This document shows positions 1-64,000 of a DNA stretch of 64,000 nt, in pieces. How positions within the stretch are numbered: the first letter of the stretch is position 1; each line of letters starts with the position of its first letter. The notes under the pieces are model-generated. The model saw nothing but the letters and a program-made list of their open reading frames with translations, did no database searches and was not told the DNA's origin. Position numbers and translations under genes: made by a program. Location of the stretch: the sequence record PV231353.1; one strand, given 5' to 3'.

Positions 1-3000
1 GGGCCGAACTGGGCAAGGAACTGGGCAAGGACTGGGGCAAGGCCCTGGACTACGCGGGCACGCGCCAGTCGATCGTCAACGGCGCCCTGAAGTCGGCGGC
101 CGGCGACAGCGCCACCCCGCAGGGAGCCTCCGACAAATTGACCGAGGCGGCCCTGGCGCAGATGAAGGCCGCCGACCAGCAGGCCCTCGCCGCCGCCGAC
201 CTGAAGGACGCCACGGCGAACTTCAAGAAGGACCTGGAGCCGCTCAACTTCAACGACCTCTTCAAGCGCGCCTCGGCCCTGGCTGATGGTAGCTTCGCAC
301 GCACCGCCGCCGCGTCCAAGCCGGGCGGCGTGATGGCGTCGCCGGCCGTGGCGACCCAACAGACCGCCGCCACCATCAAGACCGTCATGGCCTCGATGGG
401 CGATCGCGTGTACGCGACGGCTGGTCAGCACCTCGGACAGACCGAGGCCAAGGATGCGGCGTCGCTGCAAGCCTACTTCAAGGCCAACGGCGTCACCATC
501 GACCCCAAGAAGCTCTCCTGGTGCGCGGCCTTCGTCAACGCGGTCCTGGCCCAGAACGGGCTCTCGGGCTCGGGCTCGCTGGCGGCTTCGTCCTTCAAGG
601 ACTATGGCGACGAGGTCTCGCGCACTGACGCCCGCAAGGGCGACATCGTCGTCCTCAAGCCCCAGGCGGCGGGCGCCACCGGTCACGTCGGCTTCCTCGA
701 CGGCTTTGACCGTCACGGCAACGTGCGCGTCCTGGGCGGCAACCAAGGCGCGGCCGGCGGCGGCGGCGTCAACGTCTCGACCTTCGCCTCCAATCAGGTC
801 GTCTCCTTCCGTCGCACGGGCAGCGGCGGGGCCTCCAACTTCCAGGGCGGCGGCATCACCGAGGCCCAGGGCGAAGAAGGCGGTTCGCTGTACGAACGTC
901 GGATGAATATGGTCAAGGCGCTTGGCACGATCACGGGCCAAGCCTCGCCTGCTGCCGACGCCATTTCTGAGTATCAATCGTCTCTCGAAAAGCTCCGTGA
1001 CGTCCTGGTGTTCGAAGAAGGACTGGCTAAGAAGGTGGGTCCGGAGTTCCAGTCCATCTTCAACGCCAAGGTCCTGGAAGAGACGGTCGCCGCCCAGAAG
1101 AAGTGGAACCGCTCGATCGTCGAGGCGCTCAACCCGATCGCCAAGGAATCCCGGACCCTGGCCGAGGCCAACGACGTTCTGCAACTGCGCGCCAAGGGCC
1201 TGTCGCAGGAAGCCGACTGGCAAGAGCGCCTGACCGAACTGCGCAACTCCGGCATCAATGTCGACCTGATGCAGGACGAGGCCAAGTGGACCCAGTACCT
1301 GAACGAGTTGAAGAAGCAGGGCCTGGAGATCGACGTCAAGGCCCTGCAACTGAAGCCGGACGAACTGCGCTACCAGCAGGGCCGCGCCGAGGCGCTCCAG
1401 GCTGAACTCGACCTGACCAAGGCGCTGAACGACGCCAAGCTGGCGGGCATCGCCCGCACCGGTTCCAGCTATGACCGCACCCTGTCGGGCCTCGTCGCCG
1501 GCAAGGGCCGCGACGGCGAGACGCTCGACCAGACCCGTCAGCGTCTGGCGGGCTCGGTCGGCAGCGACGGCCGCAGCGCGCTGGAAGCCCTGCAAGAGCA
1601 GGCCGGCGTGATGGAAGGCTCGCGCATGGCCGACGTCAAGGCCAGCATGCAGTCGCAGCTTGAGATCATGCGCGAGAGCGCGCGCCTCAACAACACCCAG
1701 CGCGGCATCTACGACGACTACCGCAATATCCTGGGCGAACTGCTGAACAAGCAGGGCGCCTCGCTGAAGGAATTGCTGGACTCGGCCGACGAGGAGACCA
1801 AGCGTCTCGCCCAGTCGTTCGTCCGCGCCAAGGCGGACTTCGAAAACCCGCCCGGCTTCCAGAAGTGGGCCGACTCCCTGGAGCCGCTGGACAAGCGCCT
1901 CCAGGACATCAAGGCCAACTTCCTCGACAACTTCTCCGGCGGCATCACCGATGCGCTGCTGGGTGAGAAGGTCGACTGGAAGGCGATGCTGCACGATACC
2001 TTCAAGCAGATGCTGCGCGCCCAGGTCGATGAGGGTCTGAAGAGCCTCACCTACAAGCTGCTCGGCCAAGGTGGCGACCAGGGCGCGGCCCAAACCCCCG
2101 AAGCCCAGGCGCTAGTCTCGGCGGCCGATGTCCAATTGCAAGCCGGCAACAGCCTGCAACAAGCCGCCGCCAGCCTGATGCAGGCGGCTCAGACCACCGC
2201 GACCGCCGGCGCGGGCGGCGGCCTGGGCGTGATGACGGGCGGACCCGCGATGGGCGGCCTGGGCGGTCTCCTGGGCGGTGGCGGCGCCATGGGTGGCGGT
2301 GGCGGCCTCGGCGCGCTCGCCGGCGTCCTGGGCGGCGGCGATGGCACGGCGACCAACCCCTTCTCGATCGCCGACTCGATCCTCTCGCCGCTGGTCGTCG
2401 ACCAAACGGGCGGACCGGGCTTCCAGGCGGCGGGCGCGGCGCTCCAGGGGCTGAACATCACCCCGCCGGGTGGCGGCGGCTTCCTGTCGGGCCTGGGCTC
2501 GATGTTCCAAGGCGGCCTGGGCTCGATGCTGCAAGGCGCCCTGAGCTTCGCCGGTCCGCTGCTGGGCGGCCTGCTGACGGGCGGCAAGAAGAGCCCCAAG
2601 ACGCCGGCGAGCTACCGCATGCCGGGCGGCGTCATCGGTCAGGCGAGCACCAACAGCGTCTCGGGCCGCGTGGTTGGCCCCAAGCAAAACCTGATCGGCT
2701 CTCTGGCGAACCTGGGCTTCCAGTTGTTCGCGGGCGGCATGGGCGGCGGCGGCGGCCTGATGAGCATGTTCGGCATGGGCGGCGCTGGCGGCGCGGGAAG
2801 CTTCATTGGCTTCAAGGAAGGCGGCCTGACGGGCGCGCCGGTCAACCGTTATACCGTCTCCTCGCTGGGCTCGATGTTCGCCAACGCTCCGCACTATGCC
2901 GAGGGCACCAGCAACACCAAGCTGGCCAATGGCGGCATGCCGGCGATCGTCCACCCGGACGAGGCGGTGATCCCGCTGTCGCGTGGCCGCAACGTCCCGG

Positions 3001-3167
3001 TGGAACTGAAGGGCGCCGGCGGCGGAAGCTCGACCACCGTGGTCTCGCCGATCACCGTCTACGCCAACGACGTCGACAGCTTCCGCCCGGCCCAGGCGCA
3101 GATCGCCCGCAAGCAGAACCGCACCCTGCGCCGCGCGGCCTTGCGCAACGCCTCGATGGTCAACTAG
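1..3167 (+). CDS. Tail tape measure protein, 3' part (5'-truncated by window), with embedded CHAP/TIGR02594-like peptidoglycan hydrolase domain
   Basis: Frame open from position 3. Ala/Gly/Leu-rich helical sequence with typical C-terminal 'GFKEGG...HYAEG...AIVHPDEAVIPL' segment; internal 'SWCAAFVN...GDIVV...GHVGF...LGGNQ' motif; lies directly upstream of distal tail gene. Confidence 0.9.
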   Translation, partial: AELGKELGKDWGKALDYAGTRQSIVNGALKSAAGDSATPQGASDKLTEAALAQMKAADQQALAAADLKDATANFKKDLEPLNFNDLFKRASALADGSFARTAAASKPGGVMASPAVATQQTAATIKTVMASMGDRVYATAGQHLGQTEAKDAASLQAYFKANGVTIDPKKLSWCAAFVNAVLAQNGLSGSGSLAASSFKDYGDEVSRTDARKGDIVVLKPQAAGATGHVGFLDGFDRHGNVRVLGGNQGAAGGGGVNVSTFASNQVVSFRRTGSGGASNFQGGGITEAQGEEGGSLYERRMNMVKALGTITGQASPAADAISEYQSSLEKLRDVLVFEEGLAKKVGPEFQSIFNAKVLEETVAAQKKWNRSIVEALNPIAKESRTLAEANDVLQLRAKGLSQEADWQERLTELRNSGINVDLMQDEAKWTQYLNELKKQGLEIDVKALQLKPDELRYQQGRAEALQAELDLTKALNDAKLAGIARTGSSYDRTLSGLVAGKGRDGETLDQTRQRLAGSVGSDGRSALEALQEQAGVMEGSRMADVKASMQSQLEIMRESARLNNTQRGIYDDYRNILGELLNKQGASLKELLDSADEETKRLAQSFVRAKADFENPPGFQKWADSLEPLDKRLQDIKANFLDNFSGGITDALLGEKVDWKAMLHDTFKQMLRAQVDEGLKSLTYKLLGQGGDQGAAQTPEAQALVSAADVQLQAGNSLQQAAASLMQAAQTTATAGAGGGLGVMTGGPAMGGLGGLLGGGGAMGGGGGLGALAGVLGGGDGTATNPFSIADSILSPLVVDQTGGPGFQAAGAALQGLNITPPGGGGFLSGLGSMFQGGLGSMLQGALSFAGPLLGGLLTGGKKSPKTPASYRMPGGVIGQASTNSVSGRVVGPKQNLIGSLANLGFQLFAGGMGGGGGLMSMFGMGGAGGAGSFIGFKEGGLTGAPVNRYTVSSLGSMFANAPHYAEGTSNTKLANGGMPAIVHPDEAVIPLSRGRNVPVELKGAGGGSSTTVVSPITVYANDVDSFRPAQAQIARKQNRTLRRAALRNASMVN

Positions 3168-3250
3168 CTGTCACCCACGACAGTCGTGAATCTTGACGTT
3201 CCTGGATGATCGTGGCATCCAGGGACACCTCCTTTCATGGTTAATGCCCG

Positions 3251-3901
3251 ATGCCGAGCTTCCACGACGTCCTGTTCCCCGAGACCATCAGCTACGGCTC
3301 GTCCGGTGGTCCGAAGTTCAAGACCACGATCTTCCAGGCCGACAGCGGCTTTGAGCAGCGCAACAAGGACTGGAGCGACATCCGCTGCGAGTACGATGTC
3401 GCCCAGTCGATCCGCTCGACCGAGGACATGGACGAGCTTCGCGCCTTCTTCATGGCCCGCAACGGCCGCGCCCACGGTTTCCGCTACAAGGACTGGGGCG
3501 ACTTCCGCCTCAAGAACCAGTTGATCGGCGTCGGCGACGGCGTCACCAAGGTCTTCCAGATCGTCAAGACCTATACCAGCGTCGCCCACGACGGCACCGA
3601 GTACACCTACACCCGCACGATCCGCAAGCCCAAGTGGGACTCGATCGCCGGCGTCAAGGTCGGCGCCGTGGTTCAGGTCGCCCCGACCAACTACGAGGTC
3701 GACTATTCGACCGGCCTGATGACCTTCGTCACCGCGCCGCCGGCCGACGCCCCGGTCACCATTGGCCTGGGCGAGTTCCACGTCCCCGTCCGCTTCGACA
3801 CCGACTTCATGGACGTCACCCAGGAGTTCTGGATGCGCGAGACGTGGCCCAACATCCCGATCGTCGAAATCCGTGACTGGCAAGAGGCCCTGACGCCGTG
3901 A
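3251..3901 (+). CDS. Distal tail protein (DUF2460/TIGR02217, GTA-like)
   Basis: 'FHDVLFP..ISYGSSGGP.F.T.I...SG.EQRN..W' and 'VPVRFDTD' motifs; synteny. Confidence 0.9.
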   Translation: MPSFHDVLFPETISYGSSGGPKFKTTIFQADSGFEQRNKDWSDIRCEYDVAQSIRSTEDMDELRAFFMARNGRAHGFRYKDWGDFRLKNQLIGVGDGVTKVFQIVKTYTSVAHDGTEYTYTRTIRKPKWDSIAGVKVGAVVQVAPTNYEVDYSTGLMTFVTAPPADAPVTIGLGEFHVPVRFDTDFMDVTQEFWMRETWPNIPIVEIRDWQEALTP

Positions 3902-5523
3902 AATCCGTCCCCGATGACCTGATGGCGCACCTCCAGGAGGAGGTGACCACGCTCGCGACGTGCATCACGATCGTGCGCCAGGACGGCAAGGCGTTCTTCA
4001 TGACCGACCACGATCGGCCGATCAAGTTCGAGAACCAGACCTACGTCCCCTACGACTCCTACCAGCGCACGTCGATCCTGATGTCGTCGGAACTGGAAGT
4101 CGACACCGCCGACATCACCGCCTTCCTGACCTCGAACGGGGTGACGCGCGACGACGTGGCCTCGGGCCTGTTCGACTACGCCGCGATCAAGGTCCAGTTG
4201 CTGAACTACGAGCGGCCCGAGGACGGGGCGATCCTGCTCCGCAAGGGCACGTTCGGCGAAGTGACCATGAACCAGGACGAGACCTTCTCGGCCGAAATCC
4301 GGGGCATGACCCAGGTCCTGACCTACCGGGTCGGGGAGACCTACGCGCCCGAGTGCCGGGCCGACCTGGGCGATCGCCGCTGCAAGATCGGCCTGATGCC
4401 TGAGGAGTGGCAGGCCAACAAATACTACGGCCTCGACGCCTGCGTGCTGGGCGAACTCGTCGCCCCTACGTCGTTCGTCAATCCCGTGGTCGTCAACGGC
4501 AACTTCGAGGACGGCGCCCTCAACGCCGTCGTCACCGCGCCGACGGGCTGGGTGGCCTATGGCGATCCGACCAGCCGCTGGGTCTACAAGCACGACTGGT
4601 ACAATCTGTCGCGCCCGCAGGTCGGCAACCAGTTCATCGCCGCCACCCGCACCTCGATCTCCGACAAGCAGGAAGTCGCGGGCATCTACCAGGACATCAA
4701 CCTCATTTCCGCCGGCGTGCCCGCCGCCGCGATCGACGGCGGCCTCTGCCGCGTGCGCTACAAGTCCTTCGCCGCCTGCCTCAACAACCGCGCCCAGTCG
4801 CGCGAACGCCTGACCTGCATCAAGGCTGACGGCTCGGTGGAGACGATCTGGGACACCGGCGAGATCAAGTACCCCGAGGACCGCTGGATCGCGGTCAACG
4901 CCGATGACATCCTGATCCCGGCCGGCACGCGTGTCCTGCGCATCGACCTGTGGTCCAAGAAACGCAGCGTCCACGAGGAGGGCGCGGCCTATGATGGGAT
5001 CAGCCTGTCGATCAACCTGCCGGCAGGCACCGCCGGCAACGCCCATGTCTATGGCGGGGTGATGTTCAAGTGCATCCAGGCGGGGATCAGCGGCGGCACC
5101 CAGCCGGCCTGGACTAACGAACTGGGCGCCACCTATACCGACGGCACGGTCATCTGGCAGTGCGTGGCCAACTACAAGAAGGTGGGCACGGTCGCCACGG
5201 TCGCCTCCAACAAGTCCTTCACCTCGACCGACATCACCGAGCCGGCCGGTCACTACGACGGCGGCGTGCTCTACTGGGAAACCGGCCGCAACGCCGGACG
5301 CGCCCAGGAGATCAAGACCTGGGCCGCCAACCTCTTCACGCTTTTCCAGCGCACCTACTATCCAATCACGGCGGGCGACCGCTTCGTGGTCTATCCCGGC
5401 TGCGACAAGCGCCGCGCCACCTGTGCCGACAAGTTCCACAATATCCACAATTTCCGCGCCGAGCCCGACGTGCCCGGTCAGGACATCTACTACCGCACGC
5501 CCAACGCTCCGGAGCAGGAATGA
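3898..5523 (+). CDS. Baseplate hub protein (DUF2163/BR0599-like) with large internal insertion
   Basis: N-terminal 'TLATC..I.R.DG...TDHD..I' and C-terminal 'GCDK...TC..KF.N..NFR.EP.VPG' motifs; GTGA overlap with upstream gene. Confidence 0.88.
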   Translation: MKSVPDDLMAHLQEEVTTLATCITIVRQDGKAFFMTDHDRPIKFENQTYVPYDSYQRTSILMSSELEVDTADITAFLTSNGVTRDDVASGLFDYAAIKVQLLNYERPEDGAILLRKGTFGEVTMNQDETFSAEIRGMTQVLTYRVGETYAPECRADLGDRRCKIGLMPEEWQANKYYGLDACVLGELVAPTSFVNPVVVNGNFEDGALNAVVTAPTGWVAYGDPTSRWVYKHDWYNLSRPQVGNQFIAATRTSISDKQEVAGIYQDINLISAGVPAAAIDGGLCRVRYKSFAACLNNRAQSRERLTCIKADGSVETIWDTGEIKYPEDRWIAVNADDILIPAGTRVLRIDLWSKKRSVHEEGAAYDGISLSINLPAGTAGNAHVYGGVMFKCIQAGISGGTQPAWTNELGATYTDGTVIWQCVANYKKVGTVATVASNKSFTSTDITEPAGHYDGGVLYWETGRNAGRAQEIKTWAANLFTLFQRTYYPITAGDRFVVYPGCDKRRATCADKFHNIHNFRAEPDVPGQDIYYRTPNAPEQE

Positions 5524-5945
5524 CCCGCGACGACATCGTGACCGAAGCGCGCCGCTATGTCGCGCTCCAAACCCCCTGGCGCCATCGAGGCCGCACCGAA
5601 CGCGGCCTCGACTGCATCGGGCTGGCCGTCATGATCTTCGAAAAGTTCAACCTGGAGTATATGGACCAGGACGGCTACGCGCGCACGCCCGACGGTGAGA
5701 AGTTCGTCGACGTGATCCGCCAGCACATGACCCTGGCCGATCCGACCGCGCTCAAGCCGGGCATGCTGCTGTTGTTCAACGACGATGCCCGGCCCTGTCA
5801 TGTCGGCATCCTGGCGCGCCAGCACGGGCGCCTGACCCTGATCCACGCGACCGCCGACAAGAAGCGGACGGTCGAGGAAGTCTATGACCGCCGCTATGCC
5901 GCCCGGTTCCGCATGGCCTTCGATTTTCCCGGCGTTGAGGACTAA
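5520..5945 (+). CDS. NlpC/P60 family tail-associated peptidase
   Basis: ATG at 5520 overlaps previous TGA; 'TPWRHRGR...GLDCIGL' and 'HVGI...LIHA' Cys/His motifs. Confidence 0.9.
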   Translation: MTRDDIVTEARRYVALQTPWRHRGRTERGLDCIGLAVMIFEKFNLEYMDQDGYARTPDGEKFVDVIRQHMTLADPTALKPGMLLLFNDDARPCHVGILARQHGRLTLIHATADKKRTVEEVYDRRYAARFRMAFDFPGVED

Positions 5946-5947
5946 TC

Positions 5948-8900
5948 ATGGCCGCCGCCATTGCCCTTCCGATCGTCTCCGCCATCGTCAGCACGGCGAT
6001 CAGCTACGCCTTCCCGAGCGATGGCCCGCGCCTGCGCGACACCAAGGTCTCGGCCTCGACCTACGGCAACGTGATCCCGGAAATCTACGGGACCGCGCGC
6101 GTCGGCGGCAACATGATCTGGTCCAAGCCGTTCACCGAGAAGAAGAAGAAGAAGCGGGCCGGCAAGGGCGGCTCCTACTACAACGAATACACCTACTACT
6201 GCGACTTCGCCATGGCCTTCTGCCGGGGGCCGGTCAAGGAAGTGCGCCGCATCTGGGCCGACGGTAAGGTGATCTATGACACCACCGGCGGCTCGGAGGT
6301 GATCGACAACAACAAGTACCGCTTCCGCTTCTATCCCGGCGACGAGACGCAGCTTCCCGACAGCCTCATCGTCGAGGACAAGGGCGCCGATTACGCCCCC
6401 GCCTACCGGGGCCTCTGCTACGTCGTGTTCGACGACTTCGCCCTGGCCGATTTCGGCAACCGCATCCCGCAGATCATGGCCGAGGTCTATGCCGGAGACG
6501 AAGGCGGCGCGGCGATCACCGACATCGTCCCGCTGCCGAGTTCGCCGGTCACTGGTGGGTCCTATCAGCTTGGCCAGATGATGATCGACGCTGACCGGGG
6601 CTATTTCTACCTCGTCGATTCGGTGTCCAACCCGGCAGGCACCGTTCTGCGCCGCTTCCTGCTGGCGAACGGCAAGGAGGATCGGCGCGAAATCGTCTCG
6701 ATCCCGCAGACCCAGTTCCCGCCCTCGGTCTATGACAGCCCCGATCTGACCTCGGTCCGGGCCGTCACTTCCAAGGGCGAGCTTCTCTGCGTCTTCGGCG
6801 GGGTCAACAACTACATGCGGATCGAGAAGCTCGATCCCTATTCCTGGCAGTCGCTGGGGACGATCGGCCGCAGCTATCCCTTCGCGGGCACGCCCGAAAA
6901 CAGCCTGGAGCACTCCAACACCAACTTCGAGATTTCGCGGGACGAGAAGGGCAACTATCTCTGCCTGACGCTCGGGGTGTTTGGTGAGTACAACATCTTC
7001 GATCCCTCCGACATGTCGTTCAAGGCTAAGGGCGAAATGGCGGGCTGGGGTGGTCCGGGCACGCCGATGTACATCTGCGCCCGCCAGGGCGGCTCGGCGG
7101 CCTCCCGCCGCTTCTACCACGTCACCTATACGGGCGGGGCGTCCTTGCAGGTGTGCAGCCTGAACGAGGTGCTCTACAATCATCCGCTTGATCATCCTGG
7201 AGATTCCCAGACCGCGACGTCCTGGGCCTTCTGGGACGAGGGCGATCCGGGGGTGGTCTTCTTCTATTCCGACGGCCCCAACCGCTACATCGCCAAGTGG
7301 TCCGAATCCACCGGCGTGCTGGCCTGGAAGACCCAGCTTCGCAACTCCGATCCGTTCTGCGGCTATGGGGTCTATGGCCTGCGCGCCCGGATCAAGGACA
7401 ACGAGTTCCACTGGGTCTACAACAAGCACCTGTTCTCGATCAACACCGCCACGGGGCAGTGGATCGACCGGACCTTCGACCAGGACTTCTACAAGAGCGA
7501 CAACGACAAGACCGCCGAACAGGTCAACGACGGCGACAAGGGCCTGCTGCTGCCGCGCGACATCTCCGAGGACTATGTCATCTACGATCCGCGCCGCAAC
7601 ATCGTGATTTGCGTCGGACAGATTCAGGGCCAAAACGGCATCGTCCACGTCGGCGGCTATACGGGCGGCAAGACCTCGGTGGGGGCCATTGTCGAGCGTC
7701 TTCTGGTCTCGACGGGGCAGATGACCTCGAACGACTACGACCTGACGCCGCTCTACGACATCCCGGTCTACGGGTACGGCTACGCCTCCTCGACCGACAT
7801 CAAGTCGATCATCGCCGAACTGCGCAACCTCTTCATGTTCGACCTCGTCGAAAGCGACGGTCGACTGGTCGCGCGCGTGCGCGGCGATCAGGACCCTGAC
7901 GCCGAGGTGCCCTGGAAGCTCCTGGGCTCCCAGAGCGGCCCGACCCCGGACAAGGCCGACTACTGGAAAGAGACCCGGATGTCGGAGTCCGATCTTCCGG
8001 CCTCGATCGACCTGACCTATTCGAACATCGACGACGATTACAACCCGTCGACGGCCAAGTCCAAGCGGATCGCCTCGCCGGTGGCGACCATGCTGTCGCG
8101 CCAGCAGGTCAAGGCCGAGTGCAACCTCGTCATGGACGCGACCGAGGCCAAAAACCGCGTCAACATCATGCTCTACACCCAGTGGGAGGAGCGCACGCAG
8201 CACCAGACGGCCCTTCCCTGGCTCTACGCCAATCTCGACGCCTCGGACCTGATCTCGGTGACCATGGAGGACGGCCGCAACTACTTCGAGCGGATCGGCT
8301 CGATCGAGTTCGGCGCCGACTTCTCCTCGCGTCTGGAAACCTACGGCACCGACAGCGGCGCCTACCTTTCGGACAAGACCGGCGACGGCGGCGGCGCTGG
8401 GCGGCCCACGGTCGTGCCGGCCCCCAAGCCGGTGGTGGGCTTCATCCTCAACACCCCGTTGCTGCGCGATACCCACGACAGCGGCGGCAACTTCTCCAAC
8501 TGGTATAGCGCCATCGGCGCCGGCGCGCCGGGCGTGTTCCTCGGCGGCACGATGTTCAAGTCCGCCAATTCGCAGGACTACGTTGATCTCTACCAGGAGC
8601 CGGAGAGCGCCGAGTGGGGCACCGTGATGGGTGTCGTGCCCTCGCCCTCGCACGGCTGGTTCGCGCTCGACTGGGAGACGCGCATCACCATCACGCCGGC
8701 GGTCGACTTCTTCGAACTGGAATCGATCACCGACGACGAGCTTTGGGAAGGCCTCAACCTCGTGATGATCGGCGACGAGGTCCTCCAGTTCCGCGACGCG
8801 GTGCAGAACGCCGACGGCACCTGGACGATCTGGAATCTGCTGCGCGGGCGCCGGGGCACGCAATATGCCTGCGACAATCACAAGGCCGGCGAGCGCTTCC

Positions 8901-9424
8901 TGTTCCTCGACGAGCGCTCGATCGAGTTCCAGGCCGAGAACCTCGACACCTCGGGCCAGAACCGCTGGTATAAGGCCGTCGGCTCGGGCATGTCGCTGTT
9001 CGAGACCGATCCGATCCAGATCAACTACCAGCCCCGCGACCTCATGCCCTACCGCCCGGCCGACATCCGTCGGGCGGTCGCGGGCGGCGACGTCACCGTG
9101 ACCTGGAAGCGCCGCACGCGCTTCACGGCCACGCTCAAGGATGGCACCGGCGAAGTCAGCCTCAACGAAGGCGCCGAAGCCTACGAGGCCTATGTGCTCG
9201 CCGCACCGTACTCGGGCGACCTGTCGCGTCAGGACGCGCCGGCCGTCTACCGCCGCAAATACACCCTGACGAGTCCGAGCTTCACCTACACGGCGGCCGA
9301 GCAGGCGGCCGACGGATTTGACGTGAATCTTGACACTCTGCACGTGGTGATCTATCAGTTGAGTTCGGTTGTTGGTCGGGGTTTCCCCGGCGCGCGCTCG
9401 ATTGAGTCCTGGCAGGACTTCTAA
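5948..9424 (+). CDS. Central tail fibre / host-specificity protein (GTA megatron-like)
   Basis: 'STYG..IP..YGT.R..GN.IW', 'PAYRG..Y.VF....L..FGNRIP', 'LLRGRRGT' motifs; synteny. Confidence 0.88.
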   Translation: MAAAIALPIVSAIVSTAISYAFPSDGPRLRDTKVSASTYGNVIPEIYGTARVGGNMIWSKPFTEKKKKKRAGKGGSYYNEYTYYCDFAMAFCRGPVKEVRRIWADGKVIYDTTGGSEVIDNNKYRFRFYPGDETQLPDSLIVEDKGADYAPAYRGLCYVVFDDFALADFGNRIPQIMAEVYAGDEGGAAITDIVPLPSSPVTGGSYQLGQMMIDADRGYFYLVDSVSNPAGTVLRRFLLANGKEDRREIVSIPQTQFPPSVYDSPDLTSVRAVTSKGELLCVFGGVNNYMRIEKLDPYSWQSLGTIGRSYPFAGTPENSLEHSNTNFEISRDEKGNYLCLTLGVFGEYNIFDPSDMSFKAKGEMAGWGGPGTPMYICARQGGSAASRRFYHVTYTGGASLQVCSLNEVLYNHPLDHPGDSQTATSWAFWDEGDPGVVFFYSDGPNRYIAKWSESTGVLAWKTQLRNSDPFCGYGVYGLRARIKDNEFHWVYNKHLFSINTATGQWIDRTFDQDFYKSDNDKTAEQVNDGDKGLLLPRDISEDYVIYDPRRNIVICVGQIQGQNGIVHVGGYTGGKTSVGAIVERLLVSTGQMTSNDYDLTPLYDIPVYGYGYASSTDIKSIIAELRNLFMFDLVESDGRLVARVRGDQDPDAEVPWKLLGSQSGPTPDKADYWKETRMSESDLPASIDLTYSNIDDDYNPSTAKSKRIASPVATMLSRQQVKAECNLVMDATEAKNRVNIMLYTQWEERTQHQTALPWLYANLDASDLISVTMEDGRNYFERIGSIEFGADFSSRLETYGTDSGAYLSDKTGDGGGAGRPTVVPAPKPVVGFILNTPLLRDTHDSGGNFSNWYSAIGAGAPGVFLGGTMFKSANSQDYVDLYQEPESAEWGTVMGVVPSPSHGWFALDWETRITITPAVDFFELESITDDELWEGLNLVMIGDEVLQFRDAVQNADGTWTIWNLLRGRRGTQYACDNHKAGERFLFLDERSIEFQAENLDTSGQNRWYKAVGSGMSLFETDPIQINYQPRDLMPYRPADIRRAVAGGDVTVTWKRRTRFTATLKDGTGEVSLNEGAEAYEAYVLAAPYSGDLSRQDAPAVYRRKYTLTSPSFTYTAAEQAADGFDVNLDTLHVVIYQLSSVVGRGFPGARSIESWQDF

Positions 9425-9496
9425 GCCCCCTTTCCACAATCCCGCGATCCCGGCCTGGGCGCCGGGATCGTCCCTTGTCATAAAAGTCGTGGAACG

Positions 9497-10339
9497 ATGA
9501 GCAATACGCCGATCCTGAGCATCCCCCAGGTTGCCCCCAACCAGAACCAAAAAGAAGACACGATCAACACGGGTCTGGCGATCCTGGAGGCGGCCCAGAA
9601 CGACGACATCCAACTGACGGTGTCGTCCGGCACCTACAATATCACCACCGTCCAGTTTACCCGCGCCTTCCTGCATCGCTATTCGGGCCATACCGACGCC
9701 ACGGTCGTGGCGGTTGTCCCCACCACCCCGCGCTGGTTCGCCGTCGCCAACGAAGGTGGCTTCGCGATGGGCCTGAAGGTCTTCGGGCAAACCCCGGTGA
9801 CGACGATCCAGCCGGGCAAGATCGTCCTCTTCCAGTCCGACGGGACCACGCTGCGGGCGGTCTCCGAGGGGGTCAGCCGCATCTTCGACCTCTCCGACGT
9901 CGATGGCTCCGACACGCCGTCCGACGGGCAGGTCCTGGTCTGGAGCACCACGACCAGTCGGTTCGAGCCGGCCGATCTGCCGGCCGACGTCGACTTCTGG
10001 ACGACAGGGGTGACCCCCAACGACGGGGTCGTCCTGCGCAAGCTCTTCCTGCGTCCGGTGCGATTCCTGGCCAACTTCCTGGGCTCGGTCGCCAAGGCCG
10101 GCGTCGCGGCGACCGCCAGCACCGTCTTCACGGTCAAGAAGACCACCGGCGTCACCACCACCACGGTTGGGACCATCACCTTCACGGGCTCTTCGGCCGC
10201 CTTCTCCACGGACCAGGGCAGCGGCGCGGTCACCGTCAACTTCGGGGCCGGCGACATCATGACCATCACCGGCCCGGCCTCCGCCGACGCCACCCTCGCT
10301 GACATCGTCGCTTCGCTCAAGGGCGTCATCCTGCAATGA
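9497..10339 (+). CDS. Tail fibre-associated protein (DUF2793-like N-terminus)
   Basis: 'TP.L..P.VA.NQNQKE.TIN..L..LE' N-terminus, shared with the next gene. Confidence 0.7.
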   Translation: MSNTPILSIPQVAPNQNQKEDTINTGLAILEAAQNDDIQLTVSSGTYNITTVQFTRAFLHRYSGHTDATVVAVVPTTPRWFAVANEGGFAMGLKVFGQTPVTTIQPGKIVLFQSDGTTLRAVSEGVSRIFDLSDVDGSDTPSDGQVLVWSTTTSRFEPADLPADVDFWTTGVTPNDGVVLRKLFLRPVRFLANFLGSVAKAGVAATASTVFTVKKTTGVTTTTVGTITFTGSSAAFSTDQGSGAVTVNFGAGDIMTITGPASADATLADIVASLKGVILQ

Positions 10340-13300
10340 CCGATTACACGCCGATCCTGAAGCTCCCTGAGGTCGCGCCGAACCAAAACCAGAAGGAAGA
10401 CACGATCAACACCGCGCTCGCCATCCTGGAGAGCGCGATGAACAACGTGAAGGTCTACACCCTCACCGGCGCGGGGCCGCGCAACCTCACCGAGGACGAC
10501 TACACCCGCTACTTCCTGCACCGGTTCTCGGGCCAGACCGCCGCCTACGAGGTCACCGTCCCGGCCGCCCTGCCGCGTTGGTTCGCGGTCGAGAACGCCG
10601 GCAGCTTCGCCATCACCGTGCGCTGCCAGGGCGTCACCGGCGGCCTGCCGTTCGAGGTGCCGCCCGGCAAGATCGGGCTGGCGGTCTCCGATGGTTCGGA
10701 CGTCCGCACCGTCGTGCCGCAGTCGGGCATGGGCCTGCTCCAGGACCTCTCGGACGTGTCGGGCGTGCCGACCGACAAACAGGTCCTGCGCTACGACGCC
10801 GCCACCAGTCTGTGGAAGCCCTCGACCTTCACGATGGCCTTCACCCAACTGACCGACGTGCCGGGCAGCTATTCGGCCCAGCAGGGCAAGCTTGTGGCGG
10901 TCAACGCCGCCGGCACGGGCCTGGAGTTCGTCACCTCGGCCTCCAACGTCAACGACTTCCTCGATCTCACCGACACGCCCAGTTCCTACGCGGGCGCGGC
11001 CGGCAAGACCGTCAAGGTCTCGTCGGGCGGCACGGGCCTCGTGTTCGGGAGCCCGACCTTCCTGGAGAGCACCGACACCCCGTCCAGCTACAGCGGCGGC
11101 GCCAACAAGTTCGTCCGGGTCAATCCCGGCTCCAGCGCCCTGATCTTCTCGGACGTCAAGCTGACCGACCTCTCGGACGGGCCGGGGACCTATACCGGCT
11201 TTGGGGGCATGTTCCTGCGCGTCAAGAACGACGGGACGGGGTTCGAATTCAACACCGGTTCGGGCGGCCCTGACAACTTCCTGGACCTGACCGACACGCC
11301 TGACGCGTACACGGGTCAGGCAAGCAAGGCCGTGCGCGTCAAATCCGACGTCTCGGGGCTGGAGTTCTATACCCCTAACTTCCTGCTGCTGTCGGACACC
11401 CCGGCTGATTACTCGGGCGCGGCCAACAAGGTCCTGCGCGTCAATGGCGCCGGCAACGCCGTCGTCTTCAGCACCTTGGCCTTCCAGGACCTCCAGAACG
11501 TCCCGACGGCCCAGGCCAACAAGTGGCTGCGCTGGAACCCGACCGCCACGGCGTTGATCAACGACACCCCGACCTTCTTGGGTCTGTCCGACACCCCGGC
11601 GGCCTATACGGGCAACGAGGGCAAGTACGTCTACGTCAAGGGGGATGGCTCGGGCCTGGGCTTCACCGCGACCTCGGCCAACCTGTCGTTCCTGGAGTTG
11701 AACGACACGATCGACACCACCTACGACTCCAAGACCGACATGGTGCCAATCGTCACCATCGTTTCGGGCTCGCCGGTCCTGCAACTGGGCTATTACGCCT
11801 TCGCCAAGCTGGCGGGGATCAGCCTGTCCTCGCCGACCAACGGGCAAATCCTCGGTTACAATTCGACCTCCGGCCTGTGGACCAACATCGACGCGCCCGA
11901 GGGCGGCGGCGGCGGCTCTATCGGCGTGCCGTCGTATGGGGCGCATCCCTATTGGCGCCTCCTCCTGCACGCCACCGACGGCTCGACCGTCGAGTACGGC
12001 ATCCAGGAGATCGAGTTCAAGCACACCAAGACGGGCGCTGATCTGGCCACTGGGGGTACCGCCTCGGCGTCCTCGACGGCCGAAGGCTCGCCGGACGGGG
12101 CGTTCGACGACACCGTGGGCGCGGCGTGGTTCTCCTCGACGGCGGCGGACGGCGAGTGGATCAAGTACCACTTCACCGCGCCGGTCGATGTGCGCTACCT
12201 GACCCTGAAGGGCTCGCAGTCGCGACCCAACGGCTCGCCCTCGGCCTTCTCGGTCCAGTACAGCGACGATGACTCGGTCTGGACCACCGCCTGGGAGGTG
12301 ACGGGCCAGACGGGGTGGGCGGCGGGTCAGACCCGCGAGTTCCACGCCCCGATCGACCTCTTCTTCACCGACCTCGCCGACGCCCCGCCCAGCTATATCG
12401 GGCAGGCGGGCAAGGCCCTGCGCGTCAACACCGGCGAGACGGCGCTGGAGTTCTTCACCCCCACCACGACGCTGGCGACCATGGGGGATGTCGACTTCAC
12501 CTTCCCGCCGACCGATGGCCAGTTCCTGCGCTATGACAACGCGACCGGCAAGTGGAAACCCTATACGCTGACGTCCGAAGGGCAGAAGGCGGCCTTCCGG
12601 GGCGAATGGTCCGGCTCGGGCGAGAACATCACCCTGACCTTTGACGCCTTGACCATTCCGAGCGTCCTGTCGCCGGACGCGCCGGGATGGACGATCGTCG
12701 GGCAGGCCGACGCGACGGCTGGCACCACGCAGGCGCTGAAGTCGCGCCCGATCGGCAATAGCGGGCTCTGCTACGTTGAGCAGACCGTCAATTTCGTCGG
12801 CGATACGCCGTTCAAGGTGCGCTACAAGGTCTCTTCCGAATCGGTCGACGTCTTCCGCATCCTGGTCGACGGCTCGGTCGTGCTTACCGACAGCGGCAAC
12901 AACGGGACGTTTGAAGAGTTCTCGACCACCCTGTCGGGTACGCACACCATCCGCTACCAGTACAGCAAGGACCCCAGCGTCGCGGTGGGGGACGACTGCG
13001 TCTATATCAGCCAGATCACCTACAAGAAGACGGCGGACACGCCGTTCATCTATGGTGACACCGTCACCTATCTCGGCAATACCTTCTTCTGCCTGATCGA
13101 CAACACCACCGAGACGCCGGGCGTGGGAACCGACTGGTCGATGTTCGGCGGCTCGGGCTCGGGCACCTTCCTGGGTCTCACCGACACCCCGGCCAGCTAT
13201 TCGGGACAGTCGCTCAAGGCCGTGCGGGTCAAGGCCGACGAGACGGGCCTGGAGTTCTACACCGCCGCGACGGGCGGGGGCGGTGGCTCGGGCGGCGCCC

Positions 13301-14577
13301 TGCCCGAGCGCACGCGCCTGCACCGCACCACCACCCAGTCGATCCCCTCGGCTACCTGGACGGCGGTCCAGTGGGATGCGGAACTGGAAGACCCGGTCGG
13401 GGCCTTCGTGTCGAGCGCTAATACACGCATCACCGTCCCGGCGGGCGTGCAGTATGCGCGGGTCACGGCCTATACGACCTGGAACACCAGCCCGACCAGC
13501 GCGACGATCGGTTTGGCGCTGCGCCGCAATGGCGTCGAAATCGGCGCCTCGGGCGGCACCAGCATCGCCGCTACCCGCACGGGTTTTGCCGAAAGCCACC
13601 TGAACCTCACCTCTGAATGGTTCCCGGTCACGGCGGGCGACTACTACGAGGTCTATGTCCTCCAGAACTCTGGCTCGGCCCAATCCCTGAACGGGCCGGT
13701 GACGAAGTTCGGCGAGAACTCCTATGTCCAGTTCGAGTGGGACGTGGGACCGGCGGCCCAGCAGTACGAAGCCCACGCCGCCCACAAGGGCTGGCGCGTG
13801 ATCGTCACCGAGAGCCAAACCGACACCTACGCGACCCTGGCGGAACTGAAGTTCTACGACCGGTCCGGAACCCTGGTCCCGACGACGGGCGGCAAGGTCT
13901 ACGACACCAACTCCCATGGGACCTATCCGGCCTCCCAGGCGTTCGACGGCAACACTGCCACCTACTGGTCGTCGTTGCAGCAGACCTCGACCGACCTTCC
14001 CGGCGGTCCGGGCTATATCTTCGCCTCGGGCGTCGACGTGGGGTCTTTCAAGATCACCACCACTGGCTCGGACTTCAACACCACCAACTCGCCCAAGAAC
14101 TTCTCGCTGCAATATACCGACGACGATGGCGCGTCGTGGAAGACCTACGCCGTCTACACCAACCAGACGGGTTGGGGCGTCAGCGAGGAGCGCACCTTCA
14201 CGGTCCCCGTCGTGGGTGTGGCGGCCAACGCACCGGGTGGGGGCGATACCACGGCCGACTTCGGCTCCTTCATCGCCGGCAAGCCCCTGGCCAATGAAAA
14301 GGCGATCCGCTTCGTGGTCGCCACCCCGTTCACGGTCACGACCGGCCTCCACCAGGGCTCGGCCGAGACGGCGGCGACGGCCTCGCGCACGTTCAGCTTC
14401 GCCAAGAATGGCGTCGAGTTCCTGACCGCGACCTTCGCGGCGGCGGGGACGGTGGCGACGTTCTCGGCCAACGCCGCCACGAGTTTTGCCGCCGGGGACG
14501 TGCTGATGATCACCGCCCCGTCGACCCAGGACGCCACCCTGGCGGACATTTCCTTCACGCTCAAGGGAACCCGATAG
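10336..14577 (+). CDS. Long tail fibre / receptor-binding protein with repeats and discoidin-like (F5/8C) domains
   Basis: 1413 aa; about 9 copies of 'FL.L.DTP.SY.G...K.V.V......LEF'; two related beta-sandwich domains ('HPYWRL...', 'HKGWRV...'). Confidence 0.8.
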   Translation: MTDYTPILKLPEVAPNQNQKEDTINTALAILESAMNNVKVYTLTGAGPRNLTEDDYTRYFLHRFSGQTAAYEVTVPAALPRWFAVENAGSFAITVRCQGVTGGLPFEVPPGKIGLAVSDGSDVRTVVPQSGMGLLQDLSDVSGVPTDKQVLRYDAATSLWKPSTFTMAFTQLTDVPGSYSAQQGKLVAVNAAGTGLEFVTSASNVNDFLDLTDTPSSYAGAAGKTVKVSSGGTGLVFGSPTFLESTDTPSSYSGGANKFVRVNPGSSALIFSDVKLTDLSDGPGTYTGFGGMFLRVKNDGTGFEFNTGSGGPDNFLDLTDTPDAYTGQASKAVRVKSDVSGLEFYTPNFLLLSDTPADYSGAANKVLRVNGAGNAVVFSTLAFQDLQNVPTAQANKWLRWNPTATALINDTPTFLGLSDTPAAYTGNEGKYVYVKGDGSGLGFTATSANLSFLELNDTIDTTYDSKTDMVPIVTIVSGSPVLQLGYYAFAKLAGISLSSPTNGQILGYNSTSGLWTNIDAPEGGGGGSIGVPSYGAHPYWRLLLHATDGSTVEYGIQEIEFKHTKTGADLATGGTASASSTAEGSPDGAFDDTVGAAWFSSTAADGEWIKYHFTAPVDVRYLTLKGSQSRPNGSPSAFSVQYSDDDSVWTTAWEVTGQTGWAAGQTREFHAPIDLFFTDLADAPPSYIGQAGKALRVNTGETALEFFTPTTTLATMGDVDFTFPPTDGQFLRYDNATGKWKPYTLTSEGQKAAFRGEWSGSGENITLTFDALTIPSVLSPDAPGWTIVGQADATAGTTQALKSRPIGNSGLCYVEQTVNFVGDTPFKVRYKVSSESVDVFRILVDGSVVLTDSGNNGTFEEFSTTLSGTHTIRYQYSKDPSVAVGDDCVYISQITYKKTADTPFIYGDTVTYLGNTFFCLIDNTTETPGVGTDWSMFGGSGSGTFLGLTDTPASYSGQSLKAVRVKADETGLEFYTAATGGGGGSGGALPERTRLHRTTTQSIPSATWTAVQWDAELEDPVGAFVSSANTRITVPAGVQYARVTAYTTWNTSPTSATIGLALRRNGVEIGASGGTSIAATRTGFAESHLNLTSEWFPVTAGDYYEVYVLQNSGSAQSLNGPVTKFGENSYVQFEWDVGPAAQQYEAHAAHKGWRVIVTESQTDTYATLAELKFYDRSGTLVPTTGGKVYDTNSHGTYPASQAFDGNTATYWSSLQQTSTDLPGGPGYIFASGVDVGSFKITTTGSDFNTTNSPKNFSLQYTDDDGASWKTYAVYTNQTGWGVSEERTFTVPVVGVAANAPGGGDTTADFGSFIAGKPLANEKAIRFVVATPFTVTTGLHQGSAETAATASRTFSFAKNGVEFLTATFAAAGTVATFSANAATSFAAGDVLMITAPSTQDATLADISFTLKGTR

Positions 14578-14787
14578 ATGGCCGACGGAACGGCTCGCGT
14601 TACACAGGAGACGGTGGAGGTCATCTCCACCGGCCCCAAGCCCGTTCGCCTCACCCAGGAGACGGTGGAGATCATCTCGACCTCCAAGCGCCCCGCCCGT
14701 TTGACCCAGGTCACCTTGGAGGTGATCCGATCGGTCGGGGTCGCGGCGGAGCGCCCGCGTCGCCTCATCTTCATGCTCGGAGCCTGA
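14578..14787 (+). CDS. Small tail-module protein with three internal repeats
   Basis: 'R(V/L)TQ(E/V)T(V/L)E(V/I)I(S/R)' three times; abuts both neighbours. Confidence 0.7.
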   Translation: MADGTARVTQETVEVISTGPKPVRLTQETVEIISTSKRPARLTQVTLEVIRSVGVAAERPRRLIFMLGA

Positions 14788-14788
14788 C

Positions 14789-15877
14789 ATGGCCTATATT
14801 TTCGTCGACGGCTGCGACAGCGGTAGCAACGCCAATAACACCGTGATGGCTCAGAAGTGGAGTTGGGCCGTCACCAACACGAGCTACCTTAACTGGGGCG
14901 GTACGGGACGCTTCGGCGGTCAGGCCTACTATGGCGGAGCCACCACGCTCAACATCTATGGCGCCGGGAAAGCCTTCCCGCTTACCGGGACGGCGGTCGG
15001 CACCGATGAGTTCTTCATGGGGTGCAGCCTCTACGCGGCCGGCACGACGAGCGGGGGCTACATCATGGCGTTCCAGAACTCGACTCCGGTGCTCGATGGG
15101 TCGGTCACCTTCAGCACGGGGTCGGCGCCCACCCAATTGTCGATCCGCCTGACCGGTTCGATGACTCTGGCGATCTATCGGGGCGCGACGCTCCTGGCGA
15201 CGGGCACCACGGTCCTGACGGCGGGCCAATGGTATCGCATCGAGGCGCGGATCGTGATCTCCAACACCGGGGTGTTCGATATTCGCCTGAACGGCAATCC
15301 CGAGATCACTTTCTCAGGCGACACTTACGATACGGGCGACCAGGGCGTGCGGCAGTTCTGCATCGTTCCGACCGCCAATACCTCCGCGTCGCTACGTTTT
15401 GACGACATCGTGCTCTACAACAGCGCGGCGGTCGAGGGCGAGCCGACGACGTGGCTGGGCGACCTACGGATCGACACCCTGCGGCCGACCGCCAACGGCG
15501 ACGTCGTCAACTCCACGCCGCTCTCGGGCGCGGCCTATGCGGCGGTCGACGAGGTGGCCTCCGACGGCGACACCACCTATACCGAGTCGACCAACATCGG
15601 CGACAAGGACCTCTACCAGCTTAGCGACCTGACCGAAACGCCGCAGACGATCCATGCCGTGGTCGTCACCGCGATGGCCAAGTCGACGGGCACGACCAAC
15701 CGGGCGATCAAGCTCAAGGTCAAGTCGAGCGTCGAGGGCGACAGCGCCGCCAAGACCGTGCCGCTGAGCGCCTATGGCGGCCTTCAAGCGACGTTCTCGC
15801 GCGATCCGGCGACGGCGGCGGCCTGGACCGCGACCGCCGTCAACGGCATGCAGGCGGGCTGGCAGGTCGATACCTGA
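14789..15877 (+). CDS. Putative tail protein with concanavalin A/LamG-like lectin fold
   Basis: beta-rich; 'QWYRIEARI...G.FDIRLNG', 'FDDI.L' motifs. Confidence 0.65.
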   Translation: MAYIFVDGCDSGSNANNTVMAQKWSWAVTNTSYLNWGGTGRFGGQAYYGGATTLNIYGAGKAFPLTGTAVGTDEFFMGCSLYAAGTTSGGYIMAFQNSTPVLDGSVTFSTGSAPTQLSIRLTGSMTLAIYRGATLLATGTTVLTAGQWYRIEARIVISNTGVFDIRLNGNPEITFSGDTYDTGDQGVRQFCIVPTANTSASLRFDDIVLYNSAAVEGEPTTWLGDLRIDTLRPTANGDVVNSTPLSGAAYAAVDEVASDGDTTYTESTNIGDKDLYQLSDLTETPQTIHAVVVTAMAKSTGTTNRAIKLKVKSSVEGDSAAKTVPLSAYGGLQATFSRDPATAAAWTATAVNGMQAGWQVDT

Positions 15878-15956
15878 CGAATGTCGTGAATCTTGACATC
15901 GGCAGGTTTCCGGACCATAGTCAAGACCTTAATTTTCAGCACTTCCGGAATTCAAC

Positions 15957-16598
15957 ATGCGTGTCTCCGACACCGGCCTGAAGCTGATCCAGGCCTGGGA
16001 AGGTCTGGGCGACGGGAATCCCGCCACGGTCGACCTGGAGCCTTACATCTGCCCGGCCAAGGTCTGGACGGTCGGCTGGGGGCACGCCCTGAAGACGCCG
16101 ACCGGTCAGATCATCGATGTCGACGTCTTCGGCGCCGCCAGGGCCAAGGTCCTGGCGGCCGAATCCATGCAGCGCAAGTTCGGCAAGGGCGCGATCACCC
16201 GTGATCAGGCCGTCGCCCTGCTGCGCGAGGATGTCACGGGCTTCGAGCGCTCGGTCGACAAGATGATCGGCGCGGCCGGCGCCACCCAGGCCCAGTTCGA
16301 CGCCCTGGTCTCGTTCGCCTTCAACTGCGGTTCGGCCAACCTCCAGTCCTCGACCCTCCTGCGCCTGCACAACGCCGGCAAGCGCGCGGTGGGCGACGTG
16401 TCGATGTCGGCGCTCTGCAAGGAGAGCAAGCTCTCCACGCCGATCGGCAACATCGCCGTGGCCTTCTCGCGCTGGAACAAGGTCAACAAGGTCTGGGCGC
16501 TGGGACTGTTCCGCCGCCGGCTGTCCGAGGTCCTGGTCTATGGCGGGCATAATCCCGACGAGGCGGTCAAGGCCGCCCAGGGCTTCAAGGGCTGCTGA
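15957..16598 (+). CDS. Endolysin (GH24 phage lysozyme)
   Basis: 'I..WEG...Y.CPA.VWT.GWGH', 'QFDALVSFAFN.G', 'GL.RRR..E'. Confidence 0.92.
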   Translation: MRVSDTGLKLIQAWEGLGDGNPATVDLEPYICPAKVWTVGWGHALKTPTGQIIDVDVFGAARAKVLAAESMQRKFGKGAITRDQAVALLREDVTGFERSVDKMIGAAGATQAQFDALVSFAFNCGSANLQSSTLLRLHNAGKRAVGDVSMSALCKESKLSTPIGNIAVAFSRWNKVNKVWALGLFRRRLSEVLVYGGHNPDEAVKAAQGFKGC

Positions 16599-16600
16599 TC

Positions 16601-17089
16601 ATGAGTCTGTTCGGTGTCATCGCCCTGGCCTGGAAGTTCTTCCTCAACCCGGCCGTCATGGGCGTCGTCTTCGCGGCGATCGCCGCCTTGACGGGATTGT
16701 GGCTGCTGGGCGGCCCGGTCCTGTTCTGGAAGGTGGTGCGCGACGCCCGGCTCTGGCTCGTCGTCGCCTGCGCGGCGGTGATCTTCGGCTACGCCCATCT
16801 CCAGACCAAGCTCGAAAAGGCCGAGCAGCGCCTGGAGGAGATCGCCGACCAGAAGCAGGCTCATGACGACGGCCAGGAGGTCGTCAAGAACAACATCAAA
16901 AAGCAGGTCAAGCGCGCCAAGCAGGCGGCCAAGTACCAAGAGGTTATTCACGATGCCCCGACTGGCGAAAAGCTCGACGCGCTCCTCGACGAGTTCGCGC
17001 GTGATCAAGGCGGTGCTGCTCCCGTCCCTGGTGATGCTCAGCCTGACCCTGGCGGCGTGTCAAACCGTCCCGGTCGGATTCTCCCCTGA
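16601..17089 (+). CDS. Inner-membrane spanin candidate (Rz-like)
   Basis: N-terminal TM helices then coiled coil; follows endolysin and overlaps a lipoprotein gene. Confidence 0.65.
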   Translation: MSLFGVIALAWKFFLNPAVMGVVFAAIAALTGLWLLGGPVLFWKVVRDARLWLVVACAAVIFGYAHLQTKLEKAEQRLEEIADQKQAHDDGQEVVKNNIKKQVKRAKQAAKYQEVIHDAPTGEKLDALLDEFARDQGGAAPVPGDAQPDPGGVSNRPGRILP

Positions 17090-17342
17090 CGACCTCTATC
17101 CCAAGGAACTGCGGACCTGCGCGCCCGCGCCGCAGGTTCCCCCGCGCCCGGCGCCCGGCGCGCCCCGCCCTGAGGACGTCCAGGCCGGCTACGTCAAGGA
17201 TGACCATCTCGCCGGCGCCGACTGCCGCGACAAGGTCGAATCCTGGAACGAGCGGGCTGTCAAGTACGAGGCCCAGTACAAGGCCATGAACGCCGGCCCG
17301 GTCGGCAAGTTCTTCGGCAAGCTCAAGGGAAAGACGCAGTGA
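17001..17342 (+). CDS. Outer-membrane lipoprotein spanin (Rz1-like)
   Basis: GTG start inferred; signal peptide with lipobox 'LAAC'; Pro-rich; overlaps the i-spanin 3' end in another frame. Confidence 0.75.
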   Translation: MIKAVLLPSLVMLSLTLAACQTVPVGFSPDDLYPKELRTCAPAPQVPPRPAPGAPRPEDVQAGYVKDDHLAGADCRDKVESWNERAVKYEAQYKAMNAGPVGKFFGKLKGKTQ

Positions 17343-17818
17343 CGCCACCCTGGATCGCCGCGCCGCTGCGGGTCTGCGGCAACTTCTTTCGCTGGGTCCG
17401 CTTGACCCTGGACACGCTCTGCGATCGCCCTGACCACCTCCAGCGCCTGTCGATCATCGGCTCGGGCATGGCGGCCTTCCCGCTGATCATCGGGATCATC
17501 GCGATCCTGGTGCATTTCGGTCTGCACGGGCCGGACAGCGCCGCCGCCCTGGCGACCATCCCGATCATCGGCAACATGGGCTATGGCGCCCTGGCGCTCT
17601 ACGCCCTCTCCCAGGTGGCGCTCCTGGGGATCATCAAGGGCGTGCGTCTTTCCGGTCCCGGCGGCGTCAATGTCGAGATCGAGACCACCTCGGGCGATGG
17701 CGACGGCCTGTCCGATACCCACACCACGATCGTCGAGCGCGGCCGGCGTCACGGCCGCGATCGCGATTGTGCCCCCAACCCTCAAGCCGGCTCTGGCGCC
17801 GGCGCTATCACGGAGTAG
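17339..17818 (+). CDS. Membrane protein, holin candidate
   Basis: Two hydrophobic helices and a charged C-terminus in the lysis cassette. Confidence 0.5.
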   Translation: MTPPWIAAPLRVCGNFFRWVRLTLDTLCDRPDHLQRLSIIGSGMAAFPLIIGIIAILVHFGLHGPDSAAALATIPIIGNMGYGALALYALSQVALLGIIKGVRLSGPGGVNVEIETTSGDGDGLSDTHTTIVERGRRHGRDRDCAPNPQAGSGAGAITE

Positions 17819-17823
17819 GGACC

Positions 17824-17997
17824 ATGCGCGAAGGCTTCATGCTGGAAGGCTATGGCGGTCTGAAGATCGGTCCGGGCGGCGGGGCTGGCCCGTACACGAC
17901 CTTGGGCGACGGCGGCTCGGAAGGCTGCATCCCGGTCAAGGACGACATCTCCGGCGACAGCGGGACCGAGATCATCTCCCCGCTCGGCTATGGCTAA
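17824..17997 (+). CDS. Small Gly-rich hypothetical protein
   Basis: GGAG RBS upstream of ATG 17824; codon bias like neighbours. Confidence 0.55.
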   Translation: MREGFMLEGYGGLKIGPGGGAGPYTTLGDGGSEGCIPVKDDISGDSGTEIISPLGYG

Positions 17998-18028
17998 CCT
18001 TGCGACATAACGTCGCATGTCATGATCC

Positions 18029-18057
18029 TTGACAGAACGACGATCTTCGAGTATGGT
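18029..18057 (+). promoter_or_regulatory. Sigma70-type promoter
   Basis: TTGACA-N17-TATGGT. Confidence 0.75.
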
Positions 18058-18061
18058 CGCG

Positions 18062-18355
18062 GCTCTTCGACGGCATCCCACCGTCACCCATGGCTCGCGA
18101 CCCACCGTTCGCAGGGAGATGCTCGCGACCAAGGCGGTAGCCGGAACGACGCTAGGCTGCAAAGCCAAGCCTCCGGAACACGCAGCAGCCGGCTGGAACG
18201 CTAGGCCGTTACGTCCAAACGGGGCCAGGACCTGTGAGGCGAAAGCCGAAAGGCCCCACCACCCGACAAGGGTTCACGCGTGATGCGGAAGAGGGACGTC
18301 AGTCCTGAAGTGTCTCAGGTGCAGAAGGCCCGCCGGTTTCCCGGCGGGCCTTTTT
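18062..18355 (+). ncRNA. Unassigned ~290-nt structured RNA
   Basis: Own promoter and terminator; 5'/3' pairing CTCTTC/GAAGAG; GNRA hairpins; loop ACGTCC complementary to GGACGT. Confidence 0.6.
18326..18355 (+). terminator. Rho-independent terminator
   Basis: aggcccgccgg-tttc-ccggcgggcct followed by T-run. Confidence 0.9.
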
Positions 18356-18374
18356 CTGGTCTGGGGACTAGGAC

Positions 18375-19175
18375 TTAGTCGACCGCTTCCAGGCGCCGGC
18401 GCTTGGGCGCGCTCGCCGGCAGGGACGGGGCCAGATCGCCGATCTTGCCGACCACCTTGCCGAGGAACACGATCCGCTTGGGATCAACGTCGACATGATC
18501 CTTCAGGTCGGCGCTATAGACCCGGAACGCGCCGCCCTTGGAGGGACGGGTGACGTGCGCGACCTGCATGACCTTGTCCAGGCCGTAGACGAACTCGCCG
18601 CCGGCGGTGCTGGGCTCGACATCGCGGCGGACCACCGCCATGTCGCCCGGCTTGAGGCCAGGGGCGAAGTCGTGGATCGGGGCCAGGGCCAGATCGGTCG
18701 GCTCGGCCTCGAAGCGCTCGCGAAGCCAGTCGGGATCGAGGTTCCAGGTCCGGGCGCGCTTGAACTCGCCAAGGCGGCCTTTGAAGGTCACTTCCTCGAC
18801 CGGGTTGGGCGCGCCGACCCCGAAGGTGATGTATTCGGGCGTCGTCTTCAGGACGTGGGCGATCTGCTCCAGCACGTCGATGTGCGGCTTGACGCTGTCG
18901 GACTCGTACATGATGTACGCCGTGCGCGCCAGCGGCCGGCGCTCGCCCGCCTGCTTCGGCTCCCAGCCCGGTTTGGTGCTGGAGTCCTTGCGGGAATTGC
19001 TCTGCTGGGTCAGGAAGATCATCTTGGCGACCTGTTCCTGAGTCAGGTCGAGGGCCTTCCGGCAGGCGGTGATCCGCTGCCCGATGGTCTGAGGATGCGC
19101 AAGATCGGCATCCTTGTGGATCAAGGAACGAGCGCGATGGGGCACCATCGGCTTCAGTTCGGCCACGGCTTGCAT
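18375..19175 (-). CDS. XRE-family HTH regulator with S24-like C-terminal domain
   Basis: 'IGQRI...RK.L.LTQEQVA' HTH, 'LEQIA.VL.TTPEYI.FG', C-terminal 'GKVVG'; GGAGGAG RBS. Confidence 0.75.
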   Translation of the reverse strand: MQAVAELKPMVPHRARSLIHKDADLAHPQTIGQRITACRKALDLTQEQVAKMIFLTQQSNSRKDSSTKPGWEPKQAGERRPLARTAYIMYESDSVKPHIDVLEQIAHVLKTTPEYITFGVGAPNPVEEVTFKGRLGEFKRARTWNLDPDWLRERFEAEPTDLALAPIHDFAPGLKPGDMAVVRRDVEPSTAGGEFVYGLDKVMQVAHVTRPSKGGAFRVYSADLKDHVDVDPKRIVFLGKVVGKIGDLAPSLPASAPKRRRLEAVD

Positions 19176-19351
19176 TTCGTTCTCCTCCGTCCGTCGGGAA
19201 CCGCGTCATTCGGTGTCGGGGTAACACCTGACATTTGCGATGGTTCCACGCCGCAACGTTTCCTTGTCGAAATTGACAAAGAGGGGATGTACACCCTCTT
19301 TGGCAACACATCAAGGCCAGAGATGAAAAAGTTGTTAACCCGACTTAAGGC

Positions 19352-19834
19352 TCAGGCGCCGGTCGAGCCGAAGCCGCCCGCGCCCCGTTCGGTGTCGTCC
19401 AGGCTATCGACCTCGACGACCGGCACGATCAGGCACTGTTCGAGGATGATCTGGGCGATGCGATCGCCGGGCTTGATCTCCACGGTCTCCCCGAAGAAGG
19501 GCGCGCCGAAGACGTCGGCCTGCTTGCCGTGGTGGGTCAGGATGACCTTGACCTCGCCGGTGTAATCCTCGTCCACCACGCCGGCCAGGACCCCGATGCC
19601 CTTGACGCCCAGGCCCGAGCGCGGGGCGACGCGGGCGTAGGTTCCCTCGGGCGCGGTGATCGAGAGGCCCGTCGACAGCAGGGCGCGATCGCCGGGGTTC
19701 AGGCGCACTGTCGTCTCGCCGTCGTAATAGACGTCCAGGCCGGCGGCCTTGGGCGAGCCCCGCGTCGGGAGCTTGGCGGTCTGGGTCAGGCGCTTGACCT
19801 TCAGGACCGGGCCGTCGTGCTTCACCTTGGTCAA
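19352..19834 (-). CDS. dut: dUTPase
   Basis: Motifs 'AAGLD', 'PRSGL', 'GV.D.DY.GE', 'GDRIAQ', 'RG.GGFGSTG'. Confidence 0.97.
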   Translation of the reverse strand: MTKVKHDGPVLKVKRLTQTAKLPTRGSPKAAGLDVYYDGETTVRLNPGDRALLSTGLSITAPEGTYARVAPRSGLGVKGIGVLAGVVDEDYTGEVKVILTHHGKQADVFGAPFFGETVEIKPGDRIAQIILEQCLIVPVVEVDSLDDTERGAGGFGSTGA

Positions 19835-20051
19835 ACCCCTCGCCTCCTCCCAGGACAGAAACTGGACGTCGCGCGTGAACCGCCCGTAGAGAGCGACGTT
19901 CTGGTCGACGCCTGAGCGGACGTCCGCCTCGATGCCGGCGCCCCGAAGGGCGTCGGCGAGGGTGTAGGCCTGCTCAGCTTGCGCAGCCCTTGATAGAAGA
20001 CGGTAGCTCGGCCGTAAAGGTGGGTCGGGGACATTATTTTCGGGCCTCTGG

Positions 20052-21485
20052 TTAACGGGGGATGTCGAGGTGATCGGCCAGGGCGTCGGCGCCTCCGATG
20101 AAGGCTTCCTCCTCGCCGCCCGCGTCCAGCAGGAAGATCATCGGCGAGGTGTTCCAGGTCGGGTGGCCCCAGTTCTGGCGGACGTCCTCGAACTTGGCGC
20201 GGCGGTCCTCGTCGCTGGGCTGGACGGCATCATAGGGGATGCCCTCACGATCCAGGTAGGCTTTGGCCCGGTCGCAGTGCGGGCAGTTGGCCTTGGTGTA
20301 GACCCGGTATTCCGGCGCGCCGGCCGGCGCGGTGACCGCCACCTCGTCGAGGCGCTTGACCGACCAGTAACGCGGCGTCTCGGGGATCGCGCAGACGCCC
20401 TCCTCGGCGCAGCCGTCGTCCTCGGGCGGCGGCGTCCAGACCGGACGCTGAAGGAAGCTGAACGCGCGCTCCCAGCCGGGGATTTCGCCCTTGCCGTACT
20501 CCGTCGAGCGCTGCTCGAAGAAGTTGGTGTGGGTCGGGGCGTTCATGATCCAGTCGAGCCAGTCGAACGGATTGTCCTTGACGCCGTAGTTGGGCTTCAG
20601 GCCCAGTTGCAGCAGCCGGCGGTCGGCGATGTAGCGGATGTACTGCTTGGTGTCCTCGGGCGTGACGCCCTCGATCTGGAGCTTGCGGAACTTGCCCGAG
20701 CGGCGCTCGGCGCGGTTCTTCGCCGCCGGCTTGGCCTCGGCCATGTCCGGGGCGATCGCGAAGGCCTGATCGATGAACGCATCTTCGAGGTCGACCATGG
20801 CGCGGCAGGCGTCGTAGATGCGCTTCTTGGTCTCGTCGTTCCAGGCGCGCGGGTGCTCCTTGATCAACTCGTGCAGGAGCTTGATCATCGACTCCACGTG
20901 GTGGCTCTCGTCGCGGATCGACCACTCGACGATCGTGGTCATGCCCTTCATGCGGTTGCGGCGCTGGAAGGACATCAGCAGGGCGAAGGACGAGAAAAGC
21001 TGCATCCCCTCCCCGAAGGCCGAGAACACGGCGATCTCGACCATCAGGTCGGCGATCGAGTTGCCGCTGTCCCGATTGAACATGTACTCGTGCTTCTCGC
21101 GCATCGCCTCGTAGTCGAGGAAGGCGCGGAACTCGACCTCGGGCAGGCCCAGGGTGTCGATCAGCGTCGAGTAGGCGTCGATATGGTTGGCCTCGGCGGC
21201 GATGAACGCGCCCAGCATCATCCGCACTTCCGGGTGCGGGAAGCGCGGGCCGTACTTCTCGAAGTAGCCGCGCGCCACGTCGACGTCGGCCTGGGTGAAG
21301 AACCGGAAGAGTTGCGTCAGCAGGGACTTCTCGTCCGGCGTCAGCTTCTCGTTCCAGTCCTGGATGTCCTGGTCCATGGGGGCTTCGTGCGGAAGCCAGT
21401 GCATGGCCTGCATGGTCTTGTAGGCCTCGTAGGCCCAGGGGTAGACGAACGGCTTGTAATAGTCGCGGGATTTGAGCAGGGACAT
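20052..21485 (-). CDS. nrdB: Ribonucleotide reductase class Ia beta subunit fused to C-terminal glutaredoxin
   Basis: Diiron motifs 'EANHIDAY', 'RDESHH', 'NFFEQR'; C-terminal 'YTKANCPHC...FIGG'. Confidence 0.95.
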   Translation of the reverse strand: MSLLKSRDYYKPFVYPWAYEAYKTMQAMHWLPHEAPMDQDIQDWNEKLTPDEKSLLTQLFRFFTQADVDVARGYFEKYGPRFPHPEVRMMLGAFIAAEANHIDAYSTLIDTLGLPEVEFRAFLDYEAMREKHEYMFNRDSGNSIADLMVEIAVFSAFGEGMQLFSSFALLMSFQRRNRMKGMTTIVEWSIRDESHHVESMIKLLHELIKEHPRAWNDETKKRIYDACRAMVDLEDAFIDQAFAIAPDMAEAKPAAKNRAERRSGKFRKLQIEGVTPEDTKQYIRYIADRRLLQLGLKPNYGVKDNPFDWLDWIMNAPTHTNFFEQRSTEYGKGEIPGWERAFSFLQRPVWTPPPEDDGCAEEGVCAIPETPRYWSVKRLDEVAVTAPAGAPEYRVYTKANCPHCDRAKAYLDREGIPYDAVQPSDEDRRAKFEDVRQNWGHPTWNTSPMIFLLDAGGEEEAFIGGADALADHLDIPR

Positions 21486-21538
21486 GAAGGGGTCTCAGGA
21501 AAAGGAGGGAAGGGGAGGATGAAGGGGCCGCCGGCCCC

Positions 21539-24346
21539 TTACCCCTCACATGCCAAGCAGTCGGACGAGGCCGTCGGATTGAGGGCCAGCATCGCGGCCT
21601 CCTCGGCGGAGCCCTCGGTCACGGGGTCCTCGGCGATCTCGATCTTCTTGCGCTCGACCTTGGCGTTGGTGTTCTCGGCCCGCTTGGGGGTCGACGAGCG
21701 CAGGTAGTAGAAGGACTTGACGCCGGCGCCCTCGCCCCAGCCCAGGAAGTGGAGTTCCGAGAGGTACTCGGCGTCCGCGTCGTGGGGCACGAAGACGTTC
21801 AGGGACTGGCCCTGGCAGATCGACTTGGAGCGGTCGACCGCGAGGGTCACGACCCAGCGCTGGTCCATCTCGCGGGCGGTCCGATAGACCTTCAGGAGAT
21901 GCAGGCGCTCGGCTTCCGGCATGGTCACGCCGTGCTCGGTCAGGAACTCGGGCGTGAAGTGCTGGATCGACCCCTCGGCCGCGACGATCGACTTCCAGAC
22001 CGCCTCGGTGTCCAGGCCCAGTTCGCCCAGGCGCTTCTTCAGCCAGCGGTTCTTGACGGCGAACGAGCCCGACAGGGTCTTGTGCAGGAAGGTGTTGGCC
22101 GGAATCGGCTCGATCGACGGCGAGGTGCCCCCGCAAAGGATCGAGGACGAGGCGTTGGGCGCCACGGCCAGCTTGTGGGCGAAGCGCTCGCCCGTGCCTT
22201 CCATGTCCGGAGCCTCGCCGCGTTCCTTGCCGAGCAGCAGGGAGGCCGCGTCGGCTTGCTTGCGCATGTGGACGAACAGTTCCAGGTTCAGCCGGCGGGC
22301 GGCGTGGCTCTCGAACGGGATGTCCAGCATCTGGAGCAGGGAGTGGAAGCCCAGGAGGCCCAGGCCCACCGAGCGCTCGCGGACGGCGCTGTAGGCGGCG
22401 CGGTGCATCTCGTCCGGCGCGTTGTCGATGAACACCTGGAGGCAGTTGTCCAACATACGCATGAGGTCTTCGATGAAGGTCGGGTGATCCCGCCATTCCG
22501 GCCACTTCTCGGCGTTGACGCTGGAGAGGCAGCAGACGGCGGTCCGCATCTTGCCGAAGATGTCGCGGCCCGAGCCCAGCATGATCTCCGAGCAGTTGCC
22601 CGTCAGATAGCCGTTGAAGACCAGACGGTGGCGCAGGGGCTCGGTCGCGCAGAAGACGTCGGCCTTGTGCGCGAGCGGATGGACGTCGGCGACCGTCGCC
22701 GCCAGGATCGAGGCCACCCCGATCGCGGCGTCGCGCGGCTCGATCGCGTGGGCCAGGACGATGCCGCGATCCGACAGATAGGCCACATCCCACTCGGCGA
22801 GCGAGAAGGCGCTGACCGTGTCGGTCAGGCGGATGCGCGGGTGCAGGCCGGACTCGATGGCCATGAGGCGCATCTGGCGGATCAGGTCGACGTCGGTCGA
22901 GCCCACGGTCAGCCAACGCACGCCGTCGATCTCGACCCACTCGCCGGCCGCGTCCAGGGCGCCGGCCAGCCACGTCAGGCGGCGTTCGACGGTCCAGGCG
23001 AATGGCACCACGCCGGGATTGATCACCTGCGGGTCAAAGCGCAGGGTCGTGCCGTGCTCGTCGCCTTCCAGGTTGGTCGACAGCGTCGACAGGCGCTTGA
23101 GCACCTCGCCCGGCAGGCTCGCGGGCACGAAGGCCGACAGCCGGTTCTTGTCGTCGAAGCCGGCGAAGGTCGTCCACCCGGCGGCATAGGCCTGCTCGAT
23201 CGGCGGCGTCGCCTCGGCCAGCCCCTCGATCACCGGCGCCTGGGCCTTGGCCAGCACGGTCCCGAGCTTCAGTTCGCCGGCCCGCACCTCCACGCCGTCC
23301 TGGGTGTAGAACTTGTGGTAGGGGGTGCAGTCGAGATAGTCGCCATCCTCGAACCAGACGCGCACCAGCGCGGCCTTCTCGTCGGTGGGGTTGGTCTGCT
23401 GGATCAGGACGCGGCTGAATTCCTCGCCGTTCCAGACGTCGTGGTATTCGCCCTTCAGGGCCTCGATCGGCAGGTGGCCGTTGCGGGTCAGGATTTCGGT
23501 CTCGCCGGTCACGCAGAGGTTCGACTGGCGGACCTTGAGGCCGAGCTTCTTCTGCGCCTCGGGGAAGTGGCGGTTGGAGGTGTCGATGAAGTGGATGTAG
23601 GGCTCGCCCGTCTGCATCCGCGTCTCGATCAGCAGGCGCCACAGTTCGCGCGCCCGCTCGACGCGGATCACCTCGCCGGTCTTGGGCGAGCGCAGGGCGA
23701 ACTCGGTGTCGTCGCGCACCGCGATCATGAACTCGTCGGTGACGTTGACGGCGTTGTGCAGGTTGGTGATCTTGCGGTTCTGGTCGCCGCCGGTAGGCTT
23801 GCGGGCCGTGATGAACTCGCGGATTTCCGGGTGGCTGATGTCCAGATAGACGGCGTTGGAGCCCCGGCGCGTGCCGCCTTGGCTGACGGCGAGAATCAGG
23901 CGATCGTCCACCGCCATGAACGGGATCACGCCGGTCGACTGCGAACCCTTCGAGGTCTTCTCGCCCAGGCCGCGCAGGGCGCCGTAGTAGGAGCCGATGC
24001 CGCCGCCCATCGACGAGAGCCAGATGACCTCGTCATAGTGCTCGGAGATCGACTCGCGGCTGTCCTCGATCGCGGTGAGGAAGCAGGAGATCGGCAGGCC
24101 GCGCGCGGACCCGCCGTTCGACAGCAGGGGCGTGGCGAACATGAACCAGAGGTTCGAGACATAGTCGTAGAGCCGCTGGCCGTGCTCGGCGTCATCCGCG
24201 AAGGCCGCACTCGCGCGCGCGAAGGCCTCCTGGGGCGAGCTTTCCCCAGGCAGCAGATAGCGTTCACGGAGGGTCTGAAGGGTGAAGTCGTCGAGCAGGG
24301 CGTCGCGGGTGAGATCGATCTTGATTTCGGAGGGTGCGACAGCCAT
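21539..24346 (-). CDS. nrdA: Ribonucleotide reductase class I alpha subunit (intein-containing)
   Basis: 'TPLLSN', 'PISCF', 'QGG.RRG', 'SNLC..E' split by intein, 'APNASS', C-terminal 'CLACEG'. Start placed at MAVAPS. Confidence 0.95.
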   Translation of the reverse strand: MAVAPSEIKIDLTRDALLDDFTLQTLRERYLLPGESSPQEAFARASAAFADDAEHGQRLYDYVSNLWFMFATPLLSNGGSARGLPISCFLTAIEDSRESISEHYDEVIWLSSMGGGIGSYYGALRGLGEKTSKGSQSTGVIPFMAVDDRLILAVSQGGTRRGSNAVYLDISHPEIREFITARKPTGGDQNRKITNLHNAVNVTDEFMIAVRDDTEFALRSPKTGEVIRVERARELWRLLIETRMQTGEPYIHFIDTSNRHFPEAQKKLGLKVRQSNLCVTGETEILTRNGHLPIEALKGEYHDVWNGEEFSRVLIQQTNPTDEKAALVRVWFEDGDYLDCTPYHKFYTQDGVEVRAGELKLGTVLAKAQAPVIEGLAEATPPIEQAYAAGWTTFAGFDDKNRLSAFVPASLPGEVLKRLSTLSTNLEGDEHGTTLRFDPQVINPGVVPFAWTVERRLTWLAGALDAAGEWVEIDGVRWLTVGSTDVDLIRQMRLMAIESGLHPRIRLTDTVSAFSLAEWDVAYLSDRGIVLAHAIEPRDAAIGVASILAATVADVHPLAHKADVFCATEPLRHRLVFNGYLTGNCSEIMLGSGRDIFGKMRTAVCCLSSVNAEKWPEWRDHPTFIEDLMRMLDNCLQVFIDNAPDEMHRAAYSAVRERSVGLGLLGFHSLLQMLDIPFESHAARRLNLELFVHMRKQADAASLLLGKERGEAPDMEGTGERFAHKLAVAPNASSSILCGGTSPSIEPIPANTFLHKTLSGSFAVKNRWLKKRLGELGLDTEAVWKSIVAAEGSIQHFTPEFLTEHGVTMPEAERLHLLKVYRTAREMDQRWVVTLAVDRSKSICQGQSLNVFVPHDADAEYLSELHFLGWGEGAGVKSFYYLRSSTPKRAENTNAKVERKKIEIAEDPVTEGSAEEAAMLALNPTASSDCLACEG
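22595..23515 (-). mobile_element. Intein (307 aa) with degenerate LAGLIDADG endonuclease
   Basis: Begins 'CVTGETEIL', ends 'NGYLTGN' before Cys; internal 'WLAGALDAAG'; splits the SNL/CSE active-site motif. Confidence 0.92.
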
Positions 24347-24508
24347 GGGGTCTCGTTCTCGCGTCGAGGCGCGATGCGTTAAAAAGCCCTGAGAAATCAG
24401 GGCCTTAGATTGACAGCAAAGGATGGTTAAGATAGCCTGAGGGGTCCCGAAAGTCAAGATTCACGACACTCGTGAACCCCTCAAAGATTCCTTGACAGCC
24501 CCTCGGAT

Positions 24509-24760
24509 TTACTCGTCGGCGAACTTCATTCCGGCCGCCTGGAGGATGTCCTTGGTATTGCAGGGCTTTCCATCCAGGAGGAAACAGAGGCGGGTTTCGC
24601 GGACCCGATCCCCCAGCGCGGCGATCGCGCGTTCGAGGACCGTCATCCCATCGCCGAGGGGAGCGATCAGGGCTCCGGTCTCGCGCGGAAGGCGAGGGCC
24701 GCTGCCCTTCGCCTCCTTCGGGGCCTTGCTCCGCTTACCGGACAACGCCAGCCACCCCAA
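24509..24760 (-). CDS. Hypothetical protein (start uncertain)
   Basis: ORF continuing the minus-strand operon. Confidence 0.5.
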   Translation of the reverse strand: MGWLALSGKRSKAPKEAKGSGPRLPRETGALIAPLGDGMTVLERAIAALGDRVRETRLCFLLDGKPCNTKDILQAAGMKFADE

Positions 24761-25082
24761 CCACCGCCTGGAACTCGGCCAGGGCTTGGTCGACGTCGTG
24801 CCCGGCGGCGATCTTCGCCGAGAGGTCCGCGACGGCGGTGTTGACCCGGTCGAGTTCGGCCTTGAAGTAGTCCGGGGTCTCCTTCAGGATGTTGACCAGC
24901 GCCAGGGTGACGATGTCGACCACCGGGATGCGGATGGTCTCGCCGTCGGCTTCGTTGAACGAGGCCAGCGACAGGCCGATGGTGAAGCCGCTCGGATTAT
25001 CCGGCGTCTCGGTCAGGGCCAGGACCGCTTGGGCGAGCGAGCGCTCTTCTTGGACCTGGATGTCTTCAGTGGGGGAGGTCAT
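24735..25082 (-). CDS. Hypothetical protein
   Basis: Coding-like ORF with RBS, operonic. Confidence 0.7.
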   Translation of the reverse strand: MTSPTEDIQVQEERSLAQAVLALTETPDNPSGFTIGLSLASFNEADGETIRIPVVDIVTLALVNILKETPDYFKAELDRVNTAVADLSAKIAAGHDVDQALAEFQAVVGVAGVVR

Positions 25083-25371
25083 GGGATTCCTGCTGCATGA
25101 GGAGGGTGATGCGGTTGACGGCGTCGACTTCGCTGATCGGCCCGGCCTTCAACAGGGCGTCGATCGTGTCGGCGATCACCCCCTGCTGGTCGAGGGTCAT
25201 GATCGCAAGGCCGTAGAGCAGCGCCTGGGACGCGTGGCGCCGGACGCTCGGAGTGGTGTGGTGGATGATCAGGTCGGCCTCGGCGCGATCCCCGCTGGCG
25301 GGCACGAAGGCCGAAAGCGAGAATTCCGGGGCCAGATCGTCCGGGATATCGAGAGGGGCGGGGGAGGACAT
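25066..25371 (-). CDS. Hypothetical protein
   Basis: Coding-like ORF with GGAG RBS. Confidence 0.7.
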   Translation of the reverse strand: MSSPAPLDIPDDLAPEFSLSAFVPASGDRAEADLIIHHTTPSVRRHASQALLYGLAIMTLDQQGVIADTIDALLKAGPISEVDAVNRITLLMQQESHDLPH

Positions 25372-25438
25372 GCTCGGCTCCGGTGATGTCGTGTCTCCTG
25401 ACGATTGATGTCAGGATTCACGACATCGGTCAACAAGG

Positions 25439-26398
25439 TTAATTCGCCGCAGGGGCGTCCCAGACGGCTTCGCCCGGCACGAACTTGCGGAACTGCTGGA
25501 AGCCCCGGAAATTGCCTTGGTGCGCCTTGGTCAGCGCGTCGCCCGGACGGGCGGCGCGGGCTTGGTGCTCCAGCGGCGAGGCGTGGACCGGCTGGGAGGC
25601 GGCCAGCTTCAGGAAGGTCCCGACGTCACGGGTGATCGAGGCCTTGGAGCCGTCGAAGTCGCGATAGCTGGCGCGCGCGCAGCGCGACGCCGACGAGACG
25701 ATCAGGAGGCGGTCGATCTCGGAGACCTCGCGCAGATTGACGAAGGCGAAGTCGATCAGGCCCAGATTGTAGTCGGCCTGAGCCCGCTCGTTGCGCAGGA
25801 AGCGCGAGATCGTGTCGATGTCCTCTTCCAGGTTGATGAACGGCAGGTGCCATTCGCCCGGCCGCAGCAGGCGCGGGGTCTGGGCGTACAGGTCCGCCTT
25901 GATCCGCCGCGCCAGGGTCTGGATTTCGTCCTGGGCGCCGGCGTCGTCGCGCAGGGTCAGGAAGTTGATCCAGTCGGTGGCCGAGACCACGACCGAGATG
26001 TAGCCGAACCATTCGGTGGCGCGGTTGACCCACTGCTTATGGATGTTGAGGCCGCCTTCCTCGCGCGGCAGGCCCAGCTTGGCGACGCCGGCGCGCACCG
26101 CGTCCGCCATCTCCATCCAGATCGCCTCGGCCGCCTCCTGGTCGGCGTTCGACAGATACTCGCCCGGTTGCATGCCCGGCTTGTTCTCGCGGAACAGCGG
26201 CACGTAGGGCTCGTCCAGCAGCATCTTCTTGAGCGGGATGGCCCGGCTCGACGAGGCGTTGCGGCTGAACACCCGATGGGTCATGAAGTCGGCGTGGACC
26301 ATGCGCGGATAGCGCAGCAGCAGACTGTCCAGGCGCTTGCCGTCCTGGGTGATCGACGCGGCCAGCGGCGTAGTTTGAACGAAATCGAGGGTCGGCAT
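25439..26398 (-). CDS. thyX: FAD-dependent thymidylate synthase
   Basis: 'THRVFSRNASSSRAIP' signature and 'HASPLEHQA'. Confidence 0.93.
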   Translation of the reverse strand: MPTLDFVQTTPLAASITQDGKRLDSLLLRYPRMVHADFMTHRVFSRNASSSRAIPLKKMLLDEPYVPLFRENKPGMQPGEYLSNADQEAAEAIWMEMADAVRAGVAKLGLPREEGGLNIHKQWVNRATEWFGYISVVVSATDWINFLTLRDDAGAQDEIQTLARRIKADLYAQTPRLLRPGEWHLPFINLEEDIDTISRFLRNERAQADYNLGLIDFAFVNLREVSEIDRLLIVSSASRCARASYRDFDGSKASITRDVGTFLKLAASQPVHASPLEHQARAARPGDALTKAHQGNFRGFQQFRKFVPGEAVWDAPAAN

Positions 26399-26401
26399 GG
26401 A

Positions 26402-26938
26402 TCAGTCCTGGTCGGCGTCGAGCACGATCATGGCGATCGCGTTGTGGAGATCGTCGATCCCCCGGTCGTTGGTGATGGTCCAGTCGGGGACGATCAGGTC
26501 CATCTCCAGTTCGGAGGCGTGCTGGGAGGCGGCGTCCTTGGTGACCTTGCGCGGGTCCTCGACGCGGATGATCCGGCCCTTCAGCGCCCGCACGGCGGCG
26601 GCCTCGTTCAGGAAGCGGCAGTCCGAGCAGACGACATGGCTGTAGCCGCCGGCCGCCCGCTTGAAGGCCTCGATCCAGGTGTCCGACTCATAGGAGCGGA
26701 ACATCTCGGTGCCGATCTTCTGGAGGATGTCGCGGGGGCTCTTGAAGGGGTAGCGGTCCAGGACCTGCTCCTTCAGCACGGGGTCCGACATCTCAAGGTC
26801 GGTCACCCCGTAGGCGATCTTGGCGATCTCCCGCAGCGGGTCGGCGAAGTTGATGTGGCGATAGCCGGCGGCTTCCAGGCGGCGCGCGGCCGTCGTCTTG
26901 CCGTGCCCGCGCTTGCCAGTGATGGCGATCAGGTCCAT
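26402..26938 (-). CDS. Deoxynucleoside monophosphate kinase
   Basis: 'ITGKRGHGKTT', 'FADPL', 'PR..LQ..GTE', 'SDCRF.NE', 'HASE'. Confidence 0.93.
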   Translation of the reverse strand: MDLIAITGKRGHGKTTAARRLEAAGYRHINFADPLREIAKIAYGVTDLEMSDPVLKEQVLDRYPFKSPRDILQKIGTEMFRSYESDTWIEAFKRAAGGYSHVVCSDCRFLNEAAAVRALKGRIIRVEDPRKVTKDAASQHASELEMDLIVPDWTITNDRGIDDLHNAIAMIVLDADQD

Positions 26939-26947
26939 GGGGGTCTC

Positions 26948-28282
26948 CTAGCGAAGGATGGTGAGGGTCTTGGCCGCGCGGGTGATGCCCGTGTAGAGCC
27001 ACTTGTCTTCGTCGGCCCGGAAGCAGCCGCTTTCGTCGATCAGGACGACGTCGTCCCACTGCGAGCCCTGGCTGGCGTGGCAGGTGATTGCGTAGGCCCA
27101 GTCGGCGACGATCGAGCTTTTCAGCGCCCGCCAAGCCTTCTGCTCGGGAGCGGTGTAGCCCTTGTTGGTGCGCGAGAAGTGCTCCTCGAACATCCCCTGG
27201 AACATCGTCTTGTCGTGGTACTCGACACCGTTCTCGTCGCTGAACGAGCCCAGGAACGTCGCGTCGCCGTGGGTGAACTCGACCGACTTGAGCGAGGTCA
27301 CCTCGGTGCCGTTGGTCAGGTCCGGGTTGTCGCGGACGTTCTTACGGATGATCAGCGGCTCGTTCTTCTGAGGCCCGACGCGTTCGCCGGGATAGTCGAC
27401 GTAGCCGAACTCCGAACGCAGTTGCTGATTGACGTTCCAGCGCGTCTTGTTGCGACCCACGATGAACTGCGGGCGGTCCTCGAAGTCGAAGACCTCCTCG
27501 TATTCGGCGCGGCGCATCACTTTGACGCCGCCTCCGTAGTCACGGAACGGCAGGTCCTTGCCCTCGCGCGCCAGGGTCGACAGGTGGATGATCGGATTGT
27601 CCTTGGCCTGCCGGTGGATTTCCGACAGGAAGAAGTCGGGGTCATTGGCGAGCAGGCCCGCGTCGTCCTCGACCGGCGGAAGCTGCCCCGGATCGCCCAT
27701 GGCGAAGATGGGCACCCCGTATTCCATCAGGTCGTCGGTCATCCGGCGCCCGACCATGGACGCCTCGTCGACGACGATCAGGCTCGCCAACTGGATGGCG
27801 CTGTCGGGGTTCAGTTGGAAGTTGATCTTGTCCTCGCGGTAGGCCGCGCTGAGTTCGGCCTCCAGGCGCTTGATCAGCTTCTTTTGCGTGAAGATGTGCT
27901 GGTCCTTGTCCGGATCGCCGCCTTCCATGGCGCAGATGTAGAGCGCTTCGCTGAGCGCTTCCCGGTGGTTTTCCAGGTCGGTTTCGAGTTGTGAGATCGG
28001 GGCCGGCTTGGCGCGGTAGATCGCCGAATGGATCGTGCCCGCGTTGGTGTTGGCGTAGCCCTGGGCCTTCAGCTTGGTCCGCATGACCTTGGCGGCCTTG
28101 CCCGTCGGGGCGACGAAGGCCACGGTCTCGGGCGCGATGCCGAGGCTGTCGAGAATGAACGGCAGGATGGTGGACTTGCCCGAGCCGGCGAAGCCGGTCA
28201 TCGTCGTCAGGGGTTGCCCGTCCTTGATCTTTTCGACAACGACCTTGCGGGCCGTGTCCTGTTGTGCGCTGAGCGTAGTCAT
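26948..28282 (-). CDS. RecD/Dda-like SF1B helicase
   Basis: 'GFAGSGKST', 'APTGKAA', 'VDEASM', 'GDPGQLPPV', 'YAITCHASQGS.W', 'YTGITRA'. Confidence 0.93.
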   Translation of the reverse strand: MTTLSAQQDTARKVVVEKIKDGQPLTTMTGFAGSGKSTILPFILDSLGIAPETVAFVAPTGKAAKVMRTKLKAQGYANTNAGTIHSAIYRAKPAPISQLETDLENHREALSEALYICAMEGGDPDKDQHIFTQKKLIKRLEAELSAAYREDKINFQLNPDSAIQLASLIVVDEASMVGRRMTDDLMEYGVPIFAMGDPGQLPPVEDDAGLLANDPDFFLSEIHRQAKDNPIIHLSTLAREGKDLPFRDYGGGVKVMRRAEYEEVFDFEDRPQFIVGRNKTRWNVNQQLRSEFGYVDYPGERVGPQKNEPLIIRKNVRDNPDLTNGTEVTSLKSVEFTHGDATFLGSFSDENGVEYHDKTMFQGMFEEHFSRTNKGYTAPEQKAWRALKSSIVADWAYAITCHASQGSQWDDVVLIDESGCFRADEDKWLYTGITRAAKTLTILR

Positions 28283-28355
28283 CGGAGACTTTCGGACGAG
28301 ACGAGGGAACCCGCCCGGCGCGTCCGGGCGGGTTGGTCGAAGGGATCAGGAGCGC

Positions 28356-29444
28356 TTAGAAGCGACCCCGGCCGCGCGAGGCGCGTTCGGTGCGCTCCTC
28401 GCCTTCGTCCTCGTCGTCGCGACCCCGGCCGCGCGTCGGACGCTCGTCACGCTCGTCCTCCTCGTCGCGGCTGCGACGGGCGGGACGCTCGTCACGTTCC
28501 TCGCGGTCGTCGTCGCGGCTGCGGCGAGCCGGGCGCTCGTCTTCCTCGTCGCGCGAGCGACGGGCCGGACGTTCGTCCTCGTCGTCACGGCTGCGGCGGG
28601 CGGGACGCTCTTCCGGTTCGTCGTCGCGCGCGGCGCGGCGGCTCGAACGCTCTTCGCGCTCCTCCGGCTCGTCATCGCGGCTGCGGCGGCTCGAACGCTC
28701 TTCGCGCTCTTCGCGGTCGTCGTCACGCGAACGACGGGCCGGACGCTCGTCCTCGTCGTCGCGGCTGCGACGCGAGCGCTTGTCCTCGACGGCCTTGGGC
28801 TTGTCGTCGTAGTCGTCCGGCGTGCCTTCCAGCAGCGCGGCCAGTTCCGTCTCCGGCATCCAGCGCACGATCTTGAACTTCGGCGCGTACTTGGTGACCT
28901 TCCGGCCGCCCTTGGTCTTGCCCTCGAAGGGGTTGGAGTCCAGGGCGATGATCGGCACCTCGCCGGGGTGGTTGCGGAAGCTGTTGCCGAAGTCCTTCAG
29001 GAACGCGGCCAGCGCCCGGCGCTTGGAGACGTTGTTGGCCTGGAAGACCATCTCGACGTAGGGCTCGTCGATCAGACGGAAATCGATCGTGTACTGCTCG
29101 ACCGGGCCGTCTTCCTCGCCGTAGGGACCGTGGTCCGGCAGGCTGTTCTTCGACGGCTGCGGGCCGTCTTGCAGGGCGACCATTTCTTCGTAGACGACCT
29201 TGCCGTCCACCCAGATCACCCAGCCGCGCTTGTAGGAGCGCAGGTTGGCGGCCATTTCGGTGCCGTTCTTCAGCGGCTCGTCTTCGGCGCCGTAGGAGTA
29301 CGTGCCGTCGTTGCCGTCGAACTTCATGAAGGCCTTGCCGTCGCCGCCGCCCTTGAGGTTGTTGGCCTCGTTGGCGATCGCGGCGTAGAAATCGTCCTGG
29401 CTGGCCAGATAGCCGCCGGCCGAACGCGTGGTGAGTTCACCCAT
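28356..29444 (-). CDS. Putative ssDNA-binding protein with mixed-charge R/D/E repeat tail
   Basis: N-terminal phage SSB-like domain ('FMKF...G...YG', 'KY.PKF.IV.W') in a replication cluster; repeated 'RRSRDDE.ER.A' tail. Confidence 0.6.
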   Translation of the reverse strand: MGELTTRSAGGYLASQDDFYAAIANEANNLKGGGDGKAFMKFDGNDGTYSYGAEDEPLKNGTEMAANLRSYKRGWVIWVDGKVVYEEMVALQDGPQPSKNSLPDHGPYGEEDGPVEQYTIDFRLIDEPYVEMVFQANNVSKRRALAAFLKDFGNSFRNHPGEVPIIALDSNPFEGKTKGGRKVTKYAPKFKIVRWMPETELAALLEGTPDDYDDKPKAVEDKRSRRSRDDEDERPARRSRDDDREEREERSSRRSRDDEPEEREERSSRRAARDDEPEERPARRSRDDEDERPARRSRDEEDERPARRSRDDDREERDERPARRSRDEEDERDERPTRGRGRDDEDEGEERTERASRGRGRF

Positions 29445-29556
29445 TTGCTGATACCTATTTTCTGTGGAGTTCCTCGGAGGCGCGAGTGCCTCCGAGGCTG
29501 TTACTAGGACTAGGCTGAGACTAGGCTAGGACTGGTGGAAGACTTCGTAAGTTGAG

Positions 29557-30693
29557 CTACTCCTCGTCCGCCTTCTGAGCACCCTTTTCAGAGATGTTCA
29601 GGCGACCGTGGCCTTCGCCTTCCCTCATGTAGTCTTCGATGTTGAGACCATTTTCCGCCAGCGCTTCGCGAACGGCGTTGGTGTCGAGGGTCTTGCGACC
29701 CTTGATCCACGAGATGGAGGCCTTGATCTTTCCGTCTGCCGACTTCGCGACCCGGACTCCGGTGTTGTGGAACCACTGCTTCAGAGCCTCCGAAGCAGCC
29801 TTGTGTCCCACTTCGGCCGCCTTTTTCGCAGCCGAGGCGCACCGCTCCTCGGCCACAAGGCGTTCGAATTCTTCCAGGATCGGCGCGGGCGTCGTCTTCG
29901 AGTTGGCCTCGCCGGTCGTGGGGGTGGACTTCTTGGTCGTCTGGGCGCAGGCGACCTTGAACGGGCAGTAGGTGCAGGAGCTATCGATCTTGCCCTCGGC
30001 CATGACCTCCGCCGGGTCCTTGATGGCGAAGACGTCGCGCGCGCGCTGCATGGCGACGTCGAACACCTTCTGGTCGAAGGGGACGACGAACACCTCGATG
30101 TCGTCGAAGAACGAAGCGTCGATGTAGATGATGACCGCGTAGTTGGGCCGCCAGGACGAAAGCTGGCGCGTCAATCCCATCTGGACGATCGTCTGACCCC
30201 TATGGATGCTTTTCTCCTCCTTCAGGTTCACCCGAGGATCGATCGACTTGATCTCCAGGTTGAAGCAGTTGGAGGGGTGCTCGACGTCCTTGCGCGAGCC
30301 GCCCAGGGAGGCGATGCCGTACTCGGCCAGGGCGTCATCGTCGGCGTAGATCACCAGACCGTCGGGCGTGGCCGACAGGGGCGCTTCGGGCGAGATGAGG
30401 GTCCGCTGGTTCGCGCCGCCCCAGATCAACTGGGCGTCGCGGGTCAGGTTCTCGGTGATCCACTTCACGCCGGGCTCGACGAAGTAGTTCTCGATCAGGT
30501 CGCCGCGTTGCAGCGCGCCCCAGGACTGCTCGTAGTCCGGGTCCTTCGGGGCGCCGTGCTTGGCGAACCACACCTTGCGCAGGCACCCGAACGCCTCCGA
30601 GGCGCCGACCGACTTGCTGCGGTCGTGCTTCCACACCTTCTGGTGGGCCTCGACGTATTCGTTAAACCCGGATTTGAAGTTGATCGCAGCCAT
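29557..30693 (-). CDS. Cas4-like/PD-(D/E)xK exonuclease
   Basis: 'GASE..GC.R', 'ATPDG', 'EIKS', 'Q...QMG', 'C.YCPF...C'. Confidence 0.8.
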   Translation of the reverse strand: MAAINFKSGFNEYVEAHQKVWKHDRSKSVGASEAFGCLRKVWFAKHGAPKDPDYEQSWGALQRGDLIENYFVEPGVKWITENLTRDAQLIWGGANQRTLISPEAPLSATPDGLVIYADDDALAEYGIASLGGSRKDVEHPSNCFNLEIKSIDPRVNLKEEKSIHRGQTIVQMGLTRQLSSWRPNYAVIIYIDASFFDDIEVFVVPFDQKVFDVAMQRARDVFAIKDPAEVMAEGKIDSSCTYCPFKVACAQTTKKSTPTTGEANSKTTPAPILEEFERLVAEERCASAAKKAAEVGHKAASEALKQWFHNTGVRVAKSADGKIKASISWIKGRKTLDTNAVREALAENGLNIEDYMREGEGHGRLNISEKGAQKADEE

Positions 30694-30764
30694 CGCGCAC
30701 CGTCACATTTCTCTGGTATCGTGACTTGGGTTCATCCAGGGTCACGGGCCTGGGGCGCGGCGCG

Positions 30765-30848
30765 CTAGGGGCGATCGAGCTTGTTACGCAGCCAGATCAG
30801 GAAGGCGGCCCCGATGCAGCCAACGGCGATCCAAAAGAGGTCGGTCAC
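30765..30848 (-). CDS. 27-aa single-TM peptide
   Basis: GTG start overlapping upstream stop; MTDLFWIAVGCIGAAFLIWLRNKLDRP. Confidence 0.45.
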   Translation of the reverse strand: MTDLFWIAVGCIGAAFLIWLRNKLDRP

Positions 30849-31474
30849 GCGGCCTTCTCCCGCATCTTGGCCGCGACCATGTCTTCCATGGCGTAGTAGC
30901 AGCGCTGGGTGGCGAGGACGTCGGCGATAGCGGTGTGGGCGTCCTCGAACCCCTCGCCGATCAGGTGCTTGTGGAGGTCGATCAGCTTGGGCTTGCGATA
31001 GCCGCCCTGCTTGGAGGGCAGCTTCATCAGCGGCATGCCGGCCAGGATCGTGTCGAACATCGCCTTGCCCGCGAACGGGTCGGCGTCCGGGCGGCCCAGG
31101 ACGCGCCGCACGACGTTGGTCATGATCTTGTTGTCGAAGGAGACGTGATTGTGCCCGACGACCAAGTCGGCGACCGCGACCATGTCGCAGAAGGCTTCCA
31201 CGACCAGGACCTCGGTGATCCCGATCTGCTCGGAAAGCTCGGGGCTGATCCCGTGGATGGCGGCGGCGCCGCCCTTGCCGTCCTTGCCGACGGTCCAGTC
31301 TTGCAGCACGTTGGCCGGCACGTCGCCGACCCGCAGGATCATGTCCAGGCGCTGCATTTCCCGGCGCTCCGGATTGGCCAGGATCGCCCCGAGTTGAACA
31401 ACGCGAGGCTGCTCGTCCAGGGAGCGTTTGCTGTCCGGAAAGCCGGTGGTTTCGGTGTCGTAGAAAAGGATCAT
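30845..31474 (-). CDS. DEDDh 3'-5' exonuclease (DnaQ-like)
   Basis: 'FYDTETTG', 'VGHN..FD', 'H.A.ADV'. Confidence 0.92.
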   Translation of the reverse strand: MILFYDTETTGFPDSKRSLDEQPRVVQLGAILANPERREMQRLDMILRVGDVPANVLQDWTVGKDGKGGAAAIHGISPELSEQIGITEVLVVEAFCDMVAVADLVVGHNHVSFDNKIMTNVVRRVLGRPDADPFAGKAMFDTILAGMPLMKLPSKQGGYRKPKLIDLHKHLIGEGFEDAHTAIADVLATQRCYYAMEDMVAAKMREKAA

Positions 31475-31545
31475 CGGGCGATCTCGTTCGGGAGTGTCTT
31501 GTTAACCAAGTTCCGGATGGGTGTCAAGATTCACGACATAGAAAG

Positions 31546-32220
31546 TCAGGAATCGCGACTTGCGGCCTCGGTCTTGATGATCTCGTAGATGCGCTGGGCC
31601 GACAGGCTGTAGGCCTCGGCCAGTTGCGACACCGGCTCGCCCTTGGCGTAGCAGTCGGCGATCTCGGCGTAGAAGCGCTTCTTGGCCTCGGCGCGGCGCA
31701 GCTTGGCCTCGGGCGCGTGGCGGTCGATGAAGCGATAGATCGCGATCCGGGTGACCCCATAGTCCTTGGCGATCAGAGGCACCGGCGCGTAGGCGGCGTA
31801 ATCTTCGATGATGGTGGCGGCGTGGTCGGCGAGGGCCATGGGAATCTCCAGGGTGTCGAGGGCGCGGTCGATCACCACCGCCGCGCGCTTGGAAGGATGC
31901 TTGGTCAGGAAGCCGCAGGGGCGGCCGGCGGCGTAGGGCGGCTCCAGGCCCGCGCAGAGGTACTGGTCGGCGGTCGGGTCCAGCCGCCAGCCCTCGCGCG
32001 TCCCCAGCCACCAGTGCGTCCCGCCGTCGGGGTCGGGAGCGACCATGCCGCGCCAGACGCTGGCCTTGGCGTCGAGCAGATGCCAGAGCGCCTCGGCGGC
32101 GACATAGCAGTGCCCGGCGGTCGGGTTCGAAGCCGTGTACGCGGAACGATAGGGCTCGCGCAGAAGCTCGGGCGTGAGGCCGGCCTGGACGGCGCTAAGG
32201 GATTGGAGCGGCGACAGCAT
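31546..32220 (-). CDS. Protein with transglutaminase/papain-like N-domain and tandem HTH (Mor-like) C-domain
   Basis: ATG at 32220 overlaps polymerase stop; 'GHCY...THWWL...DPTADQ'; C-terminal 'LA..Y.LS..RIY.II'; a separate start at 31839 is possible. Confidence 0.55.
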   Translation of the reverse strand: MLSPLQSLSAVQAGLTPELLREPYRSAYTASNPTAGHCYVAAEALWHLLDAKASVWRGMVAPDPDGGTHWWLGTREGWRLDPTADQYLCAGLEPPYAAGRPCGFLTKHPSKRAAVVIDRALDTLEIPMALADHAATIIEDYAAYAPVPLIAKDYGVTRIAIYRFIDRHAPEAKLRRAEAKKRFYAEIADCYAKGEPVSQLAEAYSLSAQRIYEIIKTEAASRDS

Positions 32221-34466
32221 CAGTGCGTCTCCGCCCAGGTCCGGCCCCACTTGACGTCGACATCGACCGGCAGGCGGAAGTCGAACCGCTCGCCCGCCTC
32301 CTTCGCCGCGTCGACGATGTTGCGGCGGCAGATTTCCTTGACCGCCGCATCGTCGCGCACCGCCACCTGCATTTCGTCGTGGACCCAGGCCAGGACGGCG
32401 TAGTCGCCGTGCCAGCCGTGGACCAGCCCGTCGTCCTCGTTGAAGGTCTCGAAGTTGACGCACCAGCCCTTGGCGATCGTGGCGCCGGCGCCCTGGAGCT
32501 TGGTGTTCAGCGCCGAGTGCTTGGCCCGCACGAAGAGATGGCGGCCGTCGAGGGCGTCGACATAGCCGCGCTTGGCTTCGCGCTGCACCGACTTGACCAC
32601 CTGTTGCAGGGCCGGGATGCGCGTCATGATCCGCCGGCGCATTTCCGAGCCCAGGGCCTTGGCCTTGGCGACGTTCATGGTCAGCGACGGGTCGACGGTG
32701 CAGCCCAGCTTGTAGTCCTGGGCGCCGTAGATCATGGCGTAGATGAAGGTCTTGGCGGTGTCGCGCGACTCCATCTCCATGGCCGCTTGGTGGACGCCGT
32801 GGACGTCGCCGTCGAGCACGATCTTGCCGTACTGCCCGTTGTCGAACTCCGCCATGAAGTGGGCCAGACAGCGCAGTTCGATACCGGCTTGGTCGGCGCC
32901 CATCAGGGTCCAGCCCTCGGGGACGTAGAAGAGGTCGCGGCAGTCCCAGCCGTGATCGCCCTCGCGGCCCTTCATCAGGACCTTCTTGGTGACCACCTCG
33001 CCCTTTTCGTTCAGGGTGAACTCGCCCTCGGGCGTCAGCACCGGGCGGCCCCGGATTTGCTTGCCGTCCGGGCCGAGCAACGGGATCGTCTTGGCCTCGT
33101 CCTTCCATTGCGGCGGCGACTTGAAGACGACGCGCGGGACCTGGGCGATGTTGGGGTTGGAGTGCGAGGCCCGGTTGGTCACCGTGCCGCCGACATTGAC
33201 GCGGCCGTGAATTTTGCCGTCGCCGTTCCACTCCTCGCACTTGACCAGCCAGCCGTTCTTGCCGTCGACCAACTGCCCCAGGCGCTTCTTGTAGTAGAAG
33301 ATTTCCGCCAGGGTCTCGCAGATCGGGATCACCAGCTTCTTGGTGTTCTCGTCCTCGGCCTTGGCCAGATCGCGCAGCACTTCGTCGTCCACCACCGGCG
33401 AGCCGGTTTCGGTGAACTCCTGGGGTTGCCAGCCATAGACCTTGGTCAAGCGGTCGATGATCTGCGGACGCGAGTTGGGGTTGAACTCGGTGATCTTGAC
33501 CGGGCAAAACGGCGCGCCGGCGGTGCGGTCGCCCTTCATCGGGTCCTTGTACTTGACATCGCGCGTCGGGACCGTCACCTCCGCCCAGTGCTCGCGGCTG
33601 TCGTCCTCGCCGAATTCGGGGCGCGGCTTGTAGGCGACCTGATCCTTCTCGGGCTTGCCGGTCTCGGGCGAGGTGTAGGTGGTCGACTTGTGGCGCTTGA
33701 GCCACTTGCCCGGCACCCACCAGGAGCCGAAGTGCGCGATCGCCTCGTCCGACATCTTGGTGTGCGCCGTGCGCAGTTCTTCTTCCAGGCGACGCGCTCG
33801 CTCGCGGTGGAACGGGAAGCCGTTGCGCTGCACCCGCTCCATCATGTCGTGGATCATGTGTTCGAGCGTGATCGCGGTCTTGGACCACGGCCGGCTCTCG
33901 ATCTTGCGCCACAGGGCCTCGGTGACCTCGACGTCCTGGATCGCGTAGTCTTCCATGTCCTGGTTCCAGGACCCCCAGACGTACTTGCTGATCTCGGCCT
34001 TGTCGGTGATGCCCTTGGCCTTGGCCTCTTCCTCGGCCACGTCGGCGTAGTCGCCCTTGGGGAAGCCCAGGCGCTGGCCCCAGGCGCCCAGTTCGTGCGA
34101 GCCGATGTAGCCGCCCCAGAGGTCGCCGCGCTTCCACATCCGGAAGTCGTCGTCCTTGAGGTCGGCGAACAGCATGCGCGTCATCACCAGGGTGTCGCGG
34201 ATGATCCCCTGGGGATTGAACTTGTTGCCATAGACCTTCCACAGGGCCTCGCAGTCGAAGCCGATGATGTTGTGGCCGATCAGCATGTCGGCGTCGTTCA
34301 GCATCGCGACGCCTTCGAGGATGTTGTCCTCGCGCTTGTTGCGGTGGAAGACCCAACGCTGACGGGTGTCGGCGTCCTTGATCACCAGGATGTGGATGCG
34401 CGTCAGTTGCAGCAGCAGCCCATCGGTTTCAAGGTCGAACAGGAGCCGGCGCTTACGGAGCTTCAT
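32220..34466 (-). CDS. DNA polymerase, family A (T7-like)
   Basis: Exonuclease 'FDLET', 'GHNI..FD', 'Y..QDV'; polymerase motifs 'DQAGIELR', 'R..AKTFIYA..YG', 'VHDE'. Confidence 0.97.
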   Translation of the reverse strand: MKLRKRRLLFDLETDGLLLQLTRIHILVIKDADTRQRWVFHRNKREDNILEGVAMLNDADMLIGHNIIGFDCEALWKVYGNKFNPQGIIRDTLVMTRMLFADLKDDDFRMWKRGDLWGGYIGSHELGAWGQRLGFPKGDYADVAEEEAKAKGITDKAEISKYVWGSWNQDMEDYAIQDVEVTEALWRKIESRPWSKTAITLEHMIHDMMERVQRNGFPFHRERARRLEEELRTAHTKMSDEAIAHFGSWWVPGKWLKRHKSTTYTSPETGKPEKDQVAYKPRPEFGEDDSREHWAEVTVPTRDVKYKDPMKGDRTAGAPFCPVKITEFNPNSRPQIIDRLTKVYGWQPQEFTETGSPVVDDEVLRDLAKAEDENTKKLVIPICETLAEIFYYKKRLGQLVDGKNGWLVKCEEWNGDGKIHGRVNVGGTVTNRASHSNPNIAQVPRVVFKSPPQWKDEAKTIPLLGPDGKQIRGRPVLTPEGEFTLNEKGEVVTKKVLMKGREGDHGWDCRDLFYVPEGWTLMGADQAGIELRCLAHFMAEFDNGQYGKIVLDGDVHGVHQAAMEMESRDTAKTFIYAMIYGAQDYKLGCTVDPSLTMNVAKAKALGSEMRRRIMTRIPALQQVVKSVQREAKRGYVDALDGRHLFVRAKHSALNTKLQGAGATIAKGWCVNFETFNEDDGLVHGWHGDYAVLAWVHDEMQVAVRDDAAVKEICRRNIVDAAKEAGERFDFRLPVDVDVKWGRTWAETH

Positions 34467-35511
34467 GGAGCACCTTGAGGATTTGATCGCCGATCCAGTC
34501 CACCATCGGGACGATCAGGCTGTTGCCGACGATGGTCCGGCGCTCGGTGTCCGAGAGCCCTTCGATCGCGGTGTGGCCGACGGGCATGCCCATCAGGCGC
34601 TCGTACTCGGACACGGTGTGATTGCGGATGCGCCAGTCCTCGCCTTCCTTGACGAGCAGCATGGCGACGCTGGAGCCGCCGCCGGCCGTGCGCAGGCAGT
34701 TGGCGATTACGCCGCGCTCTTCGATTTGCTGGTCGGGGCGTCCGCGAACAGCGAGGGATCGAGCCCGTGGGACAGGGCGGCCGTCAATTCCGGCGACAAG
34801 GTCCGACCGGCTCGGATCGCGTTGTTCAGGAGGGTCAAACGCCGGGACGGGCTCATGTACAATCCGGCGGGGATCGATTCCGGAGCGTCGAGTACACGCG
34901 ACAAGCACAAGCCGGGGGCGGGACTGGGGGATTCCGAACTGGGGACCGTCGAAGACCGTCCAGGCGATCGCGCGGCGCGGTCCCAGCACATAACCACAGT
35001 CCGGCCACCGATTCCCTGCCGTGTCGTCGTCACCTTCGGGCTTTCCGTAGGGATAGAGGGGTTCTCGCTCGCCGGCGAGGCGTCCGAGGAATTGTCCAAA
35101 GGCGTTGTCCTTGTTGGAGAGGAGCTTGACCACGTTCTCGAAGCAGAAGATCGGAGGATCGACCTCGTCGATCACCCGCAGGCCCGAAAGGGTCAGTTGT
35201 CCGCGCGGGTCGGCCAGACCCAGGCCCTTGCCAGCCTCGCTCCACGGCTGGCAGGGGAACGACGCCCACAGGACGTCGACCTTGCCCTCGTGGGGCGTGC
35301 CGTCGATCTGTTCGAGGTTCCCGAGGTTCGGGACGGCCTTCCAGTGCGTCTCCAGGAGACGGATCGGGGCCGAGGCGATCTCGCTGAAGAAGCGGGCCTT
35401 GCCGCCCTTCTTCTCCCACGCCACCGAGGGGACGTCGGCGCCGGAGCAAAGGGTCGCAAAGACCCACGGCGTGACGCCGGAGGCGTCCGCAGGGGAGGGG
35501 TTCGGGGACAT
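34453..35511 (-). CDS. C5-cytosine DNA methyltransferase
   Basis: 'ASFPCQPWS', 'FENV', 'PQSRPR', 'GNS'; motif I is atypical (LCSGAD). Confidence 0.85.
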   Translation of the reverse strand: MSPNPSPADASGVTPWVFATLCSGADVPSVAWEKKGGKARFFSEIASAPIRLLETHWKAVPNLGNLEQIDGTPHEGKVDVLWASFPCQPWSEAGKGLGLADPRGQLTLSGLRVIDEVDPPIFCFENVVKLLSNKDNAFGQFLGRLAGEREPLYPYGKPEGDDDTAGNRWPDCGYVLGPRRAIAWTVFDGPQFGIPQSRPRLVLVACTRRSGIDPRRIVHEPVPAFDPPEQRDPSRSDLVAGIDGRPVPRARSLAVRGRPDQQIEERGVIANCLRTAGGGSSVAMLLVKEGEDWRIRNHTVSEYERLMGMPVGHTAIEGLSDTERRTIVGNSLIVPMVDWIGDQILKVLHEAP

Positions 35512-35566
35512 GGCTCTATGGTTAACGGATGTCGTGAATCACGTCAAGAAATGTCGTCAACGACGA

Positions 35567-36355
35567 CTAATTCTTGTCGGCGGCGGGCTGACGCAGGCGC
35601 GCGTGCATGGCCTCGATCTCGTCGTCCGACAGCGGCCGGCGGCCCGTGGTCTTGACCTCGCCACGCCAGATGACGTCGGCGAGCTTGAGGAACGCCTTGG
35701 CGAGCTTCTGCTTGTCGGTGTGCCCGATCGCGCGCTGAAGGCCCTCGGGCCAGCGCGGCGGCAGGGCGTAGAAATACATCAGCCCCGGCCGGGTCCAGAC
35801 GTCGACGGCGAAGTCGCCCGCCTGCCGCTTTCCCACCGCGAACGACTGGTCGCCCAGCATCGCGACGTTGTTCTCGTCGTAGTAGCCGATCCCCAGCCTG
35901 ATCTTGTCGATCTCGCTGTCATAGGCCAGCCACAGGCAGCGCCCATCGCCCAGGGGGACGTTCTCGATCTCCCAGTCCTGGGGATGGCCCCAGACCGCGT
36001 CGTGGGCTTCGCGGATGGCGTCGGCCAGCATGCCGGTGATCGTCTTGGGCGAGACCGAATCCCCGACCACCAGGAACGAGCCGGGCTCGATCTCCAGGGT
36101 CTTGTCGACCCCGAAATGCTCGGCCAGCCGCCCGGCCTTGAACGAGAAGCCCTCGCGCTCGATGCGGTCGGCGATCTCGTAGGCGAATCCCGGCTTGAGG
36201 TTGAGCGTCATCACGTGCGAGACGTTCAGCCCCGAGGCCGATTCATGCCCGAGCCCGATCTGGATCGAATGGGTCTCGGACGTCACCAGGGCGTAGAGGA
36301 AGCCCCCGGAGGGCCGGGTCGGATAGGCGACCCGGCGGGAGAAGAGGAGGGTCAT
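35567..36355 (-). CDS. Hypothetical protein with internal duplication
   Basis: Two related segments, 'SETHSIQIGLG' and 'SEIDKIRLGIG'. Confidence 0.65.
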   Translation of the reverse strand: MTLLFSRRVAYPTRPSGGFLYALVTSETHSIQIGLGHESASGLNVSHVMTLNLKPGFAYEIADRIEREGFSFKAGRLAEHFGVDKTLEIEPGSFLVVGDSVSPKTITGMLADAIREAHDAVWGHPQDWEIENVPLGDGRCLWLAYDSEIDKIRLGIGYYDENNVAMLGDQSFAVGKRQAGDFAVDVWTRPGLMYFYALPPRWPEGLQRAIGHTDKQKLAKAFLKLADVIWRGEVKTTGRRPLSDDEIEAMHARLRQPAADKN

Positions 36356-36365
36356 GGGACCTCGC

Positions 36366-38070
36366 TTACAGGCGCCAGTGGCGGCCGTTGAAGGTGATCA
36401 GCGCCCGCTTGCCGTTCGGGTACTGCACGCAGTGGGTGTGCGCCCAGGACGAGGGGCCGGTGTTGTAGCCCATGTCCAGCTTCGAGGTCGTGCCGGTGTT
36501 GTAGGCGCTCTCGAAAATGCCGGGCGAGTGAGTGTGGCCAAACGTAGTCTTCGGGCCGATCTTGGCGAACTGCTGGATGTTGCCGCGCGAGCCGTTGGCG
36601 CCGTTGTGACCGTGGTTGGAGTGCTCGACCCCACCGACGACGCAGGATTCGTCCTCGCGCAGGAACTTCACGCCGTTGCAGTTCCAGACGTCGAAGGCGT
36701 TGGTCATCACCTCCTCGAAGATCGAGAAGTTCTTCTCGCCGGTCCGGATCGAGGCGTAGACCGCCCGCTGACAGGTGAGGAAGAACTCGGCATTGACCGG
36801 GTCGGCGCGGTAGTCGGCCGTCTTCAGCCACTTGTTGAGCGCCAGATCGTGGTTGCTCTCAACCACCGTGACCTTCGAGTCCGGGGCCTGCCGACCCAGG
36901 ATGGTCAGGAACATCGCCACCTCGCGCAGTTCCTGCTCGACGCTTTCGGAGCCCTTGACATAGAGCCGGAAGCGGTCGTGCGGATCGGCGATGTTGTGGT
37001 GGTTGCGCGCCCGGAAGTCGGAGACGTCGTGGACGAAGATGTGCTCGGGCCGCAGGACGTCGATCATCGACGGCGTCGCCACGCTGCCCCACACCCGGCT
37101 CCCGTCGGCCGAGCGCTGCTCGGTCGGGAAGAAGCCGAAGGTGGCGGCCGAGACCTCGGGATCGATCTGCGCCACGTGGACGTCGCCGGGCGTCAGGCAG
37201 GCCACGCGATGGCCCTCGGTGACCACGCCGTCCTTGACGAAGACGTCCAGGTCGTAGAACGAGCCATCGGTGTCGCCCAGAAGGTGGCGGCAGAAGAACT
37301 TGCCGTCCTCGTCGACCTCGACCAGCACCGCGCCCAACTGGTGGTGGAAGCTGGCCTTGATCCCGGCCTTCTTGGGGACGTAGTTCGGCTTGGTGACCGC
37401 GCCCGTCGTCATGATCTGCTTGGACGGGGTGTGCTTCATCGTCGGAACGCTGACGAGTTGCACCTTGGCGTGGGGGAAGATGCCCCAGCGCTCGCGGGTG
37501 TAGGAGTGGAAGCCCGACAGCGGATTCTCGGCCGTGGGGAGGGTGTTCATCTCGCCGCAGAAGTCGATCCGGTCGGCGATCCGCACGCGCTCGGCGACGA
37601 GGTATTCCATCACCCGCTTGTGGAAGAACGCCGCGTGCTTGGCGTGGTCCTCGAACAGGCGCTTGGAGTAGGTGAAGCCAGCGATCATGATCTCGCACGG
37701 CGCGTCCTGGCGCAGGTGCTCGGCATAGGCCTCCAGGTTGTCGACGAACTCCTCGTGGATGTGCGTCGAGATCCTGGGCCGAGGACAGGATGAACCGCCG
37801 GCGCCCGGTGGTCTCATCCACCGGCACGGTCCGGGCGGCGGGCGCCGGGCGGTGCGACAGCGGGTCCTTGCGCATCGAGTAGAGGCGGTTCTGGAGCGTC
37901 GTGCGCTTGACGCTGTACTTGCGCGAGAACGCCCGTTGACCGCCGGCCTTCTTGACCATCGCGTTCAGTTCTTCCGGCGACACCGAGTAGATGTCGAACG
38001 GACCCTCGGCCGGCAGGGCGGCCTTGGGCTTCTTGCCCGCCTTGGAAGCGTGTTCGAACTCAGCCGGCAT
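36366..38070 (-). pseudogene. Calcineurin-like metallophosphoesterase with N-terminal HTH, interrupted by a frameshift near 37770
   Basis: N-part MPAEF...ILSSAQD (from 38070) continues in a different frame as STHIHEEF; motifs GDVH, HD, SNHD, HGH, GHTH. Confidence 0.75.
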
Positions 38071-38761
38071 AGAGAAGCTCCGGTTTGGCGCTGACCGGCT
38101 TGGACCACGACCAGACGTACCAAGCATAGGCGAAGCGCGGGGCGCCCTTGGTGCCGGCGATCCAGCGGGGGCGGTGACGAAGGGTGACCTTCGCGGTGAA
38201 GGCGGGGTGATCGAACAGGTCCGCGCGCGAGCGCGCCGCGTCCCATTCGTGGCGGCAGAGGAAGGCCACAAGGCCCTGGTCGGCCTCCATCAGGTCCAGC
38301 GCGTGGCGCGCGGCGCGCTCGGCGTCCTTGCCGTAGGGCGGGTTGGTGACGATCGCGTCCGGGCGCGGCGGCAGCGGCGTGTTCTTGCGCTCCTCGCCTT
38401 TCTCGTCGACAACCGTCTCGGGGCGGGCCTTCAGCGCGCCCAGGCGGTCGAGGTCGGCCGGTGTCAGCTTGAAGAAGTCCTCGACCGCGTCGACCTCGAA
38501 GCCCTCGTAGCGGTGGATGTCCGTGGCGAGGACCTCCTGCACGAAGGGCTTGAGCGGCGTGGCGATGGCGCCGTTGCCGGCGAAGGGCTCCCAGGCGAAG
38601 AACGGGGCGAAGTCATCGCCCAGGGCCTCGATCAGGGCGTCGAAGGCCGGCCGAGGAGTCGGGTAAAAGTCCAGCGGGGTCCTGGCATATCCGGAGGCGC
38701 CCAGCATGGAGGGGTCTTTGCGACCAGCATCGGAGAGAGACATGGTCGTGAGGGATGTCAT
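38060..38761 (-). CDS. Putative N6-adenine DNA methyltransferase
   Basis: 'DFYPTP', 'EPFAGNGAI', 'TNPPY'. Confidence 0.8.
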   Translation of the reverse strand: MTSLTTMSLSDAGRKDPSMLGASGYARTPLDFYPTPRPAFDALIEALGDDFAPFFAWEPFAGNGAIATPLKPFVQEVLATDIHRYEGFEVDAVEDFFKLTPADLDRLGALKARPETVVDEKGEERKNTPLPPRPDAIVTNPPYGKDAERAARHALDLMEADQGLVAFLCRHEWDAARSRADLFDHPAFTAKVTLRHRPRWIAGTKGAPRFAYAWYVWSWSKPVSAKPELLYAG

Positions 38762-38791
38762 GGTTAACGAAGGGTGTCAAGATTCACGACA

Positions 38792-38820
38792 TTGACTGTC
38801 GTGACGCAGCACGTTAATCA
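38792..38820 (+). promoter_or_regulatory. Sigma70-type promoter for the ROOL-like RNA
   Basis: TTGACT-N17-TAATCA, divergent from the methyltransferase promoter. Confidence 0.7.
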
Positions 38821-38829
38821 GGAGGCAAC

Positions 38830-39446
38830 GGGCCGTCCTTCTGCATTAGCCCCGCCGTCGCGCCTTCCAGGCGGCACGGGCCGGGACGGTGGTTGGTGAC
38901 GAGCAGGCCGAGGCAGCGGCGGGCGAGTCGAAGGAGAACCCGGCGAGCGGCGGAAGGCGTCGTTGACGCCCTCGGACTCGACAAGCACGGGGTGATGCCG
39001 GAAATCACCGCGATCGCGCGGACGTCTGGACGTTGCTAGGCGTAAGGCAGGCCTGCCGAGAAGTGGAAACGGCCGGGGCGGGCGGGACTTGATCTCGTCC
39101 GCCTTTCCGCCTAAGCTTCCCTCATTGCAGGCGCAGCACCGCCCTTCGCTAACGGCCCCGAGGGGTACGCAAGGGCTAGAAGCCTTGCCTGGGACAGGAC
39201 TGCCTCTGATCCAGGAACGCCCTGGGCCGCGTAGCGCCCATGACGCGAACGCCGGCCGAGAATGGGCGACTAGGCGTGACGGCGGCCAGAGGCCGCAGCG
39301 ACATTCCAAGCTCGATAGAGCGATCGGCGGGCCGGGGCGAAAGCCCTGTTTCGAGAGCCAGGGCAACCCGTCATAGGTCCTGGTCGGGCGACGAGGCAGC
39401 AAGTCCCGCGAACGGAGCCTCTGAGGCGGCGTCACCAAGATGCAGC
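38830..39446 (+). ncRNA. ROOL-like large ornate RNA (core 38893-39438)
   Basis: Perfect 9-bp closing stem TTGGTGACG/CGTCACCAA; ordered blocks GTTGCTAGGC..AAGG, CTAAGC..TCATTG, TAGC..C..GACGC, TTCCAA, CTGTT..GAG.GC, ATAGGT resemble ROOL as recalled; own promoter and terminator. Confidence 0.7.
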
Positions 39447-39451
39447 AGACG

Positions 39452-39486
39452 CAAAAAGGCCCCGATCGCGAGATCGGGGCCTTTTC
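39452..39486. terminator. Bidirectional Rho-independent terminator
   Basis: aaaaaggccccgatc-gcga-gatcggggcctttt. Confidence 0.9.
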
Positions 39487-39490
39487 ATGT

Positions 39491-39579
39491 TGGAGCTTCG
39501 GGAGGGACTCGAACCCTCATAGGTGTTCCCACCAGCAGAGATTTGCAATCCCGCGCCTAACCTCTCAGTCCACCGAAGC
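39491..39579 (-). tRNA. tRNA-Cys(GCA) with long variable arm
   Basis: 7-bp acceptor GCTTCGG/CCGAAGC, U73, encoded CCA, T-loop TTCGAGT, anticodon loop TTGCAAA, variable stem GGTG-GGAA-CACC. Confidence 0.9.
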
Positions 39580-39626
39580 ACAAAAGGACCTCGACGCCCG
39601 AAGGCCCGAGGTCCGATCCGTAACCA

Positions 39627-39754
39627 GGGGAGGGCCGTAGCTGTCCCCTGACCCTGAACGACAGGTGGCGGGCTTGGTCGTCATCCCGTCAGGCTCGCGG
39701 CGCCGCTCGCCTGAACCGCCGATATGCCACGAGGGCAGTGATCCGCAGGTCCCC
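39627..39754. ncRNA. ~128-nt rod-shaped RNA, 6S-like candidate
   Basis: GGGGA/TCCCC ends, stem-bubble-stem architecture, GTCCCCTGA and CCTGAACC blocks; hairpins on both sides; strand unresolved. Confidence 0.35.
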
Positions 39755-39763
39755 ATAAATAGC

Positions 39764-39798
39764 AAAAAGGCCACGATCCGCGAGGACCGTGGCCTTTT
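39764..39798. terminator. Bidirectional terminator
   Basis: aaaaaggccacg...cgtggcctttt. Confidence 0.85.
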
Positions 39799-39804
39799 CG
39801 TTTT

Positions 39805-40676
39805 CCGATGGGCTGAGACTACACCCATCAGCAATCCCGCTTCGAGGATTATTCCCCAGGTGCGACCCCAGGTATTCCCTCGACGTCCACCAGACCCCTT
39901 GCGGTAGTCCAGTCCGAGATCATCGCCGCCGTTCTTGCGCACCCCGAAGGGATTGCGGGTCTGGCGTTTGACCCATCATGGCGAACTACTCGACAGTTCC
40001 TTCCCCGCTGGGCTTGCGACCCACTCACCGGCGCTAACCGGCTGACGAAGCTCTTCCTATCGACACCTCGCGGGCTTGCGACCCTTGAGATGACTCCGTT
40101 ACCCGAAGGCCGGAGCATTTGGCGACTTACGTCCGCCACTGGACCAGTCTTTGCGTTTTTCATCGAAGCGGGGATTGAACCCGCGACCGACAGCTTAAGA
40201 GGCTGTTGCACTACCACTGTGCTATTCGCAAACCCACCAAGACGTGCTGGTCCAGTTGTTCCCAGAGCTTTTGACCCCAGAAATGCAACACGCCTCATAT
40301 CTTTCGCCTTGCGGGCTACTCGACTGCTCTTCAGGACCCCGTCTCCCCCAACCTTTCGGCCAGGATGCCCAGCACCCCTCGAACTGAAGCAAAGCTCTTC
40401 ACCGCGAAGTGTCGAACCCTGCAACCCAAACGGTTATCCGTACTCCCTAGACACGCTTGCACGGGATAGTCCGCTTGCGACGGACTGGCGGTTAAAGCCT
40501 CGGAGTTACCCCGGCCCCGCCTTGTCTCCCACGGTCTTCAGGTCTATCCCCTTTTGCAAGAGGCGGCCAGCTTCCCAGCCCGGACCCGTCGGCTTCCTCT
40601 GTCCTCTTGCGAGGTCGGGCGGCCTATGGGAGACCGTCCCTGTCACCCCGTCGCCGGGGCTTTCGTCAGAAGCGAC
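39805..40676 (-). ncRNA. GOLLD-like giant ornate RNA
   Basis: About 870 nt between a promoter and a terminator; many GNRA-capped hairpins on the minus strand; 3' blocks GAGUAGUUCG, AGGGAAUACC, GAAUAAUCC, GUGUAGUCUCAGC; tRNA body inserted in the middle. Confidence 0.7.
40161..40231 (-). tRNA. tRNA-Lys(CUU)-like body embedded in the GOLLD-like RNA (degenerate acceptor, no CCA)
   Basis: Intact D arm GCAC/GTGC, anticodon arm ACAGC-CTCTTAA-GCTGT, T arm GCGGG-TTCAATC-CCCGC; only 4 contiguous acceptor pairs. Confidence 0.8.
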
Positions 40677-40682
40677 GATGAC

Positions 40683-40711
40683 GTTCTAGCGACAGCCAAA
40701 GTCGTCGTCAA
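40683..40711 (-). promoter_or_regulatory. Sigma70 promoter for the GOLLD-like RNA
   Basis: TTGACG-N15-GCTAGAAC on the minus strand, matching the Caulobacter sigma70 consensus. Confidence 0.8.
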
Positions 40712-40767
40712 CGACTTTTTTCGTCTCGCCCTCGAAATTTTTCGACAGTCGTGGGTGACGACAGTGC

Positions 40768-40796
40768 TTGACATTCTCGGAGCCGCGTGCTAGGTG
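40768..40796 (+). promoter_or_regulatory. Sigma70 promoter for tmRNA/tRNA transcript
   Basis: TTGACA-N17-TAGGTG (GCTAGG). Confidence 0.75.
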
Positions 40797-40799
40797 TCG

Positions 40800-41175
40800 G
40801 AAATCGTTGTAATTCGGACAACGGAACTGGCGGCAAGACAGGGGTGCGAATCCCCTCGCCTCCACCATCGACGCCCGGCGCTGGGAGTACGCGACTCCTG
40901 GGCAGGGAGTGTTACCCTGGCGGGCTGCGGCCCGAGCCAAAGGTAGCCGGGCGTCGTTGATGGGGGCGACTAGCTTTCGATTGGCGCTCGGGACTGAAAG
41001 ACGCAACGGTGGGTGACCTCCACATCGGCTTGCCGGTGATCGGGTCAGGCAACAGTAAATGTCGCCGCCAATGACAACGACGTCGTGGCTTTCGCCTCGG
41101 CTCGTGAAGCCATCGCCGCCTAATAAGCGGTAGAGGAGCCCGCCGGGAGCTTGGCAACAGAATCCCGGCAACCCC
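40800..41175 (+). ncRNA. ssrA: Two-piece (permuted) alphaproteobacterial-type tmRNA
   Basis: Acceptor piece ends CGCCTCCACCA (40867); coding piece starts GGGGGCG (40962), giving G3:U70; tag frame 41061-41123 VAANDNDVVAFASAREAIAA*; inter-piece helix CGGCAAG/CTTGCCG. Confidence 0.93.
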
Positions 41176-41304
41176 CTTTCGCAGGCGGGAACACCAACAG
41201 GCGATCTGTCGGGCGACCGATTTCCGATCCGTGTTCCCGTCTTCGAAAGGTGGTCAGGCCTACCCTCTTGGTGTGCTATCCAAGGGTCTGGCCACTTTAC
41301 AGAA

Positions 41305-41383
41305 CGCGGGGTAGAGGAGTCCGGTTGTCCTCGTCTGGCTCATAACCAGGAGATCGTGGGTTCAAATCCCACTCCCGCTCCCA
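41305..41383 (+). tRNA. tRNA with CAU anticodon (Met; fMet-like C1:U72 mismatch)
   Basis: Cloverleaf, anticodon loop CTCATAA, encoded CCA; lacks the three consecutive anticodon-stem G-C pairs of initiators. Confidence 0.9.
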
Positions 41384-41388
41384 ATGCG

Positions 41389-41651
41389 AACGCCGGCTGT
41401 TGAGAACGACGGCGTGACAAGCTCGGAGAGAACGAGCACTCCAGTCCGGGGTATGAGGCCGGACTAGCGGACGCCGTAGCGATTGCAGGCGTGACACCCG
41501 GAGATAGCGGGACCGATTTTCCAGGCTCCATGCCCGGCGCGTCGGGGGCGGACAGTTAATCCGCCCGGCGTCAGAGGATGAGGCTAGTTCTCGGCGATGA
41601 AGCTGCGCGCGCAGTGAGAAAGCCAGGGCATGGCGCTTGGAAAGTCGGTTC
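41389..41651 (+). ncRNA. Unassigned structured RNA region (hairpin array plus long multibranch stem)
   Basis: Four or five tandem hairpins at 41389-41505; long stem GACCGATTTTCCA/TGGAAAGTCGGTT and CCATGCCC/GGGCATGG at 41511-41650. Confidence 0.45.
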
Positions 41652-41667
41652 GCGGTTCGTCCGCTAC

Positions 41668-41748
41668 GAGATGGAGATGTCGCCGGTTCGAGTCCGGCAG
41701 GTCCCCCAAAAGGAGGCCTTAGCTCAGTCGGTAGAGCGCTCCTATCCC
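41668..41748 (+). ncRNA. Circularly permuted tRNA-like element (YrlA Y-RNA-like architecture)
   Basis: Order T arm (GCCGG-TTCGAGT-CCGGC), acceptor stem closed by a CCAAAA loop, TA, D arm (GCTC-AGTCGGTA-GAGC), closed by GATGGAG/CTCCTATC. Confidence 0.7.
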
Positions 41749-41754
41749 ACCTTT

Positions 41755-41839
41755 GGTACGGTGGCTCGACAGGTAAGGCATCGGCCTCATAAGCCGAGGG
41801 TTCGTCCCAATCCTGGTTCAAATCCAGGTCGTACCTCCA
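41755..41839 (+). tRNA. tRNA with CAU anticodon (Met or Ile2) and extended variable arm
   Basis: Acceptor GGTACGG/TCGTACC, U73, CCA; anticodon arm TCGGC-CTCATAA-GCCGA; 14-nt variable region GGGTTCGTCCCAAT. Confidence 0.88.
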
Positions 41840-41911
41840 AATTGACGCTTGACCCCAGGCCGCAGGCTGCTAAGCTTCCCCGGTCGGGATCGTCCCGCGT
41901 CCTTTCCAAGG

Positions 41912-41945
41912 TCAAGCCCCCGGAGCCTCGCTTCGGGGGCTTTTC
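41912..41945 (+). terminator. Rho-independent terminator
   Basis: aagccccc-gg...tc-gggggctttt. Confidence 0.8.
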
Positions 41946-42297
41946 AGTTCTTGACCACCCGCAGGCGCCGGGCCTCGTTGGCGCGCTCCTCCGCCGCCAC
42001 GCGCGAGACGTCTTGCAGATGCGCCTTGGCGATCAGGTCGGGCGCGCCCACGGCCCGGAAGGGCACCTTGACGGAGAGGTCAACATAGCGCCGCAAGAGC
42101 GGCTCGAACTCCAGGCCTCGCGCCTGGGCGATCCGCGACAGTGCGCCGGCGACGATCGCCACGACCAGGACGTTGGTCGGTGTCTCCTTGGTCAGGGTCC
42201 AGATGCCCGGTATAGACTGCCCAGGATGAAGTTCCTGCCGCGCCACGTCATCGGCGGCGGCGCGGAAGAGGTTCTCGTAAGGGACGTTTTCGAGCAT
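41944..42297 (-). CDS. Hypothetical protein
   Basis: ATG 42297 with upstream GAGGG; coding-like. Confidence 0.65.
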   Translation of the reverse strand: MLENVPYENLFRAAADDVARQELHPGQSIPGIWTLTKETPTNVLVVAIVAGALSRIAQARGLEFEPLLRRYVDLSVKVPFRAVGAPDLIAKAHLQDVSRVAAEERANEARRLRVVKN

Positions 42298-42376
42298 ACG
42301 ACAACGATAGCGATCTTTTGCCGCCTGTCTACCCTCTACTCTTGATAGTAGTAAAGCCCCGATTTCAACATAAGAG

Positions 42377-42763
42377 CTAAAGCCGTCCGCCGTAATAGTC
42401 CCGCCACATTCCCTCCCAATAGTCGATGTGCTTCTCGGTGCAGTCCGGGCAATACCGACGGTCCCGGTTGGGGTCCTCGCCCTTGCCATCCCAGTGGTAG
42501 CAGGTCATTGAGCCGACCATCCCCAGGCGCCAGAACGTCCCGCAGTGTTCGCATCCCCCAAGGGCGATGTTCTGCATCGTCCGGTGGTGGTTCCACTTGC
42601 AGAGCCAGTTGAACCAGAGTTCATAATAGAGGGCGTCGCGGATGCTGCTGTACTGGGTGAGGCGGACCTGAACGACCTTGCGCCGGCCGTTAGGCTTCAG
42701 GTCGCGGTCATAGGTCGGCCTGTAGAAGACCTTGATCTTCGGGAACCAGCGGCGCTTCTTCAC
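42377..42763 (-). CDS. Hypothetical protein with two CxxC motifs
   Basis: GTG start overlapping helicase stop; 'CEHC', 'CPDC'. Confidence 0.6.
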   Translation of the reverse strand: MKKRRWFPKIKVFYRPTYDRDLKPNGRRKVVQVRLTQYSSIRDALYYELWFNWLCKWNHHRTMQNIALGGCEHCGTFWRLGMVGSMTCYHWDGKGEDPNRDRRYCPDCTEKHIDYWEGMWRDYYGGRL

Positions 42764-44706
42764 GTGTCCATGACCCTTGCGATATTGTCCTCCTTCTCCT
42801 TGGCGGCCTGGGCGATGCGCGCGTCGAGCGAGCCGTTCGCCACCAGGAAGAAGCACATGATTTTCTCGGCCGTCTGCCCGATCCGGCAGGCGCGGTCCTC
42901 GGCCTGCTCGATCAGGGTCGGCGTCCAGTCCCCCTCGGCGAACGCCACGTCGTGCGCCCGCGTCATGGTGAAGCCTACACCGGCGGCCTGGAGGTTGCAA
43001 ACGATGACCCGGCAGGACTCGTCGTCCTGGAACTTGTCGACCTGAAGCTGGCGCTTGTTGACGGGGGTCCCGCCATAGATCATCGCCGGATTGTAATCCG
43101 CCAGCGCCTCGGCGAGCGCCTTGACGACGTCGGAGTGGTAGGCGAACAGGATCAGCTTGTCGCCGCCGTCGAGGAAGTTCTTGACCCAGGGAATGATCGC
43201 CGGGAGCTTGGCCATCCCCAGTTCACGGCGGACGGCGGCGATCTCCTCGAAGAGCACCGCCACGGCCGGCGGCGCGAGCCCCAGCACGGCGGCGGCGTAG
43301 TCGAGATTGAGCGCCCGCGAGTTGGGCTTGTCAGGATCACCGTCCTGTCCCACCGCCTTGTCGAAGCCGTAGCGCTGGGCCGTCTCCAGGATCGACAGAC
43401 CCAGGCGGATGTCGCGCTGGTCCTCGGTCTCGTTCTCGCCGGCCAGCACCGTGGCCTCGTAGAGCTTCAGCGCCTGGGAAAGCTCGTCCTCGCGCGCCAC
43501 GACCTCGCGGATTTCCGGGCTGTCGAGGAGGACGATCTGGCGGAACTTCGGCGGAAGCTCGGGTAGCACCTCGCGCTTGTTCCGCCGCACCATGAAGGTC
43601 GAGCGCAGCCGATAGCCCAGTTCCTCCAGGTTGGAGGCCCCGGTGAAATTGTAGGCGCCGTGCTTGCCACGCGTGTTGTCGAACCAGCCGTCGCAGTAGC
43701 GGTAGCCGAAGTCGTTATAGCTCTTCCCCAGGCCGTCGGGATCGAAGGCCTTGACGATCGACCACATCTCGATCGGGCGGTTCATCATCGGCGTGCCCGA
43801 CAGGAACACGCGGCGCTTGGCGTCGACCGGGTTGAACCAGATGTCGGCCAGCACCGGCTCGCGGTTCTCGGCCTCGGCCTTCTTGATCTCGGCGGCGTTG
43901 GCTTCCTTGCGCTTCTTGCGCACCGCCGCCTTCGAGCGCGCATCCATCTGCTCGCCGCCGAGGATGAAGATCGTGCGCCCGCTGTCGGGGGTCTTGATCG
44001 CGTGACATTCGTCGCAGACCAGGAGGTCCCACGGCTGCTCGTGGATTTCCTTGGAGAAGCGCTCCAGGATGTCGTAGTTGATGATCACGACATCGGTCTT
44101 GGGCCACCAGCGCGGGTGGACGACCTTCTTGAAACGCGGCTTGCCGTTCTTGTAGAAGCCGTCGCGCACGGTCTCGCGATAGCGCGTCTCGGCGATCCCG
44201 ACGCTCAGGCCCTTGCTGCACCAGAGCAGCCATTCGCGCCGCCAGTTCTCCTTCAGCGAGGCGGGGACCACCACCAGCACGCGGCGGATTTTCTTGATCG
44301 CGTTGGAGACGCCAATCGCCTGGATCGTCTTGCCCAGACCCGGCGGATCGGCGATCAGGGTGTCGCGCCGCCCCGGCAGGGTGGCGAAGTCGATCCCGGC
44401 GCGCTGGAAGGGCTTGAAGTCCCAGCCCTTGGCCTCGACCGCCTTGGAGATCGGCGGCCAGAAATCACAGTCGGCCTTGTAGGACAGCGCCCGGCTGATA
44501 TTGGCCAGATGCTCGCGGCGCCCCAGTTCGTCGAGCGCGTTGCTCTTCCAGACCACGCCGGGCACTGCCAGGGCTACGGCCGGGTTGTGGGTGATCAGCG
44601 CCCGGCGCGGCGGGCTCCAGGTGAAGCCGGCCTCCTGGAACCGCTTGCGGTCTTCCCATTCGGTGACGGCCCAGAAGTAGCCGTCGCGATAGTCGATAAA
44701 AGCCAT
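42760..44706 (-). CDS. SNF2/HARP-like helicase
   Basis: 'AD.PGLGKT', 'VPASLK.NW', 'DECH', 'LSGTP..N', 'G.GF...RA', 'QAEDRACRIGQ'. Confidence 0.93.
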   Translation of the reverse strand: MAFIDYRDGYFWAVTEWEDRKRFQEAGFTWSPPRRALITHNPAVALAVPGVVWKSNALDELGRREHLANISRALSYKADCDFWPPISKAVEAKGWDFKPFQRAGIDFATLPGRRDTLIADPPGLGKTIQAIGVSNAIKKIRRVLVVVPASLKENWRREWLLWCSKGLSVGIAETRYRETVRDGFYKNGKPRFKKVVHPRWWPKTDVVIINYDILERFSKEIHEQPWDLLVCDECHAIKTPDSGRTIFILGGEQMDARSKAAVRKKRKEANAAEIKKAEAENREPVLADIWFNPVDAKRRVFLSGTPMMNRPIEMWSIVKAFDPDGLGKSYNDFGYRYCDGWFDNTRGKHGAYNFTGASNLEELGYRLRSTFMVRRNKREVLPELPPKFRQIVLLDSPEIREVVAREDELSQALKLYEATVLAGENETEDQRDIRLGLSILETAQRYGFDKAVGQDGDPDKPNSRALNLDYAAAVLGLAPPAVAVLFEEIAAVRRELGMAKLPAIIPWVKNFLDGGDKLILFAYHSDVVKALAEALADYNPAMIYGGTPVNKRQLQVDKFQDDESCRVIVCNLQAAGVGFTMTRAHDVAFAEGDWTPTLIEQAEDRACRIGQTAEKIMCFFLVANGSLDARIAQAAKEKEDNIARVMDT

Positions 44707-44844
44707 GGGCGCCGCACGTGGTTAACGCGCGGACTGTCGCCCATCACGACACTAGATGTCAAGATTCATGACTTGACCCAAGGCGTTAACCATGTCACGT
44801 TCGCCGCACGGCCGAGAGATCGGCCGGTCACAAGGAGAACTATC

Positions 44845-45144
44845 ATGACCCTGATCGTCAAGATCATGTCGGGCGAGGACCTGCCCGACACCGCGCCCGA
44901 AAAGCGCTTCACCCTCCACGCCGGCGTCAAGTCCTTCCATCCGGTGGTCCAGCCCCCGGAGGTTCCCGGCGGCCAGCCCTACTGCTATGTCCGGCTCTAC
45001 ATCGCCGATCCGGTCAAGACCGCCGCCGTGCCCGGCTTTGTCGAGCATGAGGTCACGGTCGAGGCGCCGGGCAACGTCTACGTGATGAACGAGGCCGGCA
45101 AGACTATCGCCACCTGGACCCCGCCCTGCGGCAAGCCGTACTAG
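44845..45144 (+). CDS. Hypothetical protein
   Basis: AAGGAG RBS, own divergent promoter. Confidence 0.7.
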   Translation: MTLIVKIMSGEDLPDTAPEKRFTLHAGVKSFHPVVQPPEVPGGQPYCYVRLYIADPVKTAAVPGFVEHEVTVEAPGNVYVMNEAGKTIATWTPPCGKPY

Positions 45145-45371
45145 ATTTGCGCAGCGGCTTCCGGGTCTTCCGGATGCCATCCCAAACGTTGAAGGGCGGC
45201 CACGACATCAAGGGCGGGGCCGCCCTTTTTCTCGGTGCCCAGCAGGAGGAAGACGAAGCGCTCGCCCTTGGGCGCCTTGAACGTCGCCCGGAAGGGACCC
45301 ATCTCGGTGTCCATCTCGATCGTGCAGTTGGTCATGGTGGCGCAGTCGCCGGTCTTCATCGCGATCATCAC
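45141..45371 (-). CDS. Hypothetical protein
   Basis: Operonic overlap with upstream gene. Confidence 0.6.
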   Translation of the reverse strand: MMIAMKTGDCATMTNCTIEMDTEMGPFRATFKAPKGERFVFLLLGTEKKGGPALDVVAALQRLGWHPEDPEAAAQI

Positions 45372-45937
45372 GCGGCCTCCTTGATTTCCCGAGCCCGCTC
45401 GGTCCAGATCATCAGGTCGTAGTCGGCCGGGCTCATCCCGGCGCGATCGGCCAGCGCCAGGAAGGCCTCCTCCAGCCGCCGATAGACCTTGGCGTTGCCC
45501 GGCGTGGCCTTGGGGACCTCGATCCCGTGTTCGGCCAGATGCGCCAGGATGTGGGTGTCGAGCGCCGAGAGCCGTTGATCCGCCCGCGAGTGTAGCAGGA
45601 AGAACCGCGCGGTCTTCGGACCCACGCCGGGGATCGCCTCAAAGGCTTCGACCGGATCGTGTCTCAGGTCGAGGTCCAGGCTGTAGGCGAAGCACTTCAG
45701 CAGGCGGTTGTACTGCCCGATGCCGCGCATCTCCATGTTCAGGCGCAAGGTGTCGTAATGTAGCGCCTCGCGCACTTTGTCGAACGGGGAATCTCCCAGC
45801 ATAGTCGAAAGCATCGCTTCGAGCTTGCGAGCCTGGATGTCGGCGGTCTTACCAGCGACGATGCAGCAGAACAGCCAGAATTCCTCCAACTCGGCGTCGG
45901 TGCGGTCGAACTTGGTGACGTTGCGCGGGTCGATCAT
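45368..45937 (-). CDS. HhH-GPD DNA glycosylase-like protein
   Basis: 'IPGVGPKTARFFL' helix-hairpin-helix followed by 'LDTHIL'. Confidence 0.8.
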   Translation of the reverse strand: MIDPRNVTKFDRTDAELEEFWLFCCIVAGKTADIQARKLEAMLSTMLGDSPFDKVREALHYDTLRLNMEMRGIGQYNRLLKCFAYSLDLDLRHDPVEAFEAIPGVGPKTARFFLLHSRADQRLSALDTHILAHLAEHGIEVPKATPGNAKVYRRLEEAFLALADRAGMSPADYDLMIWTERAREIKEAA

Positions 45938-46416
45938 CAGGGGGCCTTTGCGGCGGGGGTGGTCTTGTACTTCTTGGCGTGGCGCAGACCCTTCCACGAG
46001 GCCTTGTAGCCGTCGAGGTTGCGCCAGCCGCCACAACAGGGCGCGCCGCAGGAACAGCGCATGTAGGCCTTCTCGGCGTGCCCGCGATTGACTAGGACCT
46101 TCATCGCCGAGGCGGTGTATTCGTCCGGCGTGGGAAAGACCTTCTCGGGGTCGGCCGCCATCTCGATCAGCAGCCGCTTGGGGCCGTCGTTTTGGCACCT
46201 GCGGCAGTAGGCGACCTCGTCATAGGCCAGGGCCTCGGCCTCTAGCTCGGCCTGGGCCTTGACCTCCTCGACGAGTTCCTCGTAGGTCTGAGCCCCGCTC
46301 AGGTAACGCGAGACCTCGTGGGTCCTCGGGAGCGCCTTGGCGCAATCCCGACAATGGACGGTGTAGGTCGCCGTCCAGGCGGCGCGCTCGATATCGTCGA
46401 GATCGTAGGCTGTCAC
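45937..46416 (-). CDS. Hypothetical Cys-rich protein
   Basis: CxxC pairs and 'CSCG..CC'; operonic. Confidence 0.6.
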   Translation of the reverse strand: MTAYDLDDIERAAWTATYTVHCRDCAKALPRTHEVSRYLSGAQTYEELVEEVKAQAELEAEALAYDEVAYCRRCQNDGPKRLLIEMAADPEKVFPTPDEYTASAMKVLVNRGHAEKAYMRCSCGAPCCGGWRNLDGYKASWKGLRHAKKYKTTPAAKAP

Positions 46417-46862
46417 AGGTGCGGAGCCAGTTCGCGGTCCATGCGGTCGAGTTCGCCCCGCTTGTGGAGTTCGGCGACCCGGTGCAGGGCGATCAGTTTC
46501 TGCTCAATATAGGTCATGGTCGCCGGCGAGCGGGTCGGGAGTTCCGACAGGCCCGTGCCGATGCCGTCCGAGGGCCAGACCACGATGCCGCCTTTCTTGA
46601 CGTGGGTGAAGAGCCGGCGGAAGTCCTCGTCGATCGACCGGCACTGGGCGTCGACCGCCACCGGATCGTCGCCGAAGAAGTCGGTGTCGTGCATGCCCGG
46701 CGTGCGCTTGGTCGCCACGCCCACGGCGTTGGGCTCCCCGCGCATGTGCCCGGCTTGGCCGCCCATGCCCTTGCGGATCATGTTGTCGCCGAACACGTAG
46801 AGCACGTCGGGATTGCGGCGCAGGTCTTCGCGGAAGATGCGGTGTTGGTAGATGAGGGGCAT
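46413..46862 (-). CDS. Conserved phage protein ('YVFGDN...GQA' family)
   Basis: 'LYVFGDN....G.GGQA..MRG.PNA.G..TK...' motif typical of phage proteins; function unknown. Confidence 0.7.
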   Translation of the reverse strand: MPLIYQHRIFREDLRRNPDVLYVFGDNMIRKGMGGQAGHMRGEPNAVGVATKRTPGMHDTDFFGDDPVAVDAQCRSIDEDFRRLFTHVKKGGIVVWPSDGIGTGLSELPTRSPATMTYIEQKLIALHRVAELHKRGELDRMDRELAPHL

Positions 46863-46920
46863 CGGGCGATCCTTGAAAAGGCGGGGACCGGCGAACCGGT
46901 CCCCTGGAGGTGGGGTTCTG

Positions 46921-48549
46921 TTAGGCGCCGTGCGCCGCGACATAGGCCTTGGCGTAGGCCTCGCGATAGGCCGCTTCGTGGATGACGCCGGCCTCGTCGG
47001 TGAGGTCTTCGAACGCCTCGAAGTGGTCGCCGGTGGAGGCGTCCAGGTCGAAAACGCCGTCGAGCCGAGCCTGCTGGGCGTCGGCGCGCCCGTCGATGTC
47101 ACCGACGAGCTTGGCCCAGGCCGCGTACTGCGCCTCGATCACCGCGTCGAAGGCGGCGATATAGGCGTTGCTCATCGTCGCATCGATGTCGAGCGGCGAT
47201 TCGGTGACGTCGTTGTAGCGCTCGCCCTCGAAGCCGTCGAGGATATCGACGATCGCGTCGGCCAACGCGTCCTCGTCGGTTTCGGCCATCGCCTCGGCGA
47301 TCGCCTTATGGGCGTCCTGCTCGCCCCAGGTCCGAGCGATGCTCTCGCCCAAGACCGCGTCCTCGGTCGGGAAGCCGTTCTCGTCGAGCACCGGATCGGT
47401 GCTTTCGGCCGTTTCTTCGTCCTCGGCTTCGGGGCCGGGGTCGGTTTGCTCGGCGTCAGCCTTACCGGCGGCGAAGGCCTCGCCATAGCCGCGCACATAG
47501 CCCTCCGAGTAGGCTTGCCGGGCCGAATCGGGGCCGTCGCTGAGTTCGCCCGGCATGTCGAAAGACGCGTCATACTCCCAGCCGTTCTCGGCGTCGGCGG
47601 CCCCGGCCTTGCGACCAGCTTCTTCGCCGGCCTTATCCCAGTTGGTCTCGACGTCGTCGAACGACACCGACACCTCGGCGGTGGTCGCGGCTTCCGGCGC
47701 CGAGGCCGTCACGGTCACGCCGTCGGCGGCGGTGGCGTCGGTGGCGTCTTCCGGGTCCTCGACCGGCGCGGCGGCCTTTTCCTCGGCGAAGCGCCGCTCG
47801 ACGGCGGCCGAGAAGTAGTTCTTGGCGTCGGCCTCGGGGATTTCGGCCAGCACTTCCATCTTGCAGCAGCGCAGCTTGGCTTGGTTGTAGTCGGTCGGGA
47901 TCGCCGTCACGTCGCTCGGATTGATCTCGACGATGATGATCTTGCCGACGCCGTTGTGGAACTGGAGCAGGTAGTCGAACGAGCAGGCGTGCAGGCCACG
48001 CGAGCAGAGCGCATTGCGGTTGGGGTCGCACTTGTCGCGGTCCATCTCGACCGTCGAGCCGATCTTGTATTCGACCGTGCCCGAGTGGTGGTCGAAGAAG
48101 TCGGCGCGCACGCGCTTGAAGGCGTGGAAGTTGCCGTCCGGGGTCAGGGGCAGGCGACCCTTCTCCAGGAAGGCGTAGAGGTCCGCCGCGATCGACTTGT
48201 CGGGGTTGAGGTGAACCTTCTCGATGAACTTGGTCAGCGGCTCGATGTCGAAGCCTTCGGACAGCACGCGCTTGAAAGTGCCGGCCGCCACGTAGTCGAT
48301 CACGTGGCCGTCCAGGCGCAGCCGGTCGCGGTCGTCGAGGATGACGCGCCCGAACGACTGGGCCGCGACATAGGCGGCGACGTCGGCGATCAGGCGGATT
48401 TCGTCGATGTCCTGCGGCACCTTGCGCAGGGCTTCCTCCAGCTTCTTGGCCTGGGCCGAGGCGCGGGGAAACACGCGGTAGCGACCATCGAGCGTGATCG
48501 AGATCACGTCGTTGGTGATCGTCGACGCGATCTTCTTGGGGGTGGTCAT
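46921..48549 (-). CDS. rIIB: rIIB-like protein with acidic C-terminal extension
   Basis: 'LY.FL....LP.T.DG.F.AFK.V..D..D.HSG', 'CS.GLH.CS..YL', 'V.INP.DV..IP.DY...K.RCC'. Confidence 0.9.
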   Translation of the reverse strand: MTTPKKIASTITNDVISITLDGRYRVFPRASAQAKKLEEALRKVPQDIDEIRLIADVAAYVAAQSFGRVILDDRDRLRLDGHVIDYVAAGTFKRVLSEGFDIEPLTKFIEKVHLNPDKSIAADLYAFLEKGRLPLTPDGNFHAFKRVRADFFDHHSGTVEYKIGSTVEMDRDKCDPNRNALCSRGLHACSFDYLLQFHNGVGKIIIVEINPSDVTAIPTDYNQAKLRCCKMEVLAEIPEADAKNYFSAAVERRFAEEKAAAPVEDPEDATDATAADGVTVTASAPEAATTAEVSVSFDDVETNWDKAGEEAGRKAGAADAENGWEYDASFDMPGELSDGPDSARQAYSEGYVRGYGEAFAAGKADAEQTDPGPEAEDEETAESTDPVLDENGFPTEDAVLGESIARTWGEQDAHKAIAEAMAETDEDALADAIVDILDGFEGERYNDVTESPLDIDATMSNAYIAAFDAVIEAQYAAWAKLVGDIDGRADAQQARLDGVFDLDASTGDHFEAFEDLTDEAGVIHEAAYREAYAKAYVAAHGA

Positions 48550-48570
48550 GGTCGTCTCCTTGAGACCGGC

Positions 48571-50694
48571 TTAGCTGAACGCCAGGGTGAGCGGGATGGC
48601 CTTGATCAGGCCGGGCAGGGCCTTGATGCAGGCGGTGATCTGCGCCTCGGTCGAGGCGTGGTTCATCATGTCCAGGTACTTCCGGACCGGATGGTTGTAG
48701 TGCTTGTAAACCTTCTGGTGGCCCTCTTCGATGATCTGGATCGTCTTGCTCTTGGGCGGGGCCTTGTAGGAGCCGTTCTCCTCATAGAGCGACTTGAGGT
48801 AGGAGCGCTCGCGCTCGGTCCACTCGGCGATGTTCGCCGCCAGGAACGGCTTGAGCGCCACGAAGAAGGCCGCCAGCGGCGAGGAGGTCATGCGGCCCAG
48901 GGCGTCGTATTCCGCCGGGCAGTGCTTGACCGCGCGGGTGAAGAACCCGAAGGCCGTCGACGAGGAGGAGAACTTCCCCAGCAGATTGACGCACTCGTCG
49001 AGCGTGATCTTGTGCTTGGCTTGCAGGGCCGCGTCCACGGCCGCGCGCAGCGACGGGATGTTGGCCTCCTCGACGTGCTTCTGGGCGGTCGGCGAGGCGA
49101 TGTAGATGTGCTTGATCCCGAACTTGTTGGCCACCACGAAGGTGTCCTCGGGCTTCTTGCGGTACTGGTCCGACGTCACCCAGGCCACGCCGCCGTCGAG
49201 ATCGGTCTCGACCTCGACCACCGCCCGCTGCTCGCCCGCCCGCTTGGCCAGGGCCAGACCCCGGATCGGCGGGGTGTAGACCGCCTGCGGCTTCTTGCCC
49301 TCGACCCGGCGCGGCACCACGCCGCGCAGGTCATCGATGTCGACCTCAACGAACTTGGCCTTCGGCAGGGCGCATTGCCAGAACTTGGCGGGCTTGTCGA
49401 ACGCCAGCAGGAAGTCGCCGGACTTCACCTTCAGCTTCTCCTCCAGGTAGAGGCGGAAGAGCCGGGCCAGACGGCGGGTCTCGCTCTGGCTGAACTCGCT
49501 CTGCGTCGAGGCGTCGCGCGAGGGGTCCATCAGGTCGGAGACGTCGCGGATCACGTAGAAGGTTCGCTCGGCGTCATTGTCGAGCGACAGGGTCTTCTCG
49601 ATGCGGTAGCCCCAGCGCTCGCGGTACTGGTCGAACGTGGCCTTGTAGATGCACGACACGCCCGAGAAGGAGATGCTGGAGGTGGTCAGGCCCGTCGCCG
49701 GATGGGTCACCGACTTATTGAGGAACTGCGGCTTGAGCTTGTTGTAGGTCTTGAAGAACTCGACCACCGGCTCGATGTCCTTGACCTTGTCCCAGATCAC
49801 CATCTCGACCTCGGTGGTGATCTCGCCGATCTTCTTGATCAGGGCCTCGACCGCGTCGGGCTTGTACTGAATCTCTTCCCGCGACGGGATCGGCTCCACC
49901 GTGCCGATCGGCACCGTGATCAGCCATTTGCGGCCCATGTCGTGCGGCAGCGTCAGCCCGCCCTTATTGGCCAGCGGATAGATCACGCAGCCCTGGCGCA
50001 CGTTCCAGGTCGAGGGCAGCGACGAATTCTCATAGGCCGCCCAGGTGCCGTCGGTGGCCTCGAACTGCGGGGTCCCCAGGCCCTGTCCCAGGTCAATGTT
50101 GGTGTCGAACATCGGCGAGTAGCCGAGCGCGACGTTGCGGATCGCCTTCTCGAAGGCGGGGAAGTCCTTGGCCGCCACGCCGACCGTGACGCGCACCCCG
50201 ACCGGCTCTGCGCACTCCTCGGTGCCCTGGAGCATGATCCGGGGCCGCCCGCCCTCGCCGATCGCGGCGGTATAATGACGCACCACGTCGCCGTCATAGC
50301 AGGACACCGAGAACTGGCTGGTGTAGGCGAACGGGCTCTTGGAGCCCAGGCCGAAGGCGCCGACCAGATCGTCGGTCTGGTCCTTGTCCGACTCGAACAG
50401 CGTCGAGTAGAGGAACATCACCTTCTCGTGGTTCATGCCAACGCCGTAGTCGCGGACGTAGAATTCCGGACGCAGTTCGTTCGGAGCGTGGACGAAGAAG
50501 GTGCCCTTGTAGCCCGAAACCAGTTGGGAGTCGTAGGCGTTGGTGGTGACTTCGCGCACCATCGAGCCGATCTTGTCCGAATAGAGGCCGTCGATCAGCA
50601 TCCGGAAGGCCTTGCCGGAGGCCTTGATCGTGAACTCCTGCTCCTCCTCGACCCCGATGGTTTCAAGGATGACGGGCTCGGCTCCAAGACGCAT
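48571..50694 (-). CDS. rIIA: rIIA-like protein (GHKL ATPase domain)
   Basis: 'LYSDK...VRE...NA.D', 'VRDYG.GM', 'G.FGLGSKSPF.Y'; adjacent to rIIB. Confidence 0.92.
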   Translation of the reverse strand: MRLGAEPVILETIGVEEEQEFTIKASGKAFRMLIDGLYSDKIGSMVREVTTNAYDSQLVSGYKGTFFVHAPNELRPEFYVRDYGVGMNHEKVMFLYSTLFESDKDQTDDLVGAFGLGSKSPFAYTSQFSVSCYDGDVVRHYTAAIGEGGRPRIMLQGTEECAEPVGVRVTVGVAAKDFPAFEKAIRNVALGYSPMFDTNIDLGQGLGTPQFEATDGTWAAYENSSLPSTWNVRQGCVIYPLANKGGLTLPHDMGRKWLITVPIGTVEPIPSREEIQYKPDAVEALIKKIGEITTEVEMVIWDKVKDIEPVVEFFKTYNKLKPQFLNKSVTHPATGLTTSSISFSGVSCIYKATFDQYRERWGYRIEKTLSLDNDAERTFYVIRDVSDLMDPSRDASTQSEFSQSETRRLARLFRLYLEEKLKVKSGDFLLAFDKPAKFWQCALPKAKFVEVDIDDLRGVVPRRVEGKKPQAVYTPPIRGLALAKRAGEQRAVVEVETDLDGGVAWVTSDQYRKKPEDTFVVANKFGIKHIYIASPTAQKHVEEANIPSLRAAVDAALQAKHKITLDECVNLLGKFSSSSTAFGFFTRAVKHCPAEYDALGRMTSSPLAAFFVALKPFLAANIAEWTERERSYLKSLYEENGSYKAPPKSKTIQIIEEGHQKVYKHYNHPVRKYLDMMNHASTEAQITACIKALPGLIKAIPLTLAFS

Positions 50695-50821
50695 GGCAAA
50701 CTCCGAAAGGCAGGCTTGAGTGAATGTGTTGCCGATCCTTCTAGCGAGGCGTTCTGGCTCTGTCAACACACTCCAGCCTGCCGGGATGTCGTGAATCTTG
50801 ACGTTCCGCGACGCCTGAGGC

Positions 50822-51073
50822 ATGCTCGTATTCATGCGGAACATCACGGCTGAAGCGACGGGCAAGACCCGCACTTGCACGTCCGAGGATTATCCCTGGC
50901 CCCCGCGCGGGTCCGAGGGATGCGATTGCATGGAAAAGTCCAGAAACCCCAAGCGTGACTTCATGCTGATCGCCGACCGCACCGGTGTAATCGTATGGTA
51001 CGCGAGGATGACATGCCCGATTCACGGCCCGAAGATCAAGACGTCGGACGTCGCAACCGAATCCACGACCTGA
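50822..51073 (+). CDS. Small Cys-containing hypothetical protein
   Basis: Follows the motif promoter at 50788; 'CTSE', 'CDC', 'CPIHG'. Confidence 0.5.
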   Translation: MLVFMRNITAEATGKTRTCTSEDYPWPPRGSEGCDCMEKSRNPKRDFMLIADRTGVIVWYARMTCPIHGPKIKTSDVATESTT

Positions 51074-51420
51074 TCGTCGGCGACCCTCGGGAGGACGCCC
51101 GCTACGCCCGCAAGCTCAGCAACCGCGACAAGACGATGTTCGTCTGCGGGGTCCTCAACCATCCCGCCTCGGCCTTCGATCTCGATCTCCCGTTCCCGAT
51201 CGAGGACTGGATCGCCTCGGACGACAATTCCCTGGTCTGCGCCGGGCTCTACCTGACCGATCTGCGCCTCCAGTTCTACAAGGCCCTGGCGCCGGCCCAG
51301 GACGACGAGCAGGCCTTCGTCCGCCAGGGCGAGGCCGAGTTCTGGTATCACCGCTTCAACGTCATGATCGAGCGGCGCGCCCACGGCGTGCTGGTCACCG
51401 ACGGGCGCGTCCTCCATTGA
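51013..51420 (+). CDS. Hypothetical protein
   Basis: GAGG RBS, coding bias. Confidence 0.7.
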   Translation: MPDSRPEDQDVGRRNRIHDLIVGDPREDARYARKLSNRDKTMFVCGVLNHPASAFDLDLPFPIEDWIASDDNSLVCAGLYLTDLRLQFYKALAPAQDDEQAFVRQGEAEFWYHRFNVMIERRAHGVLVTDGRVLH

Positions 51421-51791
51421 GCAGCGATCTGCCCCTCTACGATGGCGCGCTGACGGGCAAGCTCGTCGGCCGCTTCGTGCGCGCCGGGCAGGCCTTCGAC
51501 GTCGTGCGTCCCGGCTTCGACGCCCAGGGGATCAAGCGCCAGACCTGGACCCAGATCGTCCATGGCGGCGTTCCCGTCTTCGAGGTCAAGGTCCGCACCG
51601 ATCTCGACAACGTGATCGACCGCTTCGACGAACTGTGGGAGCGCCATATCGGCGAGGACGAGGACCTGCTCGCCCGCGCCCTGGCCTCGGTCAAGAAGGA
51701 GCGGACCGCCAAGTTCCGGGATGGCAAGTCGGGGGTCACGCCGGCCCCGACCGTCCACGACGTCCGCATCCCCACCGCCTATAGCGGTTGA
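51417..51791 (+). CDS. Hypothetical protein
   Basis: TTGA overlap with upstream stop. Confidence 0.7.
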   Translation: MSSDLPLYDGALTGKLVGRFVRAGQAFDVVRPGFDAQGIKRQTWTQIVHGGVPVFEVKVRTDLDNVIDRFDELWERHIGEDEDLLARALASVKKERTAKFRDGKSGVTPAPTVHDVRIPTAYSG

Positions 51792-51870
51792 CATTTTGTT
51801 GGCGTTCGAGGGTTGACAGCCCGGATTTCATGACTTAGATGCCTCCTCGACGACAACGAAGGAGGTTCTC

Positions 51871-52497
51871 ATGCCCAAGCGGATCAAAGGCAAGCGCATC
51901 GCCCTGCACCGGGCCAAGGTGCTCGACGCCGACGAGTTCAACAACCTGATCGAAGGCGTGTCCCGCCGCGAGCACGGTCTGCGTGACCGCGTGCTCTTCA
52001 AGCTCTCCTTCTATTGCGGCCTGCGCGTCGCCGAGATCGCCGGCCTGGAGTGGCGCAAGCACCTGCTGGACGCCAGCGGCCGTCTGCGTCCCGCCATCCA
52101 CGTCACCCACGACATCGGCAAGAACTCGGTCGAGCGCTTCATCCCGATCGAAGCCTCGCTGGCCGAGGACCTGCGCGCCCTGCGCAAGACCTGCCGCGAC
52201 AAACGCTTCGTCATCTACCCCCTGCGCGTGACCATGCGCGGTGGCCCGGAGAAGACCGACGCCAACACCCTGGCGCAATACATGCGCCGGACGTTCCTGG
52301 AGTTCGGCCTGGACGGCGCCTCGTCGCACTCGGGCCGCCGCACCTTCATCACCGATCTCGCGCGGAAAGCGAACCTCGTGGGTTGCTCGCTCCGGGACAT
52401 CCAGGGCATGGTGGGTCACAAGCGGATCGAGACCACCGGCAGCTATATCGAGACCAGCCGGCAGCAGGACCAACTTGTCGCCCTGGTCCTGCGATAG
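51871..52497 (+). CDS. Tyrosine recombinase (catalytic domain only, XerC/D-like)
   Basis: 'GLRVAEI', 'K', 'HSGRR', 'GH..IETT..Y' catalytic residues. Confidence 0.92.
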
Positions 52498-52506
52498 GAG
52501 GGCGCG

Positions 52507-52920
52507 ATGACCTATGTCTGCACCACCGAGACCGACGAGATCATCAACGCCCAGCCCGTCGATCTGGACGCGGCCGAGGCCCTGCTGCGTCCGCGTCCGA
52601 ATTTCGCCAAGGCCAGGGGCGTCTGCCGCGAGTGCGGCGCGCCCAAGAACGAACGGCGCCTGGGTGCGGACTTCTGCTCGACCCGCTGCCGCTCGGATTT
52701 CCACAACCGGGCCAAGATCGAGGGCGCGTCGCTGATTCACATCGTCAAGCGCTGGCGGCGCTATCGTCGCCCTGGCGACTTCGCCCTGATGACCAAGATG
52801 GCGGACGACCTGATCCGCGCCGACAAGCTCGCCAACCGCAACTTCTATCCCGACCCGCCGGCCACGGCTCACGCCAAGGTCGTCGCCACCAACATCGCCG
52901 GGCGCCGCAAGGCCCGCTAG
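52507..52920 (+). CDS. Hypothetical protein with zinc finger
   Basis: 'CRECG...FCSTRCR'. Confidence 0.7.
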   Translation: MTYVCTTETDEIINAQPVDLDAAEALLRPRPNFAKARGVCRECGAPKNERRLGADFCSTRCRSDFHNRAKIEGASLIHIVKRWRRYRRPGDFALMTKMADDLIRADKLANRNFYPDPPATAHAKVVATNIAGRRKAR

Positions 52921-52934
52921 TTCAGGAGTACAGT

Positions 52935-53189
52935 TTGACCACACCGAACCAAGTCCCCGTCCACACCGTCGAGAGCGGTGGTCACCTCTTCCAGGTCTAT
53001 GCGGCCCCGGAGAACCACACCCACCGCTACCTCGGCTATTGCGACGGGGCGATCAGCGTCAGCGGCTCCAGCGTTGACGTCGTCCTGCGGGCCTTGGTGA
53101 CCAAACATCCGGCGGTGCGGCCCAGCGGCGAGGTGATCGATTTCACCGCCTATCGCCTCAAACGCCTGGGCGAGGAGTTCGCCGCCTGA
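52935..53189 (+). CDS. Hypothetical protein
   Basis: AGGAG RBS with TTG start. Confidence 0.6.
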   Translation: MTTPNQVPVHTVESGGHLFQVYAAPENHTHRYLGYCDGAISVSGSSVDVVLRALVTKHPAVRPSGEVIDFTAYRLKRLGEEFAA

Positions 53190-53280
53190 CGTCGTGATTT
53201 AACACTGTCATGAATCTTGACACCTGTCGGGATTGGAGGCTAGATGGCTCCCGCCTTTCACCCCCGTCCCGACAGGCTTC

Positions 53281-56200
53281 ATGTCCCACTCTTTCGATTT
53301 CCTCGCCGCGCTGTTCGCGGCGCATGAAGGCCCGATCGCCTTCGAGCACAACAACAAGACCGTCAAGACCCGCGATCCCGCGTTCGTGGAAGAGCACGAC
53401 GGCGAACTCTATGTCTCTCCGACGACCCCGGACGGCCGCGTGGCCTTCGTGTTCGGCACGGACCAGGACGTCGACGCCGACGTCTGGGAGGCGTTTCGCC
53501 TCAAACCGACCGTCGTCCTGTACAAGGAAAAGACCGGCGACATGATCGTGGCCTGGGCCTTCGAGGAGACCCAGGAGATCGACGACGTGCGCCGCCTCGC
53601 CGAGGCGCTGGGCATGGCCGATCTGGAAGAGCCGATCCCGCTGCCCGGCACCAACGGCTGGTCGCTGGTCCGCGCCGAGGAGAGCGACTACTACCTCCTC
53701 GACGAGGTCGAGCGCGTCTATGCCCCGGCCAAGAAGACCGGCTACGACGACCCGCCGAAGAACCGGCAAGAAAATCGGCAAATTTCTGACACGCAATCGG
53801 CGCAAGCTTCGGAAAAGGCTGGCAAAAAAGCCTCTTCCAAGACCGGCAAAAAGACCGGCGCCGACACGCCGCCGTGGGACGAGGACCTCGGGACCTACGC
53901 CGACGCCGTGATCAAGCGTCCCTATGACGAGGGCGACCCGGCGCTGGCCCAGGAGATCATCGTCTCCGTCGGGGCCAACAGCAAGTCGATGAACTGGCAA
54001 CCCAAGGCCATGCCGCTGGGCGCGTTCGTCGCCCAGTTCTGCCAGCACCGCGAGGGCGCCAAGGACGGCGTCTCCTTCGTGCTGGGCGACATGGTGCCGG
54101 GCCAGCGCAAGAAGACGGCGATCAAGGCCCTCTACGCCGTGGGCCTGGACGTCGACGTGGGCATGTCCTCGGCGGCGATCGACGCGGCCCTGGCCAAGTT
54201 CGGGCGCATGGCCGTCCGCTATACGACCCATTCCCACCTGAAGGCGGTCACCGACGTCAAGAAGGACGTCCTGATCAAGTGGTGCGAGCAGGAAGCCGAC
54301 GGCGCCGACTACGAGGAGGACGAGGTCCTCCAGCGCTACTTCCTGGCCAAGGAACTGATGACCCCGGACGTCGCCAAGACGGTCGAGTTCAACGGGACCG
54401 AGCACAAGGACGGCGGCATCATGGTCACCGTCAAGCACGCGCCGATCGCCAAGCACCGGATCATCGTCCCCCTGGCGGCGGCCTTCGACATCTCCAAGGT
54501 CGCGCCGACCCAGAAGGAGGCGATGGACAAGTGGGCCAAGGTCCCGACCGCGCTCGCCCGCGAACTGGGCGTGCCGCTGGACAAGTCGTGCCTGGACCCC
54601 TCGCGCCTGTTCTATCTGCCGCGCCACGCCAAGGGCAAGCCGTTCGAGATCAGCCTGTTCGGCGGCGATCTGTTCGACTGGAAGAGCCTGACTCTCGACG
54701 ATCCGTTCGAGGCCGAGATCGCCAAGCTGACCAAGGGGACCAGCAAGTCCAAGACCGAGGCCGGTCGCAACCTGGGCCGCTGGTCGATGAAGGCCGCCCA
54801 CGGCTTCCAGGTCGTCCAGGTCATGGAGGAGCACTGCCCCGACAAGCTGCGCCACCAAGTCTCGGCCGGCTACGAGATCGAGTGCCCGTTCGACGAGCTT
54901 CACTCCAACGCCGGCGACACCGAGGATCGCGCCTGTCTGGCGGTCAACGCCGGCGATGGTCCGAGCGAGTGGTTCACCGTCCGCTGCCAGCACGAGTCCT
55001 GCCGCGAGTTCACCAATCTCGACATGCTCGGCAAGATGGTCGAGGACGGCTGGTTCGACCGCGACGTGCTCGACGACGAGACCTACAACATCGTCGAGGC
55101 CGAGAACGCCCCCAACCCGCAGGCGGCCAAGAAGATCGAGAAGGAGGACAAGGCCAAGGAAGCCTATATGCAGGCGATCTTTGACCTCCCGAGATCCGAC
55201 TTCACCGACGACGACGTTGAGAAGGTCCTGCGCGTCTGCTGCGAGGCCAATCTGGGGACCCTGGCCGAGAACAAGGCCAAGGAAGCCCTCAAGGCGCGCC
55301 TGGGCGTCACCGGCACGGTGATCAACAAGATGTTCAAGGACATGAAGGCCACGGTCGCGCGCGAGCAGAACGCCGAGGGCGCGGTCAAGGACCCGCTGGG
55401 CCGCAGCATCTTCGCCTATGCGGGCGAGTTCAACTTCGACGAGGCCTTCGCCTGCTGCTTCCGCGCGCTGGTCAACACCAACCGCGAGAAGGATCAGCCG
55501 ATCTTCTCCTGCTTGCAGGACAAGCCCGTGCGCATGGCGCCCGAGCCGGATGGTCGTCTGAAGTTCACCGAGATCGGCACGGCCGCCTCCATGGGGGCCG
55601 AACTGAACGAGCTTGTCACCTTCGTGCGCAAGAACGAGCAGGGCCAGGGCGCGCGCGGAAGGGTTCCCGACGACGTGGCGCGCCACGTGTTCGAGAAGGC
55701 CTACACCCGCCTGCCGCGCACGCCCGAGATCATGTACACCCCGATCTATACGGCCGAGGGTGACCTGATCCGCAAGCCCGGCTGGTATCAGAACCTCGAC
55801 ATCCTGATGGCCGACATCGGCTTCGACGTTCCGAAGGTGTTCAGCGATCCGACGCCCGAGGAGGTCGAGGACGCCGTGAAGCTCCTGACCGACGAGGTCC
55901 TGATCGACTTCCCGTTCCTGGACTATGACACCGCCGGCAACGAGCGGCGCGAGCCGTCCATGGCCAACGCCCTGGCGATGCTGATCACCCCGTTCATGCG
56001 CCGCATGATCGATAGTTGCACGCCGGTGTTCTTCGTCTCCAAGCCGACGCCGGGCACGGGCGGGACCTTCCTGGGGATGGTGCCGATCATCCTGTTCGAC
56101 GGCGAGGAGCCGGCCCCGATTCGCTACACCCAGAACGAAGAGGAAATGCAGAAGGCGCTTTTGGCTTCTCTCATGAATTCAAAGGCTTACCTCTTCTTCG

Positions 56201-56937
56201 ACGACGTCAAGGAGTTCAACAACCGGGTGTTGCTGATGGCGATCACCTCGCGTTATATTGGTGGTCGCGTCCTCGGCTCCTCGAAGAACATCGAGATGCC
56301 GAACAACTCGATCTGGATCGCCACGGGCAACAACCCGCTGATCTCCTCGGAAATGGCCCGGCGGGTGGTCGACATCCGCCTCAACGCCAAGACCTCGGAC
56401 ATCCAGAAGCGCACCTACAAGCACCCCGACTACGTCCAGTGGCTCAAGGCCAATCGCGGCGAGATCGTCCACGCGATCCTCACCCTGATCGCCCATTGGA
56501 TCAACTGCGGCATGCCGAAGTTCACGGCCCGCAAGCGCGCGTCGTTCGAGGACTGGTCCGAGAAGGTGGGCGGCGTGCTGATGTGCGCCAACATCGAGGG
56601 CTTCCTGGACAACCGCCGCTCGGTCGCCGCCGACATGGATGAGGCCGCGATCAAGCAACTGGTCCGCGATTGGCTGCTCAAGTGGGGCGAGAAGACCCAG
56701 GTCAAGATCGCCGACCTGTGGAGCTACGCCTACGACATGGAACTCGACATCGTTTCGGGGGCCAACGACGACCAGAAGAAGGCCCGCTTCATGCGCATCC
56801 TTCCAACCCTGGACGGCCGGACGTTCAAGATGCCGCGCGGCGACTGCATGGTCCGCGCCGGCTCCGACGCCGACGGCAATGTCACCTATCATCTGGAGCG
56901 CCTGAGCGCGACGGAGGAGGTCCTGGAGACTGCCTGA
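53281..56937 (+). CDS. Large primase/helicase-like replication protein
   Basis: PrimPol-like 'D.SR.FYLP.H', Zn-binding 'ECPF...H...C...CQHESC', C-terminal SF3/VirE-like domain ('PTPGTGGT', 'LFFDDV', 'ATGNN'). Confidence 0.7.
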   Translation: MSHSFDFLAALFAAHEGPIAFEHNNKTVKTRDPAFVEEHDGELYVSPTTPDGRVAFVFGTDQDVDADVWEAFRLKPTVVLYKEKTGDMIVAWAFEETQEIDDVRRLAEALGMADLEEPIPLPGTNGWSLVRAEESDYYLLDEVERVYAPAKKTGYDDPPKNRQENRQISDTQSAQASEKAGKKASSKTGKKTGADTPPWDEDLGTYADAVIKRPYDEGDPALAQEIIVSVGANSKSMNWQPKAMPLGAFVAQFCQHREGAKDGVSFVLGDMVPGQRKKTAIKALYAVGLDVDVGMSSAAIDAALAKFGRMAVRYTTHSHLKAVTDVKKDVLIKWCEQEADGADYEEDEVLQRYFLAKELMTPDVAKTVEFNGTEHKDGGIMVTVKHAPIAKHRIIVPLAAAFDISKVAPTQKEAMDKWAKVPTALARELGVPLDKSCLDPSRLFYLPRHAKGKPFEISLFGGDLFDWKSLTLDDPFEAEIAKLTKGTSKSKTEAGRNLGRWSMKAAHGFQVVQVMEEHCPDKLRHQVSAGYEIECPFDELHSNAGDTEDRACLAVNAGDGPSEWFTVRCQHESCREFTNLDMLGKMVEDGWFDRDVLDDETYNIVEAENAPNPQAAKKIEKEDKAKEAYMQAIFDLPRSDFTDDDVEKVLRVCCEANLGTLAENKAKEALKARLGVTGTVINKMFKDMKATVAREQNAEGAVKDPLGRSIFAYAGEFNFDEAFACCFRALVNTNREKDQPIFSCLQDKPVRMAPEPDGRLKFTEIGTAASMGAELNELVTFVRKNEQGQGARGRVPDDVARHVFEKAYTRLPRTPEIMYTPIYTAEGDLIRKPGWYQNLDILMADIGFDVPKVFSDPTPEEVEDAVKLLTDEVLIDFPFLDYDTAGNERREPSMANALAMLITPFMRRMIDSCTPVFFVSKPTPGTGGTFLGMVPIILFDGEEPAPIRYTQNEEEMQKALLASLMNSKAYLFFDDVKEFNNRVLLMAITSRYIGGRVLGSSKNIEMPNNSIWIATGNNPLISSEMARRVVDIRLNAKTSDIQKRTYKHPDYVQWLKANRGEIVHAILTLIAHWINCGMPKFTARKRASFEDWSEKVGGVLMCANIEGFLDNRRSVAADMDEAAIKQLVRDWLLKWGEKTQVKIADLWSYAYDMELDIVSGANDDQKKARFMRILPTLDGRTFKMPRGDCMVRAGSDADGNVTYHLERLSATEEVLETA

Positions 56938-56965
56938 CGGGGGTGAGTGCTCCAGGCCCACGAGA

Positions 56966-56995
56966 AAGGCCCCAGGATCGCTCCTGGGGCCTTTT
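56966..56995. terminator. Bidirectional terminator
   Basis: aaaggccccagga-tcgc-tcctggggcctttt. Confidence 0.88.
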
Positions 56996-57015
56996 GAGTG
57001 TCTGAGGCTGGCCGA

Positions 57016-57360
57016 CTAGAGCCAGATGATCTGAGGGGCCTTGCCGCGCTTCCTGACGATCTGCACGAGGCCTTCGGCGACGAGCTTGCCGTACAACCGG
57101 TCGAGCGAGGCGGTCTTGGTCCGGCCTTTGTCCCCGGCTTGCTGGCGCCGCCGCGCCTTGCGGTTCATCGCCTCCCGTCCGTAGGTCATCTCGATCCCGG
57201 TCTGGAGGTCCTGGCGCGTCAGCTTGCCGCTGGCGAGGGCTTGATCGAGCACCTCCACGGCCTCGGGCGGGTACTTCTCCCGCGCGGCCTTCAGATAGGC
57301 CGCCTTCTCCTCGGGGGATAGAGTTTCGACGGGGTCTTGTTCGGGGGTCGGCGCGGTCAT
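57016..57360 (-). CDS. Hypothetical protein
   Basis: GGAG RBS, coding bias. Confidence 0.65.
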   Translation of the reverse strand: MTAPTPEQDPVETLSPEEKAAYLKAAREKYPPEAVEVLDQALASGKLTRQDLQTGIEMTYGREAMNRKARRRQQAGDKGRTKTASLDRLYGKLVAEGLVQIVRKRGKAPQIIWL

Positions 57361-57475
57361 GAAAATCTCCAGGCGCGGGAATGTCACCCCTGATGACACA
57401 CCCAGCACGAGACGTAAAGTGTTGACAGACGACACTCGCAGCCGGTATTGAACCTCCTGTACGGTAAGGGAAAAC

Positions 57476-58075
57476 ATGATCGACGACGAGTCAGACTGGC
57501 AGGAAGGCGAGCTTTCGCCGCCCCGCGCCCCGATCACCACCAAGGACCTGACGGCCGCCGCCCAGAGCGTCGCCGGCGGGCGCATGGCGGCGATGCGGGC
57601 GGCTGGAGAATCCCATCGACGCGATTTCCTGATCCTGCGTGGACCGCTGGGCGTTGTCCGGCTCTCGTTCGCGCATGTTCCGGTCCTCCAGGCGCTTTGG
57701 CGTGTCTGGGCTCGCAAGCGGCTCCAGCGGATCGATGATCCCGGCGCCAATCTTGCAGAGATCGGAGCCGAGATGGGTTTGGAGGTCAGCGCGGTCCGCC
57801 CGGTGATCACCAGCCTGCACAAGAACCGACTGATCCGCACGCGCCGCAGCCACCACGGCTGGCAGGGCGTGCGGGCGACCTACTACCCGTCGGAGATCGC
57901 CGTCCAGGCCCTGGGCTTGGCGGAGGTCCTCGGCCCTGGTCACGCCGTCCAGGTGGGGCGTAACGCCTCGGCCTGGGCGAGCCGCAGCCAGACCGAGCCC
58001 GGCAACCTGTTCCAACACGCCGCGCTGTTGCGGGGCGGGGCTCATGCCAGGGCCTACGATTCGGAGTATTCATGA
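57476..58075 (+). CDS. Winged-HTH DNA-binding protein
   Basis: 'LAEIGAEMGLEVSAVRPVITSLHKNRLI' HTH-like segment. Confidence 0.6.
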   Translation: MIDDESDWQEGELSPPRAPITTKDLTAAAQSVAGGRMAAMRAAGESHRRDFLILRGPLGVVRLSFAHVPVLQALWRVWARKRLQRIDDPGANLAEIGAEMGLEVSAVRPVITSLHKNRLIRTRRSHHGWQGVRATYYPSEIAVQALGLAEVLGPGHAVQVGRNASAWASRSQTEPGNLFQHAALLRGGAHARAYDSEYS

Positions 58076-58076
58076 A

Positions 58077-58493
58077 ATGCCGCAAACCGCGAAAGACCTC
58101 AAAGCCGCCGACGTCCAGCCCGCCGGGGCTAAGGGAAGCGCGCAGCCTGGAGGTGCTGAAGGGGCGACCTCCACGGGTGCGGTCCTTCTGAGCAAGGAGG
58201 CCATCGGCCAGATCGGGGAAGCCCTCGGCGGCCGGACCCATTGGCAGGCCTCGATCGCGCGTCGGGTCGGCGTCTCCAAGTCGCAGATCACCCGCTATCT
58301 CAATGGCGATCGCACGCCCAACACCGCCCTGGGCGACATCTTCATGGACCTGATCGTCGGGAACATCGAGGAACTGTCCGACCTCCTGAGCACGCCCGGC
58401 CTGCCCGAGGCCGAGGGCGCGGTGGTCGCCGAAGCCCAGCGCCACATCCAGCAAGCCGTGCAGTTGCTGCGCGACAAAATCCTGTATTCCTGA
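58077..58493 (+). CDS. XRE-like HTH protein
   Basis: 'WQASIARRVGVSKSQITRYLNG.R.P'. Confidence 0.7.
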   Translation: MPQTAKDLKAADVQPAGAKGSAQPGGAEGATSTGAVLLSKEAIGQIGEALGGRTHWQASIARRVGVSKSQITRYLNGDRTPNTALGDIFMDLIVGNIEELSDLLSTPGLPEAEGAVVAEAQRHIQQAVQLLRDKILYS

Positions 58494-58501
58494 GGTCCCG
58501 C

Positions 58502-58972
58502 ATGTCCCTGATTGAGAAGCTCAACAACGACGCCCTGGCCGCCCGCAAGGCGGCGATGCGCAAGGAAGCCGGCGGCGAGCACGCCGTTCTCCTGGCGACG
58601 GTCGCGGCGGACGCCGCCATGATCGCCAAGAACGACCGCCAGAACCCCGGCCGCGACGTCACGGACGAGGACGTCGTCGCCACGCTGAAGAAGCACATCG
58701 GCGGCATCGACACCACCCTGGCGGAACTGACCAAGCGCGGCCGGTCCGAGGAGGAGCAGTCGCGCTTCATCGTCGAGCGCCGGCGCCTGGAGGCCTATCT
58801 GCCCCAGACCCTGTCGGGCGGCGATCTGACCGACGCGATCCACGCCACGGCCGCCAAGCTCGGCGTCGACCTGCACGTCAAGAGCACCAAGGCGATCGTC
58901 GCCGATCTGCAAGAGCAGTTCCCTGGCCAGATTGATTCTTCGGAAGTCGCGCGCTATCTTAAGAACGTCTGA
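58502..58972 (+). CDS. GatB/YqeY-domain protein
   Basis: 'VTDEDVV..LKK', 'E...LEAYLPQ.LS..DL'. Confidence 0.8.
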   Translation: MSLIEKLNNDALAARKAAMRKEAGGEHAVLLATVAADAAMIAKNDRQNPGRDVTDEDVVATLKKHIGGIDTTLAELTKRGRSEEEQSRFIVERRRLEAYLPQTLSGGDLTDAIHATAAKLGVDLHVKSTKAIVADLQEQFPGQIDSSEVARYLKNV

Positions 58973-58999
58973 TCCCAGACGAAATCCCAGTCAGAACTT

Positions 59000-59030
59000 A
59001 AAAGGCCCCGGAGCGATCCGGGGCCTTTTT
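59000..59030. terminator. Bidirectional terminator
   Basis: aaaaggccccgga-gcga-tccggggccttttt. Confidence 0.88.
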
Positions 59031-59050
59031 CTATTGGTGGACGGGGCGCC

Positions 59051-60112
59051 TCACGCCGCTTCCGTCTCGGGACCATCCTTGATCCAGGCCGCGTAGAGGT
59101 CTTCCAGGACCTTGACGCGCGCCGGGTCCATGTCGGACGGATCGCGGATGCCTTCGAAGACCCCATGGCGCGGCAGGTCGTAGTCGCCAGCCAGGGCGTA
59201 GCTCATCTTGATGAACTTCCCCAGCGGCGGGTTGTCATAGAATTCCGCCTTCTGCTTGGCGTTGAGCCCCGAGGCGACCCTGGCGACCTTGCCGGGCCAT
59301 TCAGGGAAGATGACCAGCAGGCCGCCGGCGATGCCCTTGCCGACCTTGCCCGCCTTGTGGGTCGAGCGCTTGGTGTAGCCGCGCTCGTCGAGCGTGGCCT
59401 CGTTGGTGTTGGCCTTCTCCTCGTAGCGCCCGACGCAGACGCCCTCCAGGTCGGCCTTGTCCTTGGCCTTGACGTTGAACCCCTCCAGCACGGTCGAGCG
59501 GCCGGGCTTGTAGGGGCCGTCGATCGCGCAGAAGATCAGCCCCTCGTCGTCGTTCTCCAAGGCCTCGTAGAACATCGCCACGGCCTGCTCGGCGGTTTCG
59601 AGCAGGCGCTGCTCCAGGACGATGACCCAGGGCGGCAGGTCCCCTTCCAGCGCCTTGAGGGCGGCGAGACGCTCGGCCTTGCCGCCCGGCGCCAGGAAGT
59701 GCTCGAAGACGTAGTAGCGGATGTCCGGCTCGCCCTCCTGGGTCATGACCGCCGAGGTCGAGCCCCGGAAGTTCAGCTTGCCGTCGGTCAGGATGCCGAT
59801 TTCGCCATCCAGGCCGTGCGGCAGGGTCGACAGGAGCCGGCGCACGTGGTGATTGGGGATGTACTTGAGCGAGCGAGTGATCCCGTGTCCGATCTCATCG
59901 ACCTCGGTCGTCACCCAGCCCTGCTCCGTATGGATCAGCGCCGCCTCGATCTTGTCGGGATGCACCGGAGAGACGCTGGCCCGCACCCCGTCTTTCTTGA
60001 ACGAGGCATAGCACGGGAATTTGATCCGCGCGGCGAACTCGCTCGGCTTGACCGAGTCGGTGTCGGCCAGGGCGATGCGGAATCGCTTGTAGGGCTTGAA
60101 CGGCTTGCTCAT
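59051..60112 (-). CDS. ATP-dependent DNA ligase
   Basis: 'SFKKDGVRA' adenylation motif, 'LDGEI', 'EGL', 'YK.GRST', 'LPRHGVF'. Confidence 0.9.
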   Translation of the reverse strand: MSKPFKPYKRFRIALADTDSVKPSEFAARIKFPCYASFKKDGVRASVSPVHPDKIEAALIHTEQGWVTTEVDEIGHGITRSLKYIPNHHVRRLLSTLPHGLDGEIGILTDGKLNFRGSTSAVMTQEGEPDIRYYVFEHFLAPGGKAERLAALKALEGDLPPWVIVLEQRLLETAEQAVAMFYEALENDDEGLIFCAIDGPYKPGRSTVLEGFNVKAKDKADLEGVCVGRYEEKANTNEATLDERGYTKRSTHKAGKVGKGIAGGLLVIFPEWPGKVARVASGLNAKQKAEFYDNPPLGKFIKMSYALAGDYDLPRHGVFEGIRDPSDMDPARVKVLEDLYAAWIKDGPETEAA

Positions 60113-60561
60113 CTCAACTTTCCCTCGATCAGTTTGAGGCCGGGCTGATCCCGGTTCATTTGGTAGACGGCGTAGCGATCGCCATTGAACTCGACGCTGT
60201 AGACGGTCATGTCGGCGTTGAGGCACTGCATCCACATGTTCCGCGTGCCCGGCCCGCCAGGGAAGGCCACGCAGACATCGGCCCCGCTCTCCACGCGCAT
60301 CCGGGTGTTGCGGTTCTTCGGCGCGTCGTCGCCTTCGCCGTCCAGGGCCGGATCGACGGGATAGACCTCGATGCCAAAGCCCCATTTCTCGGCCCAGGCG
60401 CGGCAGAGCCGGTCATAGCCCTCGGCGTCGCCGTCGACCCAGACCATGTCGCGCGGCCAGCGAAGCATCGACACCAGGGCCGAAAGTACCAGTCGCGGGG
60501 CCTGCTCGACGACCCCGACCCGGCCGCCGCAGACCACCGCCTTGAACGGATCAGGCTTCAT
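60109..60561 (-). CDS. DUF2493/SLOG-like protein
   Basis: 'VVCGGR', 'G.A.G.D......WA', 'RN..M', 'AFPGG.GT..M'. Confidence 0.8.
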   Translation of the reverse strand: MKPDPFKAVVCGGRVGVVEQAPRLVLSALVSMLRWPRDMVWVDGDAEGYDRLCRAWAEKWGFGIEVYPVDPALDGEGDDAPKNRNTRMRVESGADVCVAFPGGPGTRNMWMQCLNADMTVYSVEFNGDRYAVYQMNRDQPGLKLIEGKLR

Positions 60562-61270
60562 CGCCGAAAATCTCCGGATCGAGCACGTCTTCCTCCATGT
60601 CGATGAACCCCTGTAGCGGCTGGCGCGGCTCGACGCGCCTGTTCTCCAGCATGATCTCGTCATGCACCCGCATCTGCGGGATGTAGTCGTACTCGAAGCG
60701 CCGCTGCCGGAGGCCGAGCGCGTCGAGGCTCATGTGCCGGCCGTGATGGCGCTGGGCGTCGGACAGGAATTCCTGATAGGCGGCCCGCGTCGAGGTGGCA
60801 TGGCGGGCGGCGTCGGACAGCGCGGCGGTCAGGGGCTTGAACGAGGTGGCCCCGTCGCTCATCTCGGTGATGGTGTCGAAGAAGGGCTCCAGGTCCGCCA
60901 CCCCGCGCGGGCCGATCCCCAGCCATCCCGCCAGTCGTTCAGGCTTGACGTCGTAGCACGAGCCGTCGATCGCCCAGGCGCCCTCCTTGGGGTCCCAGGT
61001 CCAGGGCGCGTCGTTCATCGTCGCCAACACCCCGAAGGCGTCGCAGCGGTCCTTGCCGTCGCGCAGCACCCCGTAGCCGAACTTGGCCTTGCCAAGCATC
61101 GTGGTCCATTCGAGCAACACCGTCGGCTCGATGTTCAGCGCCGAAAGATGCCGGGCCAGACGGCGCGTGTTGGCGGAGGCCGGCGAGGAAATGCCCAGCA
61201 CGTCGTGCTCGAAGATCGCCCAGTCCTCGTAGTCGGCGAACCGGCAATGTTCGGGATAGTCCTCGAACAC
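60551..61270 (-). CDS. Hypothetical protein (true start probably upstream)
   Basis: Coding-like frame extends to about 61315 without ATG. Confidence 0.6.
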   Translation of the reverse strand: MFEDYPEHCRFADYEDWAIFEHDVLGISSPASANTRRLARHLSALNIEPTVLLEWTTMLGKAKFGYGVLRDGKDRCDAFGVLATMNDAPWTWDPKEGAWAIDGSCYDVKPERLAGWLGIGPRGVADLEPFFDTITEMSDGATSFKPLTAALSDAARHATSTRAAYQEFLSDAQRHHGRHMSLDALGLRQRRFEYDYIPQMRVHDEIMLENRRVEPRQPLQGFIDMEEDVLDPEIFGDEA

Positions 61271-61310
61271 GCGGTCGCGGTCGTATTTCGGGTCGTAGAT
61301 GTCGCGGAAG

Positions 61311-62186
61311 TCATAGTGCCGCCCGCCACCGCAGAATCAAGGTGGGGTTCGTGTTGAGCCTCAGGGCGTAGCCGAGTTCGATGTAGCGATTTTGGCGCTC
61401 GGCCGCGCGCCCCAGCGTCGAGGAATCAGGCATCCAGCATCCGGTCCACTCCCCTTCCGGCCCCCAGATGAACAACTGCGCGATCTCCGGGCGGATGTTG
61501 CGCAGGTGCGGCTCGGTGGGCGGCAAGTAATAGGCCAGATCACCGATCTTGACCCGCATGCTCTGGACGTGATGCTCGTAGCGGCGCACGGCGTCGTTAT
61601 AGCGACCGCCTGAAAAAGGCTCGATCATCCTGGTCGCCATCGCGTAGTCCTTACTCATCAGCCAGTCCATGGCTTGCTTCTGATAGGGGTAGGGCTGAAA
61701 GGCCTTGACCATCTTCTGGCTTATGACCGTCTCGGACTTCAGTATCTGGGCCATGGTCTCCTGGAGGCGCGACTTGCCGGCTTGCCGGGGCGCGACGAGG
61801 AGGTCTCCCAGGCCCAGGGTGGTGTCCTCGATGATCTTGAGGTCGTTCCAGGACGTCGCGTGCGTGGTGACGCTCCCCACGGGCGAGGCGGGGTCGACCC
61901 CGAGGATCATCTTGCCGATCTTGTGGTCGAACGCCGCCACGATCTGCTCGATCTTCGAGAGCGGCGCGGTGTCGTCGAGCGGATAGGCCACGTCGAGCGT
62001 GCTCGACGGCAGCGGCGGCTTGGCGTAGGCTTCCCGCAGCTTCATGAGCGCGTCGGCCGCCTTGCCGGTTGGGGCGATGACCTGGGCGATCGCCGTTTCC
62101 GGCGGACGGGCGGTCTTGCCGCCCAGGCCCAGATTGCTCAGGAAGGCCGGCTCAGGCGGAACGGAGGGGGACGACAGGCTGATCAC
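61311..62186 (-). CDS. Hypothetical protein (start uncertain)
   Basis: Long ORF; contains terminase-like 'APRQAGKS' and 'PYPYQKQ' fragments. Confidence 0.5.
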   Translation of the reverse strand: MISLSSPSVPPEPAFLSNLGLGGKTARPPETAIAQVIAPTGKAADALMKLREAYAKPPLPSSTLDVAYPLDDTAPLSKIEQIVAAFDHKIGKMILGVDPASPVGSVTTHATSWNDLKIIEDTTLGLGDLLVAPRQAGKSRLQETMAQILKSETVISQKMVKAFQPYPYQKQAMDWLMSKDYAMATRMIEPFSGGRYNDAVRRYEHHVQSMRVKIGDLAYYLPPTEPHLRNIRPEIAQLFIWGPEGEWTGCWMPDSSTLGRAAERQNRYIELGYALRLNTNPTLILRWRAAL

Positions 62187-62790
62187 CTCGGAGATAGAGG
62201 GGATGGCGCGGGTGGCCGTCCTTGGACTTCCCGAGGCACTTGACCTCGACCCCGGTGATTTCCGCCTGTTGGACCGCGCCATAATCCTGATCCTTGAACT
62301 CTCCATGCACGCCCCAGGCGGCGATCACGTCGGCGCCGGCGGTCATGGCATATTCGAACACGTGCTGGAGGACGCGGGCGTTCATCGGCCCGATCGGGTC
62401 CTCGGCGGCCTTCATCTCCGCCGGCGAGGGCGAGCGGAAGGCGAAGAGATTGGCGACGATGATCCCGCCATAGTCGTCCCGACGCGCGAAGCCCATGCAG
62501 CGGCGGATCGTCGGATCGTCCAGCCGCGCCGTCGCGGTCGACGGGTTCAGCATCAGGAAGATCAGCAGCGGCTTGCCAGGGTCCCAGACCCGCATGAGGA
62601 GATAGCGGAAGGTCTCGCACCGCGACAGCAGGGCGGCTTTGATCACGCCATCCTCCACCACCGCGTCGCCGTAGACGTCGGTCAGGTCGGGATCGAACAC
62701 GGCCTCCAGCGAGGTTCCATCCAGGACCTGGAGCAGGCCCTTCCAGGTGGCTTCCACCGCCTCGGCGGTGATCTGGGGTGCTGTCGTCAT
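62152..62790 (-). CDS. DUF1643 family protein
   Basis: 'FRY.L.R.WD', 'MLNPSTA....DD.TI.RC..FA', 'NLFA.RS..P', 'HP.HPLY'. Confidence 0.9.
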   Translation of the reverse strand: MTTAPQITAEAVEATWKGLLQVLDGTSLEAVFDPDLTDVYGDAVVEDGVIKAALLSRCETFRYLLMRVWDPGKPLLIFLMLNPSTATARLDDPTIRRCMGFARRDDYGGIIVANLFAFRSPSPAEMKAAEDPIGPMNARVLQHVFEYAMTAGADVIAAWGVHGEFKDQDYGAVQQAEITGVEVKCLGKSKDGHPRHPLYLRGDQPVVPLRSA

Positions 62791-62837
62791 TCCTGACATT
62801 TGCCCTGAAATACCAGGGTCTGTCAACGCTTGAAATC

Positions 62838-62868
62838 AAAAGGGCCGCCCCAGCGGGACGGCCCTTTC
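62838..62868 (-). terminator. Rho-independent terminator
   Basis: agggccgtccc-gctg-gggcggccctttt on the minus strand. Confidence 0.75.
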
Positions 62869-63088
62869 TCGATCTTGTCGAACTTCGCCGATCCGAAACC
62901 GGGGCTTCCCGGCGACCGCCTCGGAGTTCGACCTTGTAGCGCCTCTAACGCTTGCCCCGCGTCGCGGCTTGGGAGCACCGAGCCTTGACGCTGATCTAGT
63001 GGGCGGCAGGTGATCGCGGCGGTCATTGCCTCCTTCAAGGGCGAGGCCCTCTCATGCCCGCGCAGCTTAGGCGGCGGCGCGGATCACG

Positions 63089-63451
63089 TCAATCCCCCGG
63101 ATAGCTGGCGCAGACCTCGCGCAGGATAGAGCGCAGCGGCTCGCCCGGCACCGCCAGGGGCTTGAGCTTGCGGCTCTCGTCCCAGGCCATGGCGTTGGCG
63201 TGCAGAAGCCAGAGCACGAAGGCGCGCAGGTCCTTGACCCCGTCGGGCAGCGGGATGCCGCGCGCGGTGGGGACGTGGAAGACCCGCCCATCATCCGTGT
63301 ACGCGAGAACCTCGTCGAGCACCGTGGCCCGCTTCTTGGCCTCGGCGAGGACAGCGACACCTTTCTGGAATTCGCTGACCTGGATGAGCGCCCGGCGCTC
63401 CTTAGGGAAGTGGGTCTTGGTCCACCAGGAGGGCTTGCTGTTTGAGGACAC
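63089..63451 (-). CDS. Hypothetical protein (start uncertain)
   Basis: Coding-like from about 63390. Confidence 0.5.
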   Translation of the reverse strand: MSSNSKPSWWTKTHFPKERRALIQVSEFQKGVAVLAEAKKRATVLDEVLAYTDDGRVFHVPTARGIPLPDGVKDLRAFVLWLLHANAMAWDESRKLKPLAVPGEPLRSILREVCASYPGD

Positions 63452-63665
63452 GGTTACGCTCCAGGAGGGCACGCAGCGAGGGGATGTCGCCGTCCGCCAT
63501 CTGGTAGAGGCGGACGAACTCGTCGTAGTCGTACTCGTTGATGAGGTCCCGCATCGCCTGCGGGAGCTTGTCGATGGTCTTGAAGAGCCGGCGCCGATAG
63601 CGCTGGGCCTCCATGCGCCGGCGGATGGCGGCGTGGCGCGTCTTGGCCGCCCGAACGCGCCGCAT
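63402..63665 (-). CDS. Hypothetical basic protein
   Basis: ATG overlaps upstream TGA. Confidence 0.6.
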   Translation of the reverse strand: MRRVRAAKTRHAAIRRRMEAQRYRRRLFKTIDKLPQAMRDLINEYDYDEFVRLYQMADGDIPSLRALLERNRVLKQQALLVDQDPLP

Positions 63666-64000
63666 CAGGCCGCCGGGGCGATCCAGTCCTCGCGGTCGTC
63701 GGCGTAGAGCACCGCCGCCAGCTTCCCCGTGCCGATGTCGCACTTGGCCGCCGCCTCGACCGCCTGGGGCGCGGTGGCCCCCATATGGAGCGCGCCCAAG
63801 GCCGACCACGTGCCCGAGCCGAAGGCGTAGAACGGCGCGCGCATGGTGTAGGCCGGCGCGCCGCTCTCGAACCGCAGGCAAAGACCATCGGGCAGGATGA
63901 TGTAGCCGTTGGTCTCCTTGTCCGGCTTCTCGGGGCGCCCCATGTCGCAATAGGCGTCGCGCCCGCCGCTGGCCAGCCACTCGTCGAAGGCCGGCGAGCG
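63665..64000 (-). CDS. HslV/proteasome-subunit-like protein, 3' part (truncated by window)
   Basis: 'FYAFGSG...ALGAL..GA.A.QAV..A...D..TG' Ntn-hydrolase-like motif. Confidence 0.6.
   Translation of the reverse strand, partial: RSPAFDEWLASGGRDAYCDMGRPEKPDKETNGYIILPDGLCLRFESGAPAYTMRAPFYAFGSGTWSALGALHMGATAPQAVEAAAKCDIGTGKLAAVLYADDREDWIAPAA

What the first reader, a model, noticed from the sequence alone, without database searches (positions are those of the whole stretch)
38830..39446. ROOL-like ~0.6-kb RNA in a high-GC Caulobacter-type phage
Seen: promoter TTGACT-N17-TAATCA, 9-bp closing helix (38893/39438), outer CTGCAT/ATGCAG pairing and a downstream terminator. Blocks GTTGCTAGGCGTAAGG..CTGCCGAGAAGTGGAAA, CCTAAGC..TCATTG, TTCGCTAA, TAGC..CATGACGC, TTCCAAG, CTGTTTCGAGAGC..ATAGGT occur in the order I recall for ROOL. 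ROOL is mainly known from Firmicutes, Fusobacteria and rumen sequences, so a GC-rich alphaproteobacterial member would add strong covariation evidence. Family assignment is from memory.
Basis: partly seen in the sequence, partly recalled or inferred. Interest (0 to 1): 0.85.

Follow-up and report, generated by a model that had tools for sequence, protein, structure and literature searches.

The report
New large phage RNA, not ROOL
The flagged stretch of this Caulobacter phage (phiCbK-like RBC57) is a real, conserved, roughly 620-base folded non-coding RNA with its own promoter and terminator. It does not belong to the ROOL family and appears to be an undescribed large RNA, lying next to a known GOLLD RNA in the phage's tRNA island.

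Summary
The window is Caulobacter phage RBC57, a phiCbK-like phage.

**ROOL assignment fails.**
- The Rfam ROOL model gives no hit at E<=10 on the region, and none at E<=0.1 on seven homologous loci.
- The same model scores 130 bits on a true ROOL from L. salivarius pMP118.

**It is a structured RNA, not a gene.**
- Frameshifting indels, no third-codon-position bias, and a decaying ORF argue against coding.
- Across three phage lineages, 126 predicted pairs are 95.5% paired, with 35 pairs changed on both sides. Slid controls give about 43% paired and 4-13 such pairs.

**Architecture and spread.**
- A ~190-nt core ends in a ~70-nt module (39235-39304).
- The module recurs in tandem arrays and directly beside tRNA genes in related Caulobacter and Brevundimonas phages.
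- It was not found in bacterial genomes.

Neither is conserved.

**Function.** Unknown. The most likely role is a trans-acting RNA of the tRNA island, analogous to GOLLD and ROOL but not homologous to them.

The parts
38776..38804 (+). Conserved upstream motif GTCAAGATTCACGACAT, overlapping an inverted repeat TCACGACA/TGTCGTGA that brackets the -35 element. It is probably a phage regulatory or operator site.
   Evidence: The motif is invariant in all aligned phages. It occurs 8 times in the window against 0.5 expected. It is also found upstream of the Brevundimonas phage Bajun counterpart.
38792..38820 (+). Promoter: -35 TTGACT (38792-38797), 17-nt spacer, -10 TAATCA (38815-38820; TAGACA in phiCbK).
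   Evidence: Read directly. The -35 is invariant and the -10 is conserved as TA..CA. This pattern occurs twice in 64 kb against 0.11 expected. It was not listed by the strict sigma-70 scan.
38827..39452 (+). Body of the structured non-coding RNA, about 625 nt from the inferred start to the terminator. It has 23 predicted helices and six predicted multi-helix junctions.
   Evidence: Alignment A2 of 10 phages from 3 lineages; RNAalifold predicts 126 pairs. The transcription start is inferred from the promoter, not measured.
38841..39021 (+). 5' domain. It is closed by 38841-38845/39017-39021. It contains hairpins 38850-38880, 38904-38923 (invariant loop CGAGGCAGCG) and 38988-39012, plus helix 38883-38888/38967-38972.
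   Evidence: Helices 3-8. Coordinates mapped. Each of these helices has 1-4 pairs changed on both sides. This domain is found only in the phiCbK-like, Rogue-like and BL57 phages.
39023..39390 (+). Central super-domain. It is closed by 39023-39026/39387-39390, with nested helices 39032-39036/39298-39302 and 39039-39043/39217-39221, and a long hairpin 39070-39109 with invariant loop CUUGA.
   Evidence: Helices 9-13. Helix 11 has 4 of 5 pairs changed on both sides, and helix 13 has 5 of 16. Coordinates.
39128..39304 (+). Deeply conserved core: hairpin with loop CAGCAC (39130-39143), GGACUGC (39197-39203), hairpin 39223-39240, then the module.
   Evidence: nhmmer with the A2 profile aligns this part alone to CcrPW (E 7e-21), an uncultured viral contig L016 (2e-18), Kabachok (6.5e-9) and Bajun (3e-10). 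The alignment is A4.
39235..39304 (+). ~70-nt module: CUGAnGnGA, then stem P-a (39249-39254 with 39270 and 39273-39277) enclosing CCGAGA...CGAC, then GA, then hairpin P-b (39282-39286/39292-39296, loop CAGAG). GA dinucleotides on both sides of P-a could form tandem sheared G-A pairs (inference).
   Evidence: Covariance model R1 scores this copy at 81 bits. There are 24 copies of 49-85 bits in related phages. Covariation: 93% paired against 77% shuffled and 28-55% slid; all 5 P-b pairs are changed on both sides.
39305..39432 (+). 3' domain: GNRA hairpin 39334-39347 (GAAA loop), invariant UUUCGAGAGCCA, hairpin 39357-39384, hairpin 39393-39421, and invariant tail GCGUCACCAAGAU (39429-39441).
   Evidence: Helices 20-23. 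The anchors are found only in the long form.
39453..39489 (.). Bidirectional intrinsic terminator: a 10-bp G+C stem with an A-run before it and a T-run after it. It ends this RNA on the + strand and the convergent tRNA-Cys on the - strand.
   Evidence: Read directly. It matches the terminator hairpin of an unrelated sRNA model on both strands. It is listed on the - strand. It is annotated as a terminator in CcrKarma. It is conserved in all lineages.
41376..41445 (+). Second, variant copy of the module, starting directly after tRNA-Met (41305-41383). A weaker third copy lies at 41455-41519.
   Evidence: R1 scores 22.6 bits (E 4e-4) and 12.4 bits (E 0.24). The same arrangement is seen in Karma, Rogue and BL10.

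Best explanation
Window 38827-39489 (+ strand) is an independent gene for a ~620-660-nt highly structured non-coding RNA of phiCbK-like Caulobacter phages. It is not a ROOL RNA and matches no Rfam family.

**Shown:**
- It is non-coding.
- It is conserved, with many compensatory base-pair changes, over a multi-domain fold: a 5' domain, a central domain holding a ~190-nt core, and a 3' domain.
- It lies between a conserved sigma-70-type promoter and a bidirectional intrinsic terminator.
- The core ends in a ~70-nt module whose copies also lie directly next to phage tRNA genes and form tandem arrays in related phages.

**Inferred:**
- Host RNA polymerase transcribes it early from TTGACT-N17-TAATCA.
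- The RNA acts in trans as a folded RNA. It is a scaffold or docking RNA tied to the phage's tRNA and translation takeover island. It is functionally analogous to GOLLD and ROOL, but evolutionarily separate from them.
- In relatives where the core abuts tRNA-Cys on the same strand, its 3' end is made by RNase P cleavage of the tRNA precursor. In the phiCbK group a terminator took over that role.
For: **Not ROOL or any known family**
- No ROOL, GOLLD or other Rfam hit over 38830-39446 at E<=10, and none in homologues at E<=0.1.
- The positive control scores 130 bits.

**Non-coding**
- There are 1-nt indels even among phages that are 90-95% identical.
- 17 of 18 indels against Rogue are not multiples of 3.
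- Substitutions fall 78/86/88 over codon positions 1/2/3.
- The minus-strand ORF shrinks from 208 to 173, 134 and 107 aa.
- There is no Pfam hit.

**Structure**
- 126 pairs in 23 helices are 95.5% paired. Shuffles give 86.5% and slid controls about 43%.
- 35 pairs are changed on both sides, against 4-13 in slid controls.
- The covariation score is 0.316, against 0.05-0.09 in slid controls.

**Module**
- 28 copies are 93% paired, and the P-b hairpin is fully compensatory.

**Strand**
- Promoter and terminator orientation point to the + strand.
- Consensus energy is -140.6 on the + strand against -114.4 on the - strand.
- In the module, G-U outnumbers A-C 14 to 4.
- Module copies lie on the same strand as the tRNAs they abut: 2-8 nt before tRNA-Cys in CcrColossus, CcrPW and L016, before tRNA-Met in L016, and after tRNA-Met in the window.

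**Context**
- It sits in a ~3-kb protein-free RNA island with tRNA-Cys, GOLLD carrying a nested tRNA-Lys, a permuted tmRNA and two tRNA-Met genes.
Against: - The long form has only three independent lineages.
- The tested structure was predicted from the same alignment used to test it.
- MFE z-scores are weak: -0.7 for RBC57, -2.2 for Rogue and -3.3 for BL57.
- Pairs predicted on both strands do not discriminate the strand: 8 G-U against 6 A-C.
- Several long-range helices have plausible alternatives.
- No expression data could be reached.
- Nothing tested here bears on the function itself, on oligomerisation, or on the RNase P step.
Confidence: 0.72

Rival explanations
1. It is a very divergent GC-rich ROOL that the Rfam model is too narrow to detect.
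For: - Its size (~620 nt) is similar to ROOL's average of 581 nt.
- It has a similar number of predicted multi-helix junctions (six).
- It has the same setting in a phage tRNA island.
Against: - No ROOL hit at E<=10 in a 1.1-kb search, and none in 7 homologous loci, while the control scores 130 bits.
- No reader block and no 9-mer is shared with the ROOL consensus or a true ROOL.
- The conserved islands (CGAGGCAGCG, GCGCAGCAC, GGACUGC, GAACGCCGGCCGAGA, GGCGUGAC) have no counterpart in the consensus printed.
Confidence: 0.04
2. It is a protein-coding gene on the minus strand. It is annotated as hypothetical protein gp128 (phiCbK) and gp130 (Karma), and as 'DNA transfer protein' in RBC8 and BL64.
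For: - A 206-aa minus-strand ORF runs 38818-39438.
- It is annotated in several GenBank records.
- It matches PHROG 13461 at E 1.7e-100.
Against: - The ORF is not kept between lineages. Indels break the frame and there is no codon-position bias.
- Annotated lengths vary from 414 to 591 nt. It is left unannotated in RBC57, BL10, RBC11 and RBC63.
- There is no Pfam domain.
- The PHROG family has no known function. It probably consists of these same annotated ORFs, though its membership was not examined.
- Long spurious ORFs are expected at 68% G+C.
Confidence: 0.03
3. The functional RNA is on the minus strand. It would be a long structured leader of the DNA methylase / T5 A1-like operon, or an antisense transcript reading through from tRNA-Cys.
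For: - The methylase operon starts at 38761 on the minus strand, and no separate promoter for it was identified.
- Watson-Crick covariation is strand-symmetric. The minus strand also gives 124 predicted pairs, 34 of them compensatory.
Against: - The terminator hairpin with a T-run lies between tRNA-Cys and the element on the minus strand.
- Consensus energy favours the + strand.
- Module G-U pairs would become A-C mismatches on the minus strand.
- Module copies share the strand of adjacent tRNAs in five contexts.
- The conserved + strand promoter points into the element.
Confidence: 0.07
4. The unit of function is the ~70-nt module, not the large RNA. The module would be a processing element for tRNA-linked transcripts. 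It would be either a protein or RNase recognition site or a new self-cleaving ribozyme. The 620-nt transcript would be a precursor.
For: - The module is the most conserved part.
- It occurs in tandem arrays with a period of 225-255 nt.
- It abuts tRNA 5' or 3' ends.
- About 25 nearly invariant nucleotides lie in loops and junctions.
Against: - In the phiCbK group the 5' and 3' domains are also conserved, with covariation and invariant islands of their own.
- Long-range helices enclose the module, which argues for one large fold.
- No known ribozyme family matches.
- No cleavage data exist.
Confidence: 0.12
5. It is a DNA-level element, such as an origin, a packaging site or a recombination site, rather than an RNA.
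For: A long gene-free, highly conserved stretch with many inverted repeats.
Against: - Compensatory changes maintain many short, nested and long-range helices. This is typical of RNA.
- G-U pairs are tolerated.
- It is bracketed by a promoter and a terminator.
Confidence: 0.03

Closest known systems
ROOL RNA (Rfam RF03087)
   Same: - A large (~0.6 kb) multi-junction non-coding RNA.
- Encoded by phages and prophages near tRNA genes.
- Function unknown.
   Different: - No covariance-model hit and no shared conserved nucleotides.
- ~68% G+C, against 40% in the L. salivarius control ROOL, and an alphaproteobacterial phage host.
- Built around a repeated ~70-nt module that ROOL lacks.
- Oligomeric cage formation is untested.
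GOLLD RNA (Rfam RF02032)
   Same: - Same phage and same tRNA island: a GOLLD copy lies 360 nt away at 39810-40296 on the other strand.
- Both are linked to tRNAs. GOLLD carries a nested tRNA-Lys. The new RNA's core abuts tRNA-Cys in related phages.
   Different: - No GOLLD hit over the element.
- The two occur independently. Rogue-like phages have the element but no GOLLD. The Colossus and CcrPW loci have core and module arrays but no GOLLD.
- GOLLD in phiCbK-like phages is already listed in Kretsch et al. 2025 (PMC12286853). This RNA appeared in none of the papers searched.
GA-motif / k-turn-containing RNA modules (for example the base of T-box Stem I); comparison from general knowledge
   Same: The module has GA dinucleotides on both strands directly flanking stem P-a, with a 3-nt stretch before the 5' GA. 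It also has AGAG-type loops.
   Different: - The canonical C-helix partner strand is not complementary. At best it would be a junction variant.
- No T-box or other Rfam model matches.
- This is a resemblance read from the sequence, not a test.
PHROG 13461 / phiCbK gp128 'hypothetical protein'
   Same: It covers the same DNA on the opposite strand. This is how databases currently label the locus.
   Different: The comparative data show no selection for a reading frame. The annotation is most likely an artefact of ORF calling in G+C-rich DNA.

Membership tests
ROOL (RF03087) | Significant match to the Rfam covariance model (gathering score 99.1 bits) | tested here: not met
   No ROOL match at E<=10 over 38600-39700. 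None at gathering score in the whole window. None at E<=0.1 in 7 homologous loci. The control, L. salivarius pMP118, scores 130.4 bits.
ROOL (RF03087) | Conserved nucleotides and blocks of the ROOL consensus | tested here: not met
No 9-mer is shared.
ROOL (RF03087) | About 580 nt with six multistem junctions (Weinberg 2017, PMC5737381) | tested here: met
   About 625 nt. The RNAalifold consensus has six multi-helix junctions. This is a resemblance of scale only, not of topology.
ROOL (RF03087) | Three conserved pseudoknots | not tested
   Candidate loop-loop complementarities were seen by eye (GGCAG/CUGCC and CUUG/CAAG). Both partners are invariant, so covariation cannot test them.
ROOL (RF03087) | Located in phages or prophages, often near tRNAs | tested here: met
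   It lies in a phiCbK-like phage, adjacent to tRNA-Cys, GOLLD/tRNA-Lys, tmRNA and tRNA-Met.
ROOL (RF03087) | Homo-octameric RNA cage (Kretsch 2025) | not testable with these tools
   Needs in vitro transcription followed by mass photometry or cryo-EM.
GOLLD (RF02032) | Match to the Rfam covariance model | tested here: not met
   GOLLD hits 39810-40296 (-) at 169 bits. It does not hit the element, even at E<=10.
Independent structured non-coding RNA gene | No conserved reading frame | tested here: met
   frameshifting indels, flat codon-position profile, decaying ORF; no Pfam domain.
Independent structured non-coding RNA gene | Compensatory base-pair changes above controls | tested here: met
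   35 pairs changed on both sides against 4-13 in slid controls, and 0 of 500 shuffles reach the observed covariation score. One search shows the same for the module.
Independent structured non-coding RNA gene | Own promoter and terminator | tested here: met
   Conserved TTGACT-N17-TA..CA and a conserved hairpin with T-run. Both are sequence-level only.
Independent structured non-coding RNA gene | Detected transcript of the expected size and strand | not testable with these tools
   The phage sheet of the phiCbK RNA-seq table is not in the held text.
k-turn (GA motif) | Tandem sheared G-A pairs next to a 3-nt bulge, followed by a canonical helix | tested here: inconclusive
   GA/GA flanking P-a and the preceding 3 nt are nearly invariant. 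The expected C-helix strands are not complementary.

The most novel reading that the evidence does not exclude
This would be a third, previously unrecognised class of large 'ornate' phage RNA, alongside GOLLD and ROOL.
- It is confined to Caulobacter and Brevundimonas Dolichocephalovirinae phages.
- It is built on a ~190-nt core and a ~70-nt module that also flanks phage tRNAs.
- The module would be a new tRNA-linked functional unit: a docking or processing site, or a new self-cleaving ribozyme.
- The full RNA could assemble into a higher-order RNA particle, as GOLLD and ROOL do.
- Because phiCbK and C. crescentus are genetically tractable and the phage also carries GOLLD, the function of such RNAs could be dissected there.
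Probability: 0.3. Interest if true: 0.85.

Novelty: new variant of a known kind. Interest (0 to 1): 0.62.

Why it matters
Large structured bacterial and phage RNAs are rare, and the functions of GOLLD and ROOL are still unknown. This finding matters for four reasons:
- A classic model phage (phiCbK and its relatives) carries a second large conserved RNA of a different family, in the same tRNA island as GOLLD.
- The new RNA shares a sequence module with the spacers around the phage's tRNAs. That gives a concrete handle on the link between these RNAs and tRNA biology.
- It offers a genetically tractable host-phage pair for knock-outs.
- It corrects a mis-annotated 'hypothetical protein' / 'DNA transfer protein' present in more than a dozen GenBank records and in PHROGs.

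Tried and rejected
- **Rfam.** Gathering-threshold scan of the whole window, and a permissive scan of the region. Only the terminator hairpin, tRNA-Cys and chance-level hits appeared.
- **ROOL.** Rejected after the positive control.
- **Protein reading.** Rejected.
- **Metagenome pattern scan.** 16 loci, of which about 5 carry weak module-like sequences (20-27 bits) and one (L024) a strong copy.
- **Genome scan of 185,579 species.** 8 loci, all at chance level, at most 19 bits.
- **Viral-contig scans for the 3' domain and for the core.** Only the known cultured phages plus 3 chance matches without the module.
- **Single-sequence MFE z-scores.** Uninformative at this G+C content.
- **Strand test on pairs predicted for both strands.** Not discriminating.
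- **Structure-aware realignment (mafft-qinsi).** Not installed.
- **MFE folds of the core in 9 phages.** No obvious common architecture beyond the module.
- **Expression data.** The phiCbK infection RNA-seq supplement is truncated before the phage table.
- **Literature searches.** No description of this RNA was found. Two language-model preprints and the Fremin 2023 catalogue do not mention Caulobacter phages.
- **11-nt GAAA-receptor idea.** CCUAAG at 39110 plus the GAAA loop at 39339 is not conserved in Rogue or BL57, so it was dropped.

Full report
**What the window is.** Bases 38780-39490 are 100% identical to Caulobacter phage RBC57 (PV231353.1). They are 90-99.6% identical to CcrKarma, phiCbK, Ccr10 and CcrMagneto/Swift. 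They are about 70% identical over part of their length to the CcrRogue/BL10 group and to BL57. A 55-nt piece also matches CcrColossus, CcrPW and several Brevundimonas phages.

**Observation check.** The following are all in the sequence as stated:
- the promoter TTGACT (38792-38797), a 17-nt spacer, and TAATCA (38815-38820);
- the pairings CTGCAT/ATGCAG and TTGGTGACG/CGTCACCAA;
- the downstream hairpin with T-run (39453-39489);
- all nine sequence blocks.

The 35 nt around the -35 element are invariant in lineages that are otherwise about 70% identical, and the terminator is conserved too. The two 'closing' pairings fare worse. The 9-bp helix is complete only in RBC57 and Karma, and is 57% paired over 10 phages. 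A 3-bp core of it shows U-A/G-C/C-G changes in three lineages but fails in phiCbK, Ccr10 and Magneto. The outer 6-bp helix has lost its 3' strand in the Rogue lineage.

**ROOL test.** A gathering-threshold Rfam 15 scan of the whole window finds no ROOL. A permissive scan (E<=10) of 38600-39700 lists only tRNA-Cys, the terminator hairpin and chance-level hits. Seven homologous loci from other phages give no ROOL at E<=0.1. As a positive control I fetched the ROOL locus of L. salivarius pMP118. Its coordinates come from the ROOL alignment in Kretsch et al. 2025. It scores 130.4 bits, E 6.5e-27. ROOL membership is therefore not supported. Only size, complexity and genomic setting resemble ROOL, as defined in Weinberg 2017.

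**Not a protein gene.** Several GenBank records annotate a minus-strand 'hypothetical protein' here: gp128 in phiCbK and gp130 in Karma. RBC8 and BL64 call it 'DNA transfer protein'. The annotated lengths range from 414 to 591 nt, and other records leave the stretch unannotated. In the alignment:
- single-base indels separate even close relatives;
- 17 of 18 indels against Rogue and 15 of 17 against BL57 are not multiples of three;
- substitutions are flat over codon positions (78/86/88);
- the longest ORF falls from 208 aa to 173, 134 and 107 aa.

There is no Pfam domain. The only family hit is PHROG 13461, 'unknown function'. That family probably consists of these same annotated ORFs, though its membership was not examined.

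**A structured RNA.** Ten phages from three independent lineages were aligned (A2). Conservation is patchy in the way typical of RNA. Invariant islands are separated by variable stretches. The islands are:
- CGAGGCAGCG
- GCCGAGA
- CUUGA
- AGGCGCAGCAC
- GGACUGC
- UGAnGnGAACGCCGGCCnAGA
- AGGCGUGACG
- UUUnGAGAGCCA
- CCUGGnCnGGCnACGA
- GCGUCnCCAAGAU

RNAalifold predicts 126 pairs in 23 helices. On these pairs:

| Measure | Observed | Shuffled | Slid partners |
|---|---|---|---|
| Cells paired | 95.5% | 86.5% | ~43% |
| Pairs changed on both sides | 35 | 24.8 | 4-13 |
| Covariation score | 0.316 | 0.164 | 0.05-0.09 |

None of 500 shuffles reaches the observed score.

The predicted fold has three parts, six multi-helix junctions and a GNRA hairpin (coordinates):
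- a 5' domain, 38841-39021;
- a large central domain, 39023-39390, with nested long-range helices;
- a 3' hairpin, 39393-39421.

Caveats: there are only three lineages, the structure was derived from the same alignment, single-sequence MFE z-scores are weak, and some long-range helices have alternatives.

**Strand.** Watson-Crick covariation cannot tell the strands apart, and the pairs predicted on both strands are uninformative. The + strand is favoured for four reasons:
- the conserved promoter and the terminator point that way;
- consensus energy is -140.6 on the + strand against -114.4 kcal/mol on the - strand;
- in the module, G-U outnumbers A-C 14 to 4;
- module copies always lie on the strand of the tRNA they abut.

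**Core and module.** Profile searches show that only the central ~190 nt are shared with more distant phages. This is window 39128-39304: the GCGCAGCAC hairpin, GGACUGC, and a terminal ~70-nt module. It is found in CcrPW, an uncultured viral contig (L016), Kabachok and Bajun. The 5' and 3' domains exist only in the phiCbK-like, Rogue-like and BL57 phages.

The module runs as follows: CUGAnGnGA, stem P-a enclosing CCGAGA...CGAC, GA, then hairpin P-b with an AGAG-type loop. I modelled it as a covariance model. Strong copies (49-85 bits) occur:
- once in each long-form RNA;
- 3-4 times in tandem, with a period of about 225-255 nt, in CcrColossus, CcrPW and Kabachok;
- at least 7 times in L016.

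In CcrColossus, CcrPW and L016 the last copy ends 2-8 nt before tRNA-Cys on the same strand. In L016 another copy abuts the second tRNA-Met. In the window, Karma, Rogue and BL10, a variant copy starts right after the first tRNA-Met: window 41376-41445 at 22.6 bits, with a weaker one at 41455-41519. Across 28 copies the model's pairs are 93% paired, against 77% shuffled, and all five P-b pairs change on both sides.

Pattern scans found one strong extra copy in metagenomes (L024) and a few weak ones. They found nothing above chance in one genome for each of 185,579 bacterial and archaeal species. The family appears confined to this phage group.

**Context.** The element opens a ~3-kb stretch with no evident protein-coding gene. 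In order it holds:
- tRNA-Cys (39491-39579, -);
- a GOLLD RNA (39810-40296, -, 169 bits) with tRNA-Lys nested in it and its own terminator;
- a permuted tmRNA (40775-41214, +);
- two tRNA-Met genes.

GOLLD in phiCbK-like phages is already listed in the supplementary GOLLD alignment of Kretsch et al. 2025. The element and GOLLD occur independently of each other. On the other side lie, divergently, a DNA methylase and a T5 A1-like gene. This order is kept in all relatives.

**How it most likely works.**
- *Shown:* a conserved, non-coding, multi-domain fold between a conserved promoter and terminator. Its most conserved part is a module shared with the spacers that flank the phage's tRNAs.
- *Inferred:* host RNA polymerase makes a ~620-660-nt RNA that acts in trans as a folded RNA within the phage's tRNA/translation island. 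The module is a docking or processing unit for a protein, an RNase or tRNA. In relatives where the core abuts tRNA-Cys, RNase P cleavage would release it. In the phiCbK group, inversion of tRNA-Cys and a terminator replaced that step, and extra 5' and 3' domains were added.

Whether it oligomerises like GOLLD and ROOL is open. Rivals are listed with their evidence: a divergent ROOL, a protein gene, a minus-strand leader, the module as the real functional unit or a ribozyme, and a DNA element.

**Novelty.** No Rfam 15 family matches. I found no description in the searchable literature, including the phage structured-RNA catalogue of Fremin 2023 and two 2026 language-model surveys. Absence from these sources is not proof. 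I rate it as a new family of a known kind, namely large structured RNAs of phage tRNA islands.

**Verdict.** The element is a credible new large RNA whose function is unknown but testable in a tractable phage-host pair.

Noticed in passing
window 39810-40296 (-), with tRNA-Lys nested at 40159-40232: A GOLLD RNA (Rfam 169 bits, E 8e-46) with a tRNA inside its linker, followed by its own terminator at 39763-39800. The less conserved 5' domain probably extends toward about 40700. GOLLD in phiCbK-like phages is already listed in Kretsch et al. 2025.
   Followed up: partly
window 41376-41445 and 41455-41519 (+), between tRNA-Met 41305-41383 and tRNA-Met 41755-41839: The ~370-nt spacer between the two tRNA-Met genes holds one or two variant copies of the same ~70-nt module (22.6 and 12.4 bits). 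The arrangement is conserved in Karma, Rogue, BL10, CcrColossus and CcrPW. The spacer may be another structured RNA.
   Followed up: partly
window 15881, 24459, 25416, 31529, 33844, 35529, 38782, 50786: A 17-nt motif, GTCAAGATTCACGACAT, recurs 8 times against 0.5 expected. It mostly sits just upstream of transcription units and is also found upstream of the Bajun (Brevundimonas phage) counterpart. It is probably a phage promoter or operator element. At the RNA gene it forms an inverted repeat around the -35 element.
   Followed up: partly
window 39491-39579 (-) and 41755-41839 (+): tRNA-Cys(GCA) is 89 nt, with a ~17-nt insertion at the variable arm and U at the discriminator position. The second tRNA-Met(CAU) is 85 nt. 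Long extra arms are unusual for these tRNA identities.
   Followed up: no
window 40775-41214 (+): A phage-encoded two-piece (permuted) tmRNA with tag peptide VAANDNDVVAFASAREAIAA. Related tmRNAs occur at the same place in Rogue, BL57, Colossus, CcrPW, Bajun and contig L016.
   Followed up: no
GenBank records of phiCbK (gp128), Karma (gp130), Ccr10, Magneto, Rogue (gp125), RBC8/BL64 ('DNA transfer protein'), CcrPW gp171; PHROG 13461: ORFs annotated over the RNA gene and over the CcrPW module array are most likely artefacts of ORF calling in G+C-rich DNA. The 'DNA transfer protein' label has no support here.
   Followed up: yes
L016 (IMGVR_UViG_3300033068_001629) 1099-5038: An uncultured phage carries at least 7 module copies spread over about 4 kb upstream of tRNA-Cys, tmRNA and two tRNA-Met genes. 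Whether the whole 4 kb is non-coding was not settled; ORFs of 100-250 aa are present but not evaluated.
   Followed up: partly
window 39586-39762: About 180 nt between tRNA-Cys and the GOLLD terminator has a further hairpin with T-run (39586-39607, -) and no assigned feature.
   Followed up: no

Follow-up and report, generated by a model that had tools for sequence, protein, structure and literature searches.

GOLLD genes lie near tRNA genes and can contain a predicted tRNA (Weinberg 2009, as cited in PMC6582537). Cryo-EM of other GOLLD members showed self-assembled 10- to 14-mer cages (PMC12286853, PMC12990946), and the variable linker, which is not resolved, points into the cage and "sometimes" holds phage tRNAs (Kretsch 2025, PMC12286853). 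No separate RNA was detected for the internal pseudo-tRNA of the Mycobacterium GOLLD (PMC6582537), and a 2026 review proposed an "inhibited storage" of the tRNA located in the linker (PMC12990946). The function of GOLLD has been without an answer since 2009, and the cages described by cryo-EM in 2025 left the purpose of the linker tRNA unexplained.

The window analysed here is a stretch of 64,000 nucleotides of sequence record PV231353.1, from Caulobacter phage RBC57, a phiCbK-like Shapirovirus, with which it agrees exactly along 6.7 kb surrounding the element. tRNAs in the GOLLD linker have already been published, and RBC57 adds another case. Its GOLLD belongs to the same Rfam family as the published examples (Weinberg 2009, as cited in PMC6582537; PMC12286853; the Mycolicibacterium tRNA-Phe in J13/15, PMC12990946), has its insertion at the same site between the 5' and 3' domains, and shares with them a phage and tRNA-island context; the internal element of the Mycobacterium GOLLD, for which no separate transcript was seen (PMC6582537), was likewise called a pseudo-tRNA. 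The RBC57 GOLLD differs from these by its presence in alphaproteobacterial phiCbK-like phages, its Lys CUU loop and its 4-bp acceptor. The regularities at the level of the family (retention of the arms, loss of the acceptor end, bias toward NUU loops, and replacement of loops and cassettes) are new to our knowledge. The limited literature that we searched gave no description of the loop polymorphism among sister phages, of the disappearance of acceptor pairs 1-3 and CCA throughout the family, of the NUU bias or of the exchange of cassettes, and no paper in which anticodons were analysed together with GOLLD or in which phiCbK and GOLLD were treated jointly.

The GOLLD RNA of RBC57 and its locus

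The Rfam GOLLD model (RF02032) matched the minus strand of the window at 40296..39810 with 169.4 bits (gathering score 150, E 8e-46) and was aligned over positions 1-416 of 416, which confirmed the preliminary description of this DNA in placing a tRNA-like element inside a GOLLD-like RNA. The helices of the 3' domain and the pseudoknot arms 40140-40131 and 39986-39977 were present in the Rfam alignment. A tRNA-Cys gene, two tRNA-Met genes and a tmRNA gene are all located within 1.6 kb, in keeping with the phage tRNA islands in which GOLLDs occur; the tmRNA is of the two-piece (permuted) form and adjoins GOLLD at 40775-41214. Matches of 97-100% to positions 39700-40400 were found in 17 further Caulobacter phage records.

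Upstream of the part covered by Rfam, positions 40297-~40700 have no gene annotated in the GenBank records, are conserved in sequence among phages, and share conserved blocks with the sequences that precede GOLLD in the Mesorhizobium and Sinorhizobium phages. The divergence of the 5' region (40297..40700) between RBC57 and phage BL57 was 11%, much of it in adjacent changes. These approximately 400 nucleotides are probably the GOLLD 5' domain. The features of the locus are listed in Table 1.

Table 1. Coordinates of the GOLLD RNA of RBC57, of its tRNA-like module and of neighbouring elements in the window
Feature	Position	Strand	Remarks
Candidate GOLLD 5' domain	40297..40700, upstream limit approximate	-	gene-free, about 400 nt; outside any Rfam model
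GOLLD, part covered by Rfam	39810..40296	-	first stem-hairpin, variable linker and conserved 3' domain
Helix 5' arm, (A)CUGGACCAG	40247..40256	-	in the internal bulge of the first Rfam stem; pairs with 40147-40138
Outer Rfam stem, 3' strand, CACGUCUU	40239..40246	-	partner GAGGCGUG at 40296-40289; Rfam consensus structure and alignment
Leader GGUGGGU	40232..40238	-	local form of the clade-wide GUAGGUU motif; 5' breakpoint of the cassette exchange
tRNA-like module, 72 nt	40160..40231	-	ARAGORN, Rfam tRNA model, read by hand
Module acceptor	5' strand 40231-40225; 3' strand 40167-40161; A73 at 40160	-	
Module arms	D arm 40222-40208; anticodon stem 40206-40202 / 40194-40190; T arm 40184-40168	-	
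Anticodon loop	40195..40201	-	C32 U33 C34 U35 U36 A37 A38 (Lys CUU)
Polymorphic block	40200-40196	-	loop positions 33-37
A-rich trailer and conserved ACGCAAAGA motif	40148..40159	-	joint between module and helix; no CCA
Helix 3' arm, CUGGUCCAG(U)	40138..40147	-	abuts the Rfam pseudoknot arm 40140-40131
Intrinsic terminator	39755..39800 (17-bp terminator 39800..39763)	-	17-bp stem and T run, directly 3' of the GOLLD end

The tRNA-like module and the helix that closes the linker

ARAGORN called a tRNA-Lys(ctt) at 40232..40159 on the minus strand, and the Rfam tRNA model gave 56.1 bits over model positions 4-67 only, so that the top of the acceptor was left unmatched. The module forms a cloverleaf with D (stem GCAC/GUGC), anticodon (stem ACAGC/GCUGU) and T (stem GCGGG/CCCGC, loop UUCAAUC) arms and with the conserved U8, G18G19 and T54-C56. 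Its acceptor contains four Watson-Crick pairs only (C4-G69, G5-C68, A6-U67 and A7-U66), followed at the top by the mismatches G3xA70 and U2xU71 and by a U1.G72 wobble, which is short of the 7-bp acceptor of a tRNA. A73 is followed by AAAACGC and the CCA of a tRNA-Lys gene is not encoded, when the three free tRNA genes of the window are all CCA-ended. ARAGORN, Rfam and our reading of the sequence therefore bore out the intact D, anticodon and T arms, the 4-bp acceptor without CCA and the Lys loop that had been attributed to the element. A possible alternative pairing of UUUGCG (40232-40227) with CGCAAA (40155-40150), by which an acceptor-like helix would be completed, occurs unchanged in all three alphaproteobacterial versions and is lacking in the lake clade. 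The invariance of the ACGCAAAGA motif in the clade is due to its use as a search anchor.

A helix of 9-10 bp between ACUGGACCAG (40256..40247) and CUGGUCCAGU (40147..40138) is present on the minus strand and closes the linker. It covaries, with 16 distinct arm pairs and with G-C, A-U and U-A exchanges at pairs 4-6 when the metagenomic relatives are included, and the same 9-bp helix was found in the GOLLDs of Mesorhizobium phage Cp1R7A-A1 (CUGGGUCAG/CUGACCCGG) and Sinorhizobium phage Phosso (CAGAGACAG/CUGUCUCGG) and in the tRNA-less GOLLD of Roseobacter phage DSS3P8 (CCGUGCCAG/CUGGCACGG). Its presence in DSS3P8 indicates that this helix belongs to the general architecture of GOLLD. The outer stem GAGGCGUG/CACGUCUU recurs in the compared phage and metagenomic GOLLDs, and since the linker-closing helix crosses this stem, the helix is itself a pseudoknot. 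The preliminary description had grafted the tRNA body onto a long helix extended by UCUU/AAGA; the helix proved to be real and covarying, but it is not a mount specific to the tRNA, and the extension is not supported because it competes with the conserved stem GAGGCGUG/CACGUCUU and is located in the universally conserved AAAGACU. Thermodynamic folding of 40130-40300 reproduced the helix and the arms, yet with a non-significant z of -0.8; the evidence for the helix is comparative.

Variation of the module among sister phages and across the family

We aligned 13 phiCbK-like Caulobacter phages, which are about 99% identical, over 6.7 kb. Only nine columns of the 487-nt Rfam GOLLD span were variable, and five of these were the contiguous loop positions 33-37 (40200..40196), the sole hot spot of the span. 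The probability of five columns falling in one 7-nt loop is about 1e-8 if columns are independent, and one or two block replacements are more likely than independent changes of the columns. Three loop alleles were found: C-UCUUA-A in five phages (RBC57, Magneto, Karma, Ccr5 and Swift), C-GUCCU-A in seven (phiCbK, Ccr2, Ccr10, Ccr29, Ccr32, Ccr34 and S2L), where it is annotated as tRNA-Gly(TCC), and C-AUCCU-A in BL57. The CGUCCUA and CAUCCUA loops, and thus 8 of the 13 phages, do not conserve U33 and have a U37; these alleles are therefore not working anticodon loops and mimic no real tRNA. Scans of IMG/VR and of metagenomes for further phiCbK-type loop alleles gave phage Karma only.

The body of the module outside the loop was invariant in the 13 phages. 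The comparison with BL57 showed no change in the 67 non-loop positions, against a difference of 11% in the 5' domain and of 8% in the neighbouring tRNA-Cys; by our own arithmetic, the probability of zero changes in 67 positions at a divergence of about 10% is near 1e-3. The arms are therefore not decaying neutrally. Such neutral decay across relatives would have contradicted the preliminary description, and the arms were found to be kept by selection. Comparison of the embedded anticodon across relatives showed that NUU loops are common in the family and that the Lys loop is not constant, 8 of the 13 sister phages having non-canonical loops. A search of 39400-41300 for an intramolecular kissing partner, in the form of a block that covaries with the alleles of the loop, found none. 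Self-complementary loop tetramers (UUAA, CUAG) were within chance and this idea was dropped.

The survey of the family was made by scanning viral contigs and metagenomes with a pattern that required the T loop GGTTCRA and the conserved 3' flank ACGCAAAGACTG, and gave 61 unique modules in a strict GOLLD context after de-duplication. The metagenome subset was prefiltered for paired stems, which inflates the counts of paired positions in that subset, and the sequences are phylogenetically related, so that the counts are not independent events. All 14 of the metagenomic relatives tested were Rfam GOLLDs (166-226 bits), as were the Cp1R7A-A1 and Phosso RNAs (193 and 187 bits, respectively). The modules of these two phages are located at the same site and have a homologous body, with compensatory changes in all three stems; their loops are UUCAGGA (Leu CAG, on a 72-nt class-I body) and CUUCUAA (Arg UCU), respectively, and the tops of their acceptors are also unpaired. 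Among the matches listed, the 14-mer AAACGCAAAGACTG, used to look for tRNA-less members of the clade, gave random coding matches only. A scan of genome contigs gave almost only chance matches, with true-looking GOLLD linkers in two contigs, L233 (a MAG) and L276, and thus allowed no host assignment for the lake clade.

The D, anticodon and T stems were paired in 59-61 of the 61 modules, with two to five types of pair at most positions, compared with about 30 of 61 paired at variable stem positions in shuffled controls. Acceptor pairs 4-7 were paired in 57-58 of 61, whereas acceptor pairs 1, 2 and 3 were paired in 30, 31 and 37 modules, which is the level of chance (28, 32 and 28 in shuffles). 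CCA was present 3' of the module in 6 of 61, compared with 512 of the 523 unique free tRNA genes (98%) of the first contig set, 444 of which combined this CCA with 7/7 acceptor pairs. Approximately 10% of the modules (e.g. L078, L303, L307 and L276) have a 7/7 acceptor and CCA and could be released as real tRNAs. The absence of acceptor pairs 1-3 and of CCA is family-wide, so that the 4-bp, CCA-less state seen in the window is the norm of the family and not a local decay.

The architecture of the loop was kept, with U33 in 56, A38 in 56 and A37 in 51 of 58 modules, and U35 and U36 were present in 70-78%. NUU loops (NUU-AA; Lys or Asn) accounted for 38 of 61 modules (62%), when Lys or Asn accounted for 42 of the 523 free tRNAs. 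The commonest loops were CUUUUAA (14), CUGUUAA (13), CUCUUAA (7) and CUAUUAA (4), and rarer ones included Arg UCU, Thr UGU, Ile GAU, Glu UUC, UCA and some 8-nt loops. On the tree of the GOLLD flanks, 26 changes of loop were counted and the modules did not follow the tree; positions 34, 35 and 36 underwent 18, 13 and 9 changes, compared with 10-21 at stem positions. The L020 and L060 GOLLDs share a 3' domain with 100% identity along some 330 nt and have almost the same 5' hairpin, while everything between GUAGGUU and AAAACGCAAAG differs, from the loop to the stems of the acceptor and of the D, anticodon and T arms. This comparison indicates that a module is swapped as one complete cassette between GOLLDs that otherwise do not differ. 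The idea that a module is a recent copy of the cognate tRNA of its own phage was rejected, the best matches (0.8-0.9 of the core) being tRNAs of unrelated identity. The main tRNA array of phage Magneto contains free, CCA-ended tRNA-Lys(CUU), tRNA-Lys(UUU) and tRNA-Gly(UCC) genes with 7-bp acceptors, which makes the embedded module redundant for decoding.

Possible roles of the module and comparison with known systems

The element is almost certainly an integral module of GOLLD. The displayed, non-chargeable tRNA-like body of the preliminary description gains support from the retention of the arms and from the family-wide loss of the acceptor top and CCA, and on balance, as far as the sequences can tell, the module would be tethered and non-chargeable. 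Our best explanation as a whole, which we put forward tentatively and with less than even confidence, is that of a tethered and uncharged tRNA mimic, placed in the cage and recognised by its anticodon arm. The tRNA-like cassette occupies a single, constant position in the variable linker of a large clade of phage GOLLDs, with the first stem on one side and the covarying pseudoknot helix on the other. Selection maintains its L-shaped body (the three arms, U8, the D-loop GG and the T loop UUCRA) and does not maintain acceptor pairs 1-3 or the CCA end. The RBC57 module would stay covalently attached and uncharged, and would act when it is recognised as a tRNA, chiefly by way of the anticodon arm, by some tRNA-binding partner. 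This partner might in turn belong to the conflict between phage and host over tRNAs, with the module as a bait, a sponge or a shielded copy for anticodon-directed nucleases. That last step is drawn from the replacement of loops in near-identical phages, the exchange of cassettes on identical backbones and the NUU bias, and a defence-related role of the module seems doubtful, though possible.

That the element would be an ordinary functional tRNA-Lys gene merely lying within the GOLLD region is scarcely credible and was already disfavoured. Gene finders do call the module and the GenBank records annotate it as tRNA-Lys or tRNA-Gly, but it has a 4-bp acceptor and no CCA, its "Gly-UCC" alleles have lost U33 and carry U37, conserved GOLLD structure is found on both of its flanks, and well-formed free copies make it redundant. 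It could otherwise be a stored pro-tRNA, released by RNase P and 3' processing, completed with CCA and used in translation, for example in replacement of host tRNA-Lys cleaved by a defence, while the covarying helix and the pseudoknot would hold together the two pieces of GOLLD left over. We consider this unlikely. The window does contain a complete cloverleaf body with a canonical Lys loop, 6 of the 61 relatives have 7/7 acceptors and CCA, CCA can be added enzymatically, and a GOLLD that had been cut would stay assembled through the linker-closing helix; storage has also been proposed in print (PMC12990946). However, the window and the Mesorhizobium and Sinorhizobium versions have only four Watson-Crick acceptor pairs, pairing at acceptor positions 1-3 is at the level of chance across the family, and the CCA encoded by 98% of neighbouring tRNA genes is missing from 55 of 61 modules. 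The anticodon also shifts without matching identity elements (Leu CAG on a 72-nt class-I body, Asn GUU with U73 or C73), the cores of the modules are unlike the cognate free tRNAs, proper free copies already exist in the phage (the Magneto array), and the pseudo-tRNA of the Mycobacterium GOLLD was undetected as a separate RNA (PMC6582537).

About as improbable as storage is a purely architectural or processing element, whose body would fill or organise the cage, nucleate its folding or be a handle for RNase P or tRNA enzymes, with the loop as an unconstrained tip. The strong conservation of the elbow and arms, the changes at positions 34-36 at about the rate of the stems (18, 13 and 9 vs 10-21), the non-canonical loops of phiCbK and BL57, and the existence of a GOLLD without a module (DSS3P8) are all consistent with it. 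An unconstrained tip would nevertheless not retain U33, A37 and A38 in about 90% of the modules and U35 and U36 in 70-78%, five adjacent changes on a 99%-identical background are not neutral drift, and the replacement of whole cassettes on identical backbones suggests that the identity of the cassette matters. Very unlikely, in our estimation, is a ligand of the translation machinery, in which the tethered anticodon arm would dock either on a translation factor or, at AAG or AAA codons, on ribosomes and would link the cage to ribosomes. Binding of ribosomes to GOLLD in pull-downs has been reported (as cited in PMC12286853), the locus is an island of translation RNAs with an adjoining tmRNA, and the architecture of the loop is canonical; this support is purely circumstantial, the interior position argues against access of the 70S ribosome, and the loops of sister phages are non-canonical.

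Within our preferred explanation of a tethered mimic read through its anticodon arm, the nuclease decoy put forward in the preliminary description would be compatible with the data and a reasonable candidate hypothesis. The classic target of PrrC is tRNA-Lys, which speaks for a decoy; its natural substrate is UUU and not CUU, which speaks against one. The 8 of 13 sister loops that are non-canonical also argue against it, a faithful mimic of tRNA-Lys not being needed by whatever reads the loop, and so do the approximately 10% of modules that are complete and CCA-ended, which stand against a tethered decoy. The NUU bias may be a matter of ancestry, given that all the common variants are one step from UUU. 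The module of the window has a G39, when the AriB of Escherichia coli depends on U39, and a linker located inside the cage (PMC12286853) may be out of reach of a nuclease. On the other side, the targets of AriB in PARIS are Lys(UUU), Thr(UGU) and Asn(GUU) (PMC12409363), and the overlap of this set with the family loops Lys UUU/CUU, Asn GUU and some Thr UGU circumstantially favours a decoy, as does the very rapid turnover of the anticodon part. Phage tRNAs are known to escape tRNA-targeting defences through changes of the anticodon loop (PMC10264068, PMC11464382). In its most specific form, each cage would present 10-14 uncharged anticodon arms at once, tethered and mostly of the Lys or Asn type, and would serve host anticodon-directed nucleases (PrrC, RloC or PARIS-like) as a bait, a sponge or a protected sensor, with cassettes swapped in order to track local defences; we regard this form as decidedly unlikely, and if true, it would give a function to a long-unexplained RNA.

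The strong selection on the body, the abandoned acceptor, the NUU bias and the replacement of loops and cassettes are testable constraints on the function of GOLLD, and the phiCbK-like phages of Caulobacter crescentus offer a tractable laboratory system with natural loop alleles in hand. The "tRNA-Lys" and "tRNA-Gly" annotations at the GOLLD locus of phiCbK-like records are not to be counted as decoding capacity.

Comparison with other phage tRNAs showed that the counter-defence tRNAs of the T5 type, directed against PARIS or retron nucleases, are likewise encoded by phages, have anticodon classes that overlap those of the family loops and have their variation concentrated in the anticodon stem-loop. 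T5 tRNAs are, however, free-standing, chargeable and cleavage-resistant replacements, whereas the RBC57 module is tethered in a larger RNA, with a truncated acceptor that lacks CCA; binding, and not replacement, is the most that it could achieve. The tRNA-like domain of tmRNA is likewise a tRNA-derived part of a larger structured RNA, with halves held together by helices in the two-piece form; it is charged with alanine and has kept its acceptor, its CCA and its T arm but no anticodon arm, and the GOLLD module, with an anticodon arm and no acceptor end, is the reverse. The 3' tRNA-like structures (TLS) of plant viruses and the RNase P signals of the mascRNA type are tRNA mimics in longer RNAs and are recognised by tRNA-specific proteins. 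Whether the enzyme is RNase P, a synthetase or the CCA-adding enzyme, these handles need an acceptor-like end for it, and it is precisely this end that is not maintained in the GOLLD module.

Exchange and anticodons of the embedded modules

Comparison of two contigs carrying related GOLLD RNAs, L020 and L060, showed that their GOLLD 3' domains are 100% identical and their tRNA cassettes wholly different, the recombination breakpoints being GUAGGUU and AAAACGCAAAG.

A full 7-bp acceptor with CCA is present in a minority of the GOLLD-embedded modules (those of L078, L303, L307, L371, L394 and L276). The anticodons of these modules are unusual (AUG, UAU, UUA, AUU, UAG and GCC), and UUA would read the UAA stop codon. 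The embedded module of L054, with 6 of 7 acceptor pairs and without CCA, has the anticodon UCA, which would read UGA. Free-standing CUA "Pyl/amber" tRNAs are also found in L040 and L078, and the tRNA/GOLLD island of the latter, an uncultivated phage, includes an Rfam match to the manA RNA motif (59 bits).

Free-standing tRNAs and intergenic stretches

With lengths of 87-90 nt, free-standing phage tRNAs of the Cys, Lys and Asn identities have long, class-II-like extra arms; all three identities normally belong to class I. Against the tRNA model of Rfam, the tRNA-Cys of the window reached just 33.8 bits. The 230 nt separating it from the GOLLD 3' end are as conserved as GOLLD itself, with 3 differences from the related phage BL57, and contain two terminator-like hairpins; this stretch may be an additional structured RNA or a 3' extension. 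In BL57, the intergenic DNA flanking the RNA genes carries three insertions, of roughly 150, 47 and 80 nt, while the RNA genes themselves are uninterrupted.

Coordinates of the features described
Feature	Location	Strand
GOLLD 3' end to tRNA-Cys	window 39580-39809	-
Terminator-like hairpin	window 39800..39763	-
Terminator-like hairpin	window 39607..39586	-
Long-armed tRNA	window 39491-39579	-
Long-armed tRNAs	L080:37351-37532	
Long-armed tRNAs	L016:742-926 and 1160-1247	
BL57 (L015) insertion sites	relative to window ~39488, ~40766, ~41173	
Two-piece (permuted) tmRNA gene	window 40775-41214	+
manA motif	L078:5770-5941	
GOLLD compared for exchange	L020:11242-11709	
GOLLD compared for exchange	L060:7568-8033	

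The adjoining tmRNA and annotation of the locus

The two-piece tmRNA gene (ARAGORN; Rfam tmRNA_permuted, 71 bits) is divergent from GOLLD, and its tag was predicted by ARAGORN to be VAANDNDVVAFASAREAIAA. In GenBank records of phiCbK-like phages, both GOLLD and the tmRNA are without annotation and the embedded module is entered as an ordinary tRNA-Lys or tRNA-Gly; the tRNA counts of these phages therefore take in a non-canonical element. A tmRNA also adjoins GOLLD in Roseobacter phage DSS3P8 and in contig L046.
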